Below, piece by piece: positions 1-64,000 of a DNA stretch of 64,000 bases (the first letter of the stretch is position 1; every line of letters starts with the position of its first letter). Origin of the DNA: an uncultured Nitrososphaerota archaeon. Lineage in GTDB: Archaea; Thermoproteota; Nitrososphaeria; Nitrososphaerales; Gagatemarchaeaceae. Position numbers and translations under genes: made by a program. The DNA lies in NCBI GenBank assembly GCA_963718895.1, contig CAVRAG010000008.1, positions 160,001-224,000 of the forward strand, written 5' to 3'. A model generated the notes under the pieces. It ran no database searches. It was not told the DNA's origin and saw only the letters and a list, made by a program, of their open reading frames with translations.

Positions 1-1528
1 TCACGGGCATCTCGACCAAGACCGAGGCGATCACGGACCGATCCAGTCCCAGCTTCGAGGCCAGCCTCTCAAAGACAGGCGCCTCGCCAGAGTCGTAGAG
101 CTGGAGCGAGAGCTCAGGACTGAGTGAGTACCTCTCGGCGTAGAACTTGACCTTCTCCTCCCACGGCACGGGAATCAACTGGCGGAGCCGGTCCAGCTGG
201 GTACCGGTCACAAGTATCTCGGGTATGTCGGTCTCGGGATACATCCTCGCCGCACCTGGCCGAGGCCTCAGATACCTCGTCTCCCCGTCTTCGGTCGCGG
301 CCCGTGTCTCCTTGGGGACCCCCTTGAGGGCCGCCACCAGCCTCTCGACCACGAGTCCGGCGACGACCTCTGTCCGGTCCTCCGGGCCTGCGACGAGGAT
401 GAGTGCGGCCTTCCCGTCGGAGCGCGTGAGCCTCCGGAGTTCGGACTCCTCTCCCTCGGTGATCTTCTGCTTGCGGAACTCGTCTGAGTGGATTATCCCG
501 CCGAGCGAGTTGGTCCTCGCGATCTCGGCCAGTTCCTTTCCCAGCCTGATCCCGGGGAACGGCTCGAAGCCGACCAGCCCTGCGAGCCCGTCGACCGCGA
601 CGCAGACGACTCTTCCTCCTCCCTTGACGATCTTCGCGAGGACGCTCGAGGAAGGTGAACCGAAGACGGACGTCACGTCGCTCGTCCGAGAGGTTACGGA
701 GATGATGCCCCGCCCTCGCATCTCTTCCGCGACGCGAATCAGGCCCATCTGTCGCAGCCCTTCGTAGCGCACGACCTTGGCGATGAGGTTGAGTTTCTGC
801 ACGCCCTTCACCTCGACGACCTCCCCTCCCATGACGGAGACGTTGAGGTCCTGGCGGATGGTGCCCAGGCCGCGGGCGACGCGCCCAGTCGAACGAAGCG
901 CCCGGCCAAGCTGCAGCGCCGCGCTCTCCACGTCCTCGGGGTAGCCGACCATCGGGTCCAGAGCGATCTCCACGAGCGGCACGCCGAGCCTGTCCAGGGC
1001 GAACTGTCTAGACTCGGCATCCTCGCCGAGGATCCGCGAGGCGTCCTCCTCTACGGTGATGCTCTGCACGCCCACGGCTTTTCCGTCGAACGAGAGCCGC
1101 CCGCCCAGCGCTACGACCGACGTGCGCTGGAAGCCCGAGGTGTTCGACCCGTCGATGACCAGCTTCCTCATCACGTGGAGCTCCTCCACCACCTTCGCCT
1201 CGAGCATGAGCGAGATCAGGAGCGTCGTCTCAAGGGCATCCACGTTCATCCTGTGGGGCGGCTCCTCGTCGGCCTCCACGAGGCAGGAGGACTCGGGGTT
1301 CCACCGGTACCTGTTGGCCTTTCCCTTGTTGAACTCAAAGACGGCCGCTGGGTCTATCCGCCCGAGCTCGCTCTGGCTCGGCCGCAGCCTGCGCTCGAAC
1401 GAGAGCGGGAGCTCTTCTGACTTTATGGTCGGGCAAGAGCAGAAGAGCTTGGTACTCGTCCCAAGTTGCTGGTGTATCTCGATGCCGACCTTCATTCCGC
1501 ACGCCGAAGGGTCGAAGGGAAGGCTCAT
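1..1528 (-). CDS. gatE: Glu-tRNA(Gln) amidotransferase subunit E (3' end runs off the window)
   Basis: Manual translation from ATG at 1528 gives MSLPFDPSACGMKVGIEIHQQLGTSTKLFC, later RKLVIDGSNTSGFQRT and GTIRQDLNVS; start overlaps the gatD stop. Confidence 0.95.
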   Translation of the reverse strand, partial: MSLPFDPSACGMKVGIEIHQQLGTSTKLFCSCPTIKSEELPLSFERRLRPSQSELGRIDPAAVFEFNKGKANRYRWNPESSCLVEADEEPPHRMNVDALETTLLISLMLEAKVVEELHVMRKLVIDGSNTSGFQRTSVVALGGRLSFDGKAVGVQSITVEEDASRILGEDAESRQFALDRLGVPLVEIALDPMVGYPEDVESAALQLGRALRSTGRVARGLGTIRQDLNVSVMGGEVVEVKGVQKLNLIAKVVRYEGLRQMGLIRVAEEMRGRGIISVTSRTSDVTSVFGSPSSSVLAKIVKGGGRVVCVAVDGLAGLVGFEPFPGIRLGKELAEIARTNSLGGIIHSDEFRKQKITEGEESELRRLTRSDGKAALILVAGPEDRTEVVAGLVVERLVAALKGVPKETRAATEDGETRYLRPRPGAARMYPETDIPEILVTGTQLDRLRQLIPVPWEEKVKFYAERYSLSPELSLQLYDSGEAPVFERLASKLGLDRSVIASVLVEMPV

Positions 1529-2844
1529 GCCGGCCTGCTCGGGAGTGACCTCTCCGTGATCTCGCCCGCGAGGTTCGCCTGCATCATCCCCTTCCTCTCC
1601 TCCGCCGACCCGGCGTTCGCCAGGACCCACATCATCTTGGCCAGTGCCGTCTCTCCGAGCATGTCCTCGAGAGGGACGACGCCAGCGTCGAGCAGGTCTC
1701 TCCCGGTGTCGTAGACGTTCATGTCGACGCGCCCCCAGACGCACTGCGAGGTCATGCAGACGAGCCCGCCGGCCTCGGTGAATCCCTTGATCGCCGCCAC
1801 ATTCTTGGCGTTGATGTGCCCGAGACCTGTCCCCTCGACCACGAGACCCTTGATTCGGCTTCCCAGGATTGCCTCCAAGTACCCCGTTTGCATCGACGGA
1901 AAGAATTTGAGGAGTGCCGCACCCCCGTCGAACCCCGGCCTCGCCGTGAATGGGCCCGTGCCCCGCTTTGGCAGAGCCGGGGAGACAAGTTCAAGGCCCG
2001 ACCTGGACCAGTGCGCCACAGGCTGGACCCCAACGGACTGGAAGGCGTCCCTCGCGCTCGTGTGATTCTTCCGGACCCTCGTTCCCGAGTGGATCGCGAG
2101 CAACTCGTCGCTCGTATCGGCGTGCATCACGACGTACACCCCTGAGAACTCGGCTGAGACGGCCAAGGTCACGGCGCCTATCAGGTTCAGGTAGGCGTCC
2201 GACGAGGGGCGGTCCGATGAGCGCTGCGAACCGACCACGAAGACCGGTACAGGGACTCTCTGGAGAGCGAAGCTCAGAGCGGCGCTCGTGTACCCCATGA
2301 CGTCCGTGCCCGTGGTTATAACCACGCCCCGGGCGCCCCTGGCCACGCATTCGGAGACCTTTATCGCGATCCTCTCCCAGTGTTCGGGTTCCAGGTTCTC
2401 ACTGTAGACGCTCAGGACTATCTCCGGGGAGATCCTTGCTATGTCGGAGAGCTCCGGCATCAGGGAGTACAGGTCCTCAGCCGATATGGCGGCCCTCACA
2501 GCTCCGGTCCTGTAGTCGACCCGGCTGGCGATCGTCCCTCCAGTACCCAGAATCGAGACCAGGGGAAGGCTTCCGTCTGCCTTCGGCGGGCTTGAGGTGA
2601 ACGAGGGCCGCTCTCCTTCGGCAACCCTGCGGACTCCCGAGATCCTGGAGACGCCTATCCCGACGTTGTAACCGCTCTTCAGTTTGATCACGACGTGCAG
2701 ATCATCCTCGTTCTGATACCTTGGGACGAGCGTGCCCTTGACCGCTTCCCCGCCGATGTTCAGCTCGACGAGGTCGCCAATCTTGACCCCGGCCCCCTCC
2801 AAGAGCCTGAGGGCGGGGCCGCGATACCCAGTAAGATCGTCCAT
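1525..2844 (-). CDS. gatD: Glu-tRNA(Gln) amidotransferase subunit D
   Basis: KLKSGYNVG N-terminal domain, asparaginase motifs GTGGTIASRVDY and GSQRSSDRPSSD; likely start MDDLTGY at 2844. Confidence 0.95.
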   Translation of the reverse strand: MDDLTGYRGPALRLLEGAGVKIGDLVELNIGGEAVKGTLVPRYQNEDDLHVVIKLKSGYNVGIGVSRISGVRRVAEGERPSFTSSPPKADGSLPLVSILGTGGTIASRVDYRTGAVRAAISAEDLYSLMPELSDIARISPEIVLSVYSENLEPEHWERIAIKVSECVARGARGVVITTGTDVMGYTSAALSFALQRVPVPVFVVGSQRSSDRPSSDAYLNLIGAVTLAVSAEFSGVYVVMHADTSDELLAIHSGTRVRKNHTSARDAFQSVGVQPVAHWSRSGLELVSPALPKRGTGPFTARPGFDGGAALLKFFPSMQTGYLEAILGSRIKGLVVEGTGLGHINAKNVAAIKGFTEAGGLVCMTSQCVWGRVDMNVYDTGRDLLDAGVVPLEDMLGETALAKMMWVLANAGSAEERKGMMQANLAGEITERSLPSRPA

Positions 2845-2968
2845 GGAGATGGCGGTCTCCCCTCGTGGAGATAAAGCCTTGGCATCTTGGTCAGGACCCG
2901 CTGTCGTATGCACGGCAGAATAATGTGAGCAAAATAATTAATATAGCGAATAATGCATTTCGAATATT

Positions 2969-3826
2969 ATGAGTAAGACCCAAGGTTACGCCCACCCGGA
3001 GGTCCTCGTGGAAACGAGCTGGTTGTTCGAGCATCTAAGAGACAAGGGCGTGCGCGTCGCCGAGGTCGACTACGACCCGGCGGCCAACTACGCCGTGGGT
3101 CACATCCCCGGCGCGGTCCTCTTCGACTGGAAGAAAGACATCAACGACCCTCTCAGAAGAGATCTGCTGAGCAGGGAGCGGTTCGAGACGCTCCTCGGGG
3201 GGGCGGGGATCGGCAGGGACACCTGGGTCGTCCTGTACGGCGACTTCAACAACTGGTTCGCGACCTTTGCCTTCTGGGTCTTCAAGTACTACGGCGTGGA
3301 CAACGTTAGACTGCTCAACGGCGGGAGGAAGAAGTGGCTCCTCGAGGACAGGCCGGTGACCAAGGAAGTCCCGGCCTACCCCAAGACCAGCTTCAAGGCC
3401 TCCAACGCTAACCAGAGGCTGAGGGTCTACAGAGAGGACGTCCTCAAGGGGCTCGGCAAGAAGGACAGGGTCCTCGTGGACGTGAGGGGCCCGAAGGAGT
3501 TCAGCGGCGAAGTGCTCGCCCCTCCCGAGTACCCGACGGAGCACGCCCAGCGCGGAGGGCACATACCCGATGCCAGGAACATACCATGGGCACAGACGGT
3601 GAACGACGCGGACGGGACCTTCAAGACCAAGGAGGAGATAGCTGCCCTGTACGCGCAGAAGGGCGTCACGCGGGACAAGGAAGTCATCACCTACTGCAGG
3701 ATAGGAGAGAGGTCGTCACACAGCTGGTTCGTACTGACCTATCTGCTGGGGTACCCTCGCGTCAGGAACTACGACGGCTCCTGGACGGAATGGGGAAACT
3801 CAGTCGGGACGCCCATCGAGAGGTAA
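2969..3826 (+). CDS. Tandem-domain rhodanese / thiosulfate sulfurtransferase
   Basis: GHIPGA, YCRIGERSS active-site loop, C-terminal YDGSWTEWG; AT-rich TATA-like region about 25 nt upstream (leaderless). Confidence 0.93.
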   Translation: MSKTQGYAHPEVLVETSWLFEHLRDKGVRVAEVDYDPAANYAVGHIPGAVLFDWKKDINDPLRRDLLSRERFETLLGGAGIGRDTWVVLYGDFNNWFATFAFWVFKYYGVDNVRLLNGGRKKWLLEDRPVTKEVPAYPKTSFKASNANQRLRVYREDVLKGLGKKDRVLVDVRGPKEFSGEVLAPPEYPTEHAQRGGHIPDARNIPWAQTVNDADGTFKTKEEIAALYAQKGVTRDKEVITYCRIGERSSHSWFVLTYLLGYPRVRNYDGSWTEWGNSVGTPIER

Positions 3827-3865
3827 GGGTGCCGGGGTCCGGGGTTCCCTGCAGGCTCAGAGAGC

Positions 3866-4531
3866 TCAGCGACTCTTCTTGACGATGAAGTGGAAGAGGC
3901 GCCCTTCCTTGCGTGTCTCGACCAGTTCGTTGTGGGTGCGCTCGGTCCAGGCCGTGAGCTCGACCTCTGACGTGACGTCGTCGGACACGAGGTGAACGAC
4001 CGTGCCGACCTCGGACCGCGCGATCAGGTCGTCCAGCTTCACCAGGGTCCCGGCACACTCGGAGCCGATCTCGTACATCTCGATGTCGGGGAACTCGGCG
4101 AAGCACCTGACGCCGAGCTCCCCTATCTTGCGCTCCAGCACGGCCCTGGCTCCCGCGAAGCCGAGGAGGGCACCCGACTCCTCTCCCCATCTGAGCGGGG
4201 CGACTTTGACGAACCAGCCCCGCCCGTAGTGGTCGTGGTTGAGGAGCCTGGGATTCTCCTTGAGCGCGGAGTTGACCTCGACGATCCGGCCAGTCAGCGG
4301 CGCCTTCACCGTGTCGAAGTGGCGCGGACCTTCGACCCAGCCTAGGCTCGTCCCGCGAGCGACCATCGTCCCTGGCTCCTTGAACGAGACCGAGGTGAAG
4401 GGACCGCTGATCCACGCAAGGACCGCGTCGATCCCGACGGAGACTAGCCCTCCTTCTACCCTAGCCCAGACGTCCCTCTCCGGGTCGTAGAGCACGTCGT
4501 CGGCGAAGAGGCACCCACCGATCGCTCGCAC
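3866..4531 (-). CDS. GcvH/lipoyl-carrier-like domain fused to a C-terminal TusA/SirA-like domain
   Basis: H-protein-like APLTGRIVEVNSALKENPRLLNHDHYGRGW followed by TusA-like GSECAGTL...VHLVSDD...FHFIVKK. Confidence 0.75.
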   Translation of the reverse strand: MRAIGGCLFADDVLYDPERDVWARVEGGLVSVGIDAVLAWISGPFTSVSFKEPGTMVARGTSLGWVEGPRHFDTVKAPLTGRIVEVNSALKENPRLLNHDHYGRGWFVKVAPLRWGEESGALLGFAGARAVLERKIGELGVRCFAEFPDIEMYEIGSECAGTLVKLDDLIARSEVGTVVHLVSDDVTSEVELTAWTERTHNELVETRKEGRLFHFIVKKSR

Positions 4532-4556
4532 GCACGCACGCCGTGTTTTCCAGATT

Positions 4557-6161
4557 TTAACTCAGCGGCTTGGACACGTAGGGGCCGTAAGACTCGTACC
4601 CGAACCTCCTGTAGTAGTTCCTCGTCCCGACGGCGCTGGTGACCAGGAGGCGCCTAGCCCCGAACCTCTCGCGGGCGACCTTCTCCATCTCGGTCAATAG
4701 CGCCGCGCCTAGCCCCCTGTGCTGCCAGGCGTCCTCGTTCCTGGCCCCGACGGAGACGACCTTCCCGTAGACCTTGAGCTCCCGGACGACGCAGGAGTCC
4801 TTCATCTCCTTCCTGTGAGCCAGACCGGAGGGTGACCTCATCCGGATGAAGCCGGCGATCCGTCCGGACTCAGGGTTCTCGAATGAGGCGAAGACTTCGG
4901 TCCCGCCCGATGCGGCGTACTCCTGGGTGACCAGTTCGGGCTCGGAGGAACCCTGATCGAGGGGCGAGTCGAGCGCCACCTCCCGGCACCTGATGCACCC
5001 GCAGCTGTACCCCAGTTCCTTCATTCGACGGAGGACGAGCTCCCTCAGGTTCCCAGCGTCCGCCCCTCCGCGGATGTCCTTCTCCGGGATCTCGCGCATA
5101 ATCCTCATGATCCTGTGCCAGCGGGGGACGTGCCTCTTCATCTCAGCGAGAAGCTCGACCACCTCATCGAGGGTGTAGGGCCTGTACAGTCCGGCCTCGG
5201 CCCACCTCGCCAGGGCGGTCTCCCTGACGACGAGCGTCGGGTAGAGCTTCGTCATGTCTGGGCGGAACCGCTCGTCCTCGAAGAGAGCGCGCATGTCTTC
5301 CAGGTCGTACTGTGGGTTGGAACCGGGAAGACCGGGCATCATGTGGGCGCAGATCTTGAGGCCCGCGTCCCTCGCCACCTGGAAGGCTTCGACCGAGTCC
5401 TGGACATTGTGCCCGCGGTTGCTCTTCTCCAGCGGCCCGTCGTGGAGGCTCTGCACCCCGATCTCAAGCCTTGTGACGCCGTAGGAGAGCATCAGGTCGA
5501 TGTGCTCCGGCTTGCACCAGTCGGGCTTGGATTCTATCGTCAGCCCGACGCACCTGCTGGACGCGGCCTCGTTGATGCGCTGGGCCTCCTCCAGGGTTCC
5601 CGACCTGAAGCCGTTCAGCCCGTCGTAGACGCTCTTGACGAAGGGAAGCTGGTAGTCCGTGGGAAGGGCGATGAACGTGCCACCCTCGATTATCGCTTCG
5701 ACCTTTGAGGTTTCGTGCCCCTTCTCATAGTACTTCCTCAGCGAGCGCCTGGCCTGGAGGTACGGGTCGTAGTTCAGTCCTCGGGCTATCCTCTGACTAG
5801 GGCCGTCGGGCATGTAGCTCTGCGGCGTCCCGATGCGCGGGCCGCCCGGGCAGAAGACGCACGTGCCGTGGGGACAGCTGAACGGTGCCGAGAAGACCGT
5901 GACTATGATTATCCCCGAGGCGCTCCTCCTCGGGTGGATCCGAAGCAGCTCGCCCCACCTTCCCCTCTCCGATTCGGGGAGGGCAAGCAGGATCGCTGAG
6001 TTCGAGATGAAGGTTGAAAGGTGGTACTTTATCGCAGCGTCTCGCTTTGCTCGTTCCAGGCGGGGCCTCCCTTCAATCTGGCCCGCCACTATCAGTCCGG
6101 CGATTTCTTTGAGAGCGGCCTGCTCGGAGTCCGAGTACTCTCGCTCTAGGTACGCTGCCAA
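4557..6161 (-). CDS. elp3: Elp3 tRNA U34 carboxymethylase (radical SAM + GNAT)
   Basis: CPHGTCVFCPGG, ESKPD, CIRCREV, RELKVYG...WQHRGLG, SAVGTRNYY. Confidence 0.95.
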   Translation of the reverse strand: MAAYLEREYSDSEQAALKEIAGLIVAGQIEGRPRLERAKRDAAIKYHLSTFISNSAILLALPESERGRWGELLRIHPRRSASGIIIVTVFSAPFSCPHGTCVFCPGGPRIGTPQSYMPDGPSQRIARGLNYDPYLQARRSLRKYYEKGHETSKVEAIIEGGTFIALPTDYQLPFVKSVYDGLNGFRSGTLEEAQRINEAASSRCVGLTIESKPDWCKPEHIDLMLSYGVTRLEIGVQSLHDGPLEKSNRGHNVQDSVEAFQVARDAGLKICAHMMPGLPGSNPQYDLEDMRALFEDERFRPDMTKLYPTLVVRETALARWAEAGLYRPYTLDEVVELLAEMKRHVPRWHRIMRIMREIPEKDIRGGADAGNLRELVLRRMKELGYSCGCIRCREVALDSPLDQGSSEPELVTQEYAASGGTEVFASFENPESGRIAGFIRMRSPSGLAHRKEMKDSCVVRELKVYGKVVSVGARNEDAWQHRGLGAALLTEMEKVARERFGARRLLVTSAVGTRNYYRRFGYESYGPYVSKPLS

Positions 6162-6313
6162 TTCTGGCCTGGCTTTCGCTTCAGGGTGAATCTCTTGATG
6201 TAAGTCTTGCGGTTCCTAATCTTTGGAATAGCGCCCTTGCGCGGCTTTCCCTCGATTTTCGGCGTCTGGCCTCTAACCTTCCCTGCCTTGGTAAGACTTC
6301 CGTGGGTTGGCGT
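6146..6313 (-). CDS. rps30e: 30S ribosomal protein S30e (apparent ACG start; missing from the ORF track)
   Basis: Manual translation (M)PTHGSLTKAGKVRGQTPKIEGKPRKGAIPKIRNRKTYIKRFTLKRKPGQNWQRT*; 3' end overlaps the elp3 start. Confidence 0.92.
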   Translation of the reverse strand, partial: TPTHGSLTKAGKVRGQTPKIEGKPRKGAIPKIRNRKTYIKRFTLKRKPGQNWQRT

Positions 6314-6450
6314 TCTTCTTGCACCTGCTTGTTCACCGTGAAAGCGGGGTGTATATAGTCCTAACTCCTCTCGGACCTGGATCTCCTCTGAGTCTGGTCA
6401 TCATGGACCCATCCGTTCCGGTATCCGATCGCCGAAACGCGGGACGTGGG

Positions 6451-6810
6451 TCAGAAGCTGATGCAGAGATCCGCCTTCAGCATCATCTGGCCGAGCTCCT
6501 TTCGTGAGGCCACGGCGAACTCACCCGCGAGCTGGCTCCGGTCGATCCCCTCTTCGTTCAGCGACTCTTCCTCGACGTAGAACTTCTTGCCGTCCGCCGA
6601 AGGGAAGAAATCGAGAAACTTGACGGCGTAGGATCTGTCGACGCCCTTGAGCGCGCACCTTGCACCCTTGCCCAGGAAGGCTATCGTCACCCGGTGGTGG
6701 TCCTCGGCCCGGACCAGACCGCCCGCGACCCTGAGGCCCTCGACGAAGTAGGTGCTCCCCACGGGGGCCCTGAGGAACGAGACGAAGATGTTCTTAGCCA
6801 ATCTCAACAC
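6451..6810 (-). CDS. DsrF/TusC-like protein (DsrE family)
   Basis: FLRAPVGS..EGLRVA, C-terminal ADLCISF; third gene of a DsrE-H-F triad. Confidence 0.7.
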   Translation of the reverse strand: MLRLAKNIFVSFLRAPVGSTYFVEGLRVAGGLVRAEDHHRVTIAFLGKGARCALKGVDRSYAVKFLDFFPSADGKKFYVEEESLNEEGIDRSQLAGEFAVASRKELGQMMLKADLCISF

Positions 6811-6812
6811 CC

Positions 6813-7073
6813 CTAGAGGAAGCAGAGCACTCGCTCCTTCTCCATGAGCTCCACGAGCCGATCGTATCCTATCGACTCGACGCCCGCGGGAATCGAGCCT
6901 GTAAGACCCCTCCTCGTGACGTCATCCCTCACGACATAGATCTTACCCTGCATCCCGTCCTTGCAGGCCAGGTAGACCGCATCCTGGAGTAGGACGACGC
7001 GCGCCTCTGGATCGCTCGCTGCGTAAGCGAGGCCGACCGCCGCAAATGGCTCATCCATCAGGTAGATCGTCAA
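6813..7073 (-). CDS. DsrH/TusB-like sulfur relay protein
   Basis: VVLLQDAVY, YVVRDDVTRRGL, IGYDRLVEL; TTG start at 7073. Confidence 0.8.
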   Translation of the reverse strand: MTIYLMDEPFAAVGLAYAASDPEARVVLLQDAVYLACKDGMQGKIYVVRDDVTRRGLTGSIPAGVESIGYDRLVELMEKERVLCFL

Positions 7074-7086
7074 TGCCCATTCTCTC

Positions 7087-7446
7087 CTACAGGGTGAGCA
7101 GCCTGTCACATTGGCTAGCCATCGCAGCCACCGTGGGAACTCCCACGATCTTGACCCCTTCGTAGAAGTCTGCGCCTTCGCTCAGCCCTCTGTTGTAGCT
7201 GCACGTCTCACAGGCGTAGATGGTCGCGCCCTTGGCCACGAGCGCCTTGAAGTAGTCCATGGGCAGCTTCTCCATCATGGGGAAGACCTGCGTGCCGAGC
7301 GCGTTGTAGATGCCATCGAGGAAGAGGAAGAACGAGACCTTGTCGGTCCTGTCGATGGCCGCATCCGCGATGCGGCAAGCGGTCTCCCAACGCTGGGTCT
7401 GATAGGGCCCTCCCGTGAGGATGATGCCGAAGTTCGCCATGCTCAT
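7087..7446 (-). CDS. DsrE/TusD-like sulfur relay protein
   Basis: GGPY, FFLFLDGIYN, ACETCSYNRG (conserved Cys), CDRLLTL. Confidence 0.85.
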   Translation of the reverse strand: MSMANFGIILTGGPYQTQRWETACRIADAAIDRTDKVSFFLFLDGIYNALGTQVFPMMEKLPMDYFKALVAKGATIYACETCSYNRGLSEGADFYEGVKIVGVPTVAAMASQCDRLLTL

Positions 7447-7615
7447 AGTTCGGAATTCGATGAATAGTTAAGCATATCCCGTTACCTGGCGCACACCACG
7501 CACCCACCGGGCTGCCAGCGTTCTCCCTGACGCTGTCTCTTCGGCGCCCAGCGGCGTACGATTCCCCCCGTCCGCGCGGCCAAGACTTAATACCTCGACG
7601 GGCACACTTTTGTCC

Positions 7616-8287
7616 GTGCAATCATTCGGAACGAACATGGAAGACAAGAGCACGGAGCAGGGCTTCCAGTTCATTTTCAAGTGCGAGATATGCGGCGCCA
7701 GCTATGAGTCCGCGTTCGTGGCTTCGCAGGCGGCGCGGGAGAAGGCGATATTCAACGACGTTTCAAGGTTCGGAGGGATGTTCACCAACAAGGCCTCTCT
7801 CGCGAGTGCGCTCGGAGGACAAGCGTACCAGACCCCGGAGTGGAACAAGGAGCGCGGCGCGGCTCTCCAAAAAGCCACGGCCGAGGCGATGACGCATTTC
7901 CACCAGTGCCCCAAGTGTCACAAGTACGTCTGCGACAACGACTGGAGGAGCGACGTCTCGCTCTGCTCGATCGACGCAGCCGAGGTCAAACCCGCCGCGT
8001 CCCCCCAGAGTCAGTGGGCGGTGCCGGCGGTCTGCCCCAAGTGCGGCCAGCCGACCGGCGGCGGCAAGTTCTGCAACAACTGCGGAGCGCCCCTCGGACC
8101 GGTGAAGTGCGCTGCGTGCGGGGTCGAGAACGCCCCTGGGGCCAAGTTCTGCAGCGGATGCGGGGCCAAGCTCTGGCACGCGTCCCCGGAAATCCTTAAA
8201 GCGCATCCGGGGCGCTTCCCTCACGCGTGCAGCGTTCCGAGATACGGCGCGCCATCAAGGACCACAACCTCAGCATGCTCGGCGTGA
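7616..8287 (+). CDS. Multi zinc-ribbon (double zinc ribbon) protein; true stop probably near 8175
   Basis: Repeated CxxC units (CEICG, CPKC, CPKCG, FCNNCG, CAACG, FCSGCG); the tail after GAKL runs into the next gene. Confidence 0.75.
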   Translation: MQSFGTNMEDKSTEQGFQFIFKCEICGASYESAFVASQAAREKAIFNDVSRFGGMFTNKASLASALGGQAYQTPEWNKERGAALQKATAEAMTHFHQCPKCHKYVCDNDWRSDVSLCSIDAAEVKPAASPQSQWAVPAVCPKCGQPTGGGKFCNNCGAPLGPVKCAACGVENAPGAKFCSGCGAKLWHASPEILKAHPGRFPHACSVPRYGAPSRTTTSACSA

Positions 8288-9567
8288 GCTACGTCGATTT
8301 CACAGGGACGGCGAGAATGAAGCCCGCGACGAGCGGGGAGCTCGATGTCATGCTCGACGAAGGAATCAAGACCTCAAGGGCCAATTTCGCATACAGCCAC
8401 AACGACGGGCCCGTGCGCGGCGCTTCCATGAACATCTCCCAGGGGGACGTCGCCGTCGTGGCCGACCCCGAGACGTTCGTGATCCCGAGCTACACCTCCG
8501 GGGTGGGCCGGTTCCTGGGCGACGTCCATGAGAAGGACGGGACCGTCTCGAAGCTCTGCACGAGGAGCTTCTTTCGGAGGGTTCTGGAGCAGGCAGCTTC
8601 CAAGGGCTACAGGTTCGCTGTCGGCTTCGAGGGCGAGTTCCACCTCGTCAGGCGCGAGGAGGGTAGGGTCGTCAAGGCCGACAACTTCTACACCCACAGC
8701 CAGGAGGGTTTCAACGTGCACCATGTCTTCGTCACGGACCTCGTCGCCGCGCTACGCTCCGTCGAGATCGACACCATCAAGGGGCACGTCGAGGGCGGAC
8801 GAGGTCAGCTCGAGTTCGACATCAGGCACCACGAGGGTATCAAACCGGCGGACGACATCGTATACTTCAAAGACGCTACGAAGGCGATAGCCCGGAAGCA
8901 CGGCTACATCGCCTCATTCATGCCGAAGATTGGCCACGACTGGTGGGGGAACGGGATGCACCTCCACATGAGCCTCGTCAACGCGTCGGGGAAGAACCTC
9001 TTCGACGACCCGAAGGACGGAAGGATGGGACTAAGCCCCACGGCCTACGGGTTCATCGGCGGGATCATCGAGCACCTCCCGGCGCTCTCCGCCATCGCTG
9101 CTCCGATGCCCAACTCCTACAAGCGCATCCTGCCGGGAAAGTGGAACGCCGACGCCGCCGTCTACGGCGCAGGGGCGAGGGGCGCAGCCGTGAGAGTACC
9201 GGACGAGAGGGGAAAAGCTGCGCGCATCGAGTGCCGGTTTCCCGACGGGACGATGAACCCCTACCTGACCCTGGGGTCGATACTCGCCTGCGGGCTGGAC
9301 GGCGTCGAGAGGAAGCTCGACCCCGGGGCGCCGCTCGACGTCGACCTCTCGTTCATGAGCGATCGCGAAATCAGGAAGAAGGGGCTCACGCTCATGCCCC
9401 GCTCGCTCTCCGAGGCCATCTCTGAGCTCTCCAGGGACGACCTCCTCCGCACGACCATGGGCGAAGTGATGTTCGAGGAGTACATCATCAACAAGGAGCA
9501 GGAGGTGGCCCAGATGGCCGACAAGGTCACGCAGTACGAAGTAGACAACATGCTCGACCTGTTCTGA
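8227..9567 (+). CDS. Glutamine synthetase-like gamma-glutamyl-amine ligase
   Basis: FEGEF, EGGRGQLE, FMPK..GNGMHLHMS, NSYKR, RIECRFPD; Trp in place of the ammonia-flap Glu (PGKWNA). Confidence 0.88.
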   Translation: MQRSEIRRAIKDHNLSMLGVSYVDFTGTARMKPATSGELDVMLDEGIKTSRANFAYSHNDGPVRGASMNISQGDVAVVADPETFVIPSYTSGVGRFLGDVHEKDGTVSKLCTRSFFRRVLEQAASKGYRFAVGFEGEFHLVRREEGRVVKADNFYTHSQEGFNVHHVFVTDLVAALRSVEIDTIKGHVEGGRGQLEFDIRHHEGIKPADDIVYFKDATKAIARKHGYIASFMPKIGHDWWGNGMHLHMSLVNASGKNLFDDPKDGRMGLSPTAYGFIGGIIEHLPALSAIAAPMPNSYKRILPGKWNADAAVYGAGARGAAVRVPDERGKAARIECRFPDGTMNPYLTLGSILACGLDGVERKLDPGAPLDVDLSFMSDREIRKKGLTLMPRSLSEAISELSRDDLLRTTMGEVMFEEYIINKEQEVAQMADKVTQYEVDNMLDLF

Positions 9568-9621
9568 GTCGGGGGACCCTCCGGCAAGCCATATTAGCAC
9601 GCCAGCGCCCGGGAAGCCGAT

Positions 9622-10791
9622 TTGAAGCTGGACTTCTCGGCCTACCCGATAATAGACCATCACTGCCACCCGTGGGCGGAGAGCACGAAGGAGATAACGA
9701 AGGAGTCTTTCGTCAACCTCATGAACATGGGGGGCCTCTCGCCGGAAGAGGCGAGAGACCCGGAGAACGTCGTCCACTCCGAGTTCACACCAATGGGCCG
9801 CCAGATAATGCACCTGATGGCGGAGTTCCTTGGGTGCAGCCCGAAGCTCTCGGACATCATCGAGGCGAGGAATCGGAGGGCAGGGAAGAACTACTGGGAG
9901 TACTGCGGAGAGCTCTTCTACGACGCCGGCATCGAGGGACTCTTCGTCGACGACGGCTACTCCGAGGTCTCCGTCGGCAGCGGACTCGCCCGGAACAACC
10001 TCGACGAATTCGAGAAGTCGCTCGCCGTCCCCATGAGGAGGGTCGCCCGCGTAGAGCCGAGGTTCCAGACGGCGGTCGACGAGTCCAGCGGCTTCGAGGA
10101 TTTCTTGGACAGGTTTGACAGATCGCTCGAAGACGCCGCGAAGGGGCAGCACGCTATCGCATTCAAGTCCGTGATCGCCTACAGGAGCGGCCTCCACATC
10201 GAGAAGCCCACCGACGAGGAGGTCAGGAAGGACTACGAGCGATCGAAGGCGACGAGGGCGAGGGACGTCAAGCACATCCGAGACTGGTACGTCAGGCACG
10301 TCATCTCCAGGTGCAGGGAGCTCGGCACGGCATTCCACATACACGCGGGGATGGGCGACATCGACGTGGTCTTCGACAGGTGCAACCCGATGCAACTCTA
10401 CGGGTTGCTGAAGGACCCGGAGACCTGGAAGACCAAGGTCTTCCTTGTCCACGGTGGCTACCCGTTCTCCCAGGAGGCGGCCTTCTACGCGAACGCGCTG
10501 AAGAACGTCTACGTCGACCTCTCCGAGATGATACCCTTCGCAAGCGTCCCGGGCGCCATCGAGAAGACCACACAGATCCTCGACATGGCTCCGCCTGCGA
10601 GAGTCGTCTTCGGCTCGGACGGCGTCGTCATCCCTGAGATACACTGGGCCGGCGCCAAGATCGGGAGGCGCGTCCTGGAGGAGTCTCTGGCGACTTTCGT
10701 GAGGACCGGCGTCTACGACGAGGACGAGGCGCACCAGGCCGCTAAGCTCATCCTCGCCGAGAACTCGAGGCGCGTCTACAGGCCCTGGTGA
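9622..10791 (+). CDS. Amidohydrolase resembling the FluG N-terminal domain
   Basis: IIDHHCHP, FKSVIAYRSGL, HIHAGMGD, LVHGGYP, VVFGSDG. Confidence 0.88.
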   Translation: MKLDFSAYPIIDHHCHPWAESTKEITKESFVNLMNMGGLSPEEARDPENVVHSEFTPMGRQIMHLMAEFLGCSPKLSDIIEARNRRAGKNYWEYCGELFYDAGIEGLFVDDGYSEVSVGSGLARNNLDEFEKSLAVPMRRVARVEPRFQTAVDESSGFEDFLDRFDRSLEDAAKGQHAIAFKSVIAYRSGLHIEKPTDEEVRKDYERSKATRARDVKHIRDWYVRHVISRCRELGTAFHIHAGMGDIDVVFDRCNPMQLYGLLKDPETWKTKVFLVHGGYPFSQEAAFYANALKNVYVDLSEMIPFASVPGAIEKTTQILDMAPPARVVFGSDGVVIPEIHWAGAKIGRRVLEESLATFVRTGVYDEDEAHQAAKLILAENSRRVYRPW

Positions 10792-10795
10792 AGCC

Positions 10796-12136
10796 TCACA
10801 TCCCCGTAAAGCCGCGGACCGCGGAGTCGGGGATCCGGCCCTTCTCGACGTCGCCGATGGCGCGCTCGAGGATCTCTGAACCGGCGTCCAGCTCCTCCTG
10901 GGTTATGACGAGAGGAGGCGTCAGCTCCATCACGTTCCCGTCGTCACCGACGAAGACCGTGATGAGCCCGAGCTCCCAGGCCCGGTAGACTATCTTGGCC
11001 GTCTCCCTCCGCGCGGGGGTCTTCTTCTTGCGGTCCTTGACGAACTCGATTCCGAGGAGGAGCCCTTCGCCTCTGACGTCGCCGATGAGCGGGTGGTCCC
11101 TCATCATCTCCACAAGCCTCTTCTTGAACGACCTTCCGATCCTCGCAGCCCTCTCTGCGAGCCGGTCTCTTTCGATGATGTCGATGGTGGCCATGCCCGC
11201 AGCGGCTCCGATGGCGTTCCCCACGAGGGTGGAGTATGCGAACCCTTTCGGGAAGAGGTCCTCCCTGGCTGCCAGCGCGCCGACAGGCATCCCGGATGCT
11301 ATCGACTTTCCAAGGGCAACGGCATCCGGGACGGTCCTGGTGTGGTCCACGCCGAACATCTTCCCCGTCCTTCCGAACCCGATCTTCACCTCGTCGGCGA
11401 CGAGCGCTATGCCGAACTTGTCCGCCGTCCTCCTGAGCAACGGGAGATACTCCTTCGGGGGTATGACGTCCCCGGAGTCGCTCTGCATCGCCTCGACCAT
11501 CATGAACGCGGTATCCTCGGGCGGGCAGACGTGCTTGAAGAGCTGCTCCTCGATGAAGCCGCTTGCGCAGTAGACCCCGCAGCTCGGGTACTCGAGGCCA
11601 TACGGGCACCTGTAGCAGTAGGCGTAGGGGACCTTGGAGACCATGCTGGGGACGCGGTATCTGGCCGTGGACATGATCCCGCCCATCGCCAATCCCGCGA
11701 GGTCAATCCCGTGCATCCCGCCGAAGAACGTGACCGATCTCTCGCGCTTCGTGGCGACTGGGAACAGCTTGTAGGCTGCGGCGCAGGCGTCTGTCCCCGA
11801 ATGGCCGAACCAGACGCGCTTGTCGAAGCGACCCGGCGTCATCGCGATGAGCCGCTCGGCGAACCTAATCGTGGTCTCGCTCGGGAAGGTCCCCCCGGGA
11901 AGACCGGCGGAGAGAGCGACCTCCTGCTTCACTGCCTCGACCACCTCGGGGTTGGAAAACCCGACCCCAGCGACCGTCCAACCGGCGTTGAAATCGATGT
12001 AGTCTCTCCCTTCGATGTCGGTCACGGTGCAGCCGTGCGCCTCCTTCACTATGAGGGGATAGAACATCACCCTGGTCGGGGCCGCGACCGACCTGTCCAG
12101 CCGCGCGAGCGCCTTCTCCGCCCTGGTCGCTTTCAC
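10796..12136 (-). CDS. Class III PLP aminotransferase (GabT/PuuE-like)
   Basis: VADEVKIGFGRTGKMF, LGKSIASGMP, GDVRGEGL. Confidence 0.92.
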   Translation of the reverse strand: MKATRAEKALARLDRSVAAPTRVMFYPLIVKEAHGCTVTDIEGRDYIDFNAGWTVAGVGFSNPEVVEAVKQEVALSAGLPGGTFPSETTIRFAERLIAMTPGRFDKRVWFGHSGTDACAAAYKLFPVATKRERSVTFFGGMHGIDLAGLAMGGIMSTARYRVPSMVSKVPYAYCYRCPYGLEYPSCGVYCASGFIEEQLFKHVCPPEDTAFMMVEAMQSDSGDVIPPKEYLPLLRRTADKFGIALVADEVKIGFGRTGKMFGVDHTRTVPDAVALGKSIASGMPVGALAAREDLFPKGFAYSTLVGNAIGAAAGMATIDIIERDRLAERAARIGRSFKKRLVEMMRDHPLIGDVRGEGLLLGIEFVKDRKKKTPARRETAKIVYRAWELGLITVFVGDDGNVMELTPPLVITQEELDAGSEILERAIGDVEKGRIPDSAVRGFTGM

Positions 12137-12172
12137 GGCCTCGGCCGAGCGCGCCGCAAATAGATAAGGTTC

Positions 12173-13802
12173 TCAGTAGGTGGCCACGGACCCCTGCCTT
12201 CTGGCGTCAGCCGCGCCCCTCAGCTCACCTCGTCTCCCGACGAGGACGGCGTGAACACCCCCGAAGTACACATCATAGCCGGGTTTCAGTTGTACGTAGT
12301 TCGGCGTCTCCGACTCGAAGCCCATCTGCCTGAGGCGCCTCCTTACCACCACCCCTATCCTGCTCTCCATGCGTATCGCGCCTGTGCCCTGGTAGTGCAT
12401 CCGGGGCGCGTCCACGGCCTCCTGGATGTCGAGGGAGTGGTCCACCACGTTCAGTATCGTCTGGAGGGTCGCCGTCACTATCCGAGGCCCACCGGCGCTC
12501 CCTGCGACGACGTACGGCTCGCCCTCTCGCAGGAGGAGGGTCGGCGCCATGTTGCTCAGGGGCCGCTTCCCCGGCGCGATCGAGTTCGCAGCGCCCGGAC
12601 TCGGGTTGAAGTCATGCATGGTGTCGTTGAGACAGAACCCGGTCCCAGGAGGCGTCACTCCCGACCCGAAGTAGCACTCAATCGATTCGGTGATCGCGGC
12701 GACGTTCCCTTCCCCGTCGACCGCGCTGAGGTGGGTCGTCTGGCTTCCGGCGCCTCTTCCTAGCCGATCCTCCCCTTTCCCCCCGTCCGAACCACAGCTT
12801 TGCCGCGTAGTCCTTCGACGAGAGGGCGGCAACGTCGGAGGTCGAGAAGCCCGGGTCTGACACATCCCTCTTGAGAGAGGGCCATATCACAGAGATCGCC
12901 TTCGCCATCGCGGCTATCGTCTCTGCGGTGTTCAGGCCGGTCCCCGAGATGTCCATGTTCTCCAGGATGTTGAGCAGCTGGACGATCGCCAACCCGCCCA
13001 TGCTCGGCGGCGGCATCGTGCACACATCGAAGCCCCTGTAGCTGCCCGTGACCGGGCGCCTGACCTTCACCTCGTATCGTGCAAGATCGGACTCGTCGAA
13101 CAGGCCACCGTTCTTCGACATATCCCGGACGACCGCCCTGGCGAGCGAGCCTTGGTAGAACGCGTCTTTGCCCTCGCGGCCTATCAGTTCCAGAGAGTTT
13201 GCCAGGTCTGCGCTCACCTTCCGCTCGCCCGTCCTGTAGGTCCGGCCCTGGCTCAGCCAGTTCCTCCCGGTCTCAGGGAACCTCCTGAGCTTGAGCGCCG
13301 CGTTGTCAACGTTGTTCGACATGATGTATCCGAGCAGGCGGCTCACTGCAAAGCCCCTCCTCGCGTATTCGATGGCTGGCGACGCGACGTCTCTGAACTT
13401 CAGTCGGCCGTAGTTCTCGAGCGCGAAGGTGAGTCCGGCCACCGTGCCGGGCACGCCAGCGGCCCTGTACCCCAGGCTGTTGGCGAACCCCTCGGGCTCT
13501 CCCTCTGCGTCCAGGACGAACATGTCCGGCCTTGCGGCTCGCGGTGCGACCTCGCGATAGTCAACGTAGAAGGCCTCTTCGTCCTTGAGTCGCACCAGGA
13601 GGAAGCCTCCGCCCCCTATCCCCGAGAACGCAGGTGCGACGACCCCGAGCGCCAGGCTGGTCGCGACGGCTGCGTCGACGGCGTTGCCTCCGGCCTTCAT
13701 CGCATTGACACCCGCCGCCGAGGCGAGCGGATGCGCTGAGGAGACGACGCCTCTTGTTCCCTTCGCGGAGGACCTCACACATCGCCGCGGCACGGGCCGC
13801 AT
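12173..13802 (-). CDS. ggt: Gamma-glutamyltransferase (one frameshift near 12780)
   Basis: GGNAVDAAVA, SGIGGGGF and MPPPSMGG in one frame; TTHLSAVD, NDTMHDF, PGKRPLSNMAP and AADARR in another. Confidence 0.92.
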
Positions 13803-13964
13803 TAAAAAATATGCGGCGGGAACCGGGACTGCGACGTTGACCCGTCCACTTTGCTGAAGCGCAGCCTAACACTTGCACAGTTGGGCGATAACCGCCTTTT
13901 CGAAACGACGCTCATGCGGGGGCAATACGTTCATATATCGCGCCGCGGATGTATTGCCGATAAG

Positions 13965-15581
13965 TTGCAGAATCCGACGAAGTATTTTGCAAGAGATGCG
14001 ACCGGGCTCGTGAGGGAGTTCGGTGCACTAGACACACTTCTCTTCGCTTCGGTGATGGTCTTCGCGCTTGTCTTCACGACGACGCAGTTCGCGTGGTTCT
14101 ACGGCAACACTCTGGGCGCGAACCTAACGCTCACGCTGCTTGTCGCGGCGATACCGTTCGTCTTCCTCATGCTCGCATACTGGGCCATCGGGATCACCAT
14201 GCCGAGGTCGGGCAACGACTACATCTGGATAGGACGAATCTTCCACCCCTCCATTGGTTTCGCCTGGGCCCTTTTCTACATGGTAATCGTCTTCATAGTC
14301 GCCTACGTAGGCGAGGTCAGCCCGTTCGCATACGCAATCTCTGCGTCGCTGACGATCCTCGGTCTGCAGTCTAGCTCATCAAGTCTGACCAACCTGGGTA
14401 CATTCCTCGGCGGCTCTCTCGGCACGCTCGAGCTGGCGAGCCTGTTCACTATAATCTTCGGGGTCTTTGCCCTCTTCGGGACGCGTCTGATCAAGGGCAT
14501 CCTCTATGTCACCTGGCTCGCGGCGATCATAGGGATTGGGCTCATGTGGTACATCCTAGGCTCGACCAGCACCTCGACGTTCATCAGCAACTGGAACGCG
14601 TTCCTCTCCAACACATGCTCGAGCTGCTCCTATCAGGCGCTCCAGACCGCCGGCTCGGCGGGCATGCCAGCCCTCTCAACGGGCTTCGGGGGCGTGATTC
14701 TTGCCCTGCCGCTCGCGTTCCTGTTTCTCTTCGGTGGGAACTACGCCAACGGCTTCGCCGGCGAGATCAAGAACGTCAAGAAGGCCATACCCATAGCGCT
14801 CTTCCTCTCACTCATCTTCGGCATCCTCTACTGGTCGGTCACTTCGACCCTCACGCTCAACACCGTGGGCAGCACCTGGATGACCATCATAGGACACGCC
14901 TGGGATGGCAGCGGCGTTAGCAGCACCGCCTATCCGCTGGCGTACGCCCCATCCCAGCCCCTGCTCCTTGCGGTCGCGGCCTATCCCAACAACGCGCTCA
15001 TCACGGTGATGTTCATCACCTACATCCTCGGCTCCATAGGGGCGCTTTTCACCTACTTCTGGATACCCAGCAAGTACTTCTTCGCGTGGTCATTCGACAG
15101 GGTGCTCCCTACCAAGTTCGCGGACATCAGCCACCGATTCCACACAGCATACCTCTCAGTCCTCGTGATAGTCATCTTGGGCATCGTCCTCTCCTACGTG
15201 TACGCCTATCTGGGATACTCGGTCTACTTCACCATGGGGAGCGTGCTCTGGGGCGCTGCCTACGTGGTACCGGGACTCGCCCTCGCGGCGTTCCCGTTCC
15301 TCAAGAAGGACCTCTTCGCCCAGGCCCCAGGCTGGGTGGCGAAGAAGGTCGCAGGAATCCCCATCGTGACCATCATAGGCATTATCGTGACGGTCGGGTT
15401 CGCCTACGTCGCGGGTGTCGCCTACAACAACCCCGCAATCGGAACGGCCGACGCTTTCAGCGAAGAACTGGCGGTGGGGCTGATAGTGGCAGGCTTCGCG
15501 ATCTACTTCTTGAGCGCGTTCTACCACAAGGGCAAGGGGATGGACCTCGGCATGGCGCTTAAGGAAATCCCGCCAGAGTAG
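13965..15581 (+). CDS. APC-family amino acid/amine permease
   Basis: FARDATGLVRE, MPRSGNDY, AGEIKN, FAWSFDRVLP, many transmembrane segments; probable TTG start at 13965. Confidence 0.9.
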   Translation: MQNPTKYFARDATGLVREFGALDTLLFASVMVFALVFTTTQFAWFYGNTLGANLTLTLLVAAIPFVFLMLAYWAIGITMPRSGNDYIWIGRIFHPSIGFAWALFYMVIVFIVAYVGEVSPFAYAISASLTILGLQSSSSSLTNLGTFLGGSLGTLELASLFTIIFGVFALFGTRLIKGILYVTWLAAIIGIGLMWYILGSTSTSTFISNWNAFLSNTCSSCSYQALQTAGSAGMPALSTGFGGVILALPLAFLFLFGGNYANGFAGEIKNVKKAIPIALFLSLIFGILYWSVTSTLTLNTVGSTWMTIIGHAWDGSGVSSTAYPLAYAPSQPLLLAVAAYPNNALITVMFITYILGSIGALFTYFWIPSKYFFAWSFDRVLPTKFADISHRFHTAYLSVLVIVILGIVLSYVYAYLGYSVYFTMGSVLWGAAYVVPGLALAAFPFLKKDLFAQAPGWVAKKVAGIPIVTIIGIIVTVGFAYVAGVAYNNPAIGTADAFSEELAVGLIVAGFAIYFLSAFYHKGKGMDLGMALKEIPPE

Positions 15582-15603
15582 AAGACCAGAGACCCCTGTG
15601 AGC

Positions 15604-16269
15604 TCACATCAGTAGCGCCACGGGGCGCGTTATCCCGGCCGTCCCGCCGGCGAGCGCGATCGGCGTCCCGACGAAGAGAAAGTCTTTGCCGACGAGCTTG
15701 TCCAGGTTGTTAAGGTTCTCGAAGATAACGACGTCCTTCGGTAGCAGCGTCTTGTGGGCCTCGAAGGGAGCATGGTCCGGCCCCGGCGCGTCAATCCCCA
15801 CCGCCTCGACCCCGAGGGCAGTGAGGTACTCCGCTGCTTCCCTCGTGATGTCAGGATGCTCCATCCAGTCGGGCGTGGTGTTCTTCGAAGTGTAGTCCAA
15901 GTGGAACAGCACGATCCAGCCCTTGCCTACCTCGCCTGCGTGCCCCGAAGCCTTGATTGCCTTCTCGACGTCGACCTTCCTGATCTGGAACCGCCTTGGT
16001 TTTTTGGAGAAGTCGAGGACGACCCCGTGGCCAACGTAGTGCGAGAGCGGCATCTTGTCGACCGGCGTTCCTCCCGCCACCATGTGCACCGGCGCGTCGA
16101 CGTGTGTCGAGACGTGCTCCACAAAGGACCAGACGTATGACTCGTACCCGTTGTCCCTTATAGTGGTGAAGGTCGTCCGAAGGGGCTGTGGGTATCCCGG
16201 GTAGACAGGGGTGTTCATGCTCGTCATCGGTACCGCGAGATCGATTATCTTCTTGAACGGAAGACTCAA
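15604..16269 (-). CDS. Cyclase family protein (kynurenine formamidase KynB-like)
   Basis: HVSTHVDAPVH metal motif, GIDAPGPD, IFENLNNL; TTG start at 16269. Confidence 0.88.
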   Translation of the reverse strand: MSLPFKKIIDLAVPMTSMNTPVYPGYPQPLRTTFTTIRDNGYESYVWSFVEHVSTHVDAPVHMVAGGTPVDKMPLSHYVGHGVVLDFSKKPRRFQIRKVDVEKAIKASGHAGEVGKGWIVLFHLDYTSKNTTPDWMEHPDITREAAEYLTALGVEAVGIDAPGPDHAPFEAHKTLLPKDVVIFENLNNLDKLVGKDFLFVGTPIALAGGTAGITRPVALLM

Positions 16270-16349
16270 GGTCGTTCTCCCCCTCGAGGACGGACCGGCT
16301 CGTAAAAACCTTTCCAGAGTCGTCAGGTCCGTAGGCCGTTCCAGGGACC

Positions 16350-17168
16350 TCAGATCCGGATGTATCGACCAGAGGGGTCCCTCTGGAGCAGTCCGAACTC
16401 GTCGAGGCAGTCCTTCAAGGCATCGGAGTCGAGGACGGCCCCATCCCGGCACAGCAGGTTCTTCCCGAACGAGCAGGACCCGCAGATTCCGATGCCGCAC
16501 TTCATGCCCCTCTCGAGGCTCGCCTCGAAGTCGACTCCAGCCCTGACCGAGATGTCGTAGAGCTTCCTCATCATGACCTCCGGACCGCAGGTGTAGACCC
16601 TCGAGACCTTCCTCTCCGCTATCAGGCCCTCGGCGAGGTCGGTCGCAAAACCCGCGTGCCCGTAGGACCCGTCGTCGGTCGTGAGGTGAACGTTCTTCTT
16701 CCTGACCACCCTCTGCATCTGCCTCTCGAAGAGCAGGTCCGCCTTGGTCCTGCCTCCTATGACCACGGCCACCTTGCTCCCGGCCCTCACCAGCGCCCTG
16801 GCCAGGGGGAGCATCGGAGCGAGCCCTGTCCCGCCCCCCACGAGAAGGGCGCTGCACCTCTCCACGGTGAAGGGGCGCCCGTAGGGCCCCCTGATTCCGA
16901 TGAGGTCTCCGCGCTTCGCCCGCACGAGCTCGTTGGACCCCGGACCCCACGGTTTTACCGTCACCGAGCAGACCCCCTGCTCGTCGTAGTCCGAGAGGCT
17001 CATCGGGAACTCGTCGTACCCGGGCTCCCAGACCATGACGAACTGGCCGGGCTTCGCGGACGAGCATCCTTCGTCCTTGAAGTAGACGCTGGTTATGCTG
17101 CGGTTCTCCCTCACGTTCCTGATGACCCGCCTGACGCGCGTCCTCTCAGAACCTATGTCCAAGTCCAA
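16350..17168 (-). CDS. pyrK: Dihydroorotate dehydrogenase electron transfer subunit
   Basis: PGQFVMVW, RGPYG, GGGTGLAP, CGPEVM, MKCGIGICGSC. Confidence 0.93.
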   Translation of the reverse strand: MDLDIGSERTRVRRVIRNVRENRSITSVYFKDEGCSSAKPGQFVMVWEPGYDEFPMSLSDYDEQGVCSVTVKPWGPGSNELVRAKRGDLIGIRGPYGRPFTVERCSALLVGGGTGLAPMLPLARALVRAGSKVAVVIGGRTKADLLFERQMQRVVRKKNVHLTTDDGSYGHAGFATDLAEGLIAERKVSRVYTCGPEVMMRKLYDISVRAGVDFEASLERGMKCGIGICGSCSFGKNLLCRDGAVLDSDALKDCLDEFGLLQRDPSGRYIRI

Positions 17169-18059
17169 CCATCTCCTGCACCTTCCTGTACCCCTTGCGT
17201 TTCATGTACTGCTCGATCCCCCGGTTGACCTTGTGGAAGACGCCGTATCCCTCGTAGAGCGCGGTCCCCACCTCGACGGCGCCGGCGCCAGCGAGGATGA
17301 GTTCGACCGCATGCTCCCAGGTCGAGACCCCGCCGCAGCCTATGATCGGTACCTTGAGGTTCTCGAACAGCTCGTATATCCGCGCGACCGCTATCGGCCT
17401 GATGCCGGCTCCCGAGAGGCCGCCGTACTTGTGGGCGAGCGTCGGTCTCCCGGTCTCGACCTCGATGGCCATCGCCGCCATCGTGTTGATGGCCGTGATC
17501 CCGTCGGCCCCGGAGTCCACAGCCGCCCGGGCGACCTCGAGCGTCCTGTGGGTGTTCGCCGACAGCTTGGCGAAGACGGGCTTCTGGGTCCTTGAGCGGA
17601 CCGCCTTCACGACCGTGGCGACGACCTCGGGGTCGTGGCCGATCTCGGTCCCCACGCCTTCGACGTGCGGGCAGCTCAGGTTGAGCTCGTACGCCAGGAA
17701 CTCGTTGCCGTCAAGTATCTCCACGACGCGCCCGAACTCCACGGGCCCTCCCCCAAATATCGAGACGACCAGGGGAAGGCGACGCCCCCTGACCGAAGAG
17801 AGCTCTTCCGAGAAGGCGCGGGCTCCAGGGTTGGCGAGGCCCACGGCGTTCAGGAGGCCGCTGTCGGTTGCCACCAGCGTGGGGTTCCTGTACCCCTCCC
17901 TGGGCTCGAGCCCTATGGACTTTGAGACCGCGCCCCCGCGCCGGATTCGACGGCGCGGGTGAGGGTCTTCACCGTGACCCCGGCTATCCCAGATGCGAGC
18001 ATCAGCGGGTTCTCGAACCTGATCCCCGCGAAAGAGACCCGCAGCGATGTGCCGACCAA
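17146..18059 (-). CDS. pyrD: Dihydroorotate dehydrogenase B catalytic subunit (frameshift near 17930)
   Basis: FENPLMLASG in one frame; NAVGLANPG, ELNLSCPH, AINT and GGLSG in the next. Confidence 0.93.
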
Positions 18060-18129
18060 CGGGCGATACGCCGAATCGCTACCAAGATAACCTTTAAGCC
18101 GATGGCGCGACGCCAAGGGACGTAGCGCC

Positions 18130-19269
18130 TTGTCCGACGATCCAGTCTTGTTCGAGACCGAGGCCGGTCTCGTGCTCATGCAGGGGACGAAGGTCCTCGC
18201 CACGGAAAGGAGGAGCCAGGTCCGAGCCCAGGGTATCGCGAAGATCGGAGAGAGAGCGAGGGCCGAGGGGATGGAATCGATACAGGCGATGGACGCCGAG
18301 GCTTCGCAGGAACTCAGGAAGCTCGGGTTCAGCGTGACCATTCTGACAGAACCCGAGCTCAACGAGCTCAACAGCCGGAAGATCGCGATCATCGTGGCGG
18401 CGGGGCTAGCGCCCGGAGAGCAGGAAGCCCTCGACCTCGTCAGGCAGGGAGCCCTGGAGGCGGCCGAGCGGAAGATCAGCACCGAATCCTCGCGGGAGGA
18501 CCTGCAGCTCGTCCACGGAATCCAGGCGCTCGACGAGCTCGACCGGTTCCTCAACATCACCTCCGAGCGCGTCGCGGAGTGGTACAGCCTGCACTTTCCG
18601 GAGCTCCAGCAGATGATAGGCGACAACGTCGCCCTCTGCAAGGTCATCGTCGAGAACGGGTCGAGGAGCCAGTTCACGGAGGCGAAGCTGGAGGGGAAGG
18701 GCTTCAGCGACAAGAAGATCGAGGCAATCATCACCGCGGCCGAGAGGTCGAAGGGCGGCACCGTCACGGAGAGGGACATGGGGCGGATCGTCGGGCTCGC
18801 GAACGTCGCGCTCGCGGTCTCAGGGGACAGGGACAAGCTCGCCGAGTACGTCGAGTCGACGATGAAGCGGATCGCCCCGAATACCACAAGCGTCGCCGGC
18901 GCCACGATAGGGGCCCGGCTCATCGCAAAGGCGGGGGGTCTGGACAGGCTGGCGAGGCTGCCGGCGAGCACCATCCAGGTCCTCGGCGCCGAGAAGGCCC
19001 TCTTCAGGGCGCTCAGGACGGGCGCGAGGCCTCCGAAGCACGGGATACTCTTCCAGCACGACGCGGTGCACAGCGCGCCGAAGTGGCAGCGGGGAAAGAT
19101 AGCGAGGGCGCTCGCGAACAAGATCGCCATAGCGGCGAGGATAGACTTCTACAGGGGCGAGAAGGAGGAGGCGCTCACCGGTACGCTCGAGAAGAGGCTG
19201 GACGAGATCAGGGTAAAGTATAAGGAGCCAAGGGAGACCGTCGAGCCGAAAAGATCGTTACAGAGATGA
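18130..19269 (+). CDS. nop5: Box C/D sRNP protein Nop5 (Nop56/58)
   Basis: EWYSLHFPEL, IAPN, PASTIQVLGAEKALF, PPKHG. Confidence 0.95.
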   Translation: MSDDPVLFETEAGLVLMQGTKVLATERRSQVRAQGIAKIGERARAEGMESIQAMDAEASQELRKLGFSVTILTEPELNELNSRKIAIIVAAGLAPGEQEALDLVRQGALEAAERKISTESSREDLQLVHGIQALDELDRFLNITSERVAEWYSLHFPELQQMIGDNVALCKVIVENGSRSQFTEAKLEGKGFSDKKIEAIITAAERSKGGTVTERDMGRIVGLANVALAVSGDRDKLAEYVESTMKRIAPNTTSVAGATIGARLIAKAGGLDRLARLPASTIQVLGAEKALFRALRTGARPPKHGILFQHDAVHSAPKWQRGKIARALANKIAIAARIDFYRGEKEEALTGTLEKRLDEIRVKYKEPRETVEPKRSLQR

Positions 19270-19928
19270 CAAACGTCCTCGTTATGGCAAGGGGCGGAAG
19301 GGAAGAGGTTTTTACAAGGAACCTCGTTCCGGGCAACAGGACGTACGGCGAAGACCTTATCAGAATAGAAGGGACTGAGTTCAGAGCCTGGGACCCGTTC
19401 AGGTCCAAGCTCGGGGGCGCGATCCTCAAGGGTCTACCCCAGGACGTGATACGCCCAGGCGACAAGGTGCTCTACCTGGGGACCTCCACGGGGACCACCC
19501 CTTCGCACGTCTCAGACATTGTGGGCCCGAGGGGGCTGCTCATCGGGGTCGAGTTCGCTCCCCGCGTCGGGAGGGAGTTCGTGGAGAACGTCGCCAGGGT
19601 CAGGCGGAACGTCGTCCCCTACATAGCAGACGCCCGCGAGGCCGAGAGGTTCGCGTCCTTCGGAAAGGTGGACGTCGTCTACTGCGACATCGCGCAGCAG
19701 GACCAGACCGAGATAGCCATCGAGAACTGCCGGAGGAACCTCAAGAAGGGAGGCAGGCTCATCCTGATAGTGAAGTCCAGAAGCATCGACGTCCTGAGAG
19801 AGCCCAGGGACGTCTTCCGCCAGGAGGGAGAGAGGCTTACGAAGGCGGGCTTCGGGGTCGAGAGGATCATCGAGCTGAGTCCCTTCGACAAGGACCACGC
19901 CCTGATATCTGCGGTGTTCGCCGGCTAG
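19266..19928 (+). CDS. flpA: Fibrillarin-like rRNA/tRNA 2'-O-methyltransferase
   Basis: RAWDPFRSKL, VLYLGTSTGTTPSHVSD, YCDIAQ, PFDKDH. Confidence 0.96.
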   Translation: MTNVLVMARGGREEVFTRNLVPGNRTYGEDLIRIEGTEFRAWDPFRSKLGGAILKGLPQDVIRPGDKVLYLGTSTGTTPSHVSDIVGPRGLLIGVEFAPRVGREFVENVARVRRNVVPYIADAREAERFASFGKVDVVYCDIAQQDQTEIAIENCRRNLKKGGRLILIVKSRSIDVLREPRDVFRQEGERLTKAGFGVERIIELSPFDKDHALISAVFAG

Positions 19929-20604
19929 GGGATGAGCGTCGAGGCGAGGATCCGGTCCCAGGTCTTCCAGCTTCTCCTTGCGAACGACGGGATGGCGCCC
20001 TCCCTCTCCACCCACCTCCTGAGGTAGGTTATCGTCTCGCCGTCCGAGGGATATCCTGAACCGAACTCCCCGTGTTCCGTTCGGAGGAGTTCGACAGCTC
20101 TGTCCCGTTCGACCTTCGCCACTATCGAGGCGGCAGAGACCACCACGTAGTTCTTGTCCGCCCTGTGCTCGGCGACTATTCTAGGCTTGCACGACATCAA
20201 ATCCCCCAACTCTCTCGTGAACCTCATCGGGTTCGTGTCAGGGGCATCGACGTACACCTCCTCCGGGTTCATGAGGTCTATTATCTTCGCCATGTGGAGA
20301 GCTTCAAGAAAGTTGAGGCGTCGATATTTTTTGCCCACCCTAACGTATCGGTCGATCTCCTCCGGTTCCGCATACGAGACCTGGACAGACTCGCACAACT
20401 CGACTATCTCAGGGTACATTGATTCTCTTTCGGTTGACGAGAGGGCCTTCGAGTCCTTCACTCCGAGCTCCTTCAGCAGTTTCAGCGATTGATACTTTAT
20501 GGAAACTCCAGCTACAACTAGGGGCCCAAGTACAGAACCTTTCGGGGAGCGGATTTCTCAACGCGCTCTCTCCCAGCTTCATCGACCCCTCCAACGAGCC
20601 TTAT
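19925..20604 (-). CDS. rnhB: Ribonuclease HII, two exons (20604-20570 and 20540-19925), 216 aa after splicing
   Basis: Exon 1 (M)RLVGGVDEAGR plus exon 2 GSVLGPLVVAGV...GVKDSK...YVDA...HRAD..VVSAASIVAKVERD...GSGYPSD; joined length 651 nt, in frame. Confidence 0.93.
20541..20569 (-). other. 29-nt bulge-helix-bulge archaeal intron in rnhB mRNA
   Basis: UGGG/CCCG 4-bp central helix, AGA and AAA 3-nt bulges, GAGCG/CGCUC intron stem, GAAGC/GGUUC exon stem; canonical cuts restore GGG AGA GGU (G-R-G). Confidence 0.9.
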
Positions 20605-21627
20605 TTGACGATCACCCGCTTTTCACCCTGAACCTTGCGCCAATTAGAGTTTACCTTTTCGACGAGGCCAAGCCGGGCCATCTCTGTAAGCCTTCTCGCG
20701 ATGGTTTTCTGGTCCCTGCTAAGCATAACAGAGATCTCGTAAGGTCGGCGCGGAACGATGAGCACGTCCAAGATTCTGGACTTCTCCAAGGAGATGACGA
20801 CGCTCCTCTGGTCGGTCCTGATCCAGTAGTATGTGCTTCTAACCTTGTACACTTCAATCTGTTCTCTTCTGCGCAGGTCGGAAAGAACTTGGTAAGCCCT
20901 CGCATCGCCCCTTTCGATGCTCTTTGCAACCTCATGCGTGGTCATAGGCGCGAAGAGAGCCCCTAGAACCAATGGCGGGAGAGAGTCGCGCTGGTAGTGT
21001 CGTTGTTTATAGGAGTCGAGCATTGCAAGGAATTTCGCGTGCTTCTTGGAATGTAACTCGGTTATGCCAATGCGTTGAAGTTTCTCCAGATTCTCTCGAC
21101 CAGAGATGAGGTAATTCCTCCCTGAAACCTCATACAGGAAAGACACCTCGTAGTGCCGCAGGATTCGTTCGACGAAGTTCATTCGCTTGCCTTCCGCGAT
21201 TCGCAGACACCTCGTATGACTACTTTTGGAGGTCTTTGATGTTCCCCTCCCCTGCAAAAAAGCCTTGGAGCAAGCCTTGATAGTTTGAGGGAGCTTTGCG
21301 CGCGAGTCTAACTGTCTTCTTCCAATCCCGGACTAACTCAACATCTGCGACTCTGTAGATATAATAAGGCACATTTGCTCTCCTATCGACATACGTTCGG
21401 TAACGGACATCGGCTACGGGTCGAACGAAGTCAGTGAAGACCGAGGGACGATAGACGTAGATTCGAGGAGAGTTGCGTGGTCGAAATCGCGCCCAGAGCG
21501 CTTCGTGGAAGAAGCGTACAAGGAACGGATCGTTGTTGGTGAAGGTAACTTCACTGGAAGATCTCTTGTCGCCTTCCGCGGTCCATAGCCCAACAATCCG
21601 GGCAAGATCGAGGTCCGAATCGCTCAT
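20601..21627 (-). mobile_element. Free-standing double-motif LAGLIDADG homing endonuclease-like gene with two C-terminal winged-HTH-like domains (one frameshift near 21235)
   Basis: Motif 1 ARIVGLWTAEGD followed by VTFTNND, motif 2 GLLQGFFAGEGN; visibly more AT-rich than the flanks; stop overlaps the rnhB start. Confidence 0.8.
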
Positions 21628-21852
21628 GAACCAGAAGGATGTGGAAGTATATCAGCATCCCTACTCGCAAGGCCCTGCGGCAGAATCAGCTATTGCTTGT
21701 TCGTGATGGGCCAACCAAGTTCAATAAGCATATACCGAATTCGAGTTGTACAGAGTTGTTATTGTGAGCGTACAACCTTTCGAGAATCAAGTGCACGGCA
21801 AGCGGGCTCAAAAACTGATTCTTGTCGCAAGGCTTACTCGCAACGATCCACC

Positions 21853-22401
21853 CTAGGTCTGCTGCGGAGGAAGAACCGCGAGTATCTGCCTCGCCAGCGA
21901 TTCGGGCAGACCCTCCCTGTTGTGAAGCGTGACTTCGGTCATCTCCTTGCCGGGGAGCCCCCTGAACTCGTCGACAAGAGGGTCCCTGATCTTGTCGTGG
22001 ACGACCGCGAGGATCGGCTTGCCGGACCTGAGGCATGCCTCGGCCGCCCTCTTGAACTCCGGGCTGGTGAGCTCCATCGGACCCACCTCGTCGATGGCGA
22101 TCAGGTCAGCCATCTTCGAGGCCCCGGCGAGCGACACCGCCCCTACCTCGACCAGACCCTTGAGGTCGACCCTGTACCTCCCGACCCGCGGTCCGAGTAT
22201 GCCCTCGGACGAGGCGAGCCTACCCTCCACTCCGCTCATCAAGTCCAGTATCGTGAAGCCCGTCCGCTCCCTCCCCTTCCGTCTCTCCTTGGTGAGGCAC
22301 CCGCCGACCCCGTAGCCGCGCGACCTCACCAGGTAGATGACCTTGGAGACCACGGTGGACTTGCCTATCCCAGGGGGACCGGTCAGGAGCCACGCGCGCA
22401 C
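21853..22401 (-). CDS. Nucleoside triphosphatase (THEP1/NTPase_1 family)
   Basis: LTGPPGIGKST, RVGRYRVD, IAIDEVGPMEL. Confidence 0.92.
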   Translation of the reverse strand: MRAWLLTGPPGIGKSTVVSKVIYLVRSRGYGVGGCLTKERRKGRERTGFTILDLMSGVEGRLASSEGILGPRVGRYRVDLKGLVEVGAVSLAGASKMADLIAIDEVGPMELTSPEFKRAAEACLRSGKPILAVVHDKIRDPLVDEFRGLPGKEMTEVTLHNREGLPESLARQILAVLPPQQT

Positions 22402-22467
22402 AGGGGAGGACAATGTCAGGAGTCCAATTCTGCTCCGCTTAAATGCTTCACGACGAGGCGGTCCCGC

Positions 22468-23619
22468 GTGCTTCCGAAGCTCGAGGTCATCCGGGAGGGA
22501 CGGACCGAGCTCTACGTCCCCTCGCAGAGCCTCGCCGGGACCCCTCCCGCAACCCACCCGGTGTTCTTCAATCCAGCCGCGAGGACGAACAGAGACATCT
22601 CAGTCGCGGTCGCCGCGGTGACCAGACCGGGGACCTACCTTGATGTCCTCGCCGCGGCCGGGGCGCGCGGGATCAGAGTCGCAAACGAGTCCAACTCGAA
22701 GACGCACGTCACGCTCGTCGACTTTAGCGGACCGTCCCTCGCCGTGGCGAGGAAGAGCATCAGGAGGAACCGGCTCCATGAGCGGTGCGTCGTGGTTCAC
22801 GAAGAGGCGAACAAGTTTCTCGTCTCGCGGTTCGAGCGGCCCGAGAAGTTCGATGCCATCGACCTGGACCCCTTCGGGTCACCCGCTCCGTTCGTTCTCG
22901 CGGCCACGATGGCGGCGGCGGACGGGGGCGTCCTCTCGGTGACGGCGACCGACGCAGCCGTCCTCTGCGGCGTCTATCCGGCCGTCTCGGTCCGCCGCTA
23001 CGGCGCTCTGGCGGTGAGGAGCGAGTTCGTCCACGAGACCGGTCTCCGGATCCTGCTGGGTTACGCGGCCCGGATGGGCGGGGTCAACGACATCGGGATA
23101 GAGCCGATAGCGGCCCACAGCACCCTGCACTACCTCCGGGTCCTCCTCAGGATCAAGAGGGGGGCGGCGAGAGCAGACGAGTCAGTCGGGAGGCTCGGCT
23201 ATGTCACGCAGTGCAACGGATGCGGCTGGAGGGCGTCGGGGCCCATCCCATTAGACCGGTGCCCTCATTGCCGCCTCCGAGTCCGGTCTGCGGGCCCACT
23301 CTGGACGGGGAAGCTCGTCGACGAGCAGATAGCCTTCGAGGCCTCTGGCTTCTGCGAGGAGGCGGGCTGGAAAGAGGCCGCGGCCATCCTTCGGTCGTTG
23401 AAGGGCCTTGACGACTTCCCGACCTTCAGCTACTCCCCCGAGCGGGTCTGCTCGCGACTCAGGATACCCTCGGTCCCCACACGCGGTGCGATCGATGCCC
23501 TCGTCGGTTCAGGGTTCAGTGCGGCACGGCAGCCCTTTGAGGAGAACGGAATCAAGACCAGTGCGAGCTACGCGGAGTTCGTCCGTGCCCTGCGCACGGC
23601 ATCAGGTACGTCTGCCTAG
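22468..23619 (+). CDS. trm1: tRNA (guanine26-N2)-dimethyltransferase
   Basis: VFFNP...NRDISV, DAIDLDPFGSP, SVTATD, HETGLRIL, AGPLWTG; GTG start at 22468. Confidence 0.92.
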   Translation: MLPKLEVIREGRTELYVPSQSLAGTPPATHPVFFNPAARTNRDISVAVAAVTRPGTYLDVLAAAGARGIRVANESNSKTHVTLVDFSGPSLAVARKSIRRNRLHERCVVVHEEANKFLVSRFERPEKFDAIDLDPFGSPAPFVLAATMAAADGGVLSVTATDAAVLCGVYPAVSVRRYGALAVRSEFVHETGLRILLGYAARMGGVNDIGIEPIAAHSTLHYLRVLLRIKRGAARADESVGRLGYVTQCNGCGWRASGPIPLDRCPHCRLRVRSAGPLWTGKLVDEQIAFEASGFCEEAGWKEAAAILRSLKGLDDFPTFSYSPERVCSRLRIPSVPTRGAIDALVGSGFSAARQPFEENGIKTSASYAEFVRALRTASGTSA

Positions 23620-24198
23620 GCAGAGGAGATACATCTCAGAGCTGGCGTTGCGGCTCGCATGGGGCTTCATGATCGCCACGAAGTTGTACCTGCGCCGCGC
23701 TTCCGCCTCCGCCTCGGCGAAACGCTCGCCCTGAAAGACCTTGAACATCGCGTTACCGCCCGCCTTCAGGAGGGAGTCTCCGATGGTGATGGACGTGATC
23801 GTGAGGTCAATCTGACGGTACTGGTCAAGGTCCCAGGCGCCTGAAATCTTGGGGGAGAGATCCGAGAGCAGGACGTCGGCAGGCCGCTTGATCAGCTCCT
23901 TCACCGTCTCAGCCAGCTTCGGGTCGTTGATGTCCATCTTGAGCGTATGGGTGTTGTCCATCTCGATCTTTATCGGGGAGAGGTCGACGCCGACCACAAT
24001 CCCCGTGCTCCCCACGGCCTGCGAGGCGACCTGAAGCCATCCGCCGGGGGCCGCCCCAAGGTCGATGACCCTGTCACCCGGCTTGATCAGCCTGTACTTC
24101 TTGATTGCCTCGAGGAGCTTGTACGCAGCGCGGCTCTCGTACCCCTCCTCCCTCGCCCGCTTCCGGTAGTAGTCCCTGCGCGCTTCGTCGAGCCTCAA
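23602..24198 (-). CDS. rlmE: 23S rRNA 2'-O-methyltransferase RlmE/FtsJ
   Basis: GYESRAAYKL, DLGAAPGGW, KVFQG, KPHASRNASSEMY. Confidence 0.94.
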   Translation of the reverse strand: MRLDEARRDYYRKRAREEGYESRAAYKLLEAIKKYRLIKPGDRVIDLGAAPGGWLQVASQAVGSTGIVVGVDLSPIKIEMDNTHTLKMDINDPKLAETVKELIKRPADVLLSDLSPKISGAWDLDQYRQIDLTITSITIGDSLLKAGGNAMFKVFQGERFAEAEAEARRRYNFVAIMKPHASRNASSEMYLLCLGRRT

Positions 24199-24204
24199 TC
24201 TTGA

Positions 24205-24702
24205 CTACGCAACTTGCGCGACGGCCACCATCACCAGCGAGTCCCTGTGCTCCTTGAGGACCCACGGCCCGATCAGGGGGCACGTGAACGGGTTGACCTC
24301 GGTCGTCACCGAGCACTTGCCCTCCACCGGGCAGACTATGCACGGCGCGGACTCCATCGATGAGATGTTCGCTGGCAGTCGGAGCGGGGTCAGCTTGTAG
24401 GTCCATCTCCCGTCGTCAAGGACCTTCACCCTCTTGATCATGCCGCGTTTTTCGAGCCTGATGGCGAGCCTGGACCCGTCCCTGCTGGTGAGTCCCAGCT
24501 CCTTCCAGATCTCGCTCTGGAGAACTCCATCCTTGCCCCTCTCGACGACCAGCTTGTAGACCCTTGAAGTCAGATCGACGAGCTCCTCCTCCGTCTTCTC
24601 GGTGAGGCCGGTCGATCGCGGCGGCTTCGGAGCTGCCTCCTTCTCCACCTTCGGCGGTTTCTCGCCCTTCGGCTGCTGTTTTGCGGTCTTCTTCTTTTCC
24701 AT
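24205..24702 (-). CDS. Rpc34 homologue / TFE beta subunit (wHTH plus C-terminal Cys cluster)
   Basis: GVLQSEIWKELGLTSRDGSR wHTH; PCIVCPVEGKC...NPFTC; directly downstream of tfb. Confidence 0.75.
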   Translation of the reverse strand: MEKKKTAKQQPKGEKPPKVEKEAAPKPPRSTGLTEKTEEELVDLTSRVYKLVVERGKDGVLQSEIWKELGLTSRDGSRLAIRLEKRGMIKRVKVLDDGRWTYKLTPLRLPANISSMESAPCIVCPVEGKCSVTTEVNPFTCPLIGPWVLKEHRDSLVMVAVAQVA

Positions 24703-25647
24703 TTATTGTGCCGGCCCCATTTTTTGCCTGATTATGTAGTTATCGAGTAGCTCCCGGCAGCGGTTCCTGACGGTCACTTCTGTCACTTCAGCGAACTCTG
24801 CGATCTCCCTCTGCGGCAGGTGTTCGCCGCGCATCACGCACGACATGTAGACGTACGCGGCCGCCAGACCTGCGGGGGCCTTCCCGCTCGAGATCTTCGA
24901 GTCGTTGGTCGACCGAGAGAGGTAAAGAGCTAGGTGCTCGACCCTCGGATCTATCTTCGCGAGGTTCACGAGCTTGGAGATGTGCTTCTCCACAGAGGGC
25001 GGTGGAACGTAGTCCTTCTCGACATCCTTCAGGATGAGCCTGAAGTACTTCGCTGCGGCGCCCTTCTCTATCCCGGCGGCCCTCGCGACCTCCTTCAGCG
25101 TGCGGCTGACACCGCACTTCCTGCAGGCGAGCAGCACGACGGCCGCTGTCATACCCATGATCGACTTGCTCTTGGCGACCTTCAACCGGACGGATGTGCG
25201 ATAGATGTGGGCGGCCGTCTCGGCGACGTTCTTCGGCAGGGAGAGGTTGTCGCAGACCTCGGTTATCTTGGCGAGGACTATCGAGAGGCCGCGCTCCTGG
25301 CTGTTGCTCGTCCTTATCCTGCTCTGCCACTTCTTCATCTTCTCGACCGTTGCGCGCATGGCCGGGTCAAGGTACTTGCCATGCGAGTCGCGCATGTCCA
25401 TGCTTATGTCGGTCGAGAGCCCGAGGTCGTGAAGCGTAAGGGTAGTCGGGGAGCCGACGCGGACCCGCCTGTTCTTCTCCTCAAGGTCTACCGCCTTCCA
25501 CTCGGGGCCCTCGTCTTCGCGTGCGTTCGTGACCGACCCGCAATGAGGGCAGACCTGCTCCCCCCTCTCAGCGTCGCCGATCAGCTTGTTCCCGCAATCG
25601 AGGCAGTAGATACTGAAAAGACCCTCTTCCGCTCTTGTTTCCCACAT
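24703..25647 (-). CDS. tfb: Transcription initiation factor TFB
   Basis: Zn ribbon CLDCG..VCPHCG, GPEW, RVGSP..LHDLGLST, two cyclin repeats, VTEVTVRNR. Confidence 0.95.
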   Translation of the reverse strand: MWETRAEEGLFSIYCLDCGNKLIGDAERGEQVCPHCGSVTNAREDEGPEWKAVDLEEKNRRVRVGSPTTLTLHDLGLSTDISMDMRDSHGKYLDPAMRATVEKMKKWQSRIRTSNSQERGLSIVLAKITEVCDNLSLPKNVAETAAHIYRTSVRLKVAKSKSIMGMTAAVVLLACRKCGVSRTLKEVARAAGIEKGAAAKYFRLILKDVEKDYVPPPSVEKHISKLVNLAKIDPRVEHLALYLSRSTNDSKISSGKAPAGLAAAYVYMSCVMRGEHLPQREIAEFAEVTEVTVRNRCRELLDNYIIRQKMGPAQ

Positions 25648-25658
25648 GGGTGTCTGCC

Positions 25659-25880
25659 TTACCCGGAGACGTATACCTTCTGTCCCTTGGTCCCGAACTT
25701 TGACGATCCGGGTATCGCTGAGGCGTAGGGTTTCGAGATCGGGCCCATGAGCTCCATCACCTTCGCGGCGTTCCTCCCCTTCGAGTCGACCAGGACCGTG
25801 CCTGAAGCTATCTCGGTCTCAAGACGAAGGATTATGCGCCCACTGCGGGCGGTGTGAAGAACTTCCCCAACCTCGCGCAT
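25659..25880 (-). CDS. gar1: H/ACA RNP protein Gar1
   Basis: GEVLH..SGRII, VMELMGPISKPYAS; srp19-gar1-tfb order. Confidence 0.8.
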   Translation of the reverse strand: MREVGEVLHTARSGRIILRLETEIASGTVLVDSKGRNAAKVMELMGPISKPYASAIPGSSKFGTKGQKVYVSG

Positions 25881-25898
25881 TTGTAAACAACGGAAAGT

Positions 25899-26220
25899 CT
25901 AAGACTTACCTTTAAGCTTTCCTTGAGCCGCGGCCTTCTCACCCTTGACCTTGGAGAGCTCCCGCGCTATGCGGACTAGTGTAGGCTGCTTCTTGTCTGC
26001 TTTCTTGATGGAGACGTAGCCGGACACCCGCGAGGACACGGACGGATACCGCGCCGCTTGAGGCTCGGGGTCGAGGTTCAGGCGTCTGCATGCGAGCGTC
26101 GAGCTCCTCGAGGGTGGGGGAACGGGAACAGGAGTTCAACGGCACGCGCCTGCCCTCGGAGCGCTTCCGCTCAGAGTCCAGGTAGTCCAGCCAGACTACC
26201 ACGCGATCGTACGATTTCAA
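25899..26220 (-). CDS. srp19: Signal recognition particle protein Srp19 (frameshift near 26098)
   Basis: VVWLDYLDSERKRSEGRRVP...PTLEEL, then in shifted frame ACRRLNLDP..ARYP..SGYVSI. Confidence 0.88.
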
Positions 26221-26222
26221 TG

Positions 26223-26606
26223 CTACTTGATCAGGACCGCGTTGACGACGCCGTCGTCGCTGGGCCTGGACGTCACCTTTGCCTCGCCGAGTTCGGTCTC
26301 AATCGTCGCGCCCTTCGTTATCACGCCCCTGCGCTCGTACTCCCTGTTGGCCCGGTTGGCCGTAACCCGTACGATCTTGCTCTTGGAGGTCTTTCCAGAC
26401 GAAGGATCAAAGACGTTGGCCTCGCTGGCAGAGCGAAGCCCGAACGAGAGCGTGCCTCCTCTTGTCCGCTTCGGCGATCTCACGGTCTCTCCTACCACCG
26501 GCTCGAACGGATAATCGTCGGCCTCGAAGGCCCTGCGCGACCTGTTCGGTCTCCGCTTTCCGCCGCTCAGCTTCTTCTTCCTGAGGTTCTCTACTGCCTT
26601 GACCAT
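26223..26606 (-). CDS. rps8e: 30S ribosomal protein S8e
   Basis: KKKLSGGKRR, RTRGG, RRGVITKGATIETELGEAKVTSRPSDDGVVNAVL. Confidence 0.96.
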   Translation of the reverse strand: MVKAVENLRKKKLSGGKRRPNRSRRAFEADDYPFEPVVGETVRSPKRTRGGTLSFGLRSASEANVFDPSSGKTSKSKIVRVTANRANREYERRGVITKGATIETELGEAKVTSRPSDDGVVNAVLIK

Positions 26607-26733
26607 GATGAAATCCCTGACCGGCGCCCCCAAGGTGGTGTTAAGGCTTTCTCTATGAGCTGCTTCCGGGCCTTCGGTGGGCGACCCTAGTCTCGTCGGT
26701 CTCTCGTGAGAACTGGGGTTTTCGGAGCCACGG

Positions 26734-27258
26734 CTACCTGAGTATCATCGTTCTTCTCTCGAGCTGGCGCTTCATCGAGGGCACGTCAGTGCTCAGGCCG
26801 AAGTACTCGGCGAACTCCGGCGTGGTGCTGTAGAACTTGGAACGCCCCTTCCGCACCCACACCAGGAACCCGACCTCCTCGAGGTCCCTGAGGTGCTCGT
26901 ACACGGTCGAACTCCTCCTCGCGGCGAGGTCGGAGCCCGAGATGGGCTGGAAATAGGCGATGAACGAGAGCGTCCGGAGCGCGGCCTTGGAGAGGAGGGG
27001 CTTGGTAGCGAACCTGCGGGCGACGCTCGTGTACTCGGCCTTGAGCTGCATTGCGAACCTCGGTCCTGGGTACTCGACGATCTCGACCGCTGAGAGGGCC
27101 GACTTGAGGCTCACTGCTATCGCCTTGGCCTCGTCGACCACCCGCTTCTTCGAGGTTATCCCGGCGGCGGCCGCGAGCTGCTCGGCATCGAGGGCGCGCC
27201 CCGAGGAGTAGAGAGCGGCCTCTATCCTTGCGCGGACGTCCTTCCCCGTTTCGCTCAA
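26734..27258 (-). CDS. scpB: Segregation/condensation protein ScpB
   Basis: IEAALYSSG, LSKAALRTLSFIAYFQPI, YSTTPEFAEYFGL. Confidence 0.94.
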   Translation of the reverse strand: MSETGKDVRARIEAALYSSGRALDAEQLAAAAGITSKKRVVDEAKAIAVSLKSALSAVEIVEYPGPRFAMQLKAEYTSVARRFATKPLLSKAALRTLSFIAYFQPISGSDLAARRSSTVYEHLRDLEEVGFLVWVRKGRSKFYSTTPEFAEYFGLSTDVPSMKRQLERRTMILR

Positions 27259-27259
27259 G

Positions 27260-27914
27260 CTAGCCCACCAGGATCACGAGGAAGTCTTCTTCTCCGTCCT
27301 GCTCGAGGACCACCTCGCCTCCGCTGGCGGAGAAGAGGAGGAGGATGAGCGTCCTCGCGGCCTCGACGATCGGCATCCCTCGTATCAACTCTGAGAACTT
27401 CAATCTGCCGAGCCCGCCTATCCTGTCGCGAAGGATGGCCTTGAAGGCCTGCAGGTTCGAGAGGATCGTGATGAGATACTCCTCGGGGTTCGGAGGCGGC
27501 GAGTCTTCGAGGAGCGACGTCGAGATCGGTGCTCTCCTCTCTCTCCTGCACAACAATCTCTTCGAGGATTCGTGCGAGCGCGTCAAAGAGCTCGTCGACG
27601 GTGGTGGAGTAGATCTCGTACCTGAACGGCATCACGACAATCTGCGGCGGCTGTGTCGAGTCGATGATCTTCCTCTCGCGCTGGAGCCTCTCGAAGAGGA
27701 AGAGCGACTCCACCTTGAACCTGTATATCGTCGCCGAGGTGAGCGCCGCCGTCCCTGCCACCCGGAGGTCCATTATCTCCGACTTCATAATGGCCTGCAG
27801 GAAGAGGTCGAGCAGCTCGGTGATGTGTATCTCCCAGGGGCTCTTCCTCTTGGCGGCCCTTGGGTCGATGAGCAGGTTTAGCGGCGGCCTCGCGAGCGAC
27901 TCGTCTTCAACCAC
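27260..27914 (-). CDS. scpA: Kleisin ScpA (frameshift near 27540)
   Basis: PWEIHI..DLRVAG N-terminal part and LILLLFSA...LEQ C-terminal part; between smc and scpB. Confidence 0.85.
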
Positions 27915-30900
27915 TCTTTACCTCGACCTCCAGCTTCGAGCGGACGATCCTCGAGATGCCTCCGACCGCGTAGACCCCGTAGGTCACGTTGCTCTGGGCC
28001 ACCATGGTGTCCTTGAGCGAGACGACCATGATCTGGGCTCCGGCGGACCGCCCCCGGAAGAACTCGGCCAGATTCTTCGAGTTGTTCTGGTCGAGGTTCT
28101 GGTCGATCTCGTCGAACAGGTAGAACGGGTGCGGGTTGACCTTCTGGATCGCGAGGATCAGAGCGACGGCGGTCACGGACTTCTCTCCGCCAGACATGGA
28201 CGACGACTCCCAGTCTCCCTTCCCGCGGAAGTTACCCATGAGGAATATGCCCCCGGTGAACGCGTCGTCGGCGTTCTCCAGCTCCAGCCTGCCCTCGCCG
28301 TTTGTGAGCCTCTTGAAGGTCGCCGCGAACTCCGTGTTGATGGTCTCGAACGCAGACATGAAGACCTTCTTCTTCTCGGAGTCTATGTTCTCGATGAAGC
28401 GCACGATCGAGGTCCTCTCCCGCTCGAGCTCGTTGATGCGCTCCGAGAGGTGCCTGTAGTTGTCGTAGATTGCGGCGTACTCGCGCTCCGCGCTCTTGTT
28501 GACGAACTTCCCGAGGGCCTCGAACTCGAACTCCACCTGGGACAGCATCTGCTCGGAGCCCTCGAAGACCTCGAGGACATCGTCATAGCCATAGAAGCGC
28601 AACTGGCTGAGGTACTGGTCGACCTTCTCCTGCGTCGCGCCTGCCGCCTGCTGAAGAGAGAATATCTCCCGCTCTGTGCTGCTGGTGGACCTTTCAGCGG
28701 CGTTCCGCTCCTCCTCAAGCCTCTTGATCTTCGTGTTGAACTCGGCTATCACGGGCTGGCTGTTGCTCGACGACGAGAGGACCTTCTGAAGCTGAGCATC
28801 CAGGTCGATGAACCTCTTGTTGAGCTCGCCCTAACTCTCTCCTCCCGTTCTGGATGAAGAGCCTGTCGTCCTCGTACTTGAGCTCGGCGTTCTCGAGGTC
28901 GACCCTCACCCTCTGGTAGCTCGGCTCGAGCATCTCCTCGAGGTTCGACCTCTCCCGCGAATAGGAGAGGTGGACGTCCGAGACCCGGGAGCTCAGCTCG
29001 TTGAGCTGCAGGGTCAGGTCGCTCCTCGCACCCTCGAGCTCGATGAGCATCCTGTCGAGCTCGAGCGCGTCCCATTCCTTGAGGCCTGACTTCGAGGGAC
29101 CTCGCCTCTGCAGAGAGCGAGTCCCTCCTTGTCACGAGGGTCTGCTGTCGGCGCGTATACCTGTCTACGATCTTCTGCTGGTTGTCCCTGTCCTGCTTCT
29201 GGGATCGGAAGACCGCCCTGTATCTCTTGGTGAGTCGGGAGATGGTCTCAGCCTCTGCACCCATCGCCGCGACGGATGCGATCTTCTTGACCCTGTCCTT
29301 GCTCAGAACGCGACCGTCGGCCTCGAGGTTGGAGAGTACCTGCTTGCGCTTCTCAATCGCGGCCTTTAGCGCTCCCACGGCGCTCTCCACCTCGCCGATG
29401 TCCTCGATGTCCTCGAGACCCTGGAGGATGTTCGAGACGACGTCGTGCAGACCGTAGGCGAACGCCCTTCCTCCCAGCTCGAACACCTCCCCGTTGGGCG
29501 TCACAGTCCTGAATCCCTCGGAGGCCAGGACGTAGGCGATGGCCTCCGACTCGACCAGTACCGTGTCCCCGGCGATGAAGTTGACGAGGCCGCGGTATTG
29601 TCTGTCCGCCCTGAGGACCCCCGCCAGCGGCCCGATGACGCCGGCGGACCTCTCGACATCCATCGCGGGGGTCGACGAGACCTCTGAGAGCGGGATGACT
29701 GCGAACGACTTGATGTTGAGCCTCTTACCGGCCTTGATGACCGCCGTCATGGCGCGCACGTCGTCTACTAGGAACGCGTTCATCCACCGGTCCATCACCG
29801 CGGCGCACGCCCGGGAATACTGCGCCGGATAGCCGATTATCTGGTTGAGCACGCCGATGTACCCGTTGACCCCACCCTCCTCGCAGAGCTCTCTGAGACG
29901 CGAGTGTCCTATCCGGTCTCCCGAGAGCTCGTCGGTGAGCTCCTTCTTGACCTCGGTGAGCGCGACCTCACCTGAAGCCTTCTCAAGGACGCGGCCCGCG
30001 ACGTCGATGCTCCGGCCCAGGTCCGTCCGCCGCTTCTCCAGCTGCGTGAGGTTCTGGTCTATCTCGCCGAGCTCGTGGGCTGTCTTGGCCTGCAGGTCGA
30101 ACAGCTGCTTCGTGTTCGAGTCGAGCTTCTCCAGCAGCTCCCCGAAGTTCTTCAGTTTCAGATCAAGCTCGTCGAGCCTCTTCTTCTCGACGCTGAGGTT
30201 GGCGTTGACCACGTTCGCTTCGGAGTCGAGAGGAGATAGGCTTTGGTTGATCTCCGCCATCTTCTCCGCCGTCCTGTCGTTCTGCTTCCTCTTCTTCTCC
30301 ATGGTCGCCCTGAGCACCTCCTCTGCCTCCCTCACGTCCTCGAGCTGCGCCGCGACCTCCTTCCGTTTGGCCTCCAGCTTCTCCTCAGTCGAGCTCAGCG
30401 TCTCGACGGCAGATGTGGATGCCGTGATTGTCTTCTTCTTCTCGTTTAGGAGGACCCTGAGCGTGGGGATCGACTCTGTCTCGAGACGGCCCATGCTCTC
30501 CTCTCGCCTCTGCATCTCCGCTGTAAGCTGATCGAGCTTTATCTTGGTGGACTCCCTTTCGTCCCTCAGGAGGGTGGGCCCTTCGCCCCCTCCCTGGACG
30601 ACCTCGGTGATGAACTTCTCGCGTTCCTCCCCGACCGAGAGGATCCTAGCCTCGAACCCCTCCTTCCTCCTCCGGACTTCGTCGAGCTTCAGGAGCATCT
30701 CCTCCTCCTGTTTCCTGGTCGAGCCGAGCCTCTCGCGCAGTTCGGCTATCTTGCGCGAGGTCTGTACCGCGGTGAGCCACGCCACCTGCCCCTCGAGCTG
30801 GGAGTAGCGGACCAGGTCGTTCCTCTGCTCCTCGAGCCTCTCGAGCTGCGACTTCATCTCGCCCGTCCTCGCGAGCTCGATCTGGAGCTTCGTGTCGGCC

Positions 30901-31482
30901 TGATAGAGCTGCTTCTGCGCCTCGGCCTTCTTCTCGTCGAACCGCGCTATGCCGACGACCTCCTCGATCATCTTCCTCTTCTCGTCCGGGGTCTGGTCCG
31001 CCACCCTCGTCGCGGCTCCCTGTGGGATTATGTTGAGCCCGCTCGGGAGAGAGGCCCGAGACCTCGAGCAGGTCGGAGATCTCGCCCTTGGTGGTCTTCT
31101 TGCCGTTGAGGAAGTAGACGTTCTCGCCGTTGCTCCGGAGCTCCCTGGACACCGTGACGAGGTCGGTGTCGATGGGGATTTTCCGGTCAACGTTGTCGAA
31201 CTGTATCGTTGCTCGGCAGCTGGTCGGGCGCTCCTCCGAGTAGGCGGACTCCTCCCTCTCCTTCTTGGGGTCGTAGATGAGACCGGAGAGTCTGCCCTGC
31301 GCGGCCCTGAGCACTCGCGGGGAGTTCTCGCCCAGGGCGAAGAGTATCGCGTCCGCGATGTTCGACTTGCCGCTGCCGTTGGGGCCCGTCACGACGTTGA
31401 GCCCCTGCTCGAAGGCTATGGTCAGAGTCTTGGGGCCAAACGACTTGAAACCCTTAACCTCCAGCCTTCGAATAAAACCCAT
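27907..31482 (-). CDS. smc: Chromosome partition protein Smc (frameshifts near 31040, 29085 and 28830)
   Basis: GFKSF, Walker A GPNGSGKSN, hinge, signature MSGGEKS, FYLFDEID, long coiled coils. Confidence 0.95.
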
Positions 31483-31648
31483 TCTTAGAAGCTCCAGTGA
31501 CATCTCGCACCGATATTATGCGATATAAGCATATCAAGGGCTGGACGTGAGGGAACCGCGCAGACCCCCCTGGGCGGAATGGCAGGGACGGAGGCGCGGA
31601 CCAGAGAACTTGCCGCGGTTCCGGAGTTTCGCTGAAACTTCTGTGATT

Positions 31649-32050
31649 CTACGCCGGCGTACCGCACTTGGTGCAGAACTTGGCACCGGGCCTGAGCGTG
31701 TTGCCGCAACTCCTGCAGAAGCTCGCACCGGCCACCGCAGGGACGGGAACGACGGGCGGGGGCGCCATCACCGCCGGCGCGGGAGCAGGCGCAGCGACCG
31801 GCTTATTCACAAGGGCGGCCGAGGGCTTGGGCTGCGGCGCCTCGCGCGTTATCACTATGTAGTCGCCGACTCCCATCACGCGGTCCATGGTGACCTGGGC
31901 CTCCGAGTTATCGTTCGCGAGCACGATCAGCACCACAGTGCCGTCCAGGCCGAAGGCGACGTCCTTGGCCTTGCCAAACGCCTTCCCCGAGACCTCGACG
32001 ACTATCTTCCCGTCGACCTCTTCCTTCCTGAAGAGCTTTGGAGCGGACAA
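31649..32050 (-). CDS. PRC-barrel domain + Pro/Ala linker + zinc ribbon protein
   Basis: GKAFGKAKDV...VMGVGDYIV; FCRSCG..AKFCTKCG. Confidence 0.75.
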   Translation of the reverse strand: MSAPKLFRKEEVDGKIVVEVSGKAFGKAKDVAFGLDGTVVLIVLANDNSEAQVTMDRVMGVGDYIVITREAPQPKPSAALVNKPVAAPAPAPAVMAPPPVVPVPAVAGASFCRSCGNTLRPGAKFCTKCGTPA

Positions 32051-32237
32051 CAGGGCAGTTTTTCCGTCACATGTTATTTATTGTTTTAGCGCGGGCGAAC
32101 ATTAGGTCCAACTTGATGTTCAGCCGTCTGTGGCACCGACCAACTCCCTGACGAGCGGGGGACCCTCTGTACCGAAGCGAGCGAGAGTACGAAGAACCTG
32201 CCAACCATATAAGAGGAGTCTGACCAGATGTAAGCCG

Positions 32238-33278
32238 TTGAGCACCTTTGGAAAGAGACGGCACAGACTGCTCTCGGCAGCCTCAGGTTTCGACTCGGTC
32301 GTGGTCACGAATCCCAAGAACCTCTTCTATCTCACGGACTTCTGGGGAGGGGGCATAGGCATAGTCCGCGACGATGCGACGGTGCTCGTGACGTCGGTCA
32401 TGGAGCAGAGGAGGGCGACGGAGACCGGCAAGGAGGTCGAGGTAGTCCCGACGGTCGGGAGACAGAAGCAGTATGAGGAGGCGCTCAAGAGACTGAGAGG
32501 GAAGGTCCTGAGCGACGAGGTCGACGCGGCCCTGGGAAAGACCAGCGCCGGCGGGGACCTGTTCGTCAGAGTCAGGAGGAAGAAGGACCAAGAAGAGATC
32601 GCGAGGATAGTGAAGGCGAGCGAGAAGATAGACAAAATCTACAAGATGCTCGAGACCTCCATAACCGCAGGGAGGTCCGAGCGGCAGGTGGCCGCGGACG
32701 TGATGAAGCTCGCCACCGAGGAGAAACTGTCCCCTCTCCCCGCAGAGGGAGCCCTTAGCCCTGTGATCATCGGCTCAGGAGAGAACGCGGCGTACCCGCA
32801 CGCCGATCTCACCGACCGGAAGCTGAGGTCGGGGGACATGGTGGTCGCGGACATCTTCTTCCGGTACCAAGGGTACTGCTCCGACTGCACGAGGACCTAC
32901 GCGGTCGGACGCGTCTCGCAGGAAAGGAAGGAAACATACCAAGCGGTGCTCGAGGCCCAGCTCCGAGGGATAGATATGGCGAAGAAGGGCGCGAGCGGGA
33001 AAGCGATCCACGAGGGCGTGAACGCGGTCCTGAAGGAAAGTGACCTCGACGCGTACTTCACACACGGGACTGGCCATGGGGTCGGCATCGACATTCACGA
33101 GTCTCCGTCCATAGGTCGGACCAGTCTGGACAGGCTCCGGGCCGGCGACGTCGTGACGATAGAGCCAGGCGTTTATCTGCCCGGGAAGTACGGCGTAAGA
33201 ATCGAGGACACTCTTACCATCGGGGACCACACTCGGGTCCTCTTCGACTACCCGAAAGAACTGCTCGTGCTGGGCTAG
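32238..33278 (+). CDS. Xaa-Pro aminopeptidase (M24 family)
   Basis: NLFYLTDF, YCSDCTRT, HGTGHGVGIDIHE, TIEPGVY, GVRIED. Confidence 0.93.
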   Translation: MSTFGKRRHRLLSAASGFDSVVVTNPKNLFYLTDFWGGGIGIVRDDATVLVTSVMEQRRATETGKEVEVVPTVGRQKQYEEALKRLRGKVLSDEVDAALGKTSAGGDLFVRVRRKKDQEEIARIVKASEKIDKIYKMLETSITAGRSERQVAADVMKLATEEKLSPLPAEGALSPVIIGSGENAAYPHADLTDRKLRSGDMVVADIFFRYQGYCSDCTRTYAVGRVSQERKETYQAVLEAQLRGIDMAKKGASGKAIHEGVNAVLKESDLDAYFTHGTGHGVGIDIHESPSIGRTSLDRLRAGDVVTIEPGVYLPGKYGVRIEDTLTIGDHTRVLFDYPKELLVLG

Positions 33279-33287
33279 GCCTCGCGG

Positions 33288-34220
33288 TCACTCAAGCGTC
33301 ACCGCAGGCCCGGTCGCGAGGCTGTAAACCCCGATCTCCGGCGAGAGGTCGTCTGAAGCCAGCGCCCGGACTACGCGATCGACGTCACTCTCCCAGACGA
33401 TCGCGTGGACGGCATGCCCCACCATGTTCTGGCTCGCCCCCAGCGCTCCTGCGGACTTCGCGGACTTGATGAGACGAACCACCTGCGCCGACTCTATGCC
33501 GAGGCCGCCCGAGAAGACCTCACCGGCCCTGATCAGGCTCCCCAGGGTGAGGTCTGACGCGACTTGAATGGCTTCCGCGCCGAGCCTGTTCACCCTCGCA
33601 GTCATTTCAGGTGACGAAAGAATGAGACCCTTCTCGTAGGGAGCCAGGGACGCGGTCACGATACGCACTCTGTGTGGCACCTCCACCTCCAGGACCTCGG
33701 CGACCCCAGGGGCGCCCGCCTTCACAATCACTCCCGCCCCGCCGTACCTGTAGATTACGGAGACCGTGCCGAGCCCGGTCCTGCAGAGGATATCCGCTGC
33801 ATGTGCGAAGTAGGCGACCCTTTCTGGGCTGAGGTCCAGCGACAGGGCCGAAGCTACGGCCATGACGGCTGAGAGAGCAGACGCCGCGCTCGCCCCGAAC
33901 CCGTGGCCGATTGGGACGCCGACGCTCTGCTCGAGCTCGACGCTGCAGTCTCTCTCGGAGGCCGCGTTGAGCAGGAGCCCCACAGCCATCCTGGTGGTCG
34001 TGGCATCGTAGCTTGGATCGCGGTTCATCACGACCCTTAGAGTCGGGGTCCTGGCTCCCCTGACCACACTGGCAGAGCTGAGCACCCCGCTCGACAGCAT
34101 GTAGCCCCCGCCGGTCGCGCCGGAGTTCTGCAGGTCCGAAGCGGACTCTCCGGCGTAGTGGATCGCAAAGAAGTTCGAGATTGCAGAAGGCGCAAAGGCC
34201 CTGCCGGTGAGCAGGCCCAA
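33288..34220 (-). CDS. Pantoate kinase (GHMP family)
   Basis: AFAPSAISNFF, PIGHGFGASAASAL, AHAADILCRTGLGTV, SQNMVG. Confidence 0.85.
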   Translation of the reverse strand: MGLLTGRAFAPSAISNFFAIHYAGESASDLQNSGATGGGYMLSSGVLSSASVVRGARTPTLRVVMNRDPSYDATTTRMAVGLLLNAASERDCSVELEQSVGVPIGHGFGASAASALSAVMAVASALSLDLSPERVAYFAHAADILCRTGLGTVSVIYRYGGAGVIVKAGAPGVAEVLEVEVPHRVRIVTASLAPYEKGLILSSPEMTARVNRLGAEAIQVASDLTLGSLIRAGEVFSGGLGIESAQVVRLIKSAKSAGALGASQNMVGHAVHAIVWESDVDRVVRALASDDLSPEIGVYSLATGPAVTLE

Positions 34221-34222
34221 TC

Positions 34223-35002
34223 TCAGCTCGCCGGCTTGGGCTTGGTCCCGACGACTATTGTGGCGATGGGGGCAAAGACTATGACCGCCGCCGCGGCAAT
34301 CGTGTAGTAAGTGGTCAGGCCGGGCCACTTGGCGATCGTGCTCGGAGGGGCGGCTATGAAGAAGACCACTCCGAGGGCGAGGAAGAGCACTCCGAAGATG
34401 ACGGCTATGCTAGTCTGCCTTCCTCGGTCTGACATCCTCCAGTCCGGGTTGTTGACGAGGATTCCGGACCTTCCGAAGATGGGCTGGGTCGCGCGTATCA
34501 GTATCGGCACCGCGATTATTATAGCGGGGATCGAGGTTGTGTTCCAGAATACGGTGAACCCGAGAATCAGGGAGGTCGGGAGGGAGAGGAAGAGCACGAG
34601 ATTCGTCGCGGCGATCAGGTTGCCGAGCGTCACGAAGGAGACCGTCGCCGCTATGAAGGCGGGCCAGGACCGATAGCGCTTCACGAACCATCCGAAGAGT
34701 AGGAAGGCCACGAAGTTGGCGGGGACGCCGGCTACCAGGCTGTAGACGGGGGTGGTCAGTCCAAGAGGAGCGAGAAGCAAGGAGTCCCCGATGAACGTCC
34801 CGAGGCCAGCCCCGATCGCCACGGACAGGGTGTCCGACGTTACCGCGAAGAACGCAGGGATGAATATCCCGATGAGGAGCTGCCCGACTCCCCAGGGCGA
34901 GGGGACGAAAGCTGTAAGGCCCTTCCCGACGGCGTAGAGGACAGCCGTAATCGCGATTATCGCTACCTTTGACGCGACCGTCGAGACTGGTGCTTTTGTC
35001 AA
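34223..35002 (-). CDS. Integral membrane protein, ECF S-component-like
   Basis: AITAVLYAV, AIGAGLGTFIGD, multiple transmembrane helices; probable TTG start at 35002. Confidence 0.65.
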   Translation of the reverse strand: MTKAPVSTVASKVAIIAITAVLYAVGKGLTAFVPSPWGVGQLLIGIFIPAFFAVTSDTLSVAIGAGLGTFIGDSLLLAPLGLTTPVYSLVAGVPANFVAFLLFGWFVKRYRSWPAFIAATVSFVTLGNLIAATNLVLFLSLPTSLILGFTVFWNTTSIPAIIIAVPILIRATQPIFGRSGILVNNPDWRMSDRGRQTSIAVIFGVLFLALGVVFFIAAPPSTIAKWPGLTTYYTIAAAAVIVFAPIATIVVGTKPKPAS

Positions 35003-35078
35003 ATCGGTCGTAGAGGCTGCCGTGCTCGGAGAGAATATATCAAGATAATCTATAAATAATATAGAGAGCTCTATAGAT

Positions 35079-36122
35079 TTGATGGACGCAAGGAAGGTTC
35101 TCGAGATGGGCGGAGGGACCGTCCTCATCTCTCTGCCAAAGTCGTGGGCGAGGAGGAACGGGATAGTGAAGGGAGGGTCGGTCCTGGTCGAGGAGATCTC
35201 GCCGAACAGGCTCATGGTGAGCCCGATGGGGAGAGAGCAAGAAAGGAAGACCGCCGTGATCGCCTACCCAAGCGAGAACCTCTCCCACGTCATCAACGAC
35301 ATCACGGGCGCTTACCTGATCGGGAACAACGTGATCAAGATCGAGGGAAGCCAGACCATCTCCAGGGAGGACCGTGAGAAGGTAAAGGCGGTCATCCACC
35401 GCCTGGTTGGGCTTGAGATCATGGATGAGGATTCCAAGAGCCTCACGCTCCAGTTCCTGCCGGAGCCCTCCACCCTGGACCCCGAGAAGATAGTCCGGAG
35501 GATGGGGAGCCTGACCAGAGGGATGCTGAGGGATGCAAGAGAAGCCCTCGTCGGCGAGGACCGCAAGATGATGTCTCTCATAGCCGAGAGGGACGACGAG
35601 GTGGACAGGCTCTACTTCCTGCTCGTGAGGGCGATCAGGACGGCCACCATCGACACCGAGGTAGCGAGAAGATACGATCTGACACCGGTGGAGTGCCTCG
35701 ACTACAGGGTGCTCGCCAGCTTCATCGAGGGCCTCGCGGACACCATCGCGGAGTTCTCGGGGCGGGCCGCAGAGGAGTTGCCGGGGTCAAGAGCAGCGAG
35801 CCAGATAGCCAGGGTCGTGAGAACTTTGGAGGAGATGGAGGAGACCTCGCTTAGCACCTTCCTAGGACGGAAGAGCGGCCAGAGCAGGAAGGGCTACCTC
35901 CAGATCGACGCGATGCACCAGGATGTCACGGCCGAGCTTAGAAGGATAGCGCAGGAGGGGAGGATCTCGACGAGGACGGTGGTGGACCTGCTCAGCCTGC
36001 TCGAGAGGATCTCGAAGGCGTTCGTGGACATCTGCGATCTCTCGCTCCCGACGTACCAGTTTGAAGACTCACCCCCTCCTCCGCGTAGGAAGGGGGGCGG
36101 GCAGGAAATCGTCGGAAGGTGA
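35079..36122 (+). CDS. AbrB-domain PhoU-family phosphate uptake regulator
   Basis: RKVLEMGGGTVLISLPKSWA, ITGAYLIG, RDDEVDRLYFL. Confidence 0.9.
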   Translation: MMDARKVLEMGGGTVLISLPKSWARRNGIVKGGSVLVEEISPNRLMVSPMGREQERKTAVIAYPSENLSHVINDITGAYLIGNNVIKIEGSQTISREDREKVKAVIHRLVGLEIMDEDSKSLTLQFLPEPSTLDPEKIVRRMGSLTRGMLRDAREALVGEDRKMMSLIAERDDEVDRLYFLLVRAIRTATIDTEVARRYDLTPVECLDYRVLASFIEGLADTIAEFSGRAAEELPGSRAASQIARVVRTLEEMEETSLSTFLGRKSGQSRKGYLQIDAMHQDVTAELRRIAQEGRISTRTVVDLLSLLERISKAFVDICDLSLPTYQFEDSPPPPRRKGGGQEIVGR

Positions 36123-36170
36123 CAAGAGGGTGCTGATGGACTGGACGGCCCTGACGATGGGCCGCTGAGC

Positions 36171-36356
36171 CTACCTTCTGTATCTTCTTCGGGTTCCTGC
36201 GGACTGGGCGCACACAGGGCACTCAAAGTGACCTGGGGCGACCTCGACCAGCCTTATTGCATGACGATTGCAGAGCGCACGCGTTTTAATCGTAGATTCG
36301 TTGCTAGACACGTGAAGGCCGCGAAAAGCATGCCTATTACGTGTTCCTATGCTCAC
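36171..36356 (-). CDS. Small putative zinc-finger protein
   Basis: CNRH...FECPVC with basic tail; TATTAAA about 22 nt upstream on the minus strand. Confidence 0.4.
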   Translation of the reverse strand: MSIGTRNRHAFRGLHVSSNESTIKTRALCNRHAIRLVEVAPGHFECPVCAQSAGTRRRYRR

Positions 36357-36435
36357 GGGGCAGCCGCGACAACAGCTTTAATACCGATGATAATCGGGTC
36401 AGTATTAGTGTCGTACACTAGGAGATGAAAGAAGA

Positions 36436-36708
36436 ACGAGTTACGGACAAGGTGGAGGAGGCGGTTACGGGCGATCTCGCTTTGGCAGCGGTCCATCCAA
36501 CAACGGACCCAAGCCAGTAGAAGTCGGAAAGGAGTACGAAGTCACCATTACCGAGACGAGCAGAAGGGGCGATGGAGTGACCAAGATCGACGGGTTTGTC
36601 ATCTTTGTGGCGGGAGGTAAGCAGGGTGAGAAGACCAAGATCAAGATCACGCAAGTCGGCCCACGGTTCGCCAGCGCCACTAAGGTAGAAGGAACAGCAA
36701 CAATGTAG
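36436..36708 (+). CDS. Single TRAM-domain RNA chaperone (apparent ACG start; missing from the ORF track)
   Basis: Manual translation (M)SYGQGGGGGYGRSRFG..GPKPVEVGKEYEVTITETSRRGDGVTKIDGFVIFVAGGKQGEKTKIKITQVGPRFASA. Confidence 0.92.
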   Translation, partial: TSYGQGGGGGYGRSRFGSGPSNNGPKPVEVGKEYEVTITETSRRGDGVTKIDGFVIFVAGGKQGEKTKIKITQVGPRFASATKVEGTATM

Positions 36709-36735
36709 ACCGAGACGGTCGGTCTGCTGAACATG

Positions 36736-36773
36736 AGACGGGACCTAGGTTCCGTCTGCCCTTTCGTTTTGTT
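36736..36773 (+). terminator. Hairpin plus U-rich tract after the TRAM gene
   Basis: AGACGG...CCGTCT stem followed by CTTTCGTTTTGTT between convergent genes. Confidence 0.4.
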
Positions 36774-36791
36774 AATAATCAGGTGTATACT

Positions 36792-37673
36792 CTAGACTTC
36801 GCTTGTCTGAGCGTCACGCTTGACAGACTTCAACCTCCAATTTGCCACCCTCACGAACAGATACGCGGCAAACGCGATGGCGGTTATGAAGAAGCTCACT
36901 GGGAACGAGGTGAAGAAGCCGACGAAGAGGCCCACCCAAGTGGCGATGAGCGCTATCGCCACGGAGATTACTATCGCGTACATGGGCTTCTTCGACAGGT
37001 ACTGGGCAGTCGCCGCGGGAGTCACCATAAGGGAGAAGATCAGCAGAACCCCTGTCACCTGGACTGCAAAGGACACGGCCACAGCGATGACGAGCAGGAA
37101 AGCCGTCCCCAAGAAGAGCATAGGCATGCCCTTAGCCTCTGCCACATCCTCATCAAGTGAGGCAAAAAGGAGTGGGCGATAGAGGAAACCCACAGCCAGA
37201 AGAATCCCGGCCCCTGCGAGGGATGTGATCTCAACTTGGCCGAAACTTATCCCGACGATATCCCCGAATAATATGGAAATCGCCGCCGTGGCAAAAGCAT
37301 GGTAGAGGTTGATGAAGAGTAGACCCAGTCCCAGAGAGAACGCTAGAACTATGCCAATCTGGGTGTCCCGGTTGGTGACTCTCCTCCCGAGCGCGGCTAT
37401 GGTCGCTCCGCCGATGATGGAGCCGAGGAGGAGGCCTCCTATGGGGGGTATCCCAAGGAGTATGGCGCCGGAGGCTCCTGCGAACCCAATCTCAGAGAAG
37501 GCGTGCGCGGTGAACGCGGAACGCCGGAGGACCACAAAGTAGCCCGTGACACCTGCCACCACCGCTATCATTGTCCCAGTAACGATTGCGTACTTCATGA
37601 AGTCGAAGCACCAGATGTTCGAGAGGTCTGCGAAGATGTTGGGACTGAACGCGGGGATGGGGCAGAACGTCAG
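36792..37673 (-). CDS. Zn/Mn ABC transporter permease (probable CTG start)
   Basis: GYFVVLRRSAFTAHAFSE, ILFGDI, YRPLLFASLDEDVAEAKG, MVTPAATA. Confidence 0.92.
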   Translation of the reverse strand: MTFCPIPAFSPNIFADLSNIWCFDFMKYAIVTGTMIAVVAGVTGYFVVLRRSAFTAHAFSEIGFAGASGAILLGIPPIGGLLLGSIIGGATIAALGRRVTNRDTQIGIVLAFSLGLGLLFINLYHAFATAAISILFGDIVGISFGQVEITSLAGAGILLAVGFLYRPLLFASLDEDVAEAKGMPMLFLGTAFLLVIAVAVSFAVQVTGVLLIFSLMVTPAATAQYLSKKPMYAIVISVAIALIATWVGLFVGFFTSFPVSFFITAIAFAAYLFVRVANWRLKSVKRDAQTSEV

Positions 37674-38491
37674 ACCATATCACCATGGTGTTCTTCGACG
37701 CCGATTATTGCGACGTTCCCGTGGGGGTCGCGCAAGACCTCGACCTGGACCCCATAGAGAGCCGTCAGGCTCTCGGACGTCAGGACCTGGCTCGGCTTGC
37801 CAGTGGCGACCTTGCCGTTCGCGACGTACATCACCTTGTTGAGGTGCGGGAGGAGAGGGTTGATGTTATGGGCGATGAGAATGGCCGTCACCCCGCGAGA
37901 GCGTACCACGTTGTTCACAAGGTGCAGGAGTTCGGTCTCCCGCCTAAGGTCGAGGTTGGAGAGAGGTTCGTCGAGCAGGAGTATGTCAGGATTGCTCACC
38001 AACGCTTCGGCAAGGAACACCCTCTGCAGTTCCCCTCCGGATAACACGCCGAGCGGGCGGTGGGCAAGCTCAGAGGCGTCGACCGCCCGTAGAGCCTCCA
38101 TCGCAGCCTCGCTATCCTTGTGGGAGAAAGGGTTGAAACCCCATCGTTTTCCGGACAGCCCCAGTCGGACGAGCTCGAGGCATTCGACGCTTGTCTCACT
38201 GTCTATGATGTGTCGCTGGGGCACGTAACCGATCCGCGGGTTCCCGCGAGTCGGAGGGCCGCCGAATATGGTGAGGGAGCCCGCGATGGGCTGTTGCAGC
38301 CCAAGGATCAGCCGAAACAGCGTCGTCTTGCCCGCTCCGTTGGGACCGATGACCGCGATGAACTCCCCCCGGTCGAACTCGAAGTTGGCGTTGCGCCAGA
38401 CCGTCTTCTCCCGGTACCCTGCCGCTAGATTCTGGGCGACGATGAGGCTCGGTTGCACCGGACTCGCAAGCTCTTGTGTAGCCCTAATCAA
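37670..38491 (-). CDS. Zn/Mn ABC transporter ATPase
   Basis: GPNGAGKTT, IGYVPQ, LSGGELQR, LLLDEP. Confidence 0.94.
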   Translation of the reverse strand: MIRATQELASPVQPSLIVAQNLAAGYREKTVWRNANFEFDRGEFIAVIGPNGAGKTTLFRLILGLQQPIAGSLTIFGGPPTRGNPRIGYVPQRHIIDSETSVECLELVRLGLSGKRWGFNPFSHKDSEAAMEALRAVDASELAHRPLGVLSGGELQRVFLAEALVSNPDILLLDEPLSNLDLRRETELLHLVNNVVRSRGVTAILIAHNINPLLPHLNKVMYVANGKVATGKPSQVLTSESLTALYGVQVEVLRDPHGNVAIIGVEEHHGDMV

Positions 38492-38509
38492 TCTTGTCCG
38501 CCATGGAGG

Positions 38510-39472
38510 TCACTTGCCAAGCTGGTCCGCGTTCAGCGCATTCGTGAGTACGCCCACTTCTCCTTGCATCCACGCTTGGAACGAGTAACTTGTCGGCTGG
38601 ATGGTCTCGGTGACCCCGACGATAGGTATCTCATTCTGCGTTGCAAGCTGTTTGATGCTCTGAGTGAGCGGTGTGACCGTCTGCTCGTTGTAAACGAGCA
38701 CGCGAACGGTCGAGTTGCCACCCTGCAGAAGAGTCTGGAACTGGGCCACACTCTGCGCGGGCGGCTCGTTCCCTTCGGCAACGGCGTCCATGAACGCCGG
38801 AGGGGAGACGACGTTGAGGCCCGTCGCGTTCGCCATGTAGACGAAGATGCTCTCGGTCGAGGCGACAGGCACCCCAGAGAAGCTCGACTTGATCAGAACC
38901 TCCTGCTTCATGTAGGACTGCCAGAGCGAAGCGTTGAGGGTGGCATACTGCTGGTGGAAGTAGGAGGCATCGGCCGGGTCGATCTTGACGAGGTCCTTGT
39001 ACATCGCCGCCACGGTGTCGTTCACGTAGTAGGGGCTGTACCAGAAGTGGGGATTGGTGACTACTGGCTGCTTGATCAGCTCCTGCACGTTCAGGACCGC
39101 CTGGGTCGGATTGTTCTCGGCAGAAATGATGCCCAGCGCCCACGTGTCATATCCCGCCCCATTGACGATCACGAACTGGGCGTTGTTTATCGCCACGGCG
39201 TTCGCAGGGTTGCTCTCGTACTCGTGCGGGTCTGTGTTGGGATCCGAGACGATGCTGGTCACGTTAACGCGAGAACCGCCGAGTTGTGAGACGAGACTCC
39301 CCCAGAAGTTCTCTGCCGCCACCACCTGGATGGGAGTGCCCGACCCCTGACTGCTGGTCGCGCTCGAGGTGCCTCCTCCGGACCCGCGGTTCGAGAGATA
39401 GTAGCCCGCCGCAATTCCGCCCACGACCAGTATGACAACGACCACCGCGACGATGGCGATTCTCTGCTGCAT
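38510..39472 (-). CDS. Zn/Mn ABC transporter substrate-binding protein
   Basis: N-terminal membrane anchor, VVAAENFWG, DPHEYE, NPHFWY, YNEQT. Confidence 0.92.
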   Translation of the reverse strand: MQQRIAIVAVVVVILVVGGIAAGYYLSNRGSGGGTSSATSSQGSGTPIQVVAAENFWGSLVSQLGGSRVNVTSIVSDPNTDPHEYESNPANAVAINNAQFVIVNGAGYDTWALGIISAENNPTQAVLNVQELIKQPVVTNPHFWYSPYYVNDTVAAMYKDLVKIDPADASYFHQQYATLNASLWQSYMKQEVLIKSSFSGVPVASTESIFVYMANATGLNVVSPPAFMDAVAEGNEPPAQSVAQFQTLLQGGNSTVRVLVYNEQTVTPLTQSIKQLATQNEIPIVGVTETIQPTSYSFQAWMQGEVGVLTNALNADQLGK

Positions 39473-39495
39473 AGGGTTCGGTAAGACCGTGCCCG

Positions 39496-39526
39496 TTATT
39501 AAGTATTATTCATTACTTATTAATAA
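39496..39526. promoter_or_regulatory. AT-rich palindrome over the metal ABC promoter (putative metal-responsive operator)
   Basis: TTATTAAGTA-N8-TACTTATTAA imperfect inverted repeat 24-50 nt upstream of the start codon. Confidence 0.5.
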
Positions 39527-39677
39527 TCTGAGGTATGCCCTGAGTTTACTATTATCCTGTCAACGACCAATGATCAGAAGTTCATACCCGAGCCTTGATG
39601 GATGGTGCAGTCGAAAGGACGAGGGAATTCACGAATTCAACAACAAACTCAATATACATCTTCATCGGGGCGGCTAC

Positions 39678-41315
39678 GTGCCGAAGTACATTTTCGTCAC
39701 CGGCGGAGTCATGTCAGGCCTCGGCAAGGGCATAACGACGTCTTCTCTCGCGAAGCTGCTCCAGCTCTCTGGCCTCAGGGCGACCTGCCTGAAGATAGAC
39801 CCGTACCTCAACTTCGACGCAGGGACGATGAACCCGATAGCGCACGGTGAGGTGTTCGTCACCGACGATGGGGGCGAGGCGGACATGGATATCGGGAACT
39901 ATGAGAGATTCCTCAACGTCGACCTGAGCAAGGAGAACAACATAACGACTGGGCAAGTCTACAGGAAGGTAATAGAAGACGAGAGGAAGGGAAAGTACCT
40001 CGGCAAGTGCGTCCAGATCATACCTCACATAACCGACGAGATCAAGAGGAGGATCAGGGAGGTGGCTGCCAAGAGCGCGGCTCAGGTGGTCGTCGTCGAG
40101 TGCGGAGGTACGGTCGGAGACATCGAAAGCCAGCCGTTCATAGAGGCCTTCAGGCAGATGAGGCTCGAGGACGGGCTCAGGAACACCTACTTCATCCACG
40201 TGACCCTGGCGCCCCAGATAGACGTCGTCGGCGAGATGAAGACGAAGCCGACGCAGCACAGCGTGCAGGAACTCAGACGCATCGGAATCCAGCCGGACCT
40301 GATCATCGTGAGGGGCACAAAGGTCCTGCCGAAGGAGGCAAGGGAGAAGATAGCCCTGTTTACCAGCGTCCCACTTGAGAGCGTGATATCGAACCCCGAC
40401 GTCGCGTCGATCTACCAGGTACCCCAGGTCCTCTACGACGAGGGTGTGTTCAAGCCAATGGCGAGTCATCTTGGCATTAGGGCGAGGAAGACAGACCTCA
40501 CGGCCTGGAAGGCGATCTCCTCAAGGTTCGTCGACTTCGATGACACCCTCAGGGTGGCCATGGTGGGCAAGTACGTGACGCTCATGGACAGCTACGTCAG
40601 CGTCAACCAGGCGCTGCACCACGCCGCAGCCGCAAGGAACGTGGGTGTGGACATCCGCTGGATAGAATCGGAGGAATTCGAAGGAGACCCCGCTAGCCTC
40701 AAGGTCCTCGAGTCGGTCGACGGCATAGTTCTCCCGCAGGGATACGGGAAAAGGGGGACCGAGGGCAAGATAGCGGCCGCAAACTTCGCCAGGGAAAGGG
40801 GCATACCCCTGTTGGGTCTCTGCTTTGGATTCCAGCTTTCAATTGTCTCGTTTGCCAGGCATGTGCTGGGCCTCGCGGGCGCCAACTCGACCGAGATCGA
40901 CCCCCAGACCCCCGATCCTGTAATTGACCTGCTCCCCGAACAGAGAAAGATATCTGACCTCGGAGGCACGATGAGACTCGGCGGCCACGACATCACTCTT
41001 CTCAGGCCCAGTCTCGCGTACGAGGTCTACAGCAAGAAGACCATAAGAGGGAGGCACCGGCACCGCTTCGAGCTGAACCAGAGCTACTCCCAGAGGTTCG
41101 AAGAAGCCGGCCTGCACTTCTCTGCTTTCAGCGACGGTGGAAGGAGAGCCGAGATACTGGAGCTCAAGGACCACCCATTCTACATGGGGACCCAGTTCCA
41201 TCCCGAGTACGTGAGCAGGCCCGAGGTCCCGGAGCCGATATTCGTGGCTTTCATGAAGGCGGCGCGGACGAGAGCCGAGGGCAGCGCCAGAGAAAAGCTC
41301 AGGATTACGGCCTAG
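39678..41315 (+). CDS. pyrG: CTP synthase
   Basis: KYIFVTGGVMSGLGKG, KIDPYLN, KTKPTQHSV, GLCFGFQ, RHRHRFE, QFHPE. Confidence 0.97.
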   Translation: MPKYIFVTGGVMSGLGKGITTSSLAKLLQLSGLRATCLKIDPYLNFDAGTMNPIAHGEVFVTDDGGEADMDIGNYERFLNVDLSKENNITTGQVYRKVIEDERKGKYLGKCVQIIPHITDEIKRRIREVAAKSAAQVVVVECGGTVGDIESQPFIEAFRQMRLEDGLRNTYFIHVTLAPQIDVVGEMKTKPTQHSVQELRRIGIQPDLIIVRGTKVLPKEAREKIALFTSVPLESVISNPDVASIYQVPQVLYDEGVFKPMASHLGIRARKTDLTAWKAISSRFVDFDDTLRVAMVGKYVTLMDSYVSVNQALHHAAAARNVGVDIRWIESEEFEGDPASLKVLESVDGIVLPQGYGKRGTEGKIAAANFARERGIPLLGLCFGFQLSIVSFARHVLGLAGANSTEIDPQTPDPVIDLLPEQRKISDLGGTMRLGGHDITLLRPSLAYEVYSKKTIRGRHRHRFELNQSYSQRFEEAGLHFSAFSDGGRRAEILELKDHPFYMGTQFHPEYVSRPEVPEPIFVAFMKAARTRAEGSAREKLRITA

Positions 41316-41583
41316 CGAATCTAAGAACTAGTCGACTTCCCTTTTCGTCACACTGTCTGTCCTCGTATCCCCTATCCGCAAGCGCCGCCTCAACTGTTTG
41401 ACAACATGGTCTCTGCGCCGTTCCCTTGGACAACGCGAATCGCAAGACACTTCAAGCAATGACTCGAGAGACCACACGGCAAGCAAGCTGAGCGCGTCGG
41501 ATTTTCGCTTTGGAGTAGGGAAGTGCTGTCCCGCTTCGACTACTCCGAGGCGATCCGCCCGTGAGCGTTTCCCGCCGACGGCA

Positions 41584-43536
41584 CTACGGACCAGGGTGCG
41601 CAGTGATCATGTTCAACACCGCTGGTTGGCCGTTCTTGACCGCAGCGAGTCCCCTCTGCAGCGCCGGGACCACCTGAGCCGGATCGGTCACCTTCTCGCC
41701 GTAACCTCCCATGGCCTGACACACCATCTCGTATGAAGGCGCGACGTGCGAGGTCTTGGAGAGCGAGAGGTTGCTGCCCAGGTCCGACAGCCCGTTCGTG
41801 ACGGCGTAGCCCTTGGGATAGGCGCCTGTAAGAGCCGACTTCACGGCGCCCCAAGAGGTGTTGGCGTCAATCACGGTTAGGAACGGCAGGCTGTGTCTGG
41901 TTGCAGCGAAGAAGACCGCGCTCGGCACTCCGTACATGTACGCCCCATCGCCACAACCAGCGATGACGGTCTTGTTCGGTGCGGCGAGCTTGGCTCCGAG
42001 GGCCATTCCACCCCACTGGCCGAGTGTCGAGGAAGGCGCAGTACCAAGGTAGCTCCCCGGTTGCGTGACCGCCCAGGTTGCCGATGACGGGCCTATCTCG
42101 TTCACCAAGATGGTGTTGTTGTCGATCACTTGTCCCATGCAGTAGCCCACCCAGCTGGCGTTGATCGGAGTGTCGTTGGCGTGGCTCTGTGCGCTGGCGA
42201 TGGCGGCCTGCCACGTCGTGTTGTGGCTTGCCGCTATCGTGGCTCGACGATTGCTTATCGTGCCCTGCAGCGAGCTGTTCATGCCCACGATCTCGCTCGT
42301 CTGCTCCAAGATGGCGCTCAGAGCAAGGTCGGTGCGCGCGGTTATGCGCACGTCAGCCGGGAAGAAGGCGTCGAACGGGTATGGGTTGACGAAGAGCGGG
42401 TCGCTCGCTATCGTGATGTAGCTCGCGCTCGAGTTAGGGACTATGCCCGACGACTTCGTGTTCCACGGGCCTGCCGTGTCGATGGAGACTATGACGTCGG
42501 CTTGACTCAGGGGTATCGTCGCCGACATCGGGTCGGTGGTCGGGTAGTTGAGGAAGCTTCCAAGAGCGGAGCTCACAGGTATGGCAAGCTGGTTCGCAAG
42601 CATGACGAGAGGCGGGACCGCAAGCGGGTTCTTTCCGACGCCTGGACCCGTCGTGCTACCGCCCGTCAGTATCACAGGGTTCTTGGCGTTGGCGAGCAGC
42701 TGGGCAGCCTGCACCACCGCATCAGGGTCGGGTGCGGCCGGAGCCGATGGGGTGAACAGTTCCTGGGGCTGAATGGTCACGCTCGTGGCTGTGTCCGCGC
42801 CGAGGTCGCAGGGCAGCATCAGATAGACCGGTCCCTTCGGATCCGTCATCGCTATCTGCAACGCCCTGGCCACCACTCCAGGTATCTGGTCGATCGTCTT
42901 GAACTCGTAGTCGTATTTCACGTACTGCCTGATCAGGCCGCCCTGGTCGTAGCTCTCCTGGCCTTGTGGACCTTGGTCCGATAGCAGGTTGCCGGTCTCA
43001 GTCCAGGACCTCTTTCCACCGATGATTATGGCGGGTATCTGCTCCGTGAACAGGTTTGCGAGGTGCGCTTCGCTGTTGGACGGGCCTACGATGACGTGGT
43101 ACCCGAGAATCGCCGGGGTTCCGCTGATAGCGGCGTACCCCGCTGCCATCTCAGTGGCGGCGTTCTCGTGAGGAACCTCGAGTACTTGGGGGAACGGTTG
43201 CCCAGCTACTTGCCTCTTGGCGAAGGCGTCGATCAGCGCTGGCCAGTCTGTCCCGGGATTGAGCAGCCAGTAATTCAGCCCCAACGCGGTCGTCGCCTCT
43301 ACGAGCGCCTGCGCGCCGTTCTCAACCTGGATGACCTGTGGCTGCGTCCTGGGGAGCATGGCCTTCGCCTTTCTCGACGGTTGCTTTCTCTCTGCGCGGG
43401 GATCCGCGTGAACGGGGTGTCCCATGGATAAGGCCGCGGCCCCCACGCCTACAGCCCCCACGCCCATCGCTGCGGACTTCACGAATCCTCGCCTTGTGAT
43501 CTTGTTTGTCACTTTTTCCTCGAGAGTCTGAGTCAT
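41584..43536 (-). CDS. ThDP-dependent enzyme (acetolactate synthase/benzoylformate decarboxylase family) with twin-arginine signal peptide
   Basis: TRRGFVK plus hydrophobic stretch; NPGTD, PHE, GPVYL, ThDP motif GDGAY...DANTSW. Confidence 0.85.
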   Translation of the reverse strand: MTQTLEEKVTNKITRRGFVKSAAMGVGAVGVGAAALSMGHPVHADPRAERKQPSRKAKAMLPRTQPQVIQVENGAQALVEATTALGLNYWLLNPGTDWPALIDAFAKRQVAGQPFPQVLEVPHENAATEMAAGYAAISGTPAILGYHVIVGPSNSEAHLANLFTEQIPAIIIGGKRSWTETGNLLSDQGPQGQESYDQGGLIRQYVKYDYEFKTIDQIPGVVARALQIAMTDPKGPVYLMLPCDLGADTATSVTIQPQELFTPSAPAAPDPDAVVQAAQLLANAKNPVILTGGSTTGPGVGKNPLAVPPLVMLANQLAIPVSSALGSFLNYPTTDPMSATIPLSQADVIVSIDTAGPWNTKSSGIVPNSSASYITIASDPLFVNPYPFDAFFPADVRITARTDLALSAILEQTSEIVGMNSSLQGTISNRRATIAASHNTTWQAAIASAQSHANDTPINASWVGYCMGQVIDNNTILVNEIGPSSATWAVTQPGSYLGTAPSSTLGQWGGMALGAKLAAPNKTVIAGCGDGAYMYGVPSAVFFAATRHSLPFLTVIDANTSWGAVKSALTGAYPKGYAVTNGLSDLGSNLSLSKTSHVAPSYEMVCQAMGGYGEKVTDPAQVVPALQRGLAAVKNGQPAVLNMITAHPGP

Positions 43537-43540
43537 TTGC

Positions 43541-43570
43541 TTACAAATGTTTACAAGTGCAAACAAGTGT
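43541..43570. repeat. Three tandem 10-bp imperfect direct repeats
   Basis: TTACAAATGT TTACAAGTGC AAACAAGTGT immediately upstream of the ThDP enzyme start. Confidence 0.6.
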
Positions 43571-43801
43571 ATACGGCTTGTCCCGAACCAGTTAGGGGTG
43601 CCTCATGAACAGGCTCGATGGCAACTCCGGATGGATTAGCGACCGGTCGTCGGGATCGCTCCAGATTCCAGATGAGGGGGAATCAGAACAAGAGGTTGCA
43701 GATCTCGCCACTTCCCGTCGTTGCGCTACCGCCCTGCTCGATGTCGACTGTGTTGTTGCCGTAGCCTTATTTACATACCCTACCCCCACGACAACCCAAC
43801 A

Positions 43802-44428
43802 TTGGCGAGAACCAGTATCGCGGTCGATAAAGCGATTGCTGATTCCCTAGCCCAGGAAGCAGATAAGCAGAACAAGACGCTCTACGGGCTGGCTAACGAG
43901 TCTCTCGGGGATGTCTTGAAAATCTGGGAAGAAGGAGGGTCAAGCAAGGAGATATTCCCATCTTGGGACTTCGGCCGAATCCTAAAGGATACTGATTCGC
44001 TGCCGGTTCCAGGGGTTCTGATAGAGAAGATGGTGAAGAGAATGTATTCGGTAGACAGCAAGTGGTTGCTAAAGGCCATGTTCGATGAGGGTGTGAAGAT
44101 CGGCTCCTATCTCAAGATGCGCTTCCCTGATTTCGAAGACTTGATTCCGAGATTGTTTCAGCTTCAGGAGTTTCTCCCGGTTAAGAGGATCGAGTTTGAG
44201 CAGGTCGGCACAAGTACCGATAAAATGAAAATAGCCATTCGTATCCTAGGAATGGGTCCTTCTCTTGAGGCGACAGAGTGTACGAATCAATTCATCAAAG
44301 GTCTGTTGTCAAGGTATCCCTACAAAATAACTTACACCAGAATTACCGAAGGCATCATCGAGACCACGGTCACGAAGGAGGAGACCAAGAGGAAGACTCG
44401 AGCCGCTGCGCAGAAGTCGGTTGATTGA
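43802..44428 (+). CDS. Hypothetical protein with N-terminal ribbon-helix-helix-like segment (putative regulator)
   Basis: ARTSIAVDKAIADSLAQEADKQNKTLYGLANESL; AT-richer codon usage. Confidence 0.55.
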   Translation: MARTSIAVDKAIADSLAQEADKQNKTLYGLANESLGDVLKIWEEGGSSKEIFPSWDFGRILKDTDSLPVPGVLIEKMVKRMYSVDSKWLLKAMFDEGVKIGSYLKMRFPDFEDLIPRLFQLQEFLPVKRIEFEQVGTSTDKMKIAIRILGMGPSLEATECTNQFIKGLLSRYPYKITYTRITEGIIETTVTKEETKRKTRAAAQKSVD

Positions 44429-44601
44429 ACAAAAAGGCATGTCGTTCTGCATACCACCCTCCTCGAAAGAAACCTTGCGCGTCTCACATCAGGCGGGATC
44501 GAAATCCGCGATGCTCCGAGCCGGTGGTCCCATTGGTCCAGAAAAGCGGTCGGCTTACGAGAGGGCGGAAGATGTAATGTTGTGGGTGCGCTGGCACAGC
44601 C

Positions 44602-45534
44602 CTAGTGCTCCGCGAAGTAGGCGCTGGCGACCTTCAGGGCCAATCTGACCACGTCAACCGCATCGTGCGCGAAGAGATAGAGGCCCGGCTCAAGCCCTGG
44701 AGCCCCTGGATCGATGACCGCTTCTATGGGGCGGGTCGCCCGTCTTAGAGCTACGGTGAGGGAGCGAATCATCTCCGTGTCGTTTTTCACATTAGCCTCC
44801 TCGAGCACAATCGGACTCATCTTCATTTCGCGCAAAGCTCGCCGCATCTTCTGATCATACCTCACGTTCATCGAGGCCCTCATGGATCTATCGTGGGACA
44901 TCATCGCGAGCAGCACGTTCGCAACATGAGTGGACGCGCCGTATTCCGGCCTCATGAAAGATCGGGCCCTGCCCCCGACCTTTACGATTCTCCCTGGGAC
45001 AGCCACGATCTCCTGCACGGAGGAGGCTCCCTCCGAAGCGTACGCGATGTTGACGGAGACTTCCGGCATGATTCCCACGAACTGGTGAGAGCCCTCGACC
45101 ATCCGGACAGCCTCTGCCACGTGCTCTATCGCATCCCCGGAGCGGGTCTCGCTACCACCGAAGGCTTTGATGCAAACGTCGCACTGTGCTAGCTGTGGGT
45201 AGAGTGAGCGGTGCGGTCCGCACATGGAGCCCCTCCCCAGGATGTCTGACCAGAGAGAGTAGAGGGTATTGACGGCATAGACGGGGTTCTTCTTCAGGTC
45301 CTCTGCAAGCAGAGAGGCGTAGAGTCGGCCCTCCTCGTCAGAGATCCCCAGACCACGAAGGAGCTCGGCCGACCTTACCTCTGACCTTAGGTACAGGCTA
45401 ACCGAGGCTTGGGTCACGCCCATGAGGCCGGCTATCCTTCCCTGGGACAACCCCTCCTCGGAGAGGCGCTTGGCTACGGCCTGCCTCATCGCGGGCAGAA
45501 AGGAGTCCACCATCATCTCGCATGGCGGGTGCAC
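44602..45534 (-). CDS. HTH-ThiN fusion (ThiR-type thiamine regulator)
   Basis: PPCE..FLPAMR, LSQGRIAGLMGVTQASVSLY HTH; MPEVSVNIAY, AVPGRI, PEYGASTHVA ThiN domain. Confidence 0.85.
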   Translation of the reverse strand: MHPPCEMMVDSFLPAMRQAVAKRLSEEGLSQGRIAGLMGVTQASVSLYLRSEVRSAELLRGLGISDEEGRLYASLLAEDLKKNPVYAVNTLYSLWSDILGRGSMCGPHRSLYPQLAQCDVCIKAFGGSETRSGDAIEHVAEAVRMVEGSHQFVGIMPEVSVNIAYASEGASSVQEIVAVPGRIVKVGGRARSFMRPEYGASTHVANVLLAMMSHDRSMRASMNVRYDQKMRRALREMKMSPIVLEEANVKNDTEMIRSLTVALRRATRPIEAVIDPGAPGLEPGLYLFAHDAVDVVRLALKVASAYFAEH

Positions 45535-45542
45535 GCTACAAG

Positions 45543-45565
45543 TCACTTGTCAAGTGATTTATAAA
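45543..45565. promoter_or_regulatory. Perfect palindrome next to a palindromic TATA box (putative ThiR operator)
   Basis: TCACTTG-T-CAAGTGA followed by TTTATAAA between divergent genes. Confidence 0.55.
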
Positions 45566-45589
45566 CGGGATGCCGACCTACCCGATCAC

Positions 45590-46171
45590 TTGACTTTCTC
45601 AGGTCCGCGCAGGAGCCTGAAGCTTGCGGTGACGGCGGTCTTCGCGTCCCTGATTGCGCTTGGAACGTTCTTCTCCATCCCCGCGCCCATGCCCCTCTAC
45701 GAAATCACGTGGTCTCCGGCCATCTACCTGGCCCTGTCTGTTCTCGTTGACAGCGGGACCGCCTTCTCGGCGACCGCGATCGGTGGGTTCATAGGCGAAC
45801 TGATAAACATCACTTACAAAGGCGGATCTCCCATCTACCCGTTCGGCATGATCTGGGCCCGCGGCCCCGAGGTGCTGATAGTCATCTGGGGGGCCAGGAA
45901 GGGGACGAAGTGGCTAGCCGTCTCCATGGTGATAGCTACGGTTTTCGAGACCCTCGCCTTCTTCTTCCCTGACTGGTTGTTCTACAACTATGCGCTCTTT
46001 CAGTATCAGGTTCCGAGCGGCTCGACCGCGCTGGGGTTGGCAGCCTTCGATTTCGGGACACTAGTCGACGTCGCGTGGATCCCCGTGGCTTTCGGCATCA
46101 TCTATGCGGCAGGCCCTGCCTTCAAGAGGCTAGGATTCAAGTCAAACCTTCAAGAACCCAACAAGCCCTAG
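45590..46171 (+). CDS. ECF S-component-like membrane protein, possibly a thiamine (precursor) transporter
   Basis: LAVTAVFASLIALGT, AIGGFIGE; divergent from the ThiR-like gene. Confidence 0.6.
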   Translation: MTFSGPRRSLKLAVTAVFASLIALGTFFSIPAPMPLYEITWSPAIYLALSVLVDSGTAFSATAIGGFIGELINITYKGGSPIYPFGMIWARGPEVLIVIWGARKGTKWLAVSMVIATVFETLAFFFPDWLFYNYALFQYQVPSGSTALGLAAFDFGTLVDVAWIPVAFGIIYAAGPAFKRLGFKSNLQEPNKP

Positions 46172-46190
46172 GAGGGAGCGTTGATCTCGA

Positions 46191-47114
46191 CTGTCGACCG
46201 TTGACGTCGCCGCGAGTCTCATCAAGCAGCTGAAGGACGAAGAATGGCAGGCGCTCAAGGGCCTCGAGAAGTGCATGCTCGGCGGGAGGAACACCAACTT
46301 CGATGCTGTGGTGAGGATGAGTGGCCAGCCACCGCAAAGGGTCAGGTTCGCGCTCGACGAGCTGAGCGAGCGGAACCTGATAGGTTCCGCGGGCGAGAAC
46401 TACCTGGTCTACACCACAGCGCTGGACCTCCTCGCCCTGAAACACTACGCGGACAAAGACCACGCCATGGCCCTGGGGAAGCTCATCGCAAAGGGAAAGG
46501 AGTCTGACGTCTACGAGGTCCTTTCTCCCAGGAGTGAGCTTTTCGCCCTCAAATTCTTCAGGCTCGGCAGGACAAGTTTCAGGGACGTCAAGCGAAAAAG
46601 GTCGACGAGCAGCTTCGACGCGATAAGCTGGGTCACCAGCAACTACAAGGCGGCCAGGCACGAGTTCGCGGCTCTCCAGAGGCTCCGGAAGCTGACCGAG
46701 AACGTGCCGACAGCGGTAGATAGAGACAGGCACACGGTCCTACTGCATGAGCTTCCAGGGGTCAGGCTCTCACAGCGTCCGGAGCTCGAGGACCCTGAGG
46801 CCATGCTCTCGATGATCCTCCAGACAGCGAGAGAGGCGTACACGGTCTCTGGGATGATTAACGGCGACCTGAGCGAGTACAACATCCTGACCGACGGGCG
46901 GAGGGCCTGGCTCATCGACTGGCCACAGTGGGTCGGGCCTACCCACCCCAACGCCAACGAACTGCTTCGGCGCGACGTCTTCACTGTGCTGCGTTTCTTC
47001 GTCAGAGCATACGGCGTGAAGCTCGACGACGAGCGCGCGCTACGGTACGTCAGAGGCGAGGTGGATTCCCCGAAGCTCAGAAGAGGACGATCTTCGACTC
47101 GAGAATCAGGTTAG
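46191..47114 (+). CDS. RIO2-type Ser/Thr kinase (probable CTG start)
   Basis: N-terminal wHTH, GKESDVY, KFFRLGRTSF, GDLSEYNI, IDWPQ. Confidence 0.92.
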   Translation: MSTVDVAASLIKQLKDEEWQALKGLEKCMLGGRNTNFDAVVRMSGQPPQRVRFALDELSERNLIGSAGENYLVYTTALDLLALKHYADKDHAMALGKLIAKGKESDVYEVLSPRSELFALKFFRLGRTSFRDVKRKRSTSSFDAISWVTSNYKAARHEFAALQRLRKLTENVPTAVDRDRHTVLLHELPGVRLSQRPELEDPEAMLSMILQTAREAYTVSGMINGDLSEYNILTDGRRAWLIDWPQWVGPTHPNANELLRRDVFTVLRFFVRAYGVKLDDERALRYVRGEVDSPKLRRGRSSTRESG

Positions 47115-48285
47115 TGACGTCTCGTATGTCTTCGAGGGATTGGTCGAGGATCGCCTGGGCCTCGGGCCTGGCCTGTGAGAAGGACGTTCCCTTGGCGAGA
47201 GCGATGGCAGCGCTCGCGATCAGCGGCTGGTCGATGGGGTTCCCTATCCTGCTGAGGATCCTGACGTAGGCCTCCCTCACGCCCTTCACCTCCTTTGATA
47301 TCCTGTCAGCGGCCAGAATCGCGACCGCGTTGTAGAGCTTGCCGGTGTGGTTGACTGGGTTCTTCCCGGCCGTGGCTTCCATGGAGTACTGACGCATTGG
47401 GGAGATCAGTCCGTTCACCCTGTTCCCCCTCCCGGTGTTCCCGTCGTCGCCCTGCTCAGCGGAGGTGCCGGTGACCGTAAGGTAGTAGCTTCCCCTCCTT
47501 GGGTCGTCCCCGCTGTTCAACCTGAGATTCGCGTCGAGAGACCCCTTCGCGAGAAGGTTCTCCACCTCGTTCCTCACGTCCCCCATGACGCTCTTATAGT
47601 GGGCCGCGTCTGCGATCTTGCCGCTCACCATCGCCGCGGCGACCGTGACCGTCAACTTCTTCTTGACCCTGAGGCCCATCACCTTGACGTCCTCGCCCAC
47701 CTCGGGGTACTTCTTCTTGAACCTGCCCGAGTTGAGGAGCTGCTCTATCTCGAAGACCGTCCTCTCCGTTGGGGAGAGCGGCGCGAACCCGACGCCCACT
47801 GACGTGTCGTTCGCGACCGGCATCGCCTTCTTTCGCAGGAAGACCGAGATCAGGTCGGGCGACCCCGGCCTTATCATCGTCTCCAGGCGCAGGTGCTTCT
47901 TGGGGTCGAGGAAGCGCATGGTGCCCTTGACGTAGTCGGCCACCGCCTTCTTCGAGATCTCTTCCACCGGCACCTTGACCTGCTTGCCGTTGAACGGGAC
48001 AGAGTCGGTGGCCCTTCCCGCCACGAGGATGTAGATAGGGTCGACCACCCTGCCTCCCCCGAAGACGGCGTTGGACGTTCCACCTACCAGGAGCCCCTTG
48101 TCGACGTTGTGGTGGAAGATCACGCCGAACTTTTCGAGGTAATACTTCGAGAGCGCTATCGAGACTGCTTCGCATGCCCCGTCGATAATGCTGTCGGGAT
48201 GTCCGATCCCCTTGCGTTCGACGATCTCGACCTCGAGGTCCGAGACACACTGTGGGATGGACTCGACGTGTAGGTTTCTGGCCAA
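47077..48285 (-). CDS. mat: Archaeal S-adenosylmethionine synthetase
   Basis: VERKGIGHPD, ANDTS, GEDVKVMG, GRGNRVNG, GKNPVNHTGK. Confidence 0.96.
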   Translation of the reverse strand: MARNLHVESIPQCVSDLEVEIVERKGIGHPDSIIDGACEAVSIALSKYYLEKFGVIFHHNVDKGLLVGGTSNAVFGGGRVVDPIYILVAGRATDSVPFNGKQVKVPVEEISKKAVADYVKGTMRFLDPKKHLRLETMIRPGSPDLISVFLRKKAMPVANDTSVGVGFAPLSPTERTVFEIEQLLNSGRFKKKYPEVGEDVKVMGLRVKKKLTVTVAAAMVSGKIADAAHYKSVMGDVRNEVENLLAKGSLDANLRLNSGDDPRRGSYYLTVTGTSAEQGDDGNTGRGNRVNGLISPMRQYSMEATAGKNPVNHTGKLYNAVAILAADRISKEVKGVREAYVRILSRIGNPIDQPLIASAAIALAKGTSFSQARPEAQAILDQSLEDIRDVTNLILESKIVLF

Positions 48286-48297
48286 AGCCCTTCTCCT

Positions 48298-48549
48298 TCA
48301 GAGGGGCGCTTCGAGCTTGATGTAGAGCACGTTGTTGCCCCTGATGACGACCTTGCCGTAGTTCGCCGACAGCTTGCCGTCCTCGTACTCTTCGGCGTCC
48401 GTTAGTATTACGTTCATGTAGGGGTCGACGTTCGAGACTTTTCCTCTGTACTCTATCTCGTTCTTCAAGCGGACCGAGGCCGACTTGCTGATCGACTTTT
48501 GGAGAACGCTCAAAGGCTTCTTGGAAGGCTGCGGTGTCGAGGAGTTCAC
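48298..48549 (-). CDS. Sm-like archaeal protein (SmAP/Lsm)
   Basis: VRLKN..YRG...DPYMNVIL, VIRGNNV. Confidence 0.93.
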   Translation of the reverse strand: MNSSTPQPSKKPLSVLQKSISKSASVRLKNEIEYRGKVSNVDPYMNVILTDAEEYEDGKLSANYGKVVIRGNNVLYIKLEAPL

Positions 48550-48709
48550 TTGACGACTTTTCCGACCGTTTCCACGCGGGATAAAAATGTATCCTTGCGG
48601 ATTATGACGCACTAGTGAAGAATAGTAGCCTCAGGAATCTGGGGCGCGTGGTCGGGGCGGACGAACGTTTAATGGAAGGTCTCATCGGTGTGCGACGAGC
48701 ACGCGGCAC

Positions 48710-49453
48710 TTGGGAGACGAGGCGAGGGTGAGACCCGGGGCGATGAGCCTCAGGGAGGCGAGGGACCTTGACGGCACAAGACTTACCTTCTCTTCGGGCT
48801 CGGAGTCGTTCGACAGAGTCCTGGGGTCGGGTCTCCGGACCGGGCAGATGGTCGAGGTCTTCGGTGCCAGCGGAACCGGGAAGACTCAGCTGGCCATCCA
48901 GTGCGCGCTATCCGTTGCCTCGGCGGGCTTCAGCTGCGCCTACGTCGATGCCGAAGGGCAGTTCCGGCCGGAGCGCCTCGCGTCGATCTGTGAGAGCAGG
49001 GGTTTCGAGCCCGCGAAGGTTCTGTCTCGAGTGTACTGCGTTAGGGTTGAGAACACGCGTCAGCAGCTGGGAGCCATCTCGATGATAAACGAGAACGAGA
49101 ACCTGAGGGACTGCAGATTCGTGGCCGTCGACACTGTCACGAAGAACTTCACGCTCGAGTTCGGGGGAAGCAGAGCAGTGGTGAGCCGCCAGACCGCCCT
49201 CGGGGCTTACCTGAACCGGCTGGCCCGCGACGCGTACCGGCGCGACCGCGCAGTCCTGCTGCTGAACCGCGTCGCCTCGGTGGGGCTGGATGGAGAGGCC
49301 AGAGAGGTCGGCATCGGCGGCGACACGCTGAGGCATTTTGTCCAGCGGTCGGTGCGTCTGCTGCGGCGCGGCGAGGGCATCTACGCATCGCCCGCCGACG
49401 AGCCTGGCTCCAGAGAGGTAAGGATGAAGATCACGGCCAGGGGTCTTGAGTAG
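48710..49453 (+). CDS. RadA/RadB-like recombinase paralog lacking the N-terminal HhH domain
   Basis: EVFGASGTGKTQL, YVDAEGQFRPERL, GGDTLRH. Confidence 0.85.
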   Translation: MGDEARVRPGAMSLREARDLDGTRLTFSSGSESFDRVLGSGLRTGQMVEVFGASGTGKTQLAIQCALSVASAGFSCAYVDAEGQFRPERLASICESRGFEPAKVLSRVYCVRVENTRQQLGAISMINENENLRDCRFVAVDTVTKNFTLEFGGSRAVVSRQTALGAYLNRLARDAYRRDRAVLLLNRVASVGLDGEAREVGIGGDTLRHFVQRSVRLLRRGEGIYASPADEPGSREVRMKITARGLE

Positions 49454-49549
49454 TCCGGGGCGAGGTGGTCCCGGACGAGAACGGTCGGCCCGGGACGCGC
49501 CCGACCGCTCCTTTCGACCTCGCGACTCCCGAAAACGGGTCTGGAGGTC
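49453..49549 (-). ncRNA. Candidate structured ncRNA (three consecutive hairpins)
   Basis: GACCUC/GAGGUC, GAGCGGUCGG/CCGACCGUUC and GUCCGGG/CCCGGAC stems; TTTAAA about 20 nt upstream. Confidence 0.4.
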
Positions 49550-49600
49550 CTTTATCGCGTGTTAAGCATTTAAACTTCGATTGTACATGCTAGTGTCGTT

Positions 49601-49945
49601 ATGCTTTCCACTAGCATGCTGAAGGAGGAAATCGACCTTATCGTCGACCTCGTCACCCAGAAGAAGACCGAGGACGCCAGGCAGAGACTCAATCATCTCG
49701 TCCCCGAGGTCTCCTCCGAATACGGACGGGGCGCAATCCTGGCGCTGAACGGCATACTCAACGTTCTGGACAGCAAGAACACCGAGAAGATGTCCGACTA
49801 CGAGAAGATCCTCCGCGCAGCCGAGCGGATACCGCGGCTTCAGACCATCGACGACATGGACAGAGGATACCTGCAGACCATGACGAAATGGGCCAAGAAG
49901 AGCCGCGCGCCCGTCAAAGACTCAAGTAGTGTACGCCAAGAGTAA
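49601..49945 (+). CDS. Hypothetical helical protein
   Basis: Clean ORF with host codon usage; TATA at 49569-49574. Confidence 0.7.
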   Translation: MLSTSMLKEEIDLIVDLVTQKKTEDARQRLNHLVPEVSSEYGRGAILALNGILNVLDSKNTEKMSDYEKILRAAERIPRLQTIDDMDRGYLQTMTKWAKKSRAPVKDSSSVRQE

Positions 49946-50204
49946 ACAACAGGATGTACAGGAAGATGAAGAGCAGGACGTAGCTCCCTATCCCTGCAGT
50001 GTACATCTTGGTCATCTCATCGGCCTTGAACTGGGGGCCCCATATCCTTCTCACGAGGTAGTAAGACCCAAGATAGACCACTATGGCGAACAGGACGGAG
50101 GTCTGATAGTCGGATGAGAAGAGGAGCGCCGCCAGGACCCCGACGAGGCCCCCTAGCCCAGCCCGGAGCCAGAATATCTTGTCGGTCTTGCTAATCGCCA
50201 TCAT
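49914..50204 (-). CDS. Small 3-TM protein, EMC6-like
   Basis: IFWLRAGLGGLVGVLA...MYTAGIGSYVLLFIFLYILLFTL resembles the EMC6/Rab5ip pattern. Confidence 0.6.
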   Translation of the reverse strand: MMAISKTDKIFWLRAGLGGLVGVLAALLFSSDYQTSVLFAIVVYLGSYYLVRRIWGPQFKADEMTKMYTAGIGSYVLLFIFLYILLFTLGVHYLSL

Positions 50205-50320
50205 CTAGACCTCACTGGACCCCCGCCGCTTCAACGAGTTTGCCACCAATCTGGATGGGCTACTAAAGGCTTCCATAGGACGGGGAGATAGGTTATAATT
50301 CTCTCGGGCTCCGGGCCGTA

Positions 50321-52222
50321 ATGGAGAAGATCGTGATGGAGAAAGTCCCAGGGAAGGGCTCGCTCTCCGGCCTCGAGGTAAGGGTGCTCGTGAAGGAGCT
50401 GGGAGGCTTGAGCGGAGGCTACGTCTCGAACATCCATTCTCTCGGCGAGACTCAGATCTTCAGGATCAAGCAGGCAGGCGGCGACGACGTCAGCCTCGTG
50501 CTGTCTCCGAAGTACGGAGCTTGGATAACCGACAGGCCCGCCCAGACCGTCACCGACGAGTTCACGACCGCCCTCCGACAGACGCTGCTAAGATTGAAGC
50601 TCGAGTCCGTCTCCCAGTACGACCTCGACAGGGTCGTCTTCTTCCGTTTCTTGGGCAACGAGGAAGAGGTCCAGCTGGTCCTCGAGCTCATGCCCCCCGG
50701 TAACATCATCCTCACGGACGCCGAGGGGAGAATCACGCTCTCACTCAGGGAGTCGAAGGGGATCCAGAGGAGCATAGTGAGAGGGAGGCTCTACTCGCCC
50801 CCGCCTCAGAGCAGGGGGTCTCCGGAGAAGGCCGACGAGACCTCCCTGACAGAATCGTTCGGGAGGGAGAAGACCGTCGGAAGGGCGCTGGGCCGAGGCC
50901 TCTCCCTGCCAAGGAAATACGTCGACGAGATTCTTGCGAGGGCCTCCCTTCGCCAAGAAGACCCGACTCCCCTCCCGCCTGAGAAGGTCCGAGAGATCAT
51001 TGAGGTGGTTAGGGACCTCCTCGCGAGCCTGGATTCGCCGAGTCCCAGCCTCGTCAAGGTCGGAGACGTCCTGGAACTAATGGCCGTTACCCCGGCGAAG
51101 GCCAAGGTGACAGAGACCGCACCGACGATGAGTCTGCTCGCCGACCGGGTATTCTCCTCACTGCTCCTAGAGGAAGAGAGCGAGCCGGAGAGAGAGGACA
51201 ACCAGCGTGCCAGGGAGTTCGAGGTGACTATCCAGCGGCTCGAGGAACAGGTCGCAGACCTCACGACTCGGGCCGCGGGCCTGAGGGAGGCGGCCCTGGC
51301 CGCCCGTGCATCGTCCTCGCCGGAGGGGATCGCGAAGGCGCTTGAGAGCCCAGCCGTCCTGGCGTCGCTGCGCGCAAGGCTGCGCCCGGAGATGTCTCCG
51401 GCAACCGTCTCCTCAGTGCTCTTCGACGAGGCCAAGGGTGCCGAGGCCGAGATCAGGCGGATCAAGGAGGTGCAAGCGACCCTCGCACCCCGGCTCCAGC
51501 GAGCCATGAGACTTACCCCGAAGGCCAAGGTGCGGCTAGTCACACGGCAGAGCAAGGAATGGTACGAAAAGTTCCGATGGTTCTTCACGACGGAGGGGAA
51601 ACTCGCGGTGGGAGGAAGGGATGCCCAGTCTAACACCATCCTCGTGAAGAAGCATCTTGTCGAGGGGGACGTGGCGTACCACGCGGACCTCTTTGGCTCG
51701 CCCTTCTTTATCCTAAAGGGCGGCGAGCATCAGACTCCCGACGAGACGCGGCAGGTCGCGCAGGCGACGGTGGCGTTCAGCAGCGCGTGGAAGACGGGCC
51801 TCGTCGCGGCAGACGCGTTCTGGGTTCTACCAGATCAGGTCAGCAGCAGCGCGCCGAGTGGGGAATTCCTCGCGCGAGGATCCTTCGCCATCAGGGGGAA
51901 GAAGAACTTCGCGACCAAGAATCCCGTCGAGGTGGCCGTCGGCCTGGACTCGAAGGGCAGGGTAATGGCCGGGCCCGAGGAGGCGCTAATCAAGCTCTCA
52001 CGGGCGCACCTGACCCTGGTCCCGAGCAGGGAGAAGACCTCAGACACCGCGAAGAAGGTGCTCTTCGAGCTGAAGAAGCTGTACGGGGACGAGACGGTAA
52101 CATCAGGGCTCGATGACGTCATGAGGGTCCTCCCCACGGGCGGAGGGAAGATAGTGAGGAGGCGCGAGAACAGGAAGGGAGAGGACGCCGCGGGGAGACA
52201 GGAAGGGGAACCTCATCCCTAG
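50321..52222 (+). CDS. Rqc2/NEMF (NFACT) ribosome quality-control protein
   Basis: QYDLDRV, LELMPPGNIIL, KEWYEKFRWF, GGRDAQSN, HADLFGSP, GSFAIRGKKN. Confidence 0.93.
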   Translation: MEKIVMEKVPGKGSLSGLEVRVLVKELGGLSGGYVSNIHSLGETQIFRIKQAGGDDVSLVLSPKYGAWITDRPAQTVTDEFTTALRQTLLRLKLESVSQYDLDRVVFFRFLGNEEEVQLVLELMPPGNIILTDAEGRITLSLRESKGIQRSIVRGRLYSPPPQSRGSPEKADETSLTESFGREKTVGRALGRGLSLPRKYVDEILARASLRQEDPTPLPPEKVREIIEVVRDLLASLDSPSPSLVKVGDVLELMAVTPAKAKVTETAPTMSLLADRVFSSLLLEEESEPEREDNQRAREFEVTIQRLEEQVADLTTRAAGLREAALAARASSSPEGIAKALESPAVLASLRARLRPEMSPATVSSVLFDEAKGAEAEIRRIKEVQATLAPRLQRAMRLTPKAKVRLVTRQSKEWYEKFRWFFTTEGKLAVGGRDAQSNTILVKKHLVEGDVAYHADLFGSPFFILKGGEHQTPDETRQVAQATVAFSSAWKTGLVAADAFWVLPDQVSSSAPSGEFLARGSFAIRGKKNFATKNPVEVAVGLDSKGRVMAGPEEALIKLSRAHLTLVPSREKTSDTAKKVLFELKKLYGDETVTSGLDDVMRVLPTGGGKIVRRRENRKGEDAAGRQEGEPHP

Positions 52223-52290
52223 GGTCTGCGGTGCCCGTCGCTCTCTTCGGAAGAACCTATTAACGGGCCCGGCCGGTCGGGCCTAGACCG

Positions 52291-54299
52291 ATGGCCGACC
52301 CCATCCGTGCGAGCTACCTGTTCCTGCCCTGGTACGCTCCCGTGGTCGTCTACGCGACGTTCTTCGTCTGTGGGGCGGTGATGATCTACGGCCTCTACCG
52401 GCACCTCGCAAGATACGGCTTGGGACCGAGGCAGTTCTTTGCGCTGGCATCGAAGGACGCGGGCGCCAAAATCAGGAGGTTCGTAGACTTCGGACTGGAA
52501 CAGAGAAGGGTCCTCGCAGGGGGCGAGGGGGGCGTCATGCACGGCGCGATCTTCTTCGGTTTCCTGATGCTCCTAGCTTACACCACTCTGATTTTCGTGC
52601 AGAGCGACGTGCTCCCCCTCTTCACCAACGTGCTGTTCCTCCAGGGCGGGTTCTACCTGACGCTCGAGTTCCTGGGCGACGCCCTCGGCACGGCCTTCGT
52701 GGTCGGACTCGTCATCGCCCTCTACAGGAGGTTCGTGCAGAGGCCCGACAAGCTCAGGACCGGCTGGGACGACTACCTGGTCCTAGGGACGCTCGTCTGG
52801 ATCGGGGCGTCCGGGTTCCTCCTGGAGTCGCTCAGGCTCGCGACGCACCCAAGCCAGTTCGCATCCTACTCGCCGGTGGGCGACGCCCTCTCGGTCCTGG
52901 TGTCCACCCTGTTCTCGGGCGGCCAGATGACTGTCATCTATCAGGGAGTCTGGTACGCCCACATGTTCTCGGTCTTCGGCCTCCTGGCGCTCGTCCCTTA
53001 CACGAAGCTCATCCACGTCTTCACTTCGGGCGCCAACGTGGCCGTGGCAGAGCAGAGGCCCATGGGGCGGCTCAGCACGCCCTTCAGCCTCTCGGCGATG
53101 CTCGAATCGGGCAGCGTCGAGGCACCCCCAAACGTGACCTCGAGCTCGGACTTCAAACCCCTCCAACTCCTCGCGCTCAGACGCGTGCACAAACTGCGGC
53201 AGGTGCCAGGACGTCTGCCCCGCCTACGCCGCGGGTAGAGACCTATCACCCCGCGTCGTCGTCAGGGACCTGGGGTCCGGGATGAAACAGGTTGCTGCCG
53301 ACGCGCTCTCGAGCGGGCTCATAAGGGAGCAGGAGCTCTGGTCCTGCACCACGTGCAACGCCTGCGTGAACGTCTGCCCTGTCTTCATAAACCAAGTCGA
53401 CTACATCGTCGAGTTCAGGCGGACGCTCGTCGCCGAGAACAGACTCGACCCGATGAAGCGGGCCTTCCTCGAGAACATCGCACGGTCCAACAATCCCTTC
53501 GGCCTCCCCCAGAGCGACCGACAGACCTGGCTGGCGAGATCTGGGAGTGCCCACGGTCAAGGAGAACCCGGGAGCCGAATATCTCTACTGGGTAGGCTGC
53601 CAGGGCAGCTACGATCCCCGGGCCCGGAAGATAACCGAGTCCGTAGTCCAGATACTCAAAGCTGCCGAGGTCGACTTCGCGGTCCTTGGGAACGAGGAGG
53701 TCTGCACGGGCGAGCCCGTCCGGAGGATGGGCGAAGAGGCAAGGTTCCAGGAGCTCGCGCTCCGCAACATCGAGACTCTGAACTCGGCGGGGGCGAAGAA
53801 AGTGGTTGTGCACTGCGCGCACTGCTTCAACACCTTCCTCAACGAATACCCGGAGTTTGGGGGGAACTTCCAGGTGATCCACCATTCGCAGCTGATATGG
53901 GAGCTCATCAAGGTGGGGAGGCTGAAGCCCCGAGGCGCTTCAGGGAAGGTGACCTTCCACGACCCCTGCAACCTAGGAAGGATCAACGGCATCTTCGACG
54001 AGCCGCGCGAGGTGCTCGGCTCGCAGGAGGGACTGGAGCTGGTCGAGATGAAGAGGAACAGGTCCAACAGCTTCTGCTGCGGAGGGGGCGGGGCCAACGT
54101 CTGGTACGAGGTCCCGGAGAAGAAGAAGGTGGGCGTGATAAGGGTCGAGGAGGCGATTCAAGCTGGCGCGGAGACCATTGCGGTCGGGTGTCCCTTCTGC
54201 GTCACGATGTTCGAGGACGCGGCGAAGAGCCTCGGCAACGAGAAGCTGGAGGTCAAGGACGTCGCCGAGATCGTTGCGGAGAACCTCCCCAAGGCCTAG
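52291..54299 (+). CDS. Membrane Fe-S oxidoreductase FadF-like (NarI-like TM + 4Fe-4S + CCG domains; frameshifts near 53179 and 53537)
   Basis: PYTKLIH, ACTNCGRCQDVCP, WSCTTCNACVNVCP, FHDPCNLGR, CCGGGG, CPFC. Confidence 0.88.
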
Positions 54300-55216
54300 G
54301 GGCCGAGGGCTGCGATGAGCGCTGGGACCACCTGGTAGAGGTCGCCGACAATCCCGTAGTCGGCCACCTGGAATATAGGGGCCTGCTTGTCCTTGTTGAT
54401 GGCCACGATGACCTTGGAGTCCTTGATTCCTGCCACGTGCTGCAGCTGCCCTGAGATTCCAACCGCGACGTAGAGTTTCGGCCTGACGTAGATGCCCGTC
54501 AGCCCGATGTGGTGTTCCTCGCTCAACCAGCCGAGGTCCGAGGAGAGGGGCCTCGAGGAGCCCAGCGCGCCTCCCAGCGCCTTCGCGAGATCCTCGGCCA
54601 GGGCGAGGTCTTCCTTCTTCTTGAAGCCTCTGCCCGCCGAGACGATGATCTCCGCAGTCCTGAGGTCGACCGACCCTCGCGACCGGGGCCTCGTCTCTAT
54701 GTACCTCACTCTCGATGAGAGCCCGGTGAGCGTCATTTCCTCGACCGTCTGCGCGCCGCCCTGGTCCGCCTGGTAACAGCCCGAAGGGACGAGCGCGATG
54801 CACGGCAGCCCGGAGACCACGGTCGCGTTGAATCGGCCGGCGTAGACCCCTCGGACGCCCTTCAGCTCGGCCCCATCGAACTTCAGATCCCTGACATCGC
54901 TCAGCACGCCCATCCCCGCCATCACGGCCAGCTTGGCCGCGATCTGCCTCCCCAGTTTGGTGGCGCCGATGAGAACGATGGACGAGTTGTTTGCCTTGGC
55001 GGCTGCGGCCAGGGCCTCGGCGATGAGCTCGTAGTCCCCGGGGAGGCGTCGGTCCGACCTCAGCAGGAGCACGTGCCCCGAGAGGCCGGCTTCGTCAAGC
55101 GCGTCGACAACGACGGTGGAGGAGGTCCCTCCAGCCGTCGCTGCGATCATGGATGCTCCCCTGGAGAGCTCCAGGGCCAGTCCGCGGTCATCCGAGTACG
55201 AGAGGACGCCGATCAT
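54296..55216 (-). CDS. etfA: Electron transfer flavoprotein alpha subunit
   Basis: [35 protein letters not shown]. Confidence 0.94.
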
Positions 55217-55974
55217 ATCACTCCCTCCTTTCTTAGGGCTTCCACAAGCTTCCTGGAACTATCTTCGGCCGTCCCCTCGAAGACCACCCTCTTCCTGCTC
55301 AGGGCCTGCACGTGGACGTCCGCCACCGTGACCCTGACAGGGGGGAGACCCTCGTCCTTCAGCGAGTCGAGCGTGACTTCCTCCATCGGCTTCTTCGACG
55401 CCTGCATTATCTGCAGCAGCGTGGGATACCTTGGCTCGTTGATCTCACTCACGACGGACACGACCGCGGGGAGGCTGGCCTCGGCCACTTCTTCGTGCTC
55501 CTCGAGGGCCAGCTCGCATCGCACCGAGCCGTCGCCGACTTCGAGCCTACGGACGTAGCCCATGAACGGCATCCCTAGCCACTCGGCGGCCATGGGACCG
55601 ACGAGACCGTGATAGGTGTCTGAGGCACCCTCGGAGAAGATCGCCAGGTCGACAGGTCCGGCGCGCTTGATTGCGCGCGAGATGTAGTAGGAGGTGGATG
55701 CCGCGTCGAGTTGCTGGGATGAGTTCACCGCCAGGGCCCTGTCAGAGCCCATCGCGAGCGCCTCCTTGAGGCTCTTCTTCCAGTCGCCGCTCCCTAGGCT
55801 CACGACCGTCACGGTCCCGCCCTTCTTCTCCTTGATCCTCACGGCCTCCTCGACGGCGTTCCGGTCGAAGGTGCTCATCTTGGATAGGGCACCCTGGAGC
55901 TGGGGCTTCCCTGACGGGTCCGCCCTCAGCTCGGATTCGTCGACGGCGTGCTTCACGCAGACCACGATGTTCAT
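55213..55974 (-). CDS. etfB: Electron transfer flavoprotein beta subunit
   Basis: MNIVVCVKH, FDRNAVEEA, ALAMGSD, INEPRYPTL; GGAGGTGA RBS upstream. Confidence 0.93.
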   Translation of the reverse strand: MNIVVCVKHAVDESELRADPSGKPQLQGALSKMSTFDRNAVEEAVRIKEKKGGTVTVVSLGSGDWKKSLKEALAMGSDRALAVNSSQQLDAASTSYYISRAIKRAGPVDLAIFSEGASDTYHGLVGPMAAEWLGMPFMGYVRRLEVGDGSVRCELALEEHEEVAEASLPAVVSVVSEINEPRYPTLLQIMQASKKPMEEVTLDSLKDEGLPPVRVTVADVHVQALSRKRVVFEGTAEDSSRKLVEALRKEGVI

Positions 55975-57138
55975 CGCGAACCTGTCACCTCCTTTCCAGC
56001 CACCAGCATCCTGAGCGACCTCTGAGGCCCCCTCGCCTATTGCGAGCAGACGCGCGTCCCTCCAGTGGCGGTGCACTTCGCCGTTCGTGTAACCGTAGCC
56101 ACCGAATACCTGTATGACCTGGTCGCAGACGCGTGCCGCCATCTCGCTCGAGAGTATCTTGGCCTGCGCGGCCTCCGAAGCGTAGTCGAGGCCCATCTCT
56201 CTCAGCCGCGAGGCGTAGAGGCAGAGCAGGCGCCCGGCGGTAATCTCGGTCCTCATGTTCGCGATCTTCTCCCGGGTCATCTGCAGGTCGGAGAGCTTCT
56301 GTCCGAAGAGCTCCCTCTGCTTGCTGTAGGCCAACGCCTTCCCGTAGGCCGTGCGCGCGATCCCGACACATATCGACCCCATGATTATCCGGCTACCGTT
56401 CAGCATCGCCTTGGCGTACTCGAACGCCTTCCCCTCCTGACCAAGGAGGCTCTCGGCGGGGACCTCACAGTCCTGGAACCTGACTTCGCCGGTCCTGGAG
56501 CCCCTCATCCCCAGCTTCGGGATGTCGTCCCCGGTGGTCAGGCCCGGCGTTGAGCGGTCGACCAGAAAGGCGGAGTGGCCCGTCGCCGTCTTAGCGAAGA
56601 CGAGGTACACGTCAGCGTCGCCGGCGTTGGTGATGAAGGTCTTCGTTCCGTTGATCACATAATCCGAACCGGCGCGGGTCGCCTCCGTGGACATCGACCT
56701 CGCATCGGATCCTGAGGAGGGCTCCGTCAGCGAGAAGGCCGCGAGCTTCCTGCCGGATATGAGATCGGCGACCACCGAGTCCCCTTGGGAGGCGGTCCCG
56801 AAGCGAAGGACGCCCTCGGCGACCATGTTGTGGACCCCCATGCTCATGGCGGTCGGGGCGTCAGCCGATCCGACGAGCTCCATGGCTAGGGCGTAGACTC
56901 CGAAAGGAAGGGAGATTCCCCCGTGGGACTCGAAGGGAATCCTGCACAGTCCCTGGTCGAACAGCGCCTTGCGGACCCCGGCGATCCCTCCACTCTCAGC
57001 GTCGAAGCCGGGTGACTTGGGGGCGACCTCCGCCTCCAGAAAGTCCGCCAGCGACTCGAGCACGCTGCTGTAGCTGCCGTGGTCGGGCCCGTAGAAGCTC
57101 CCCAGGACGTTTTCGTGCTCTGGTTGGAAGAGGCCCAT
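55971..57138 (-). CDS. Acyl-CoA dehydrogenase (1-nt insertion near 56016)
   Basis: FSLTEPSSGSDA, NGTKTFITN, KLGMRGS, QVFGGYGY, IGEGASEV. Confidence 0.93.
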
Positions 57139-57210
57139 CTGGGAACGTGGGCCGTCCGTGGAGAGGCGGATTAAAGGATTCCAGGCGCGGGCCGGAGCGT
57201 TCCAGGGGGA

Positions 57211-57843
57211 CTATCGTATCGGAAGAAGAATGAAGATCACCACGTCCCAGACGAAGTGGCTGGTGACGCAGGAGGTCAGGTCCTTGGAGTAGTGGTAGGT
57301 CAGGCCCCAGACCGAGTCTGCGATGAACGTGGTGACGACCCAGAGTGGGTTGAGGGTCACCGTGTGCAAGAGGGCGTCGAGGAGCGCCACAAGGAAGACA
57401 GACCCGACGCCGGTGCTCGGCTCTAGGCGGGTCTGTAGCACGCCCCTGAAGAATGACTCGTAGCCTCCGGCGTCGAAGGCGAGGACCCCGACCTGGAGGA
57501 ACAGGGGGTTCGAGGGCGAGGCGATCAGGGAGTAGATCGAGTTCTCGCTCGCCGAGCTCATCCCGAACGGGTGGAGGGCGGTCAAACCGAGATTGCCGAG
57601 GTAGAAGACAAGGTAGAGCGCCGCCGCGGTCACCACACCAAAGGCTATCGTGGCTGCTCTCGGGCGGAAGAGTCCTCGGTACCGGGTCAGGAGATAGGTG
57701 ACGGCCATCATGCAGGTCATCGAGGCGAAGGTGGCAGCGATGAAGTACCCGGAGGGAACCAGGAACAGCACAGCCATCGAGGCCACGATGACGACGAGTC
57801 CGGCGACGAGAGGTACGCCGCTGCCCTTGCGAGGTCTCTCCAT
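57211..57843 (-). CDS. CPBP/Abi (CAAX protease-like) intramembrane metalloprotease
   Basis: YESFFRGVLQ, LLH, SHFVWD. Confidence 0.8.
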   Translation of the reverse strand: MERPRKGSGVPLVAGLVVIVASMAVLFLVPSGYFIAATFASMTCMMAVTYLLTRYRGLFRPRAATIAFGVVTAAALYLVFYLGNLGLTALHPFGMSSASENSIYSLIASPSNPLFLQVGVLAFDAGGYESFFRGVLQTRLEPSTGVGSVFLVALLDALLHTVTLNPLWVVTTFIADSVWGLTYHYSKDLTSCVTSHFVWDVVIFILLPIR

Positions 57844-57863
57844 CGAGGAATCTCCGCCGGCGC

Positions 57864-58787
57864 CTAGAGAAGGAGCCCCGCCGCGAGGAGCACGGAGAAA
57901 GCTATGGAGTGCAGGAAGACGCGCATCGTCATCCTTGCGTACTCGGGAACCGGCCTCTCGACCCGCGAGGGCAGCCCCTTCAGGAGAAGGACCGGCAGAG
58001 CGAGGAGGACGAGCAGGGTGGAGAGGGGTATCTCCCCAATCGCTATCAGCACAAGCGTGACTGCATAGGCAACGCCCGACAACCCGAGCGTCAATCGCTC
58101 GGTGCTCACCCGACCGAGGACGACGGTAAGGGAGCGCTTCCCGGCGGCCTTGTAAGAGTCGTAGAAGATCATGTCGTGGGTCAGGACTATGTTCGTCGTC
58201 AGGATCCCAGGCGGAATCGAGACGAGCAGGGGGAGCAGCCTCAGGCCACCAGTGAGGATGTAGAACGTGCCGAGAACCGGGATCATCCCGAAGCTCAGAA
58301 ATATCGCGATCTCGCCGAGGGCGAACCCCCTGTAGTCGAGCTTGAGCGGGGGCGCGGCATAGAAGTAGCCCAGGAGGATGCCGGGGATTGCTATGGCCAG
58401 CGCGATCCAGCCCACGGTCGCCGAGAGGTATAGCGCCACGGCGATGCTCAGGAGATAGAAGGTTCCCGAGATGGTGAGACCCTGGCCGACCGACATCAGT
58501 CCCCTGGGTATTGGTTTCCAGCCTGGAAACTCCTTCGGAAACATCTTCTCAGAGACCTGGTCTACCCCGTTGACGAAATCATAGACGTCGTCGATCGAAT
58601 TGGAAGCTATCAGGAGAGAGGCGCTCCCCATAAAGAGCAGGCCTAGGAGCAACGGATTGAGGGACCGGGAGACGTACCAAGCTGCGGCGGTCCCCACCAG
58701 CAGCGGGGCAAGTATCACGGGGAGGAATTGGACCCTCGCAAACCGGATGAACAATCCAAGACTCTCACCCAGAGACCGACTGGGCAT
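57864..58787 (-). CDS. UbiA-family prenyltransferase, MenA-like
   Basis: NSIDDVYDFVNGVD, YAAPPLKLDYRG..GE, DSYKAAGKRSL. Confidence 0.85.
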   Translation of the reverse strand: MPSRSLGESLGLFIRFARVQFLPVILAPLLVGTAAAWYVSRSLNPLLLGLLFMGSASLLIASNSIDDVYDFVNGVDQVSEKMFPKEFPGWKPIPRGLMSVGQGLTISGTFYLLSIAVALYLSATVGWIALAIAIPGILLGYFYAAPPLKLDYRGFALGEIAIFLSFGMIPVLGTFYILTGGLRLLPLLVSIPPGILTTNIVLTHDMIFYDSYKAAGKRSLTVVLGRVSTERLTLGLSGVAYAVTLVLIAIGEIPLSTLLVLLALPVLLLKGLPSRVERPVPEYARMTMRVFLHSIAFSVLLAAGLLL

Positions 58788-58789
58788 GC

Positions 58790-59797
58790 TTAGCTTGGAG
58801 CGAGGGTTTCCATCGCATAATTAACGTTTCCAATGGGCATCAGGATGGGAAGGTCGACCCCCGCCTTCTGATACTCCTCGATCCGGGAGCGGGCCTCCTT
58901 CGGCGTCCCCGCGATGGTCAGGGCGTCTATTGCCCTGTCGGGCACGAGGCTGCGGGCAGCAGGGTCGCCGCGCCTCCACGCCCCCCTGAAGAGCTCTATC
59001 TCTGGGAGGCTGACGCCGTACTCCTCGAGGGTCTCGGGTTTGATCACCTCGCCCAGCTGGTAGAGGAAGAAGTAGAAGTTCCTGACGACGTCCCTTGCCT
59101 TCTTGCCGTCCTCGTCGACCGAGGTAAGCACATAGGACGCCTTGTCGGCGGTCCTCCCCGCCTTCGTCTCACCTGCGCGGACGTGCCCCACCATGGTCGC
59201 GGTCGTCCCGGTCGTGGCTACCGAAGGGGAGAGTATCACGCCGTCGGCCTCCGCACCGGCGAACGCCTGCGTCAGCTCGGAGAGGGAGGCTATGTAGACC
59301 GGGACCTTGAAGGCGAGCTTTATGTCCGATTGCATCTTCTCGGCGGTGTAGAACTCGCCCTTGAACGCCAGCTTCTCGCCGGCCCAGAAGCTACGGGAGA
59401 CAGCGACGTACTCCCTAATCCTCTGGAGGGGCCTGGTCTCGGAGACCGGGAAGATCTTGAACCCGATGTTGGGCACGGTGGGAAAGGACCCGAGCCCCAC
59501 GCCCATGATCGCGCGGCCCTCCGAGAGCTCGCTGAGGGAAGCGAAGGCCGCTGCAGCCGCGAGCGGGTGCCTCGTGAAGGTGTTTATCGCCCCGGACCCA
59601 ACCCGGATCCGCGTCGTGGAGAGCAGCACCGACGATATGTAGGAGAGAGCGTCTCGCTGGAAGAGGCTTTCATGGAACCAGATCGACTCGTACCCTAGGG
59701 ACTCCGCTTTCCTGCCGAGCATGACGGCGTCCTTCACGGGGAGGACCGGGTTGAAACCGACGGCCAGACGATGGGTCAACATGCGTCTCTCGTTCAC
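58790..59797 (-). CDS. LLM-class flavin/F420-dependent oxidoreductase
   Basis: AESLGYESIWFHE, TTRIRVGS, RHP, GRAIMGVGLG, ADGVIL. Confidence 0.88.
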   Translation of the reverse strand: MNERRMLTHRLAVGFNPVLPVKDAVMLGRKAESLGYESIWFHESLFQRDALSYISSVLLSTTRIRVGSGAINTFTRHPLAAAAAFASLSELSEGRAIMGVGLGSFPTVPNIGFKIFPVSETRPLQRIREYVAVSRSFWAGEKLAFKGEFYTAEKMQSDIKLAFKVPVYIASLSELTQAFAGAEADGVILSPSVATTGTTATMVGHVRAGETKAGRTADKASYVLTSVDEDGKKARDVVRNFYFFLYQLGEVIKPETLEEYGVSLPEIELFRGAWRRGDPAARSLVPDRAIDALTIAGTPKEARSRIEEYQKAGVDLPILMPIGNVNYAMETLAPS

Positions 59798-59871
59798 CTC
59801 TCCATTTAAGCAATCGAGGGCAACCTAGGAACCCTTATTGGCTCGATGAATCAAAACGCCCCTCCAGGGCA

Positions 59872-61003
59872 ATGCAGAATCGAGTCGGTATCATCGGAGT
59901 CGGGTCCGAGGGATTCAGGCCGGTGGTCTCGGACCTCTCGACGAGGGAGATGATGTATGAGGCTGCTGCTCGCGCCTACGCCGACGCAGCGATCGACCCC
60001 CGGAGGGACGTGGGCTCGTTCATCTGCTGCACCGAGGACTTCTGGGAGGGCTGGAGCATCGCGGACGAGATGGTCCCCGACCAGATCGGCGGCGCGGGGA
60101 GGCCTGTCTGCACCATCCCGGGCGACGCCCTGACCGGACTCGGGAACGCGGTAATGCAGATCCTCTCGGGCGTGGCCGAGGTGGTGACGCTTGAGGCTCA
60201 CTCCAAGGCGGCGGACGTCATAGACAAGGAGGCGGTAGAGAGGATGGCGCAGGAACCTTCGATGGTCCGGCCGGTCGGGGCCGGTGGAGACGCGCTCGCC
60301 GCGCTCGAGATGGACGCTTTCATGAGGGAAGGGCGCCACCCACGAGCCAAACTCGACGACCTGCTGGTCAGAATGAAGACGCAGGCCATCCGCAACCCCC
60401 GGGCGAGTTACGGCGCCGAGCTCACCAAAAGGGACCTGGAGGGCTCGGAGGTGCTCTCGTCCCCACTCAGGCGGATCGACAAGGCGCCCTACGCGGACGC
60501 CGGGGTAGTCCTGATTCTCGCTTCACAACGCTGGATACGGAAGAATAGGAGGCAGGCAGTCTACGTCGATGGGGTCGCCTGGGAGTCGTCGCTGCCCTGG
60601 TACGACGGGGGCGACGTCCGGACGGCCCGATATGCGAGCGGCTCGTACGCGAGGGCGCGTCTCCCAGGCCGGACTGGGAAAGGACCTCGGTAACTTCGAC
60701 CTGATCGAGCTCGACGACACCTACTCGTACAAGCTGCTGCAGCACCTCCGTTCCCTCGCGAAGAGCAGGGCAGAGGAGGAGAGGGTTCTCTCTGGGTCAG
60801 GGCCGGCCCTCAACCCGAGCGGGGGCTCCCTCGGGGTCGGGAATCTACTCGAGGCATCCGCAATGCACCGTCTCCTCGAGTGCGTGCTCCAGCTCCGAGG
60901 CGAGGCAGGACCCATCCAGGTTGAGGGTGCGAAGCGCGCCCTCGTCCAGTCTTGGAGAGGAGTCCCGACAGCCACCGGAGGGGTGGCGGTCCTTTCAAGG
61001 TGA
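59872..61003 (+). CDS. Thiolase-fold protein 1 (frameshift near 60660)
   Basis: VGIIGVG, REMMYEAA, NPRA, ELDDTYSY, NPSGGSLGVG, QLRGEAG. Confidence 0.85.
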
Positions 61004-61008
61004 TGTGC

Positions 61009-62177
61009 ATGATCAAGAGAAGGGTAGCCGTCATCGGGGCCGGCATGACACTCTTCAGAAGGAGGCTCCTGGAGACTGGAAGGGAGCTCTCCTACGAGGC
61101 TTCCGACATGGCCCTGACCTCCGCCGGGATGACAATGAAGGACGATCGACTCGGTGGTGGTCGGCAGCGCGCCCGACGCCTTCGACGGGGTGCACATGAA
61201 GGGCGAGTATCTGCTCGAGGGGTCGGGAGGGATAGGCAGGCCGAACACCAGGGTCTACGTCGGAGGAGGGACGGGCGTATTCACGCCGATCGGCGGCGTG
61301 GTGGCACGTGGCCTCGGGTCTCTTCGACACCTGCCTGGCCGTCGCCGAGGAGAAGATGTCCCCTCTCCACCCGCATCCGCAAGCCGCCTTCTGGTCCATC
61401 TTCGACCACACGACCGAGAGGCCGCTCGGAGTGACCCTCCTCTGGATCTTCGCCCTCGAGATGAGGAGGTACATGCACGCCTACAATGTGAAGGAGGAGG
61501 AGATCGCGCTGGTCGCCGTCAAGAACAAGATGAACGCGCTCGACCACCCGTGCGCGCAGCTCGGGGCGAAGATCACGGTCGAGGACGTGATGAGGAGCGA
61601 GAAGATCGTCTCGCCCGTGAAGAGATACGACGTCTCGCCGCCCTCGGACGGCGCGTGCCGCGGTGATCCTCGCCTCCGAGGACGTGGCGAGGAGGTACAC
61701 CAAGGACCCGGTCTGGGTCGACGGCGTCGGATGGAACGTCGACTCGCAGTACTGGACGAACAGGGAGCTGTGCTATCCCGACCTACGTGGAGAGTGCGGC
61801 GAGGATGGCCTACAAGATGGCCAAGATAGAGAACCCGCGGAAGAGCCTCGACTTCGCGGAGGTCTACGACCCGTTCGACTACAAGGAGCTCCACCACATG
61901 GAGGGGCTGATGCTCGCGAAGAAGGGCGAGGCCCCGAAGCTGACCAAGGAGGGGGTGACCCAGCGCGGACGGGGAGTTCCCGGTCAACCCCTCGGGCGGG
62001 CTCCTAGGGGTGGGGAACCCCATAGCGGCCGCAGGGTTGATGAAGGTCTGCGAGGTCTACTGGCAGCTCAAGGGCGAGGCCGGGAAGAGGCAGATCAAGA
62101 AGAAGGCCGAACGGGGCCTCGCCCAGGCATGGGGCGACCTCGTCCAGTGCGGGACTGTCATCACGATGAAGAGGTAG
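61009..62177 (+). CDS. Thiolase-fold protein 2 (several frameshifts)
   Basis: VAVIGAGMT, AEEKMS, VAVKNK.NA, SPPSDGA, EVYDPF, VNPSGG, QLKGEAG. Confidence 0.85.
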
Positions 62178-62186
62178 AGGGAGCCT

Positions 62187-64000
62187 TTGAGCAGGGTACT
62201 CTGGGAGCCTTCCGATGAGGTCGTCGAGAGGGCCAACATCACCGCCTACGCGCGGTGGCTGGAGAAAGAGGAGGGGGTGCGCGCACGACGGGTACCCCGA
62301 GCTCTGGTCGTGGTCGGTCCGAGGAGCTCGAGCGCTTTCAGGAGTAGGTCTGGAAGTATTTCGGGATGGAGTCGTCGCAGCCCTACTCGAATGTCCTCGA
62401 AAGCAGGACGATGCCCGGGGCGAAGTGGTTCACGGGGGCCGCGCTCAACTACGCCCAGCACATCTTCCGGGGCAGGGACGCGAAGACGGCGATCTCTGAC
62501 CAAGACCGAGCAGGGGGCGGTAGGCGCAGCGTCTCCTGGGGGGAGCTCGAGAGGAGGACGTCTGCGTTCGCAAGCTCGTTGAGGGAGCATGGGCGTCGGC
62601 AGCGGCGACCGGGTCGCGGCCTATCTCCCGAACGCACCGGAGGCAGTGATGGCTCTCCTCGCCTGCGCCAGCGTCGGGGCGGTCTGGTCGAGCTGCGCGC
62701 CGGACTTTGGGGCCCAGAGCGCCGTCGACCGGTTCAAGCAGATAGAGCCCAAGGTGCTGATCGCCGCCTACGGATACAGCTACAGGGGGAAGTGGAACTC
62801 AAAGGCCGAGACAGTGGAGCGGATCAGGGGAGCGATACCGAGCATAGAGAGGATGGTCATGGTCGGACCGGAGCCCTCGCCCGTCGAAGGGGCTGACCAC
62901 TGGGACGACCTGACGAGTTCGGGCGCGAGGCTCGGAGTTCGCGCAGGTTCCCTTCGACCACCCGCTCTGGATGCTCTACTCCTCGGGGACGACGGGCCTC
63001 CCGAAGCCCATCGTCCACGGCCACGGCGGGATTCTCCTGGAGCACTTCAAGACTCTGGCGCTCCACAACGACCTCAGGGCCGGCGACAGGATGTTCTGGT
63101 ACACCTCGACGGGATGGATGATGTGGAACTACCTCGTCGGCGCGCTGCTCCTCGACTCGACCATCGTCCTCTACGAGGGCGACCCCTTCTTCCCGGACGG
63201 GCACGCGCTCTGGGACCTCGCAGACGAGACTGGGTTGACCTTTCTCGGCGCCAGCGCGGCGTTCGTGGGCGCCTCGATGAGGGGTGGAATCGACCCTGCT
63301 TCCTCGCACTCCCTGGGTACGCTGAGGGGATTCGGCTCCACGGGGTCCGCGCTGACGGCCGAGGGTTTCGAATGGGTCTACTCACACGTGAAGGACGACG
63401 TCTGGCTGGCCTCGATCAGCGGGGGCACCGACCTCTGCACAGCCTTCGTCGGCGGATGCCCGATACTCCCGGTCCGCTCGGGGGAGATACAGTGCAGGAA
63501 CCTCGGAGCGGACATCGCGGCGTTCGATGAGCTTGGGCGCGAGGTAGTCGGAGAGATGGGAGAGCTGGTCATCAGGAAGCCGATGCCCTCGATGCCCCTC
63601 TACCTCTGGGGCGACGCGACCGGGGAGAGGTACAGGGAGAGCTACTTCAGCCTCTTCCCCGGCGTCTGGCGACACGGGGACTGGGTCACGATCTGCGAGG
63701 ACGGCGGCTGCGTGATCTACGGCAGGTCGGACGCGACCCTGAAGAGGATGGGCGTCAGGATGGGAACGAGCGAGGTATACCGCGTGGTCGAGTCGGTCCC
63801 CAGGGTCGCCGACAGCCTCGTCGTCGACATGGAGTTCCTTGGGGGGCGCTCGTACATGCCGCTCTTCGTGGTGCTTCGCGAGGGCGCTGTCCTCGACGAG
63901 TCGCTCGCAGCCCGATATCACCGGAAAGATCAGGAAGGAGCTCTCACCGAAGATGGTCCCCGACGACGATATTCGCGGTCGAGGACGTCCCGAGGACCCT
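62187..64000 (+). CDS. Acetoacetate--CoA ligase (several frameshifts, truncated by window end)
   Basis: LWEPS, MPGAKWF..LNYA, WSSCAPDFG, YSSGTTGLPK, TGWMMWN, SISGGTD, WRHGDW, GRSDATL. Confidence 0.9.

Follow-up and report, generated by a model that had tools for sequence, protein, structure and literature searches.

In this soil archaeon, the catalytic motif of the RNase HII gene rnhB is interrupted by a 29-nt insert on the minus strand (20541-20569) that separates DEAGR from GSVLGP. We conclude from sequence comparison that this insert is very probably a bulge-helix-bulge (BHB) intron in the rnhB mRNA, spliced by EndA and RtcB. The comparative data support a tRNA-type intron as the sole reading that fits them. 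The best reading of its surroundings is that the intron would belong to a free-standing homing-endonuclease cassette. Positions are those of the window, the whole stretch of 64,000 nucleotides that was analysed.

The BHB insert and its counterparts in relatives

The whole BHB motif occupies 20535..20580 (minus strand), as defined by the minimum free energy (MFE) fold and the canonical structure, and the window was found on re-reading to carry there exactly the sequence reported by a first-pass annotation. The central helix H, UGGG (20575-20572) with CCCG (20546-20543), has 4 bp including one U.G pair and lies between two 3-nt bulges on opposite strands, B1 (AGA, 20571-20569) and B2 (AAA, 20542-20540). 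The outer helix h, GAAGC (20580-20576) with GGUUC (20539-20535), consists of a C-G pair, a G-G mismatch and 3 bp. Inside the intron are a 5-bp inner helix h' (GAGCG/CGCUC, 20568-20564 and 20551-20547) and a small GUU/AAU stem with a GAGA loop (20562-20553). If each bulge is cut in silico behind its second base, the segment taken out is 20569-20541 (29 nt), exactly the one that the first-pass annotation had removed by this rule, and the predicted junction is GCU GGG AG/A GGU UCU, which rejoins DEAGR/GSVLGP; the exon 1 end GCTGGGAG would thereby be joined to AGGTTCTG. The placement of the intron at 20541..20569 draws on the fold, on homologous inserts and on the cuts defined by the protein.

The central helix, the bulges and the inner helix of the fold claimed earlier were recovered, but the MFE structure places the 3' bulge one base off, with the canonical BHB (-14.3 kcal/mol) 2 kcal/mol above it, and the motif is relaxed rather than strict hBHBh' because the outer exon-exon helix is weak. 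Raw stability is unremarkable, since 160 of 200 shuffles were at least as stable as the MFE fold (-16.3 kcal/mol, z = +0.79). A stricter BHB filter gave about 26,000 matches in 6.25 Mb × 45 lengths, or ~1e-4 per fixed site and length. No Rfam family matched within 19000-23000.

Insertions at the same site with covarying stems had been anticipated in other archaea, and they were found. We searched 97 family genomes without bias, accepting any 18-48 nt between DEAG and GxxxGP, and obtained an insert of 26-30 nt at the rnhB site in 16 genomes from 5 of the 10 genera. Metagenome loci were the best 80 of 192 relatives, a non-random sample, and 73 of the 76 evaluable loci carried the insert. Together these gave 78 distinct inserts with lengths of 20-46 nt. 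At the protein-defined cuts, 70 of them form all four central-helix pairs plus at least three inner pairs (shuffled introns: 30 of 15,600 trials), and 76 form at least three of the four central pairs. Helix pairs 1 and 4 covary extensively in inserts whose sequences are otherwise unrelated. Pair 1 (n = 65) is C-G in 19, U-A in 17, A-U in 11, G-C in 7, G.U in 7, U.G in 1 and a non-pair in 3; pair 4 (n = 65) is G-C in 27, U.G in 17, C-G in 11, A-U in 5, U-A in 4 and a non-pair in 1. The inner helix contains a run of at least three pairs in 70/78 inserts (two in L120, one in L163), and the outer helix of the homologous inserts is usually one pair, a mismatch and 1-3 pairs, typically alternating as pair, mismatch, pair, mismatch, pair.

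In silico removal restored DEAGRG..GP in 87 loci (71 metagenome, 16 genome). Sliding the cut positions destroys the DEAGRG motif, save for inward slides along a continuous helix. Measured from the Asp codon, intron positions fall at 6, 13, 14 or 16 nt, four offsets confined to about 10 bp. Outside the family, the class-wide pattern GGGAG...CCCNNNAGG, which covers a single Gly codon, gave zero matches. Two rnhB relatives, L039 (Aigarchaeota-titled) and L041 (Aenigmatarchaeota-titled), are intronless at the site. G012 and G001 are among the close relatives whose rnhB has no intron.

In the RtcB tree, intron-bearing and intron-free species are intermixed in both well-supported clades, and the same holds for the rnhB tree. 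Repeated loss could also produce such a patchy distribution. Whole-gene co-conversion was considered and rejected: intron-bearing alleles do not group in the rnhB exon-2 tree, and the rnhB tree broadly mirrors that of RtcB, so there is no co-conversion signal.

The genome encodes the machinery that splicing of this kind would use. EndA is present as two paralogs (tRNA_int_endo; 185 and 181 aa, 33% identity), each with N- and C-terminal domains; one lies at C8:116589.. and one at C7:620834.. of the genome. Catalysis by EndA depends on a catalytic triad, and one of the paralogs is without its His. RtcB is encoded as well (match at E 2e-169), and ARAGORN predicted introns in many tRNA genes of the genome. 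A genome-wide BHB scan for other mRNA introns yielded 26,174 matches against 26,199 in a reversed-sequence control; after an ORF-joining filter the numbers were 2,678 and 1,146, and the filter has no discovery power.

A LAGLIDADG gene upstream of rnhB

The upstream gene had first been labelled 'TrmB-like', a name that we replace: it is a putative LAGLIDADG homing endonuclease with winged helices, and its presence tracks the intron. In the window it is broken into two minus-strand pieces; a CAAAAG run near 21222-21230 contains the 1-nt frameshift that parts them. The N-terminal piece (21220..21627; ORF and alignment) holds the motifs GLWTAEG and GFFAGEG. The C-terminal piece (20601..21257; Pfam TrmB HTH) comprises the rest of LAGLIDADG domain 2 and two winged-helix domains, and aligns to residues 128-349 of an intact 349-aa homolog. 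Farther upstream lies an NTPase_1 (THEP1-type) gene (21856..22557, minus strand; Pfam E 1.7e-48). Where relatives have no endonuclease gene, it adjoins rnhB on the upstream side, and it therefore marks the insertion point of the cassette.

The motifs GLWxAEG and GFFAGEG, each with an invariant Glu, are present in 18 of 18 aligned proteins. An AlphaFold model of the intact homolog (pLDDT 92) has two alpha-beta-beta-alpha-beta-beta-alpha domains of the LAGLIDADG fold. With this model, Foldseek placed WhiA at the top and matched I-DmoI at E about 1e-5 (TM 0.64-0.66); I-Tsp061I, E-DreI, I-AniI and bI3 maturase were matched as well. LAGLIDADG_3 scores were 17-22 bits, under the Pfam gathering cut-off of 22.5, and a sequence search of PDB chains found nothing useful (best E 0.14). 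According to the predicted structure, the family is a divergent LAGLIDADG branch that is recognised by its fold. There are 374 homologs at E ≤ 1e-5, with sources named Nanoarchaeota, Woesearchaeota, Aenigmatarchaeota and Diapherotrites, and one of the 374 bears the name 'LAGLIDADG family homing endonuclease'. We also considered a viral vector for the cassette and rejected it, as searching IMG/VR with the endonuclease gave just one weak match (24% identity across 133 aa).

At the rnhB locus, the endonuclease gene was detected in 13/97 family genomes, with a further weak match elsewhere in the genome of G455. Each of these 13 has the gene no more than about 25 nt upstream of exon 1 and carries the intron; none of the 97 has the gene beside an intronless rnhB. 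Three of the 16 intron-bearing family genomes have no endonuclease gene. The arrangement of a free-standing endonuclease gene adjoining an intron-bearing rnhB, with no endonuclease ORF inside the intron, was found in 13/13 of these family genomes and in 73/76 evaluable metagenome loci; the exceptions with the gene beside an intronless rnhB are two metagenome loci, L159 and L164. The gene is intact in five genomes (G006, G029, G371, G451 and G494) and broken or a remnant in eight (G000, G009, G010, G016, G017, G019, G020 and G448).

This linkage suggests that a mobile gene and a protective intron travel together, and we consider it somewhat probable that endonuclease and intron form a homing/immunity partnership. 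Indirect support for mobility and site-specific cleavage comes from the patchy distribution, the decay in 8 of 13 genomes and the spread across phyla. The idea that the enzyme would cut at or near the intron site, and that the intron would block the cut, draws on the strict linkage and on the four offsets within about 10 bp. The specific proposal that BHB mini-introns are immunity inserts against a free-standing LAGLIDADG homing endonuclease targeting the DEAGRG site of rnhB is put forward more tentatively, at a little under even chances.

We propose the following sequence of events. Together with the intron, the adjoining ends of the two exons would fold into two 3-nt bulges around a 4-bp helix, heteromeric EndA would cleave each bulge behind its second base, and RtcB would ligate the exons and so re-create the catalytic motif DEAGRG; an unspliced mRNA would give only a short frameshifted peptide. 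The cassette would comprise the intron and the upstream monomeric, double-motif LAGLIDADG endonuclease with its two C-terminal winged helices. This enzyme would cleave intronless rnhB alleles inside the conserved DEAGRG-coding stretch, and repair off the cassette-bearing allele would copy endonuclease gene, exon 1 and intron together. With its recognition site split by the intron, the cassette's own genome would be protected, an arrangement known as 'collaborative homing'. After fixation the endonuclease gene would decay, as in the window, and the intron would persist because it is harmless while EndA and RtcB work.

A less likely alternative accepts that the intron is real and spliced but sees in it no protection against the LAGLIDADG protein, which could have been domesticated to regulate rnhB or to act as its RNA chaperone, like WhiA or the LAGLIDADG maturases, or could be a homing endonuclease with another target, the intron then being an unrelated neighbour. 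In favour of this alternative are the top match to WhiA, the listing of bI3 maturase, the two winged-helix domains, which are typical of regulators, the overlapping stop and start codons, which suggest co-expression, and the loci L159 and L164. WhiA likewise combines a pair of LAGLIDADG-fold domains with a DNA-binding helix-turn-helix module behind them, but it is a conserved housekeeping regulator that is not known to have the catalytic acidic residues, whereas both Glu (catalytic) of the rnhB-linked protein are invariant in 18/18 sequences. Moreover, the gene is patchy across phyla and decayed or gone in 11/16 intron-bearing family genomes; splicing and rnhB function would therefore not require it. 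Four different intron offsets within 10 bp are difficult to account for unless interruption of a single DNA site was selected. Homing with immunity stays our preferred interpretation, at the strength given above.

Integrity and expression of rnhB

Exon 1 (20570..20604, minus strand), delimited from the sequence and from relatives, has 11 codons and 2 nt, (ATA)-R-L-V-G-G-V-D-E-A-G-AG. Exon 2 (19925..20540, minus strand) completes the Arg codon with its first base, continues with 204 codons and the stop, and matches Pfam RNase_HII at E 7e-40 over profile positions 9-198. The intact 216-aa RNase HII of the first-pass annotation holds as regards this match and the restored motif, but the spliced product requires an ATA start (20604-20602). 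This start is non-canonical and unexplained: from the upstream in-frame stop to the Asp codon there is no ATG, GTG or TTG in frame. In ATAA, this start and the TAA that ends the upstream ORF share two bases. Some relatives, e.g. G371 and G027, have ATG at the homologous position, and 35/79 exon-1 contexts are without an upstream ATG, GTG or TTG. Six nucleotides upstream of the ATA is the hexamer GGTGAT (20611..20616, minus strand), which is conserved in relatives and which, judged against the archaeal 16S 3' end, would be Shine-Dalgarno-like.

The missing canonical start, the frameshift of the neighbouring gene in a homopolymer run and the incompleteness of the genome (a MAG, 80.5% complete) might point to a disabling insertion or an assembly error and to rnhB as a pseudogene. 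This is highly improbable, however, given that differing sequences that keep the BHB occupy the site in 16 independent genomes and 73 metagenome loci. Exon 2 is open in 9/9 genomes tested, with dN/dS of 0.06-0.38 among intron-bearing relatives (0.11-0.15 in the least saturated pairs), and on these ratios it is evolving under purifying selection. The genome has no RNase HII match elsewhere, rnhB being single-copy at the stated completeness. A 151-nt DNA unitig from a public peat run, which may be the source sample of the genome, spans 20467-20617 with zero differences. For RNA, a search of public sequencing runs listed none with the locus and a metatranscriptome gave it zero coverage, results that do not bear on its expression. 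Neither of two outcomes raised in the first-pass annotation, raw data lacking the 29 nt or a decayed exon 2 beside another intact rnhB, was observed. As far as sequence can tell, the insert is neither an artefact nor a pseudogene lesion.

It is scarcely credible that the insert is kept in the mRNA and overcome by programmed frameshifting or ribosomal bypassing. The 29 nt are readable in principle as 10 codons after a -1 shift, and ribosomes bypass about 50 nt in phage T4 gene 60, yet the catalytic DEAGRG motif would be broken up by ten additional residues, inspection by eye of the window and of G019 showed no take-off codon with a matching landing codon, and what is conserved is a helix of covarying RNA pairs with its 3-nt bulges and not a slippery site. 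Read-through is blocked in all 78 inserts (20-46 nt), 61 having lengths that are not multiples of 3 and the remaining 17 holding an in-frame stop. The first-pass reading of the insert as a tRNA-type intron in rnhB mRNA is thus supported by the covarying helix, the blocked read-through, purifying selection, the single gene copy and the presence of EndA and RtcB.

Relation to known systems and significance

A BHB intron in the mRNA of cbf5 (pseudouridine synthase) was reportedly found in Crenarchaeota by Watanabe in 2002. The first-pass annotation did not know of rnhB as a described BHB target, and our full-text literature searches found no report of such an intron in rnhB. The accessible portions of two papers state that archaeal mRNA BHB introns are known solely from cbf5 and one 5' UTR (PMC7714728, PMC2738675). 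As far as the available text goes, the cbf5 intron (Yokobori 2009, PMC2738675) is likewise a protein-spliced tRNA-type intron within coding sequence, with a broken gene prediction, patchy gain and loss, and hosts that have heteromeric EndA. The rnhB introns differ in their gene and in their hosts (a Nitrososphaerota family and, by the source names of endonuclease homologs, DPANN), in their very small size (20-46 nt) and four neighbouring offsets, and in their link to an adjacent homing-endonuclease gene, for which the same portions of PMC2738675 note no equivalent in cbf5. The 5' UTR intron of HVO_1309 in Haloferax volcanii (Schwarz 2020, PMC7714728), as described in the accessible part of that paper, likewise shows the splicing endonuclease acting on an mRNA and not on tRNA or rRNA; its position is untranslated and it is experimentally verified, whereas that of rnhB lies in a catalytic motif and is deduced from sequence.

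The archaeal rRNA and tRNA introns of I-DmoI and I-Tsp061I also combine a BHB intron and a LAGLIDADG enzyme that is monomeric and has two motifs; in fold, the rnhB-linked protein is closest to I-DmoI. Their endonuclease genes are intron-internal, however, whereas here a free-standing gene lies about 35 nt ahead of a mini-intron without coding capacity, and its product has two extra winged-helix domains. Collaborative homing is said to be exemplified by T4 mobE/I-TevIII, with homing in trans. In cyanophage S-PM2, too, the consulted part of the source describes a free-standing endonuclease gene, F-CphI, that adjoins an intron-bearing conserved gene, psbA, and an endonuclease-less intron that interrupts the presumed target (Zeng 2009, via PMC6083498). 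That system, as presented there, involves self-splicing group I ribozymes, phages and other endonuclease families (PMC6083498), in contrast to an intron that would need host EndA and RtcB in archaeal cells and for which cleavage and immunity are here conjectural.

A second coding target, at a position conserved across distant archaea, indicates that the tRNA-splicing pathway would mature mRNAs more widely than thought, and gene callers systematically truncate such intron-split genes. The linkage to a free-standing LAGLIDADG gene provides a testable model in which BHB introns are gained and kept as protection from a homing endonuclease, and the endonuclease family may be a source of new rare-cutting enzymes whose target is known and highly conserved. 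If the model is true, collaborative homing would include protein-spliced introns of archaea as well as the group I introns of phages, and this would be the first such system in Archaea, apparently spanning Nitrososphaerota and DPANN. A 10-bp target would then have seen introns arise or move at least four times, attack by homing endonucleases would repeatedly have given rise to introns in the protein-coding genes of archaea, and RNase HII, an enzyme of replication and repair, would be hostage to the tRNA-splicing machinery.

Structure of the rnhB insert

The RNase HII gene (rnhB, minus strand) consists of exon 1 (20570-20604), a 29-nt insert (20541-20569) and exon 2 (19925-20540). The minus-strand sequence of 20535-20580 is identical to that read in the first-pass annotation, which had proposed a tRNA-type, bulge-helix-bulge (BHB) intron here. 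Translated 5′ of the insert, the frame gives ...(ATA) R L V G G V D E A G R; 3′ of it, a 204-codon open frame beginning GSVLGPLVVAGV aligns to Pfam RNase_HII (E 7e-40) starting at profile position 9. As had been predicted, excision of 20569-20541 brings GGG AG next to A GGU, which re-creates DEAGRGSVLGP. Of the proposed fold, the RNAfold MFE structure shows the inner helix, the capped small stem and two 3-nt bulges, with the 3′ bulge moved by one base through pairing of U16 with A51 and not G48 (canonical BHB: −14.3 kcal/mol, versus −16.3 for the MFE). Fold stability is ordinary (z=+0.79; 160 of 200 shuffles equally or more stable).

An insert was found at the same rnhB codon in nine of 61 relatives, and a tenth (genome G006) was confirmed from its DNA. 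Recurrence at this site, a check named in the first-pass annotation, extended to 16 of the 97 family genomes and five of ten genera when all genomes were searched with a pattern whose only demand was that DEAG and GxxxGP be separated by 18-48 additional bases; the remaining matches were assigned to non-rnhB sequences by eye. Family inserts measure 26, 28, 29 or 30 nt. Their inner hairpins show no relation between genera, and the two introns of genus g6 differ through compensatory pairs. A stricter pattern with a fixed Gly codon, which other forms would escape, yielded only family members and one chance match among 401 genomes of the class.

We enumerated cut pairs in 96 loci (the best 80 of 192 metagenome relatives and 16 genome loci), accepted those restoring D[ED][ASV]G[RKSNT]G...G[PSA], and sought a BHB exactly on the accepted cuts. 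Frame-restoring cuts existed in 87 of the 96 loci, giving 78 distinct inserts after deduplication. Among these inserts, drawn from the same best 80 relatives and 16 genomes, 70 combined a 4/4 central helix with at least three stacked inner pairs, a combination that shuffled introns reached in 30 of 15,600 trials; 76 formed at least three of the four central-helix pairs. Covarying stems, another suggested check, were apparent in the 65 inserts of the main class, whose cut falls 14 nt past the Asp codon's first base: two central-helix pairs that include wobble positions of Ala and Gly codons covary. Pair 1 was C-G in 19 inserts, U-A in 17, A-U in 11, G-C in seven, G.U in seven, U.G in one and unpaired in three; pair 4 was G-C in 27, U.G in 17, C-G in 11, A-U in five, U-A in four and unpaired in one. 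Read-through is blocked in all 78 inserts, 61 having lengths not divisible by three and the remaining 17 carrying an in-frame stop. The motif fits a relaxed form, the outer exon-exon helix being weak (first pair formed in 68/78, second almost always mismatched). Sequence comparison thus strongly supports a BHB-type RNA structure kept by selection at frame-restoring cut positions.

The adjoining putative endonuclease gene

Two overlapping minus-strand ORFs upstream of rnhB (21220-21627 and 20601-21257) represent one gene whose frame shifts by 1 nt within a CAAAAG run; the shift may be a real mutation or a homopolymer error. Intact homologs (~340-350 aa) carry two invariant LAGLIDADG motifs (GLWxAEG, GFFAGEG) and two winged-helix domains, with a Pfam LAGLIDADG_3 score below cut-off. 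The AlphaFold model (pLDDT 92) matches I-DmoI (TM 0.64-0.66), I-Tsp061I, E-DreI and WhiA in fold, and its C-terminus resembles SelB winged helices.

The gene was detected in 14 of the 97 family genomes. In 13 it ends ~25 nt or less from rnhB exon 1, and all 13 are intron-bearing; the remaining match, in genome G455, is weak and lies elsewhere. Five of the 13 adjacent copies are intact and eight broken or remnant. Three genomes (G027, G449, G430) have the intron alone, the last codons of the endonuclease gene still being visible in G430, and no endonuclease gene was found beside an intronless rnhB among the 97 genomes. In genomes lacking the endonuclease gene, NTPase_1 (21856-22557, minus strand, in the window) immediately precedes an rnhB with an ATG start.

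Homologs at E ≤ 1e-5 number 374, some source-named Nanoarchaeota, Woesearchaeota, Aenigmatarchaeota or Diapherotrites and one titled LAGLIDADG family homing endonuclease; IMG/VR gave only one weak viral match. A metagenome contig scan with an 18-member alignment returned 192 relatives, of which the best 80 were analysed and 76 were evaluable, four having too little downstream DNA. Exon 1, insert and exon 2 follow straight after the endonuclease stop in 73 of these 76. Loci L159 and L164 have an intronless rnhB immediately behind the endonuclease gene, and L102 has no rnhB there. Across the best 80 relatives and the 16 genomes, inserts measure 20-46 nt and occur at four offsets relative to the Asp codon (6, 13, 14 and 16 nt). 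L106 and L170 were assigned by eye: the L106 intron lies 8 nt upstream of the common position, between Glu and Ala codons (GAC GAA / GCA GGT CGT), with its own 4-bp helix (GACG/CGUU, by eye), and L170 is intron-bearing with exon 1 IEEAGR, Glu replacing the first catalytic Asp. L164 reads DDAARG, not DEAGRG, and might be a target-site variant.

Intron-bearing and intron-free species are mixed within both well-supported clades of an RtcB tree (single gene, genus level, 21 rows, intron state unknown for three); its starred branches require at least two state changes and the ML tree six. The rnhB exon-2 tree shows the same pattern, intron-bearing alleles not being united. Close alleles thus differ by gain or loss of the cassette of endonuclease gene and intron; the trees fit either direction, and neither carries a signal of whole-gene co-conversion.

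We infer that the endonuclease would cut intronless rnhB within the DEAGRG-coding stretch, that repair would copy endonuclease gene, exon 1 and intron together, and that the intron would shield the carrier allele. Endonuclease decay after fixation, the intron-only genomes and several offsets within ~10 bp support this logic, which resembles that of cyanophage psbA and F-CphI as described in PMC6083498. The two loci with intronless rnhB among the 76 evaluable, and the WhiA-like fold, keep alive the alternative that the endonuclease-like protein is a regulator or maturase.

Integrity, start codon and predicted splicing of rnhB

Recurrence in relatives, an open exon 2, a single gene copy and a unitig match together rule out an artefact or pseudogene. 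Exon 2 is open in all nine intron-bearing genomes tested (dN/dS 0.06-0.38; 0.11-0.15 in the four least saturated pairs). No second RNase HII was found in the genome (3.13 Mb, 11 contigs, 80.5% complete), rnhB being the one match; the decayed exon 2 beside another intact rnhB that the first-pass annotation had considered is thus not seen. On another of its concerns, that raw reads might lack the 29 nt, a 151-nt unitig of peat DNA in a public run, possibly the source sample, spans 20467-20617 with zero differences. The gene appears otherwise functional, with strong support.

The window and most family members have ATA where some relatives have ATG. This ATA overlaps the endonuclease stop (ATGA to ATAA), 6 nt after a conserved GGTGAT (20602-20616, minus strand). 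A nearby ATG is present in 19 of the 79 distinct contexts; 25 offer only GTG or TTG, 28 only ATA and seven none of these (35 without ATG, GTG or TTG); AUA initiation or termination-reinitiation is possible. At locus L003 of genome G010, an extra A just 5′ of exon 1 (AAATAAAGG) shifts ATA out of the exon 1 frame and brings TAA into it; this is a homopolymer error from long reads or else one more start-codon problem. At its other end, the rnhB ORF (ending at 19925) converges with the fibrillarin ORF (19266-19928, plus strand), stop regions overlapping by 4 nt (19925-19928); the fibrillarin start in turn shares 4 nt with Nop5 (18130-19269).

Many intron-bearing tRNAs were predicted by ARAGORN, whose long-intron calls are doubtful. 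A tRNA-Thr(ggt, 13-nt intron)/tRNA-Leu(cag) pair on contig C8 (about 1603402-1604085) recurs on C10 (321-1017), and tRNA-Pro(ggg) with a 19-nt intron occurs on both C9 and C11, suggesting that the MAG (contamination 5.4%) contains duplicated or strain-variant contigs. RtcB is encoded; in four species of the genus (G013, G016, G017, G020; L189-L192, L197-L200) its open frame extends over ~996 aa and matches the 438-aa query in two parts (residues 1-53 and 51-438), suggestive of an intein.

We found no description of a BHB intron in rnhB, or of an archaeal RNase HII-linked homing endonuclease, in the full-text literature searched, which covers few subscription journals. A 2020 paper names the cbf5 mRNA intron as the sole reported case besides its own 5′ UTR case (PMC7714728); according to the 2009 cbf5 paper, no further archaeal pre-mRNA had confirmed splicing, introns in other genes having been predicted (PMC2738675).

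The genome encodes two EndA paralogs with both domains in each (33% identity). One lacks the His of the Tyr-His-Lys triad. This points to a heteromeric enzyme, a type reported to accept relaxed motifs (PMC5829648). EndA and RtcB would excise the insert from rnhB mRNA.
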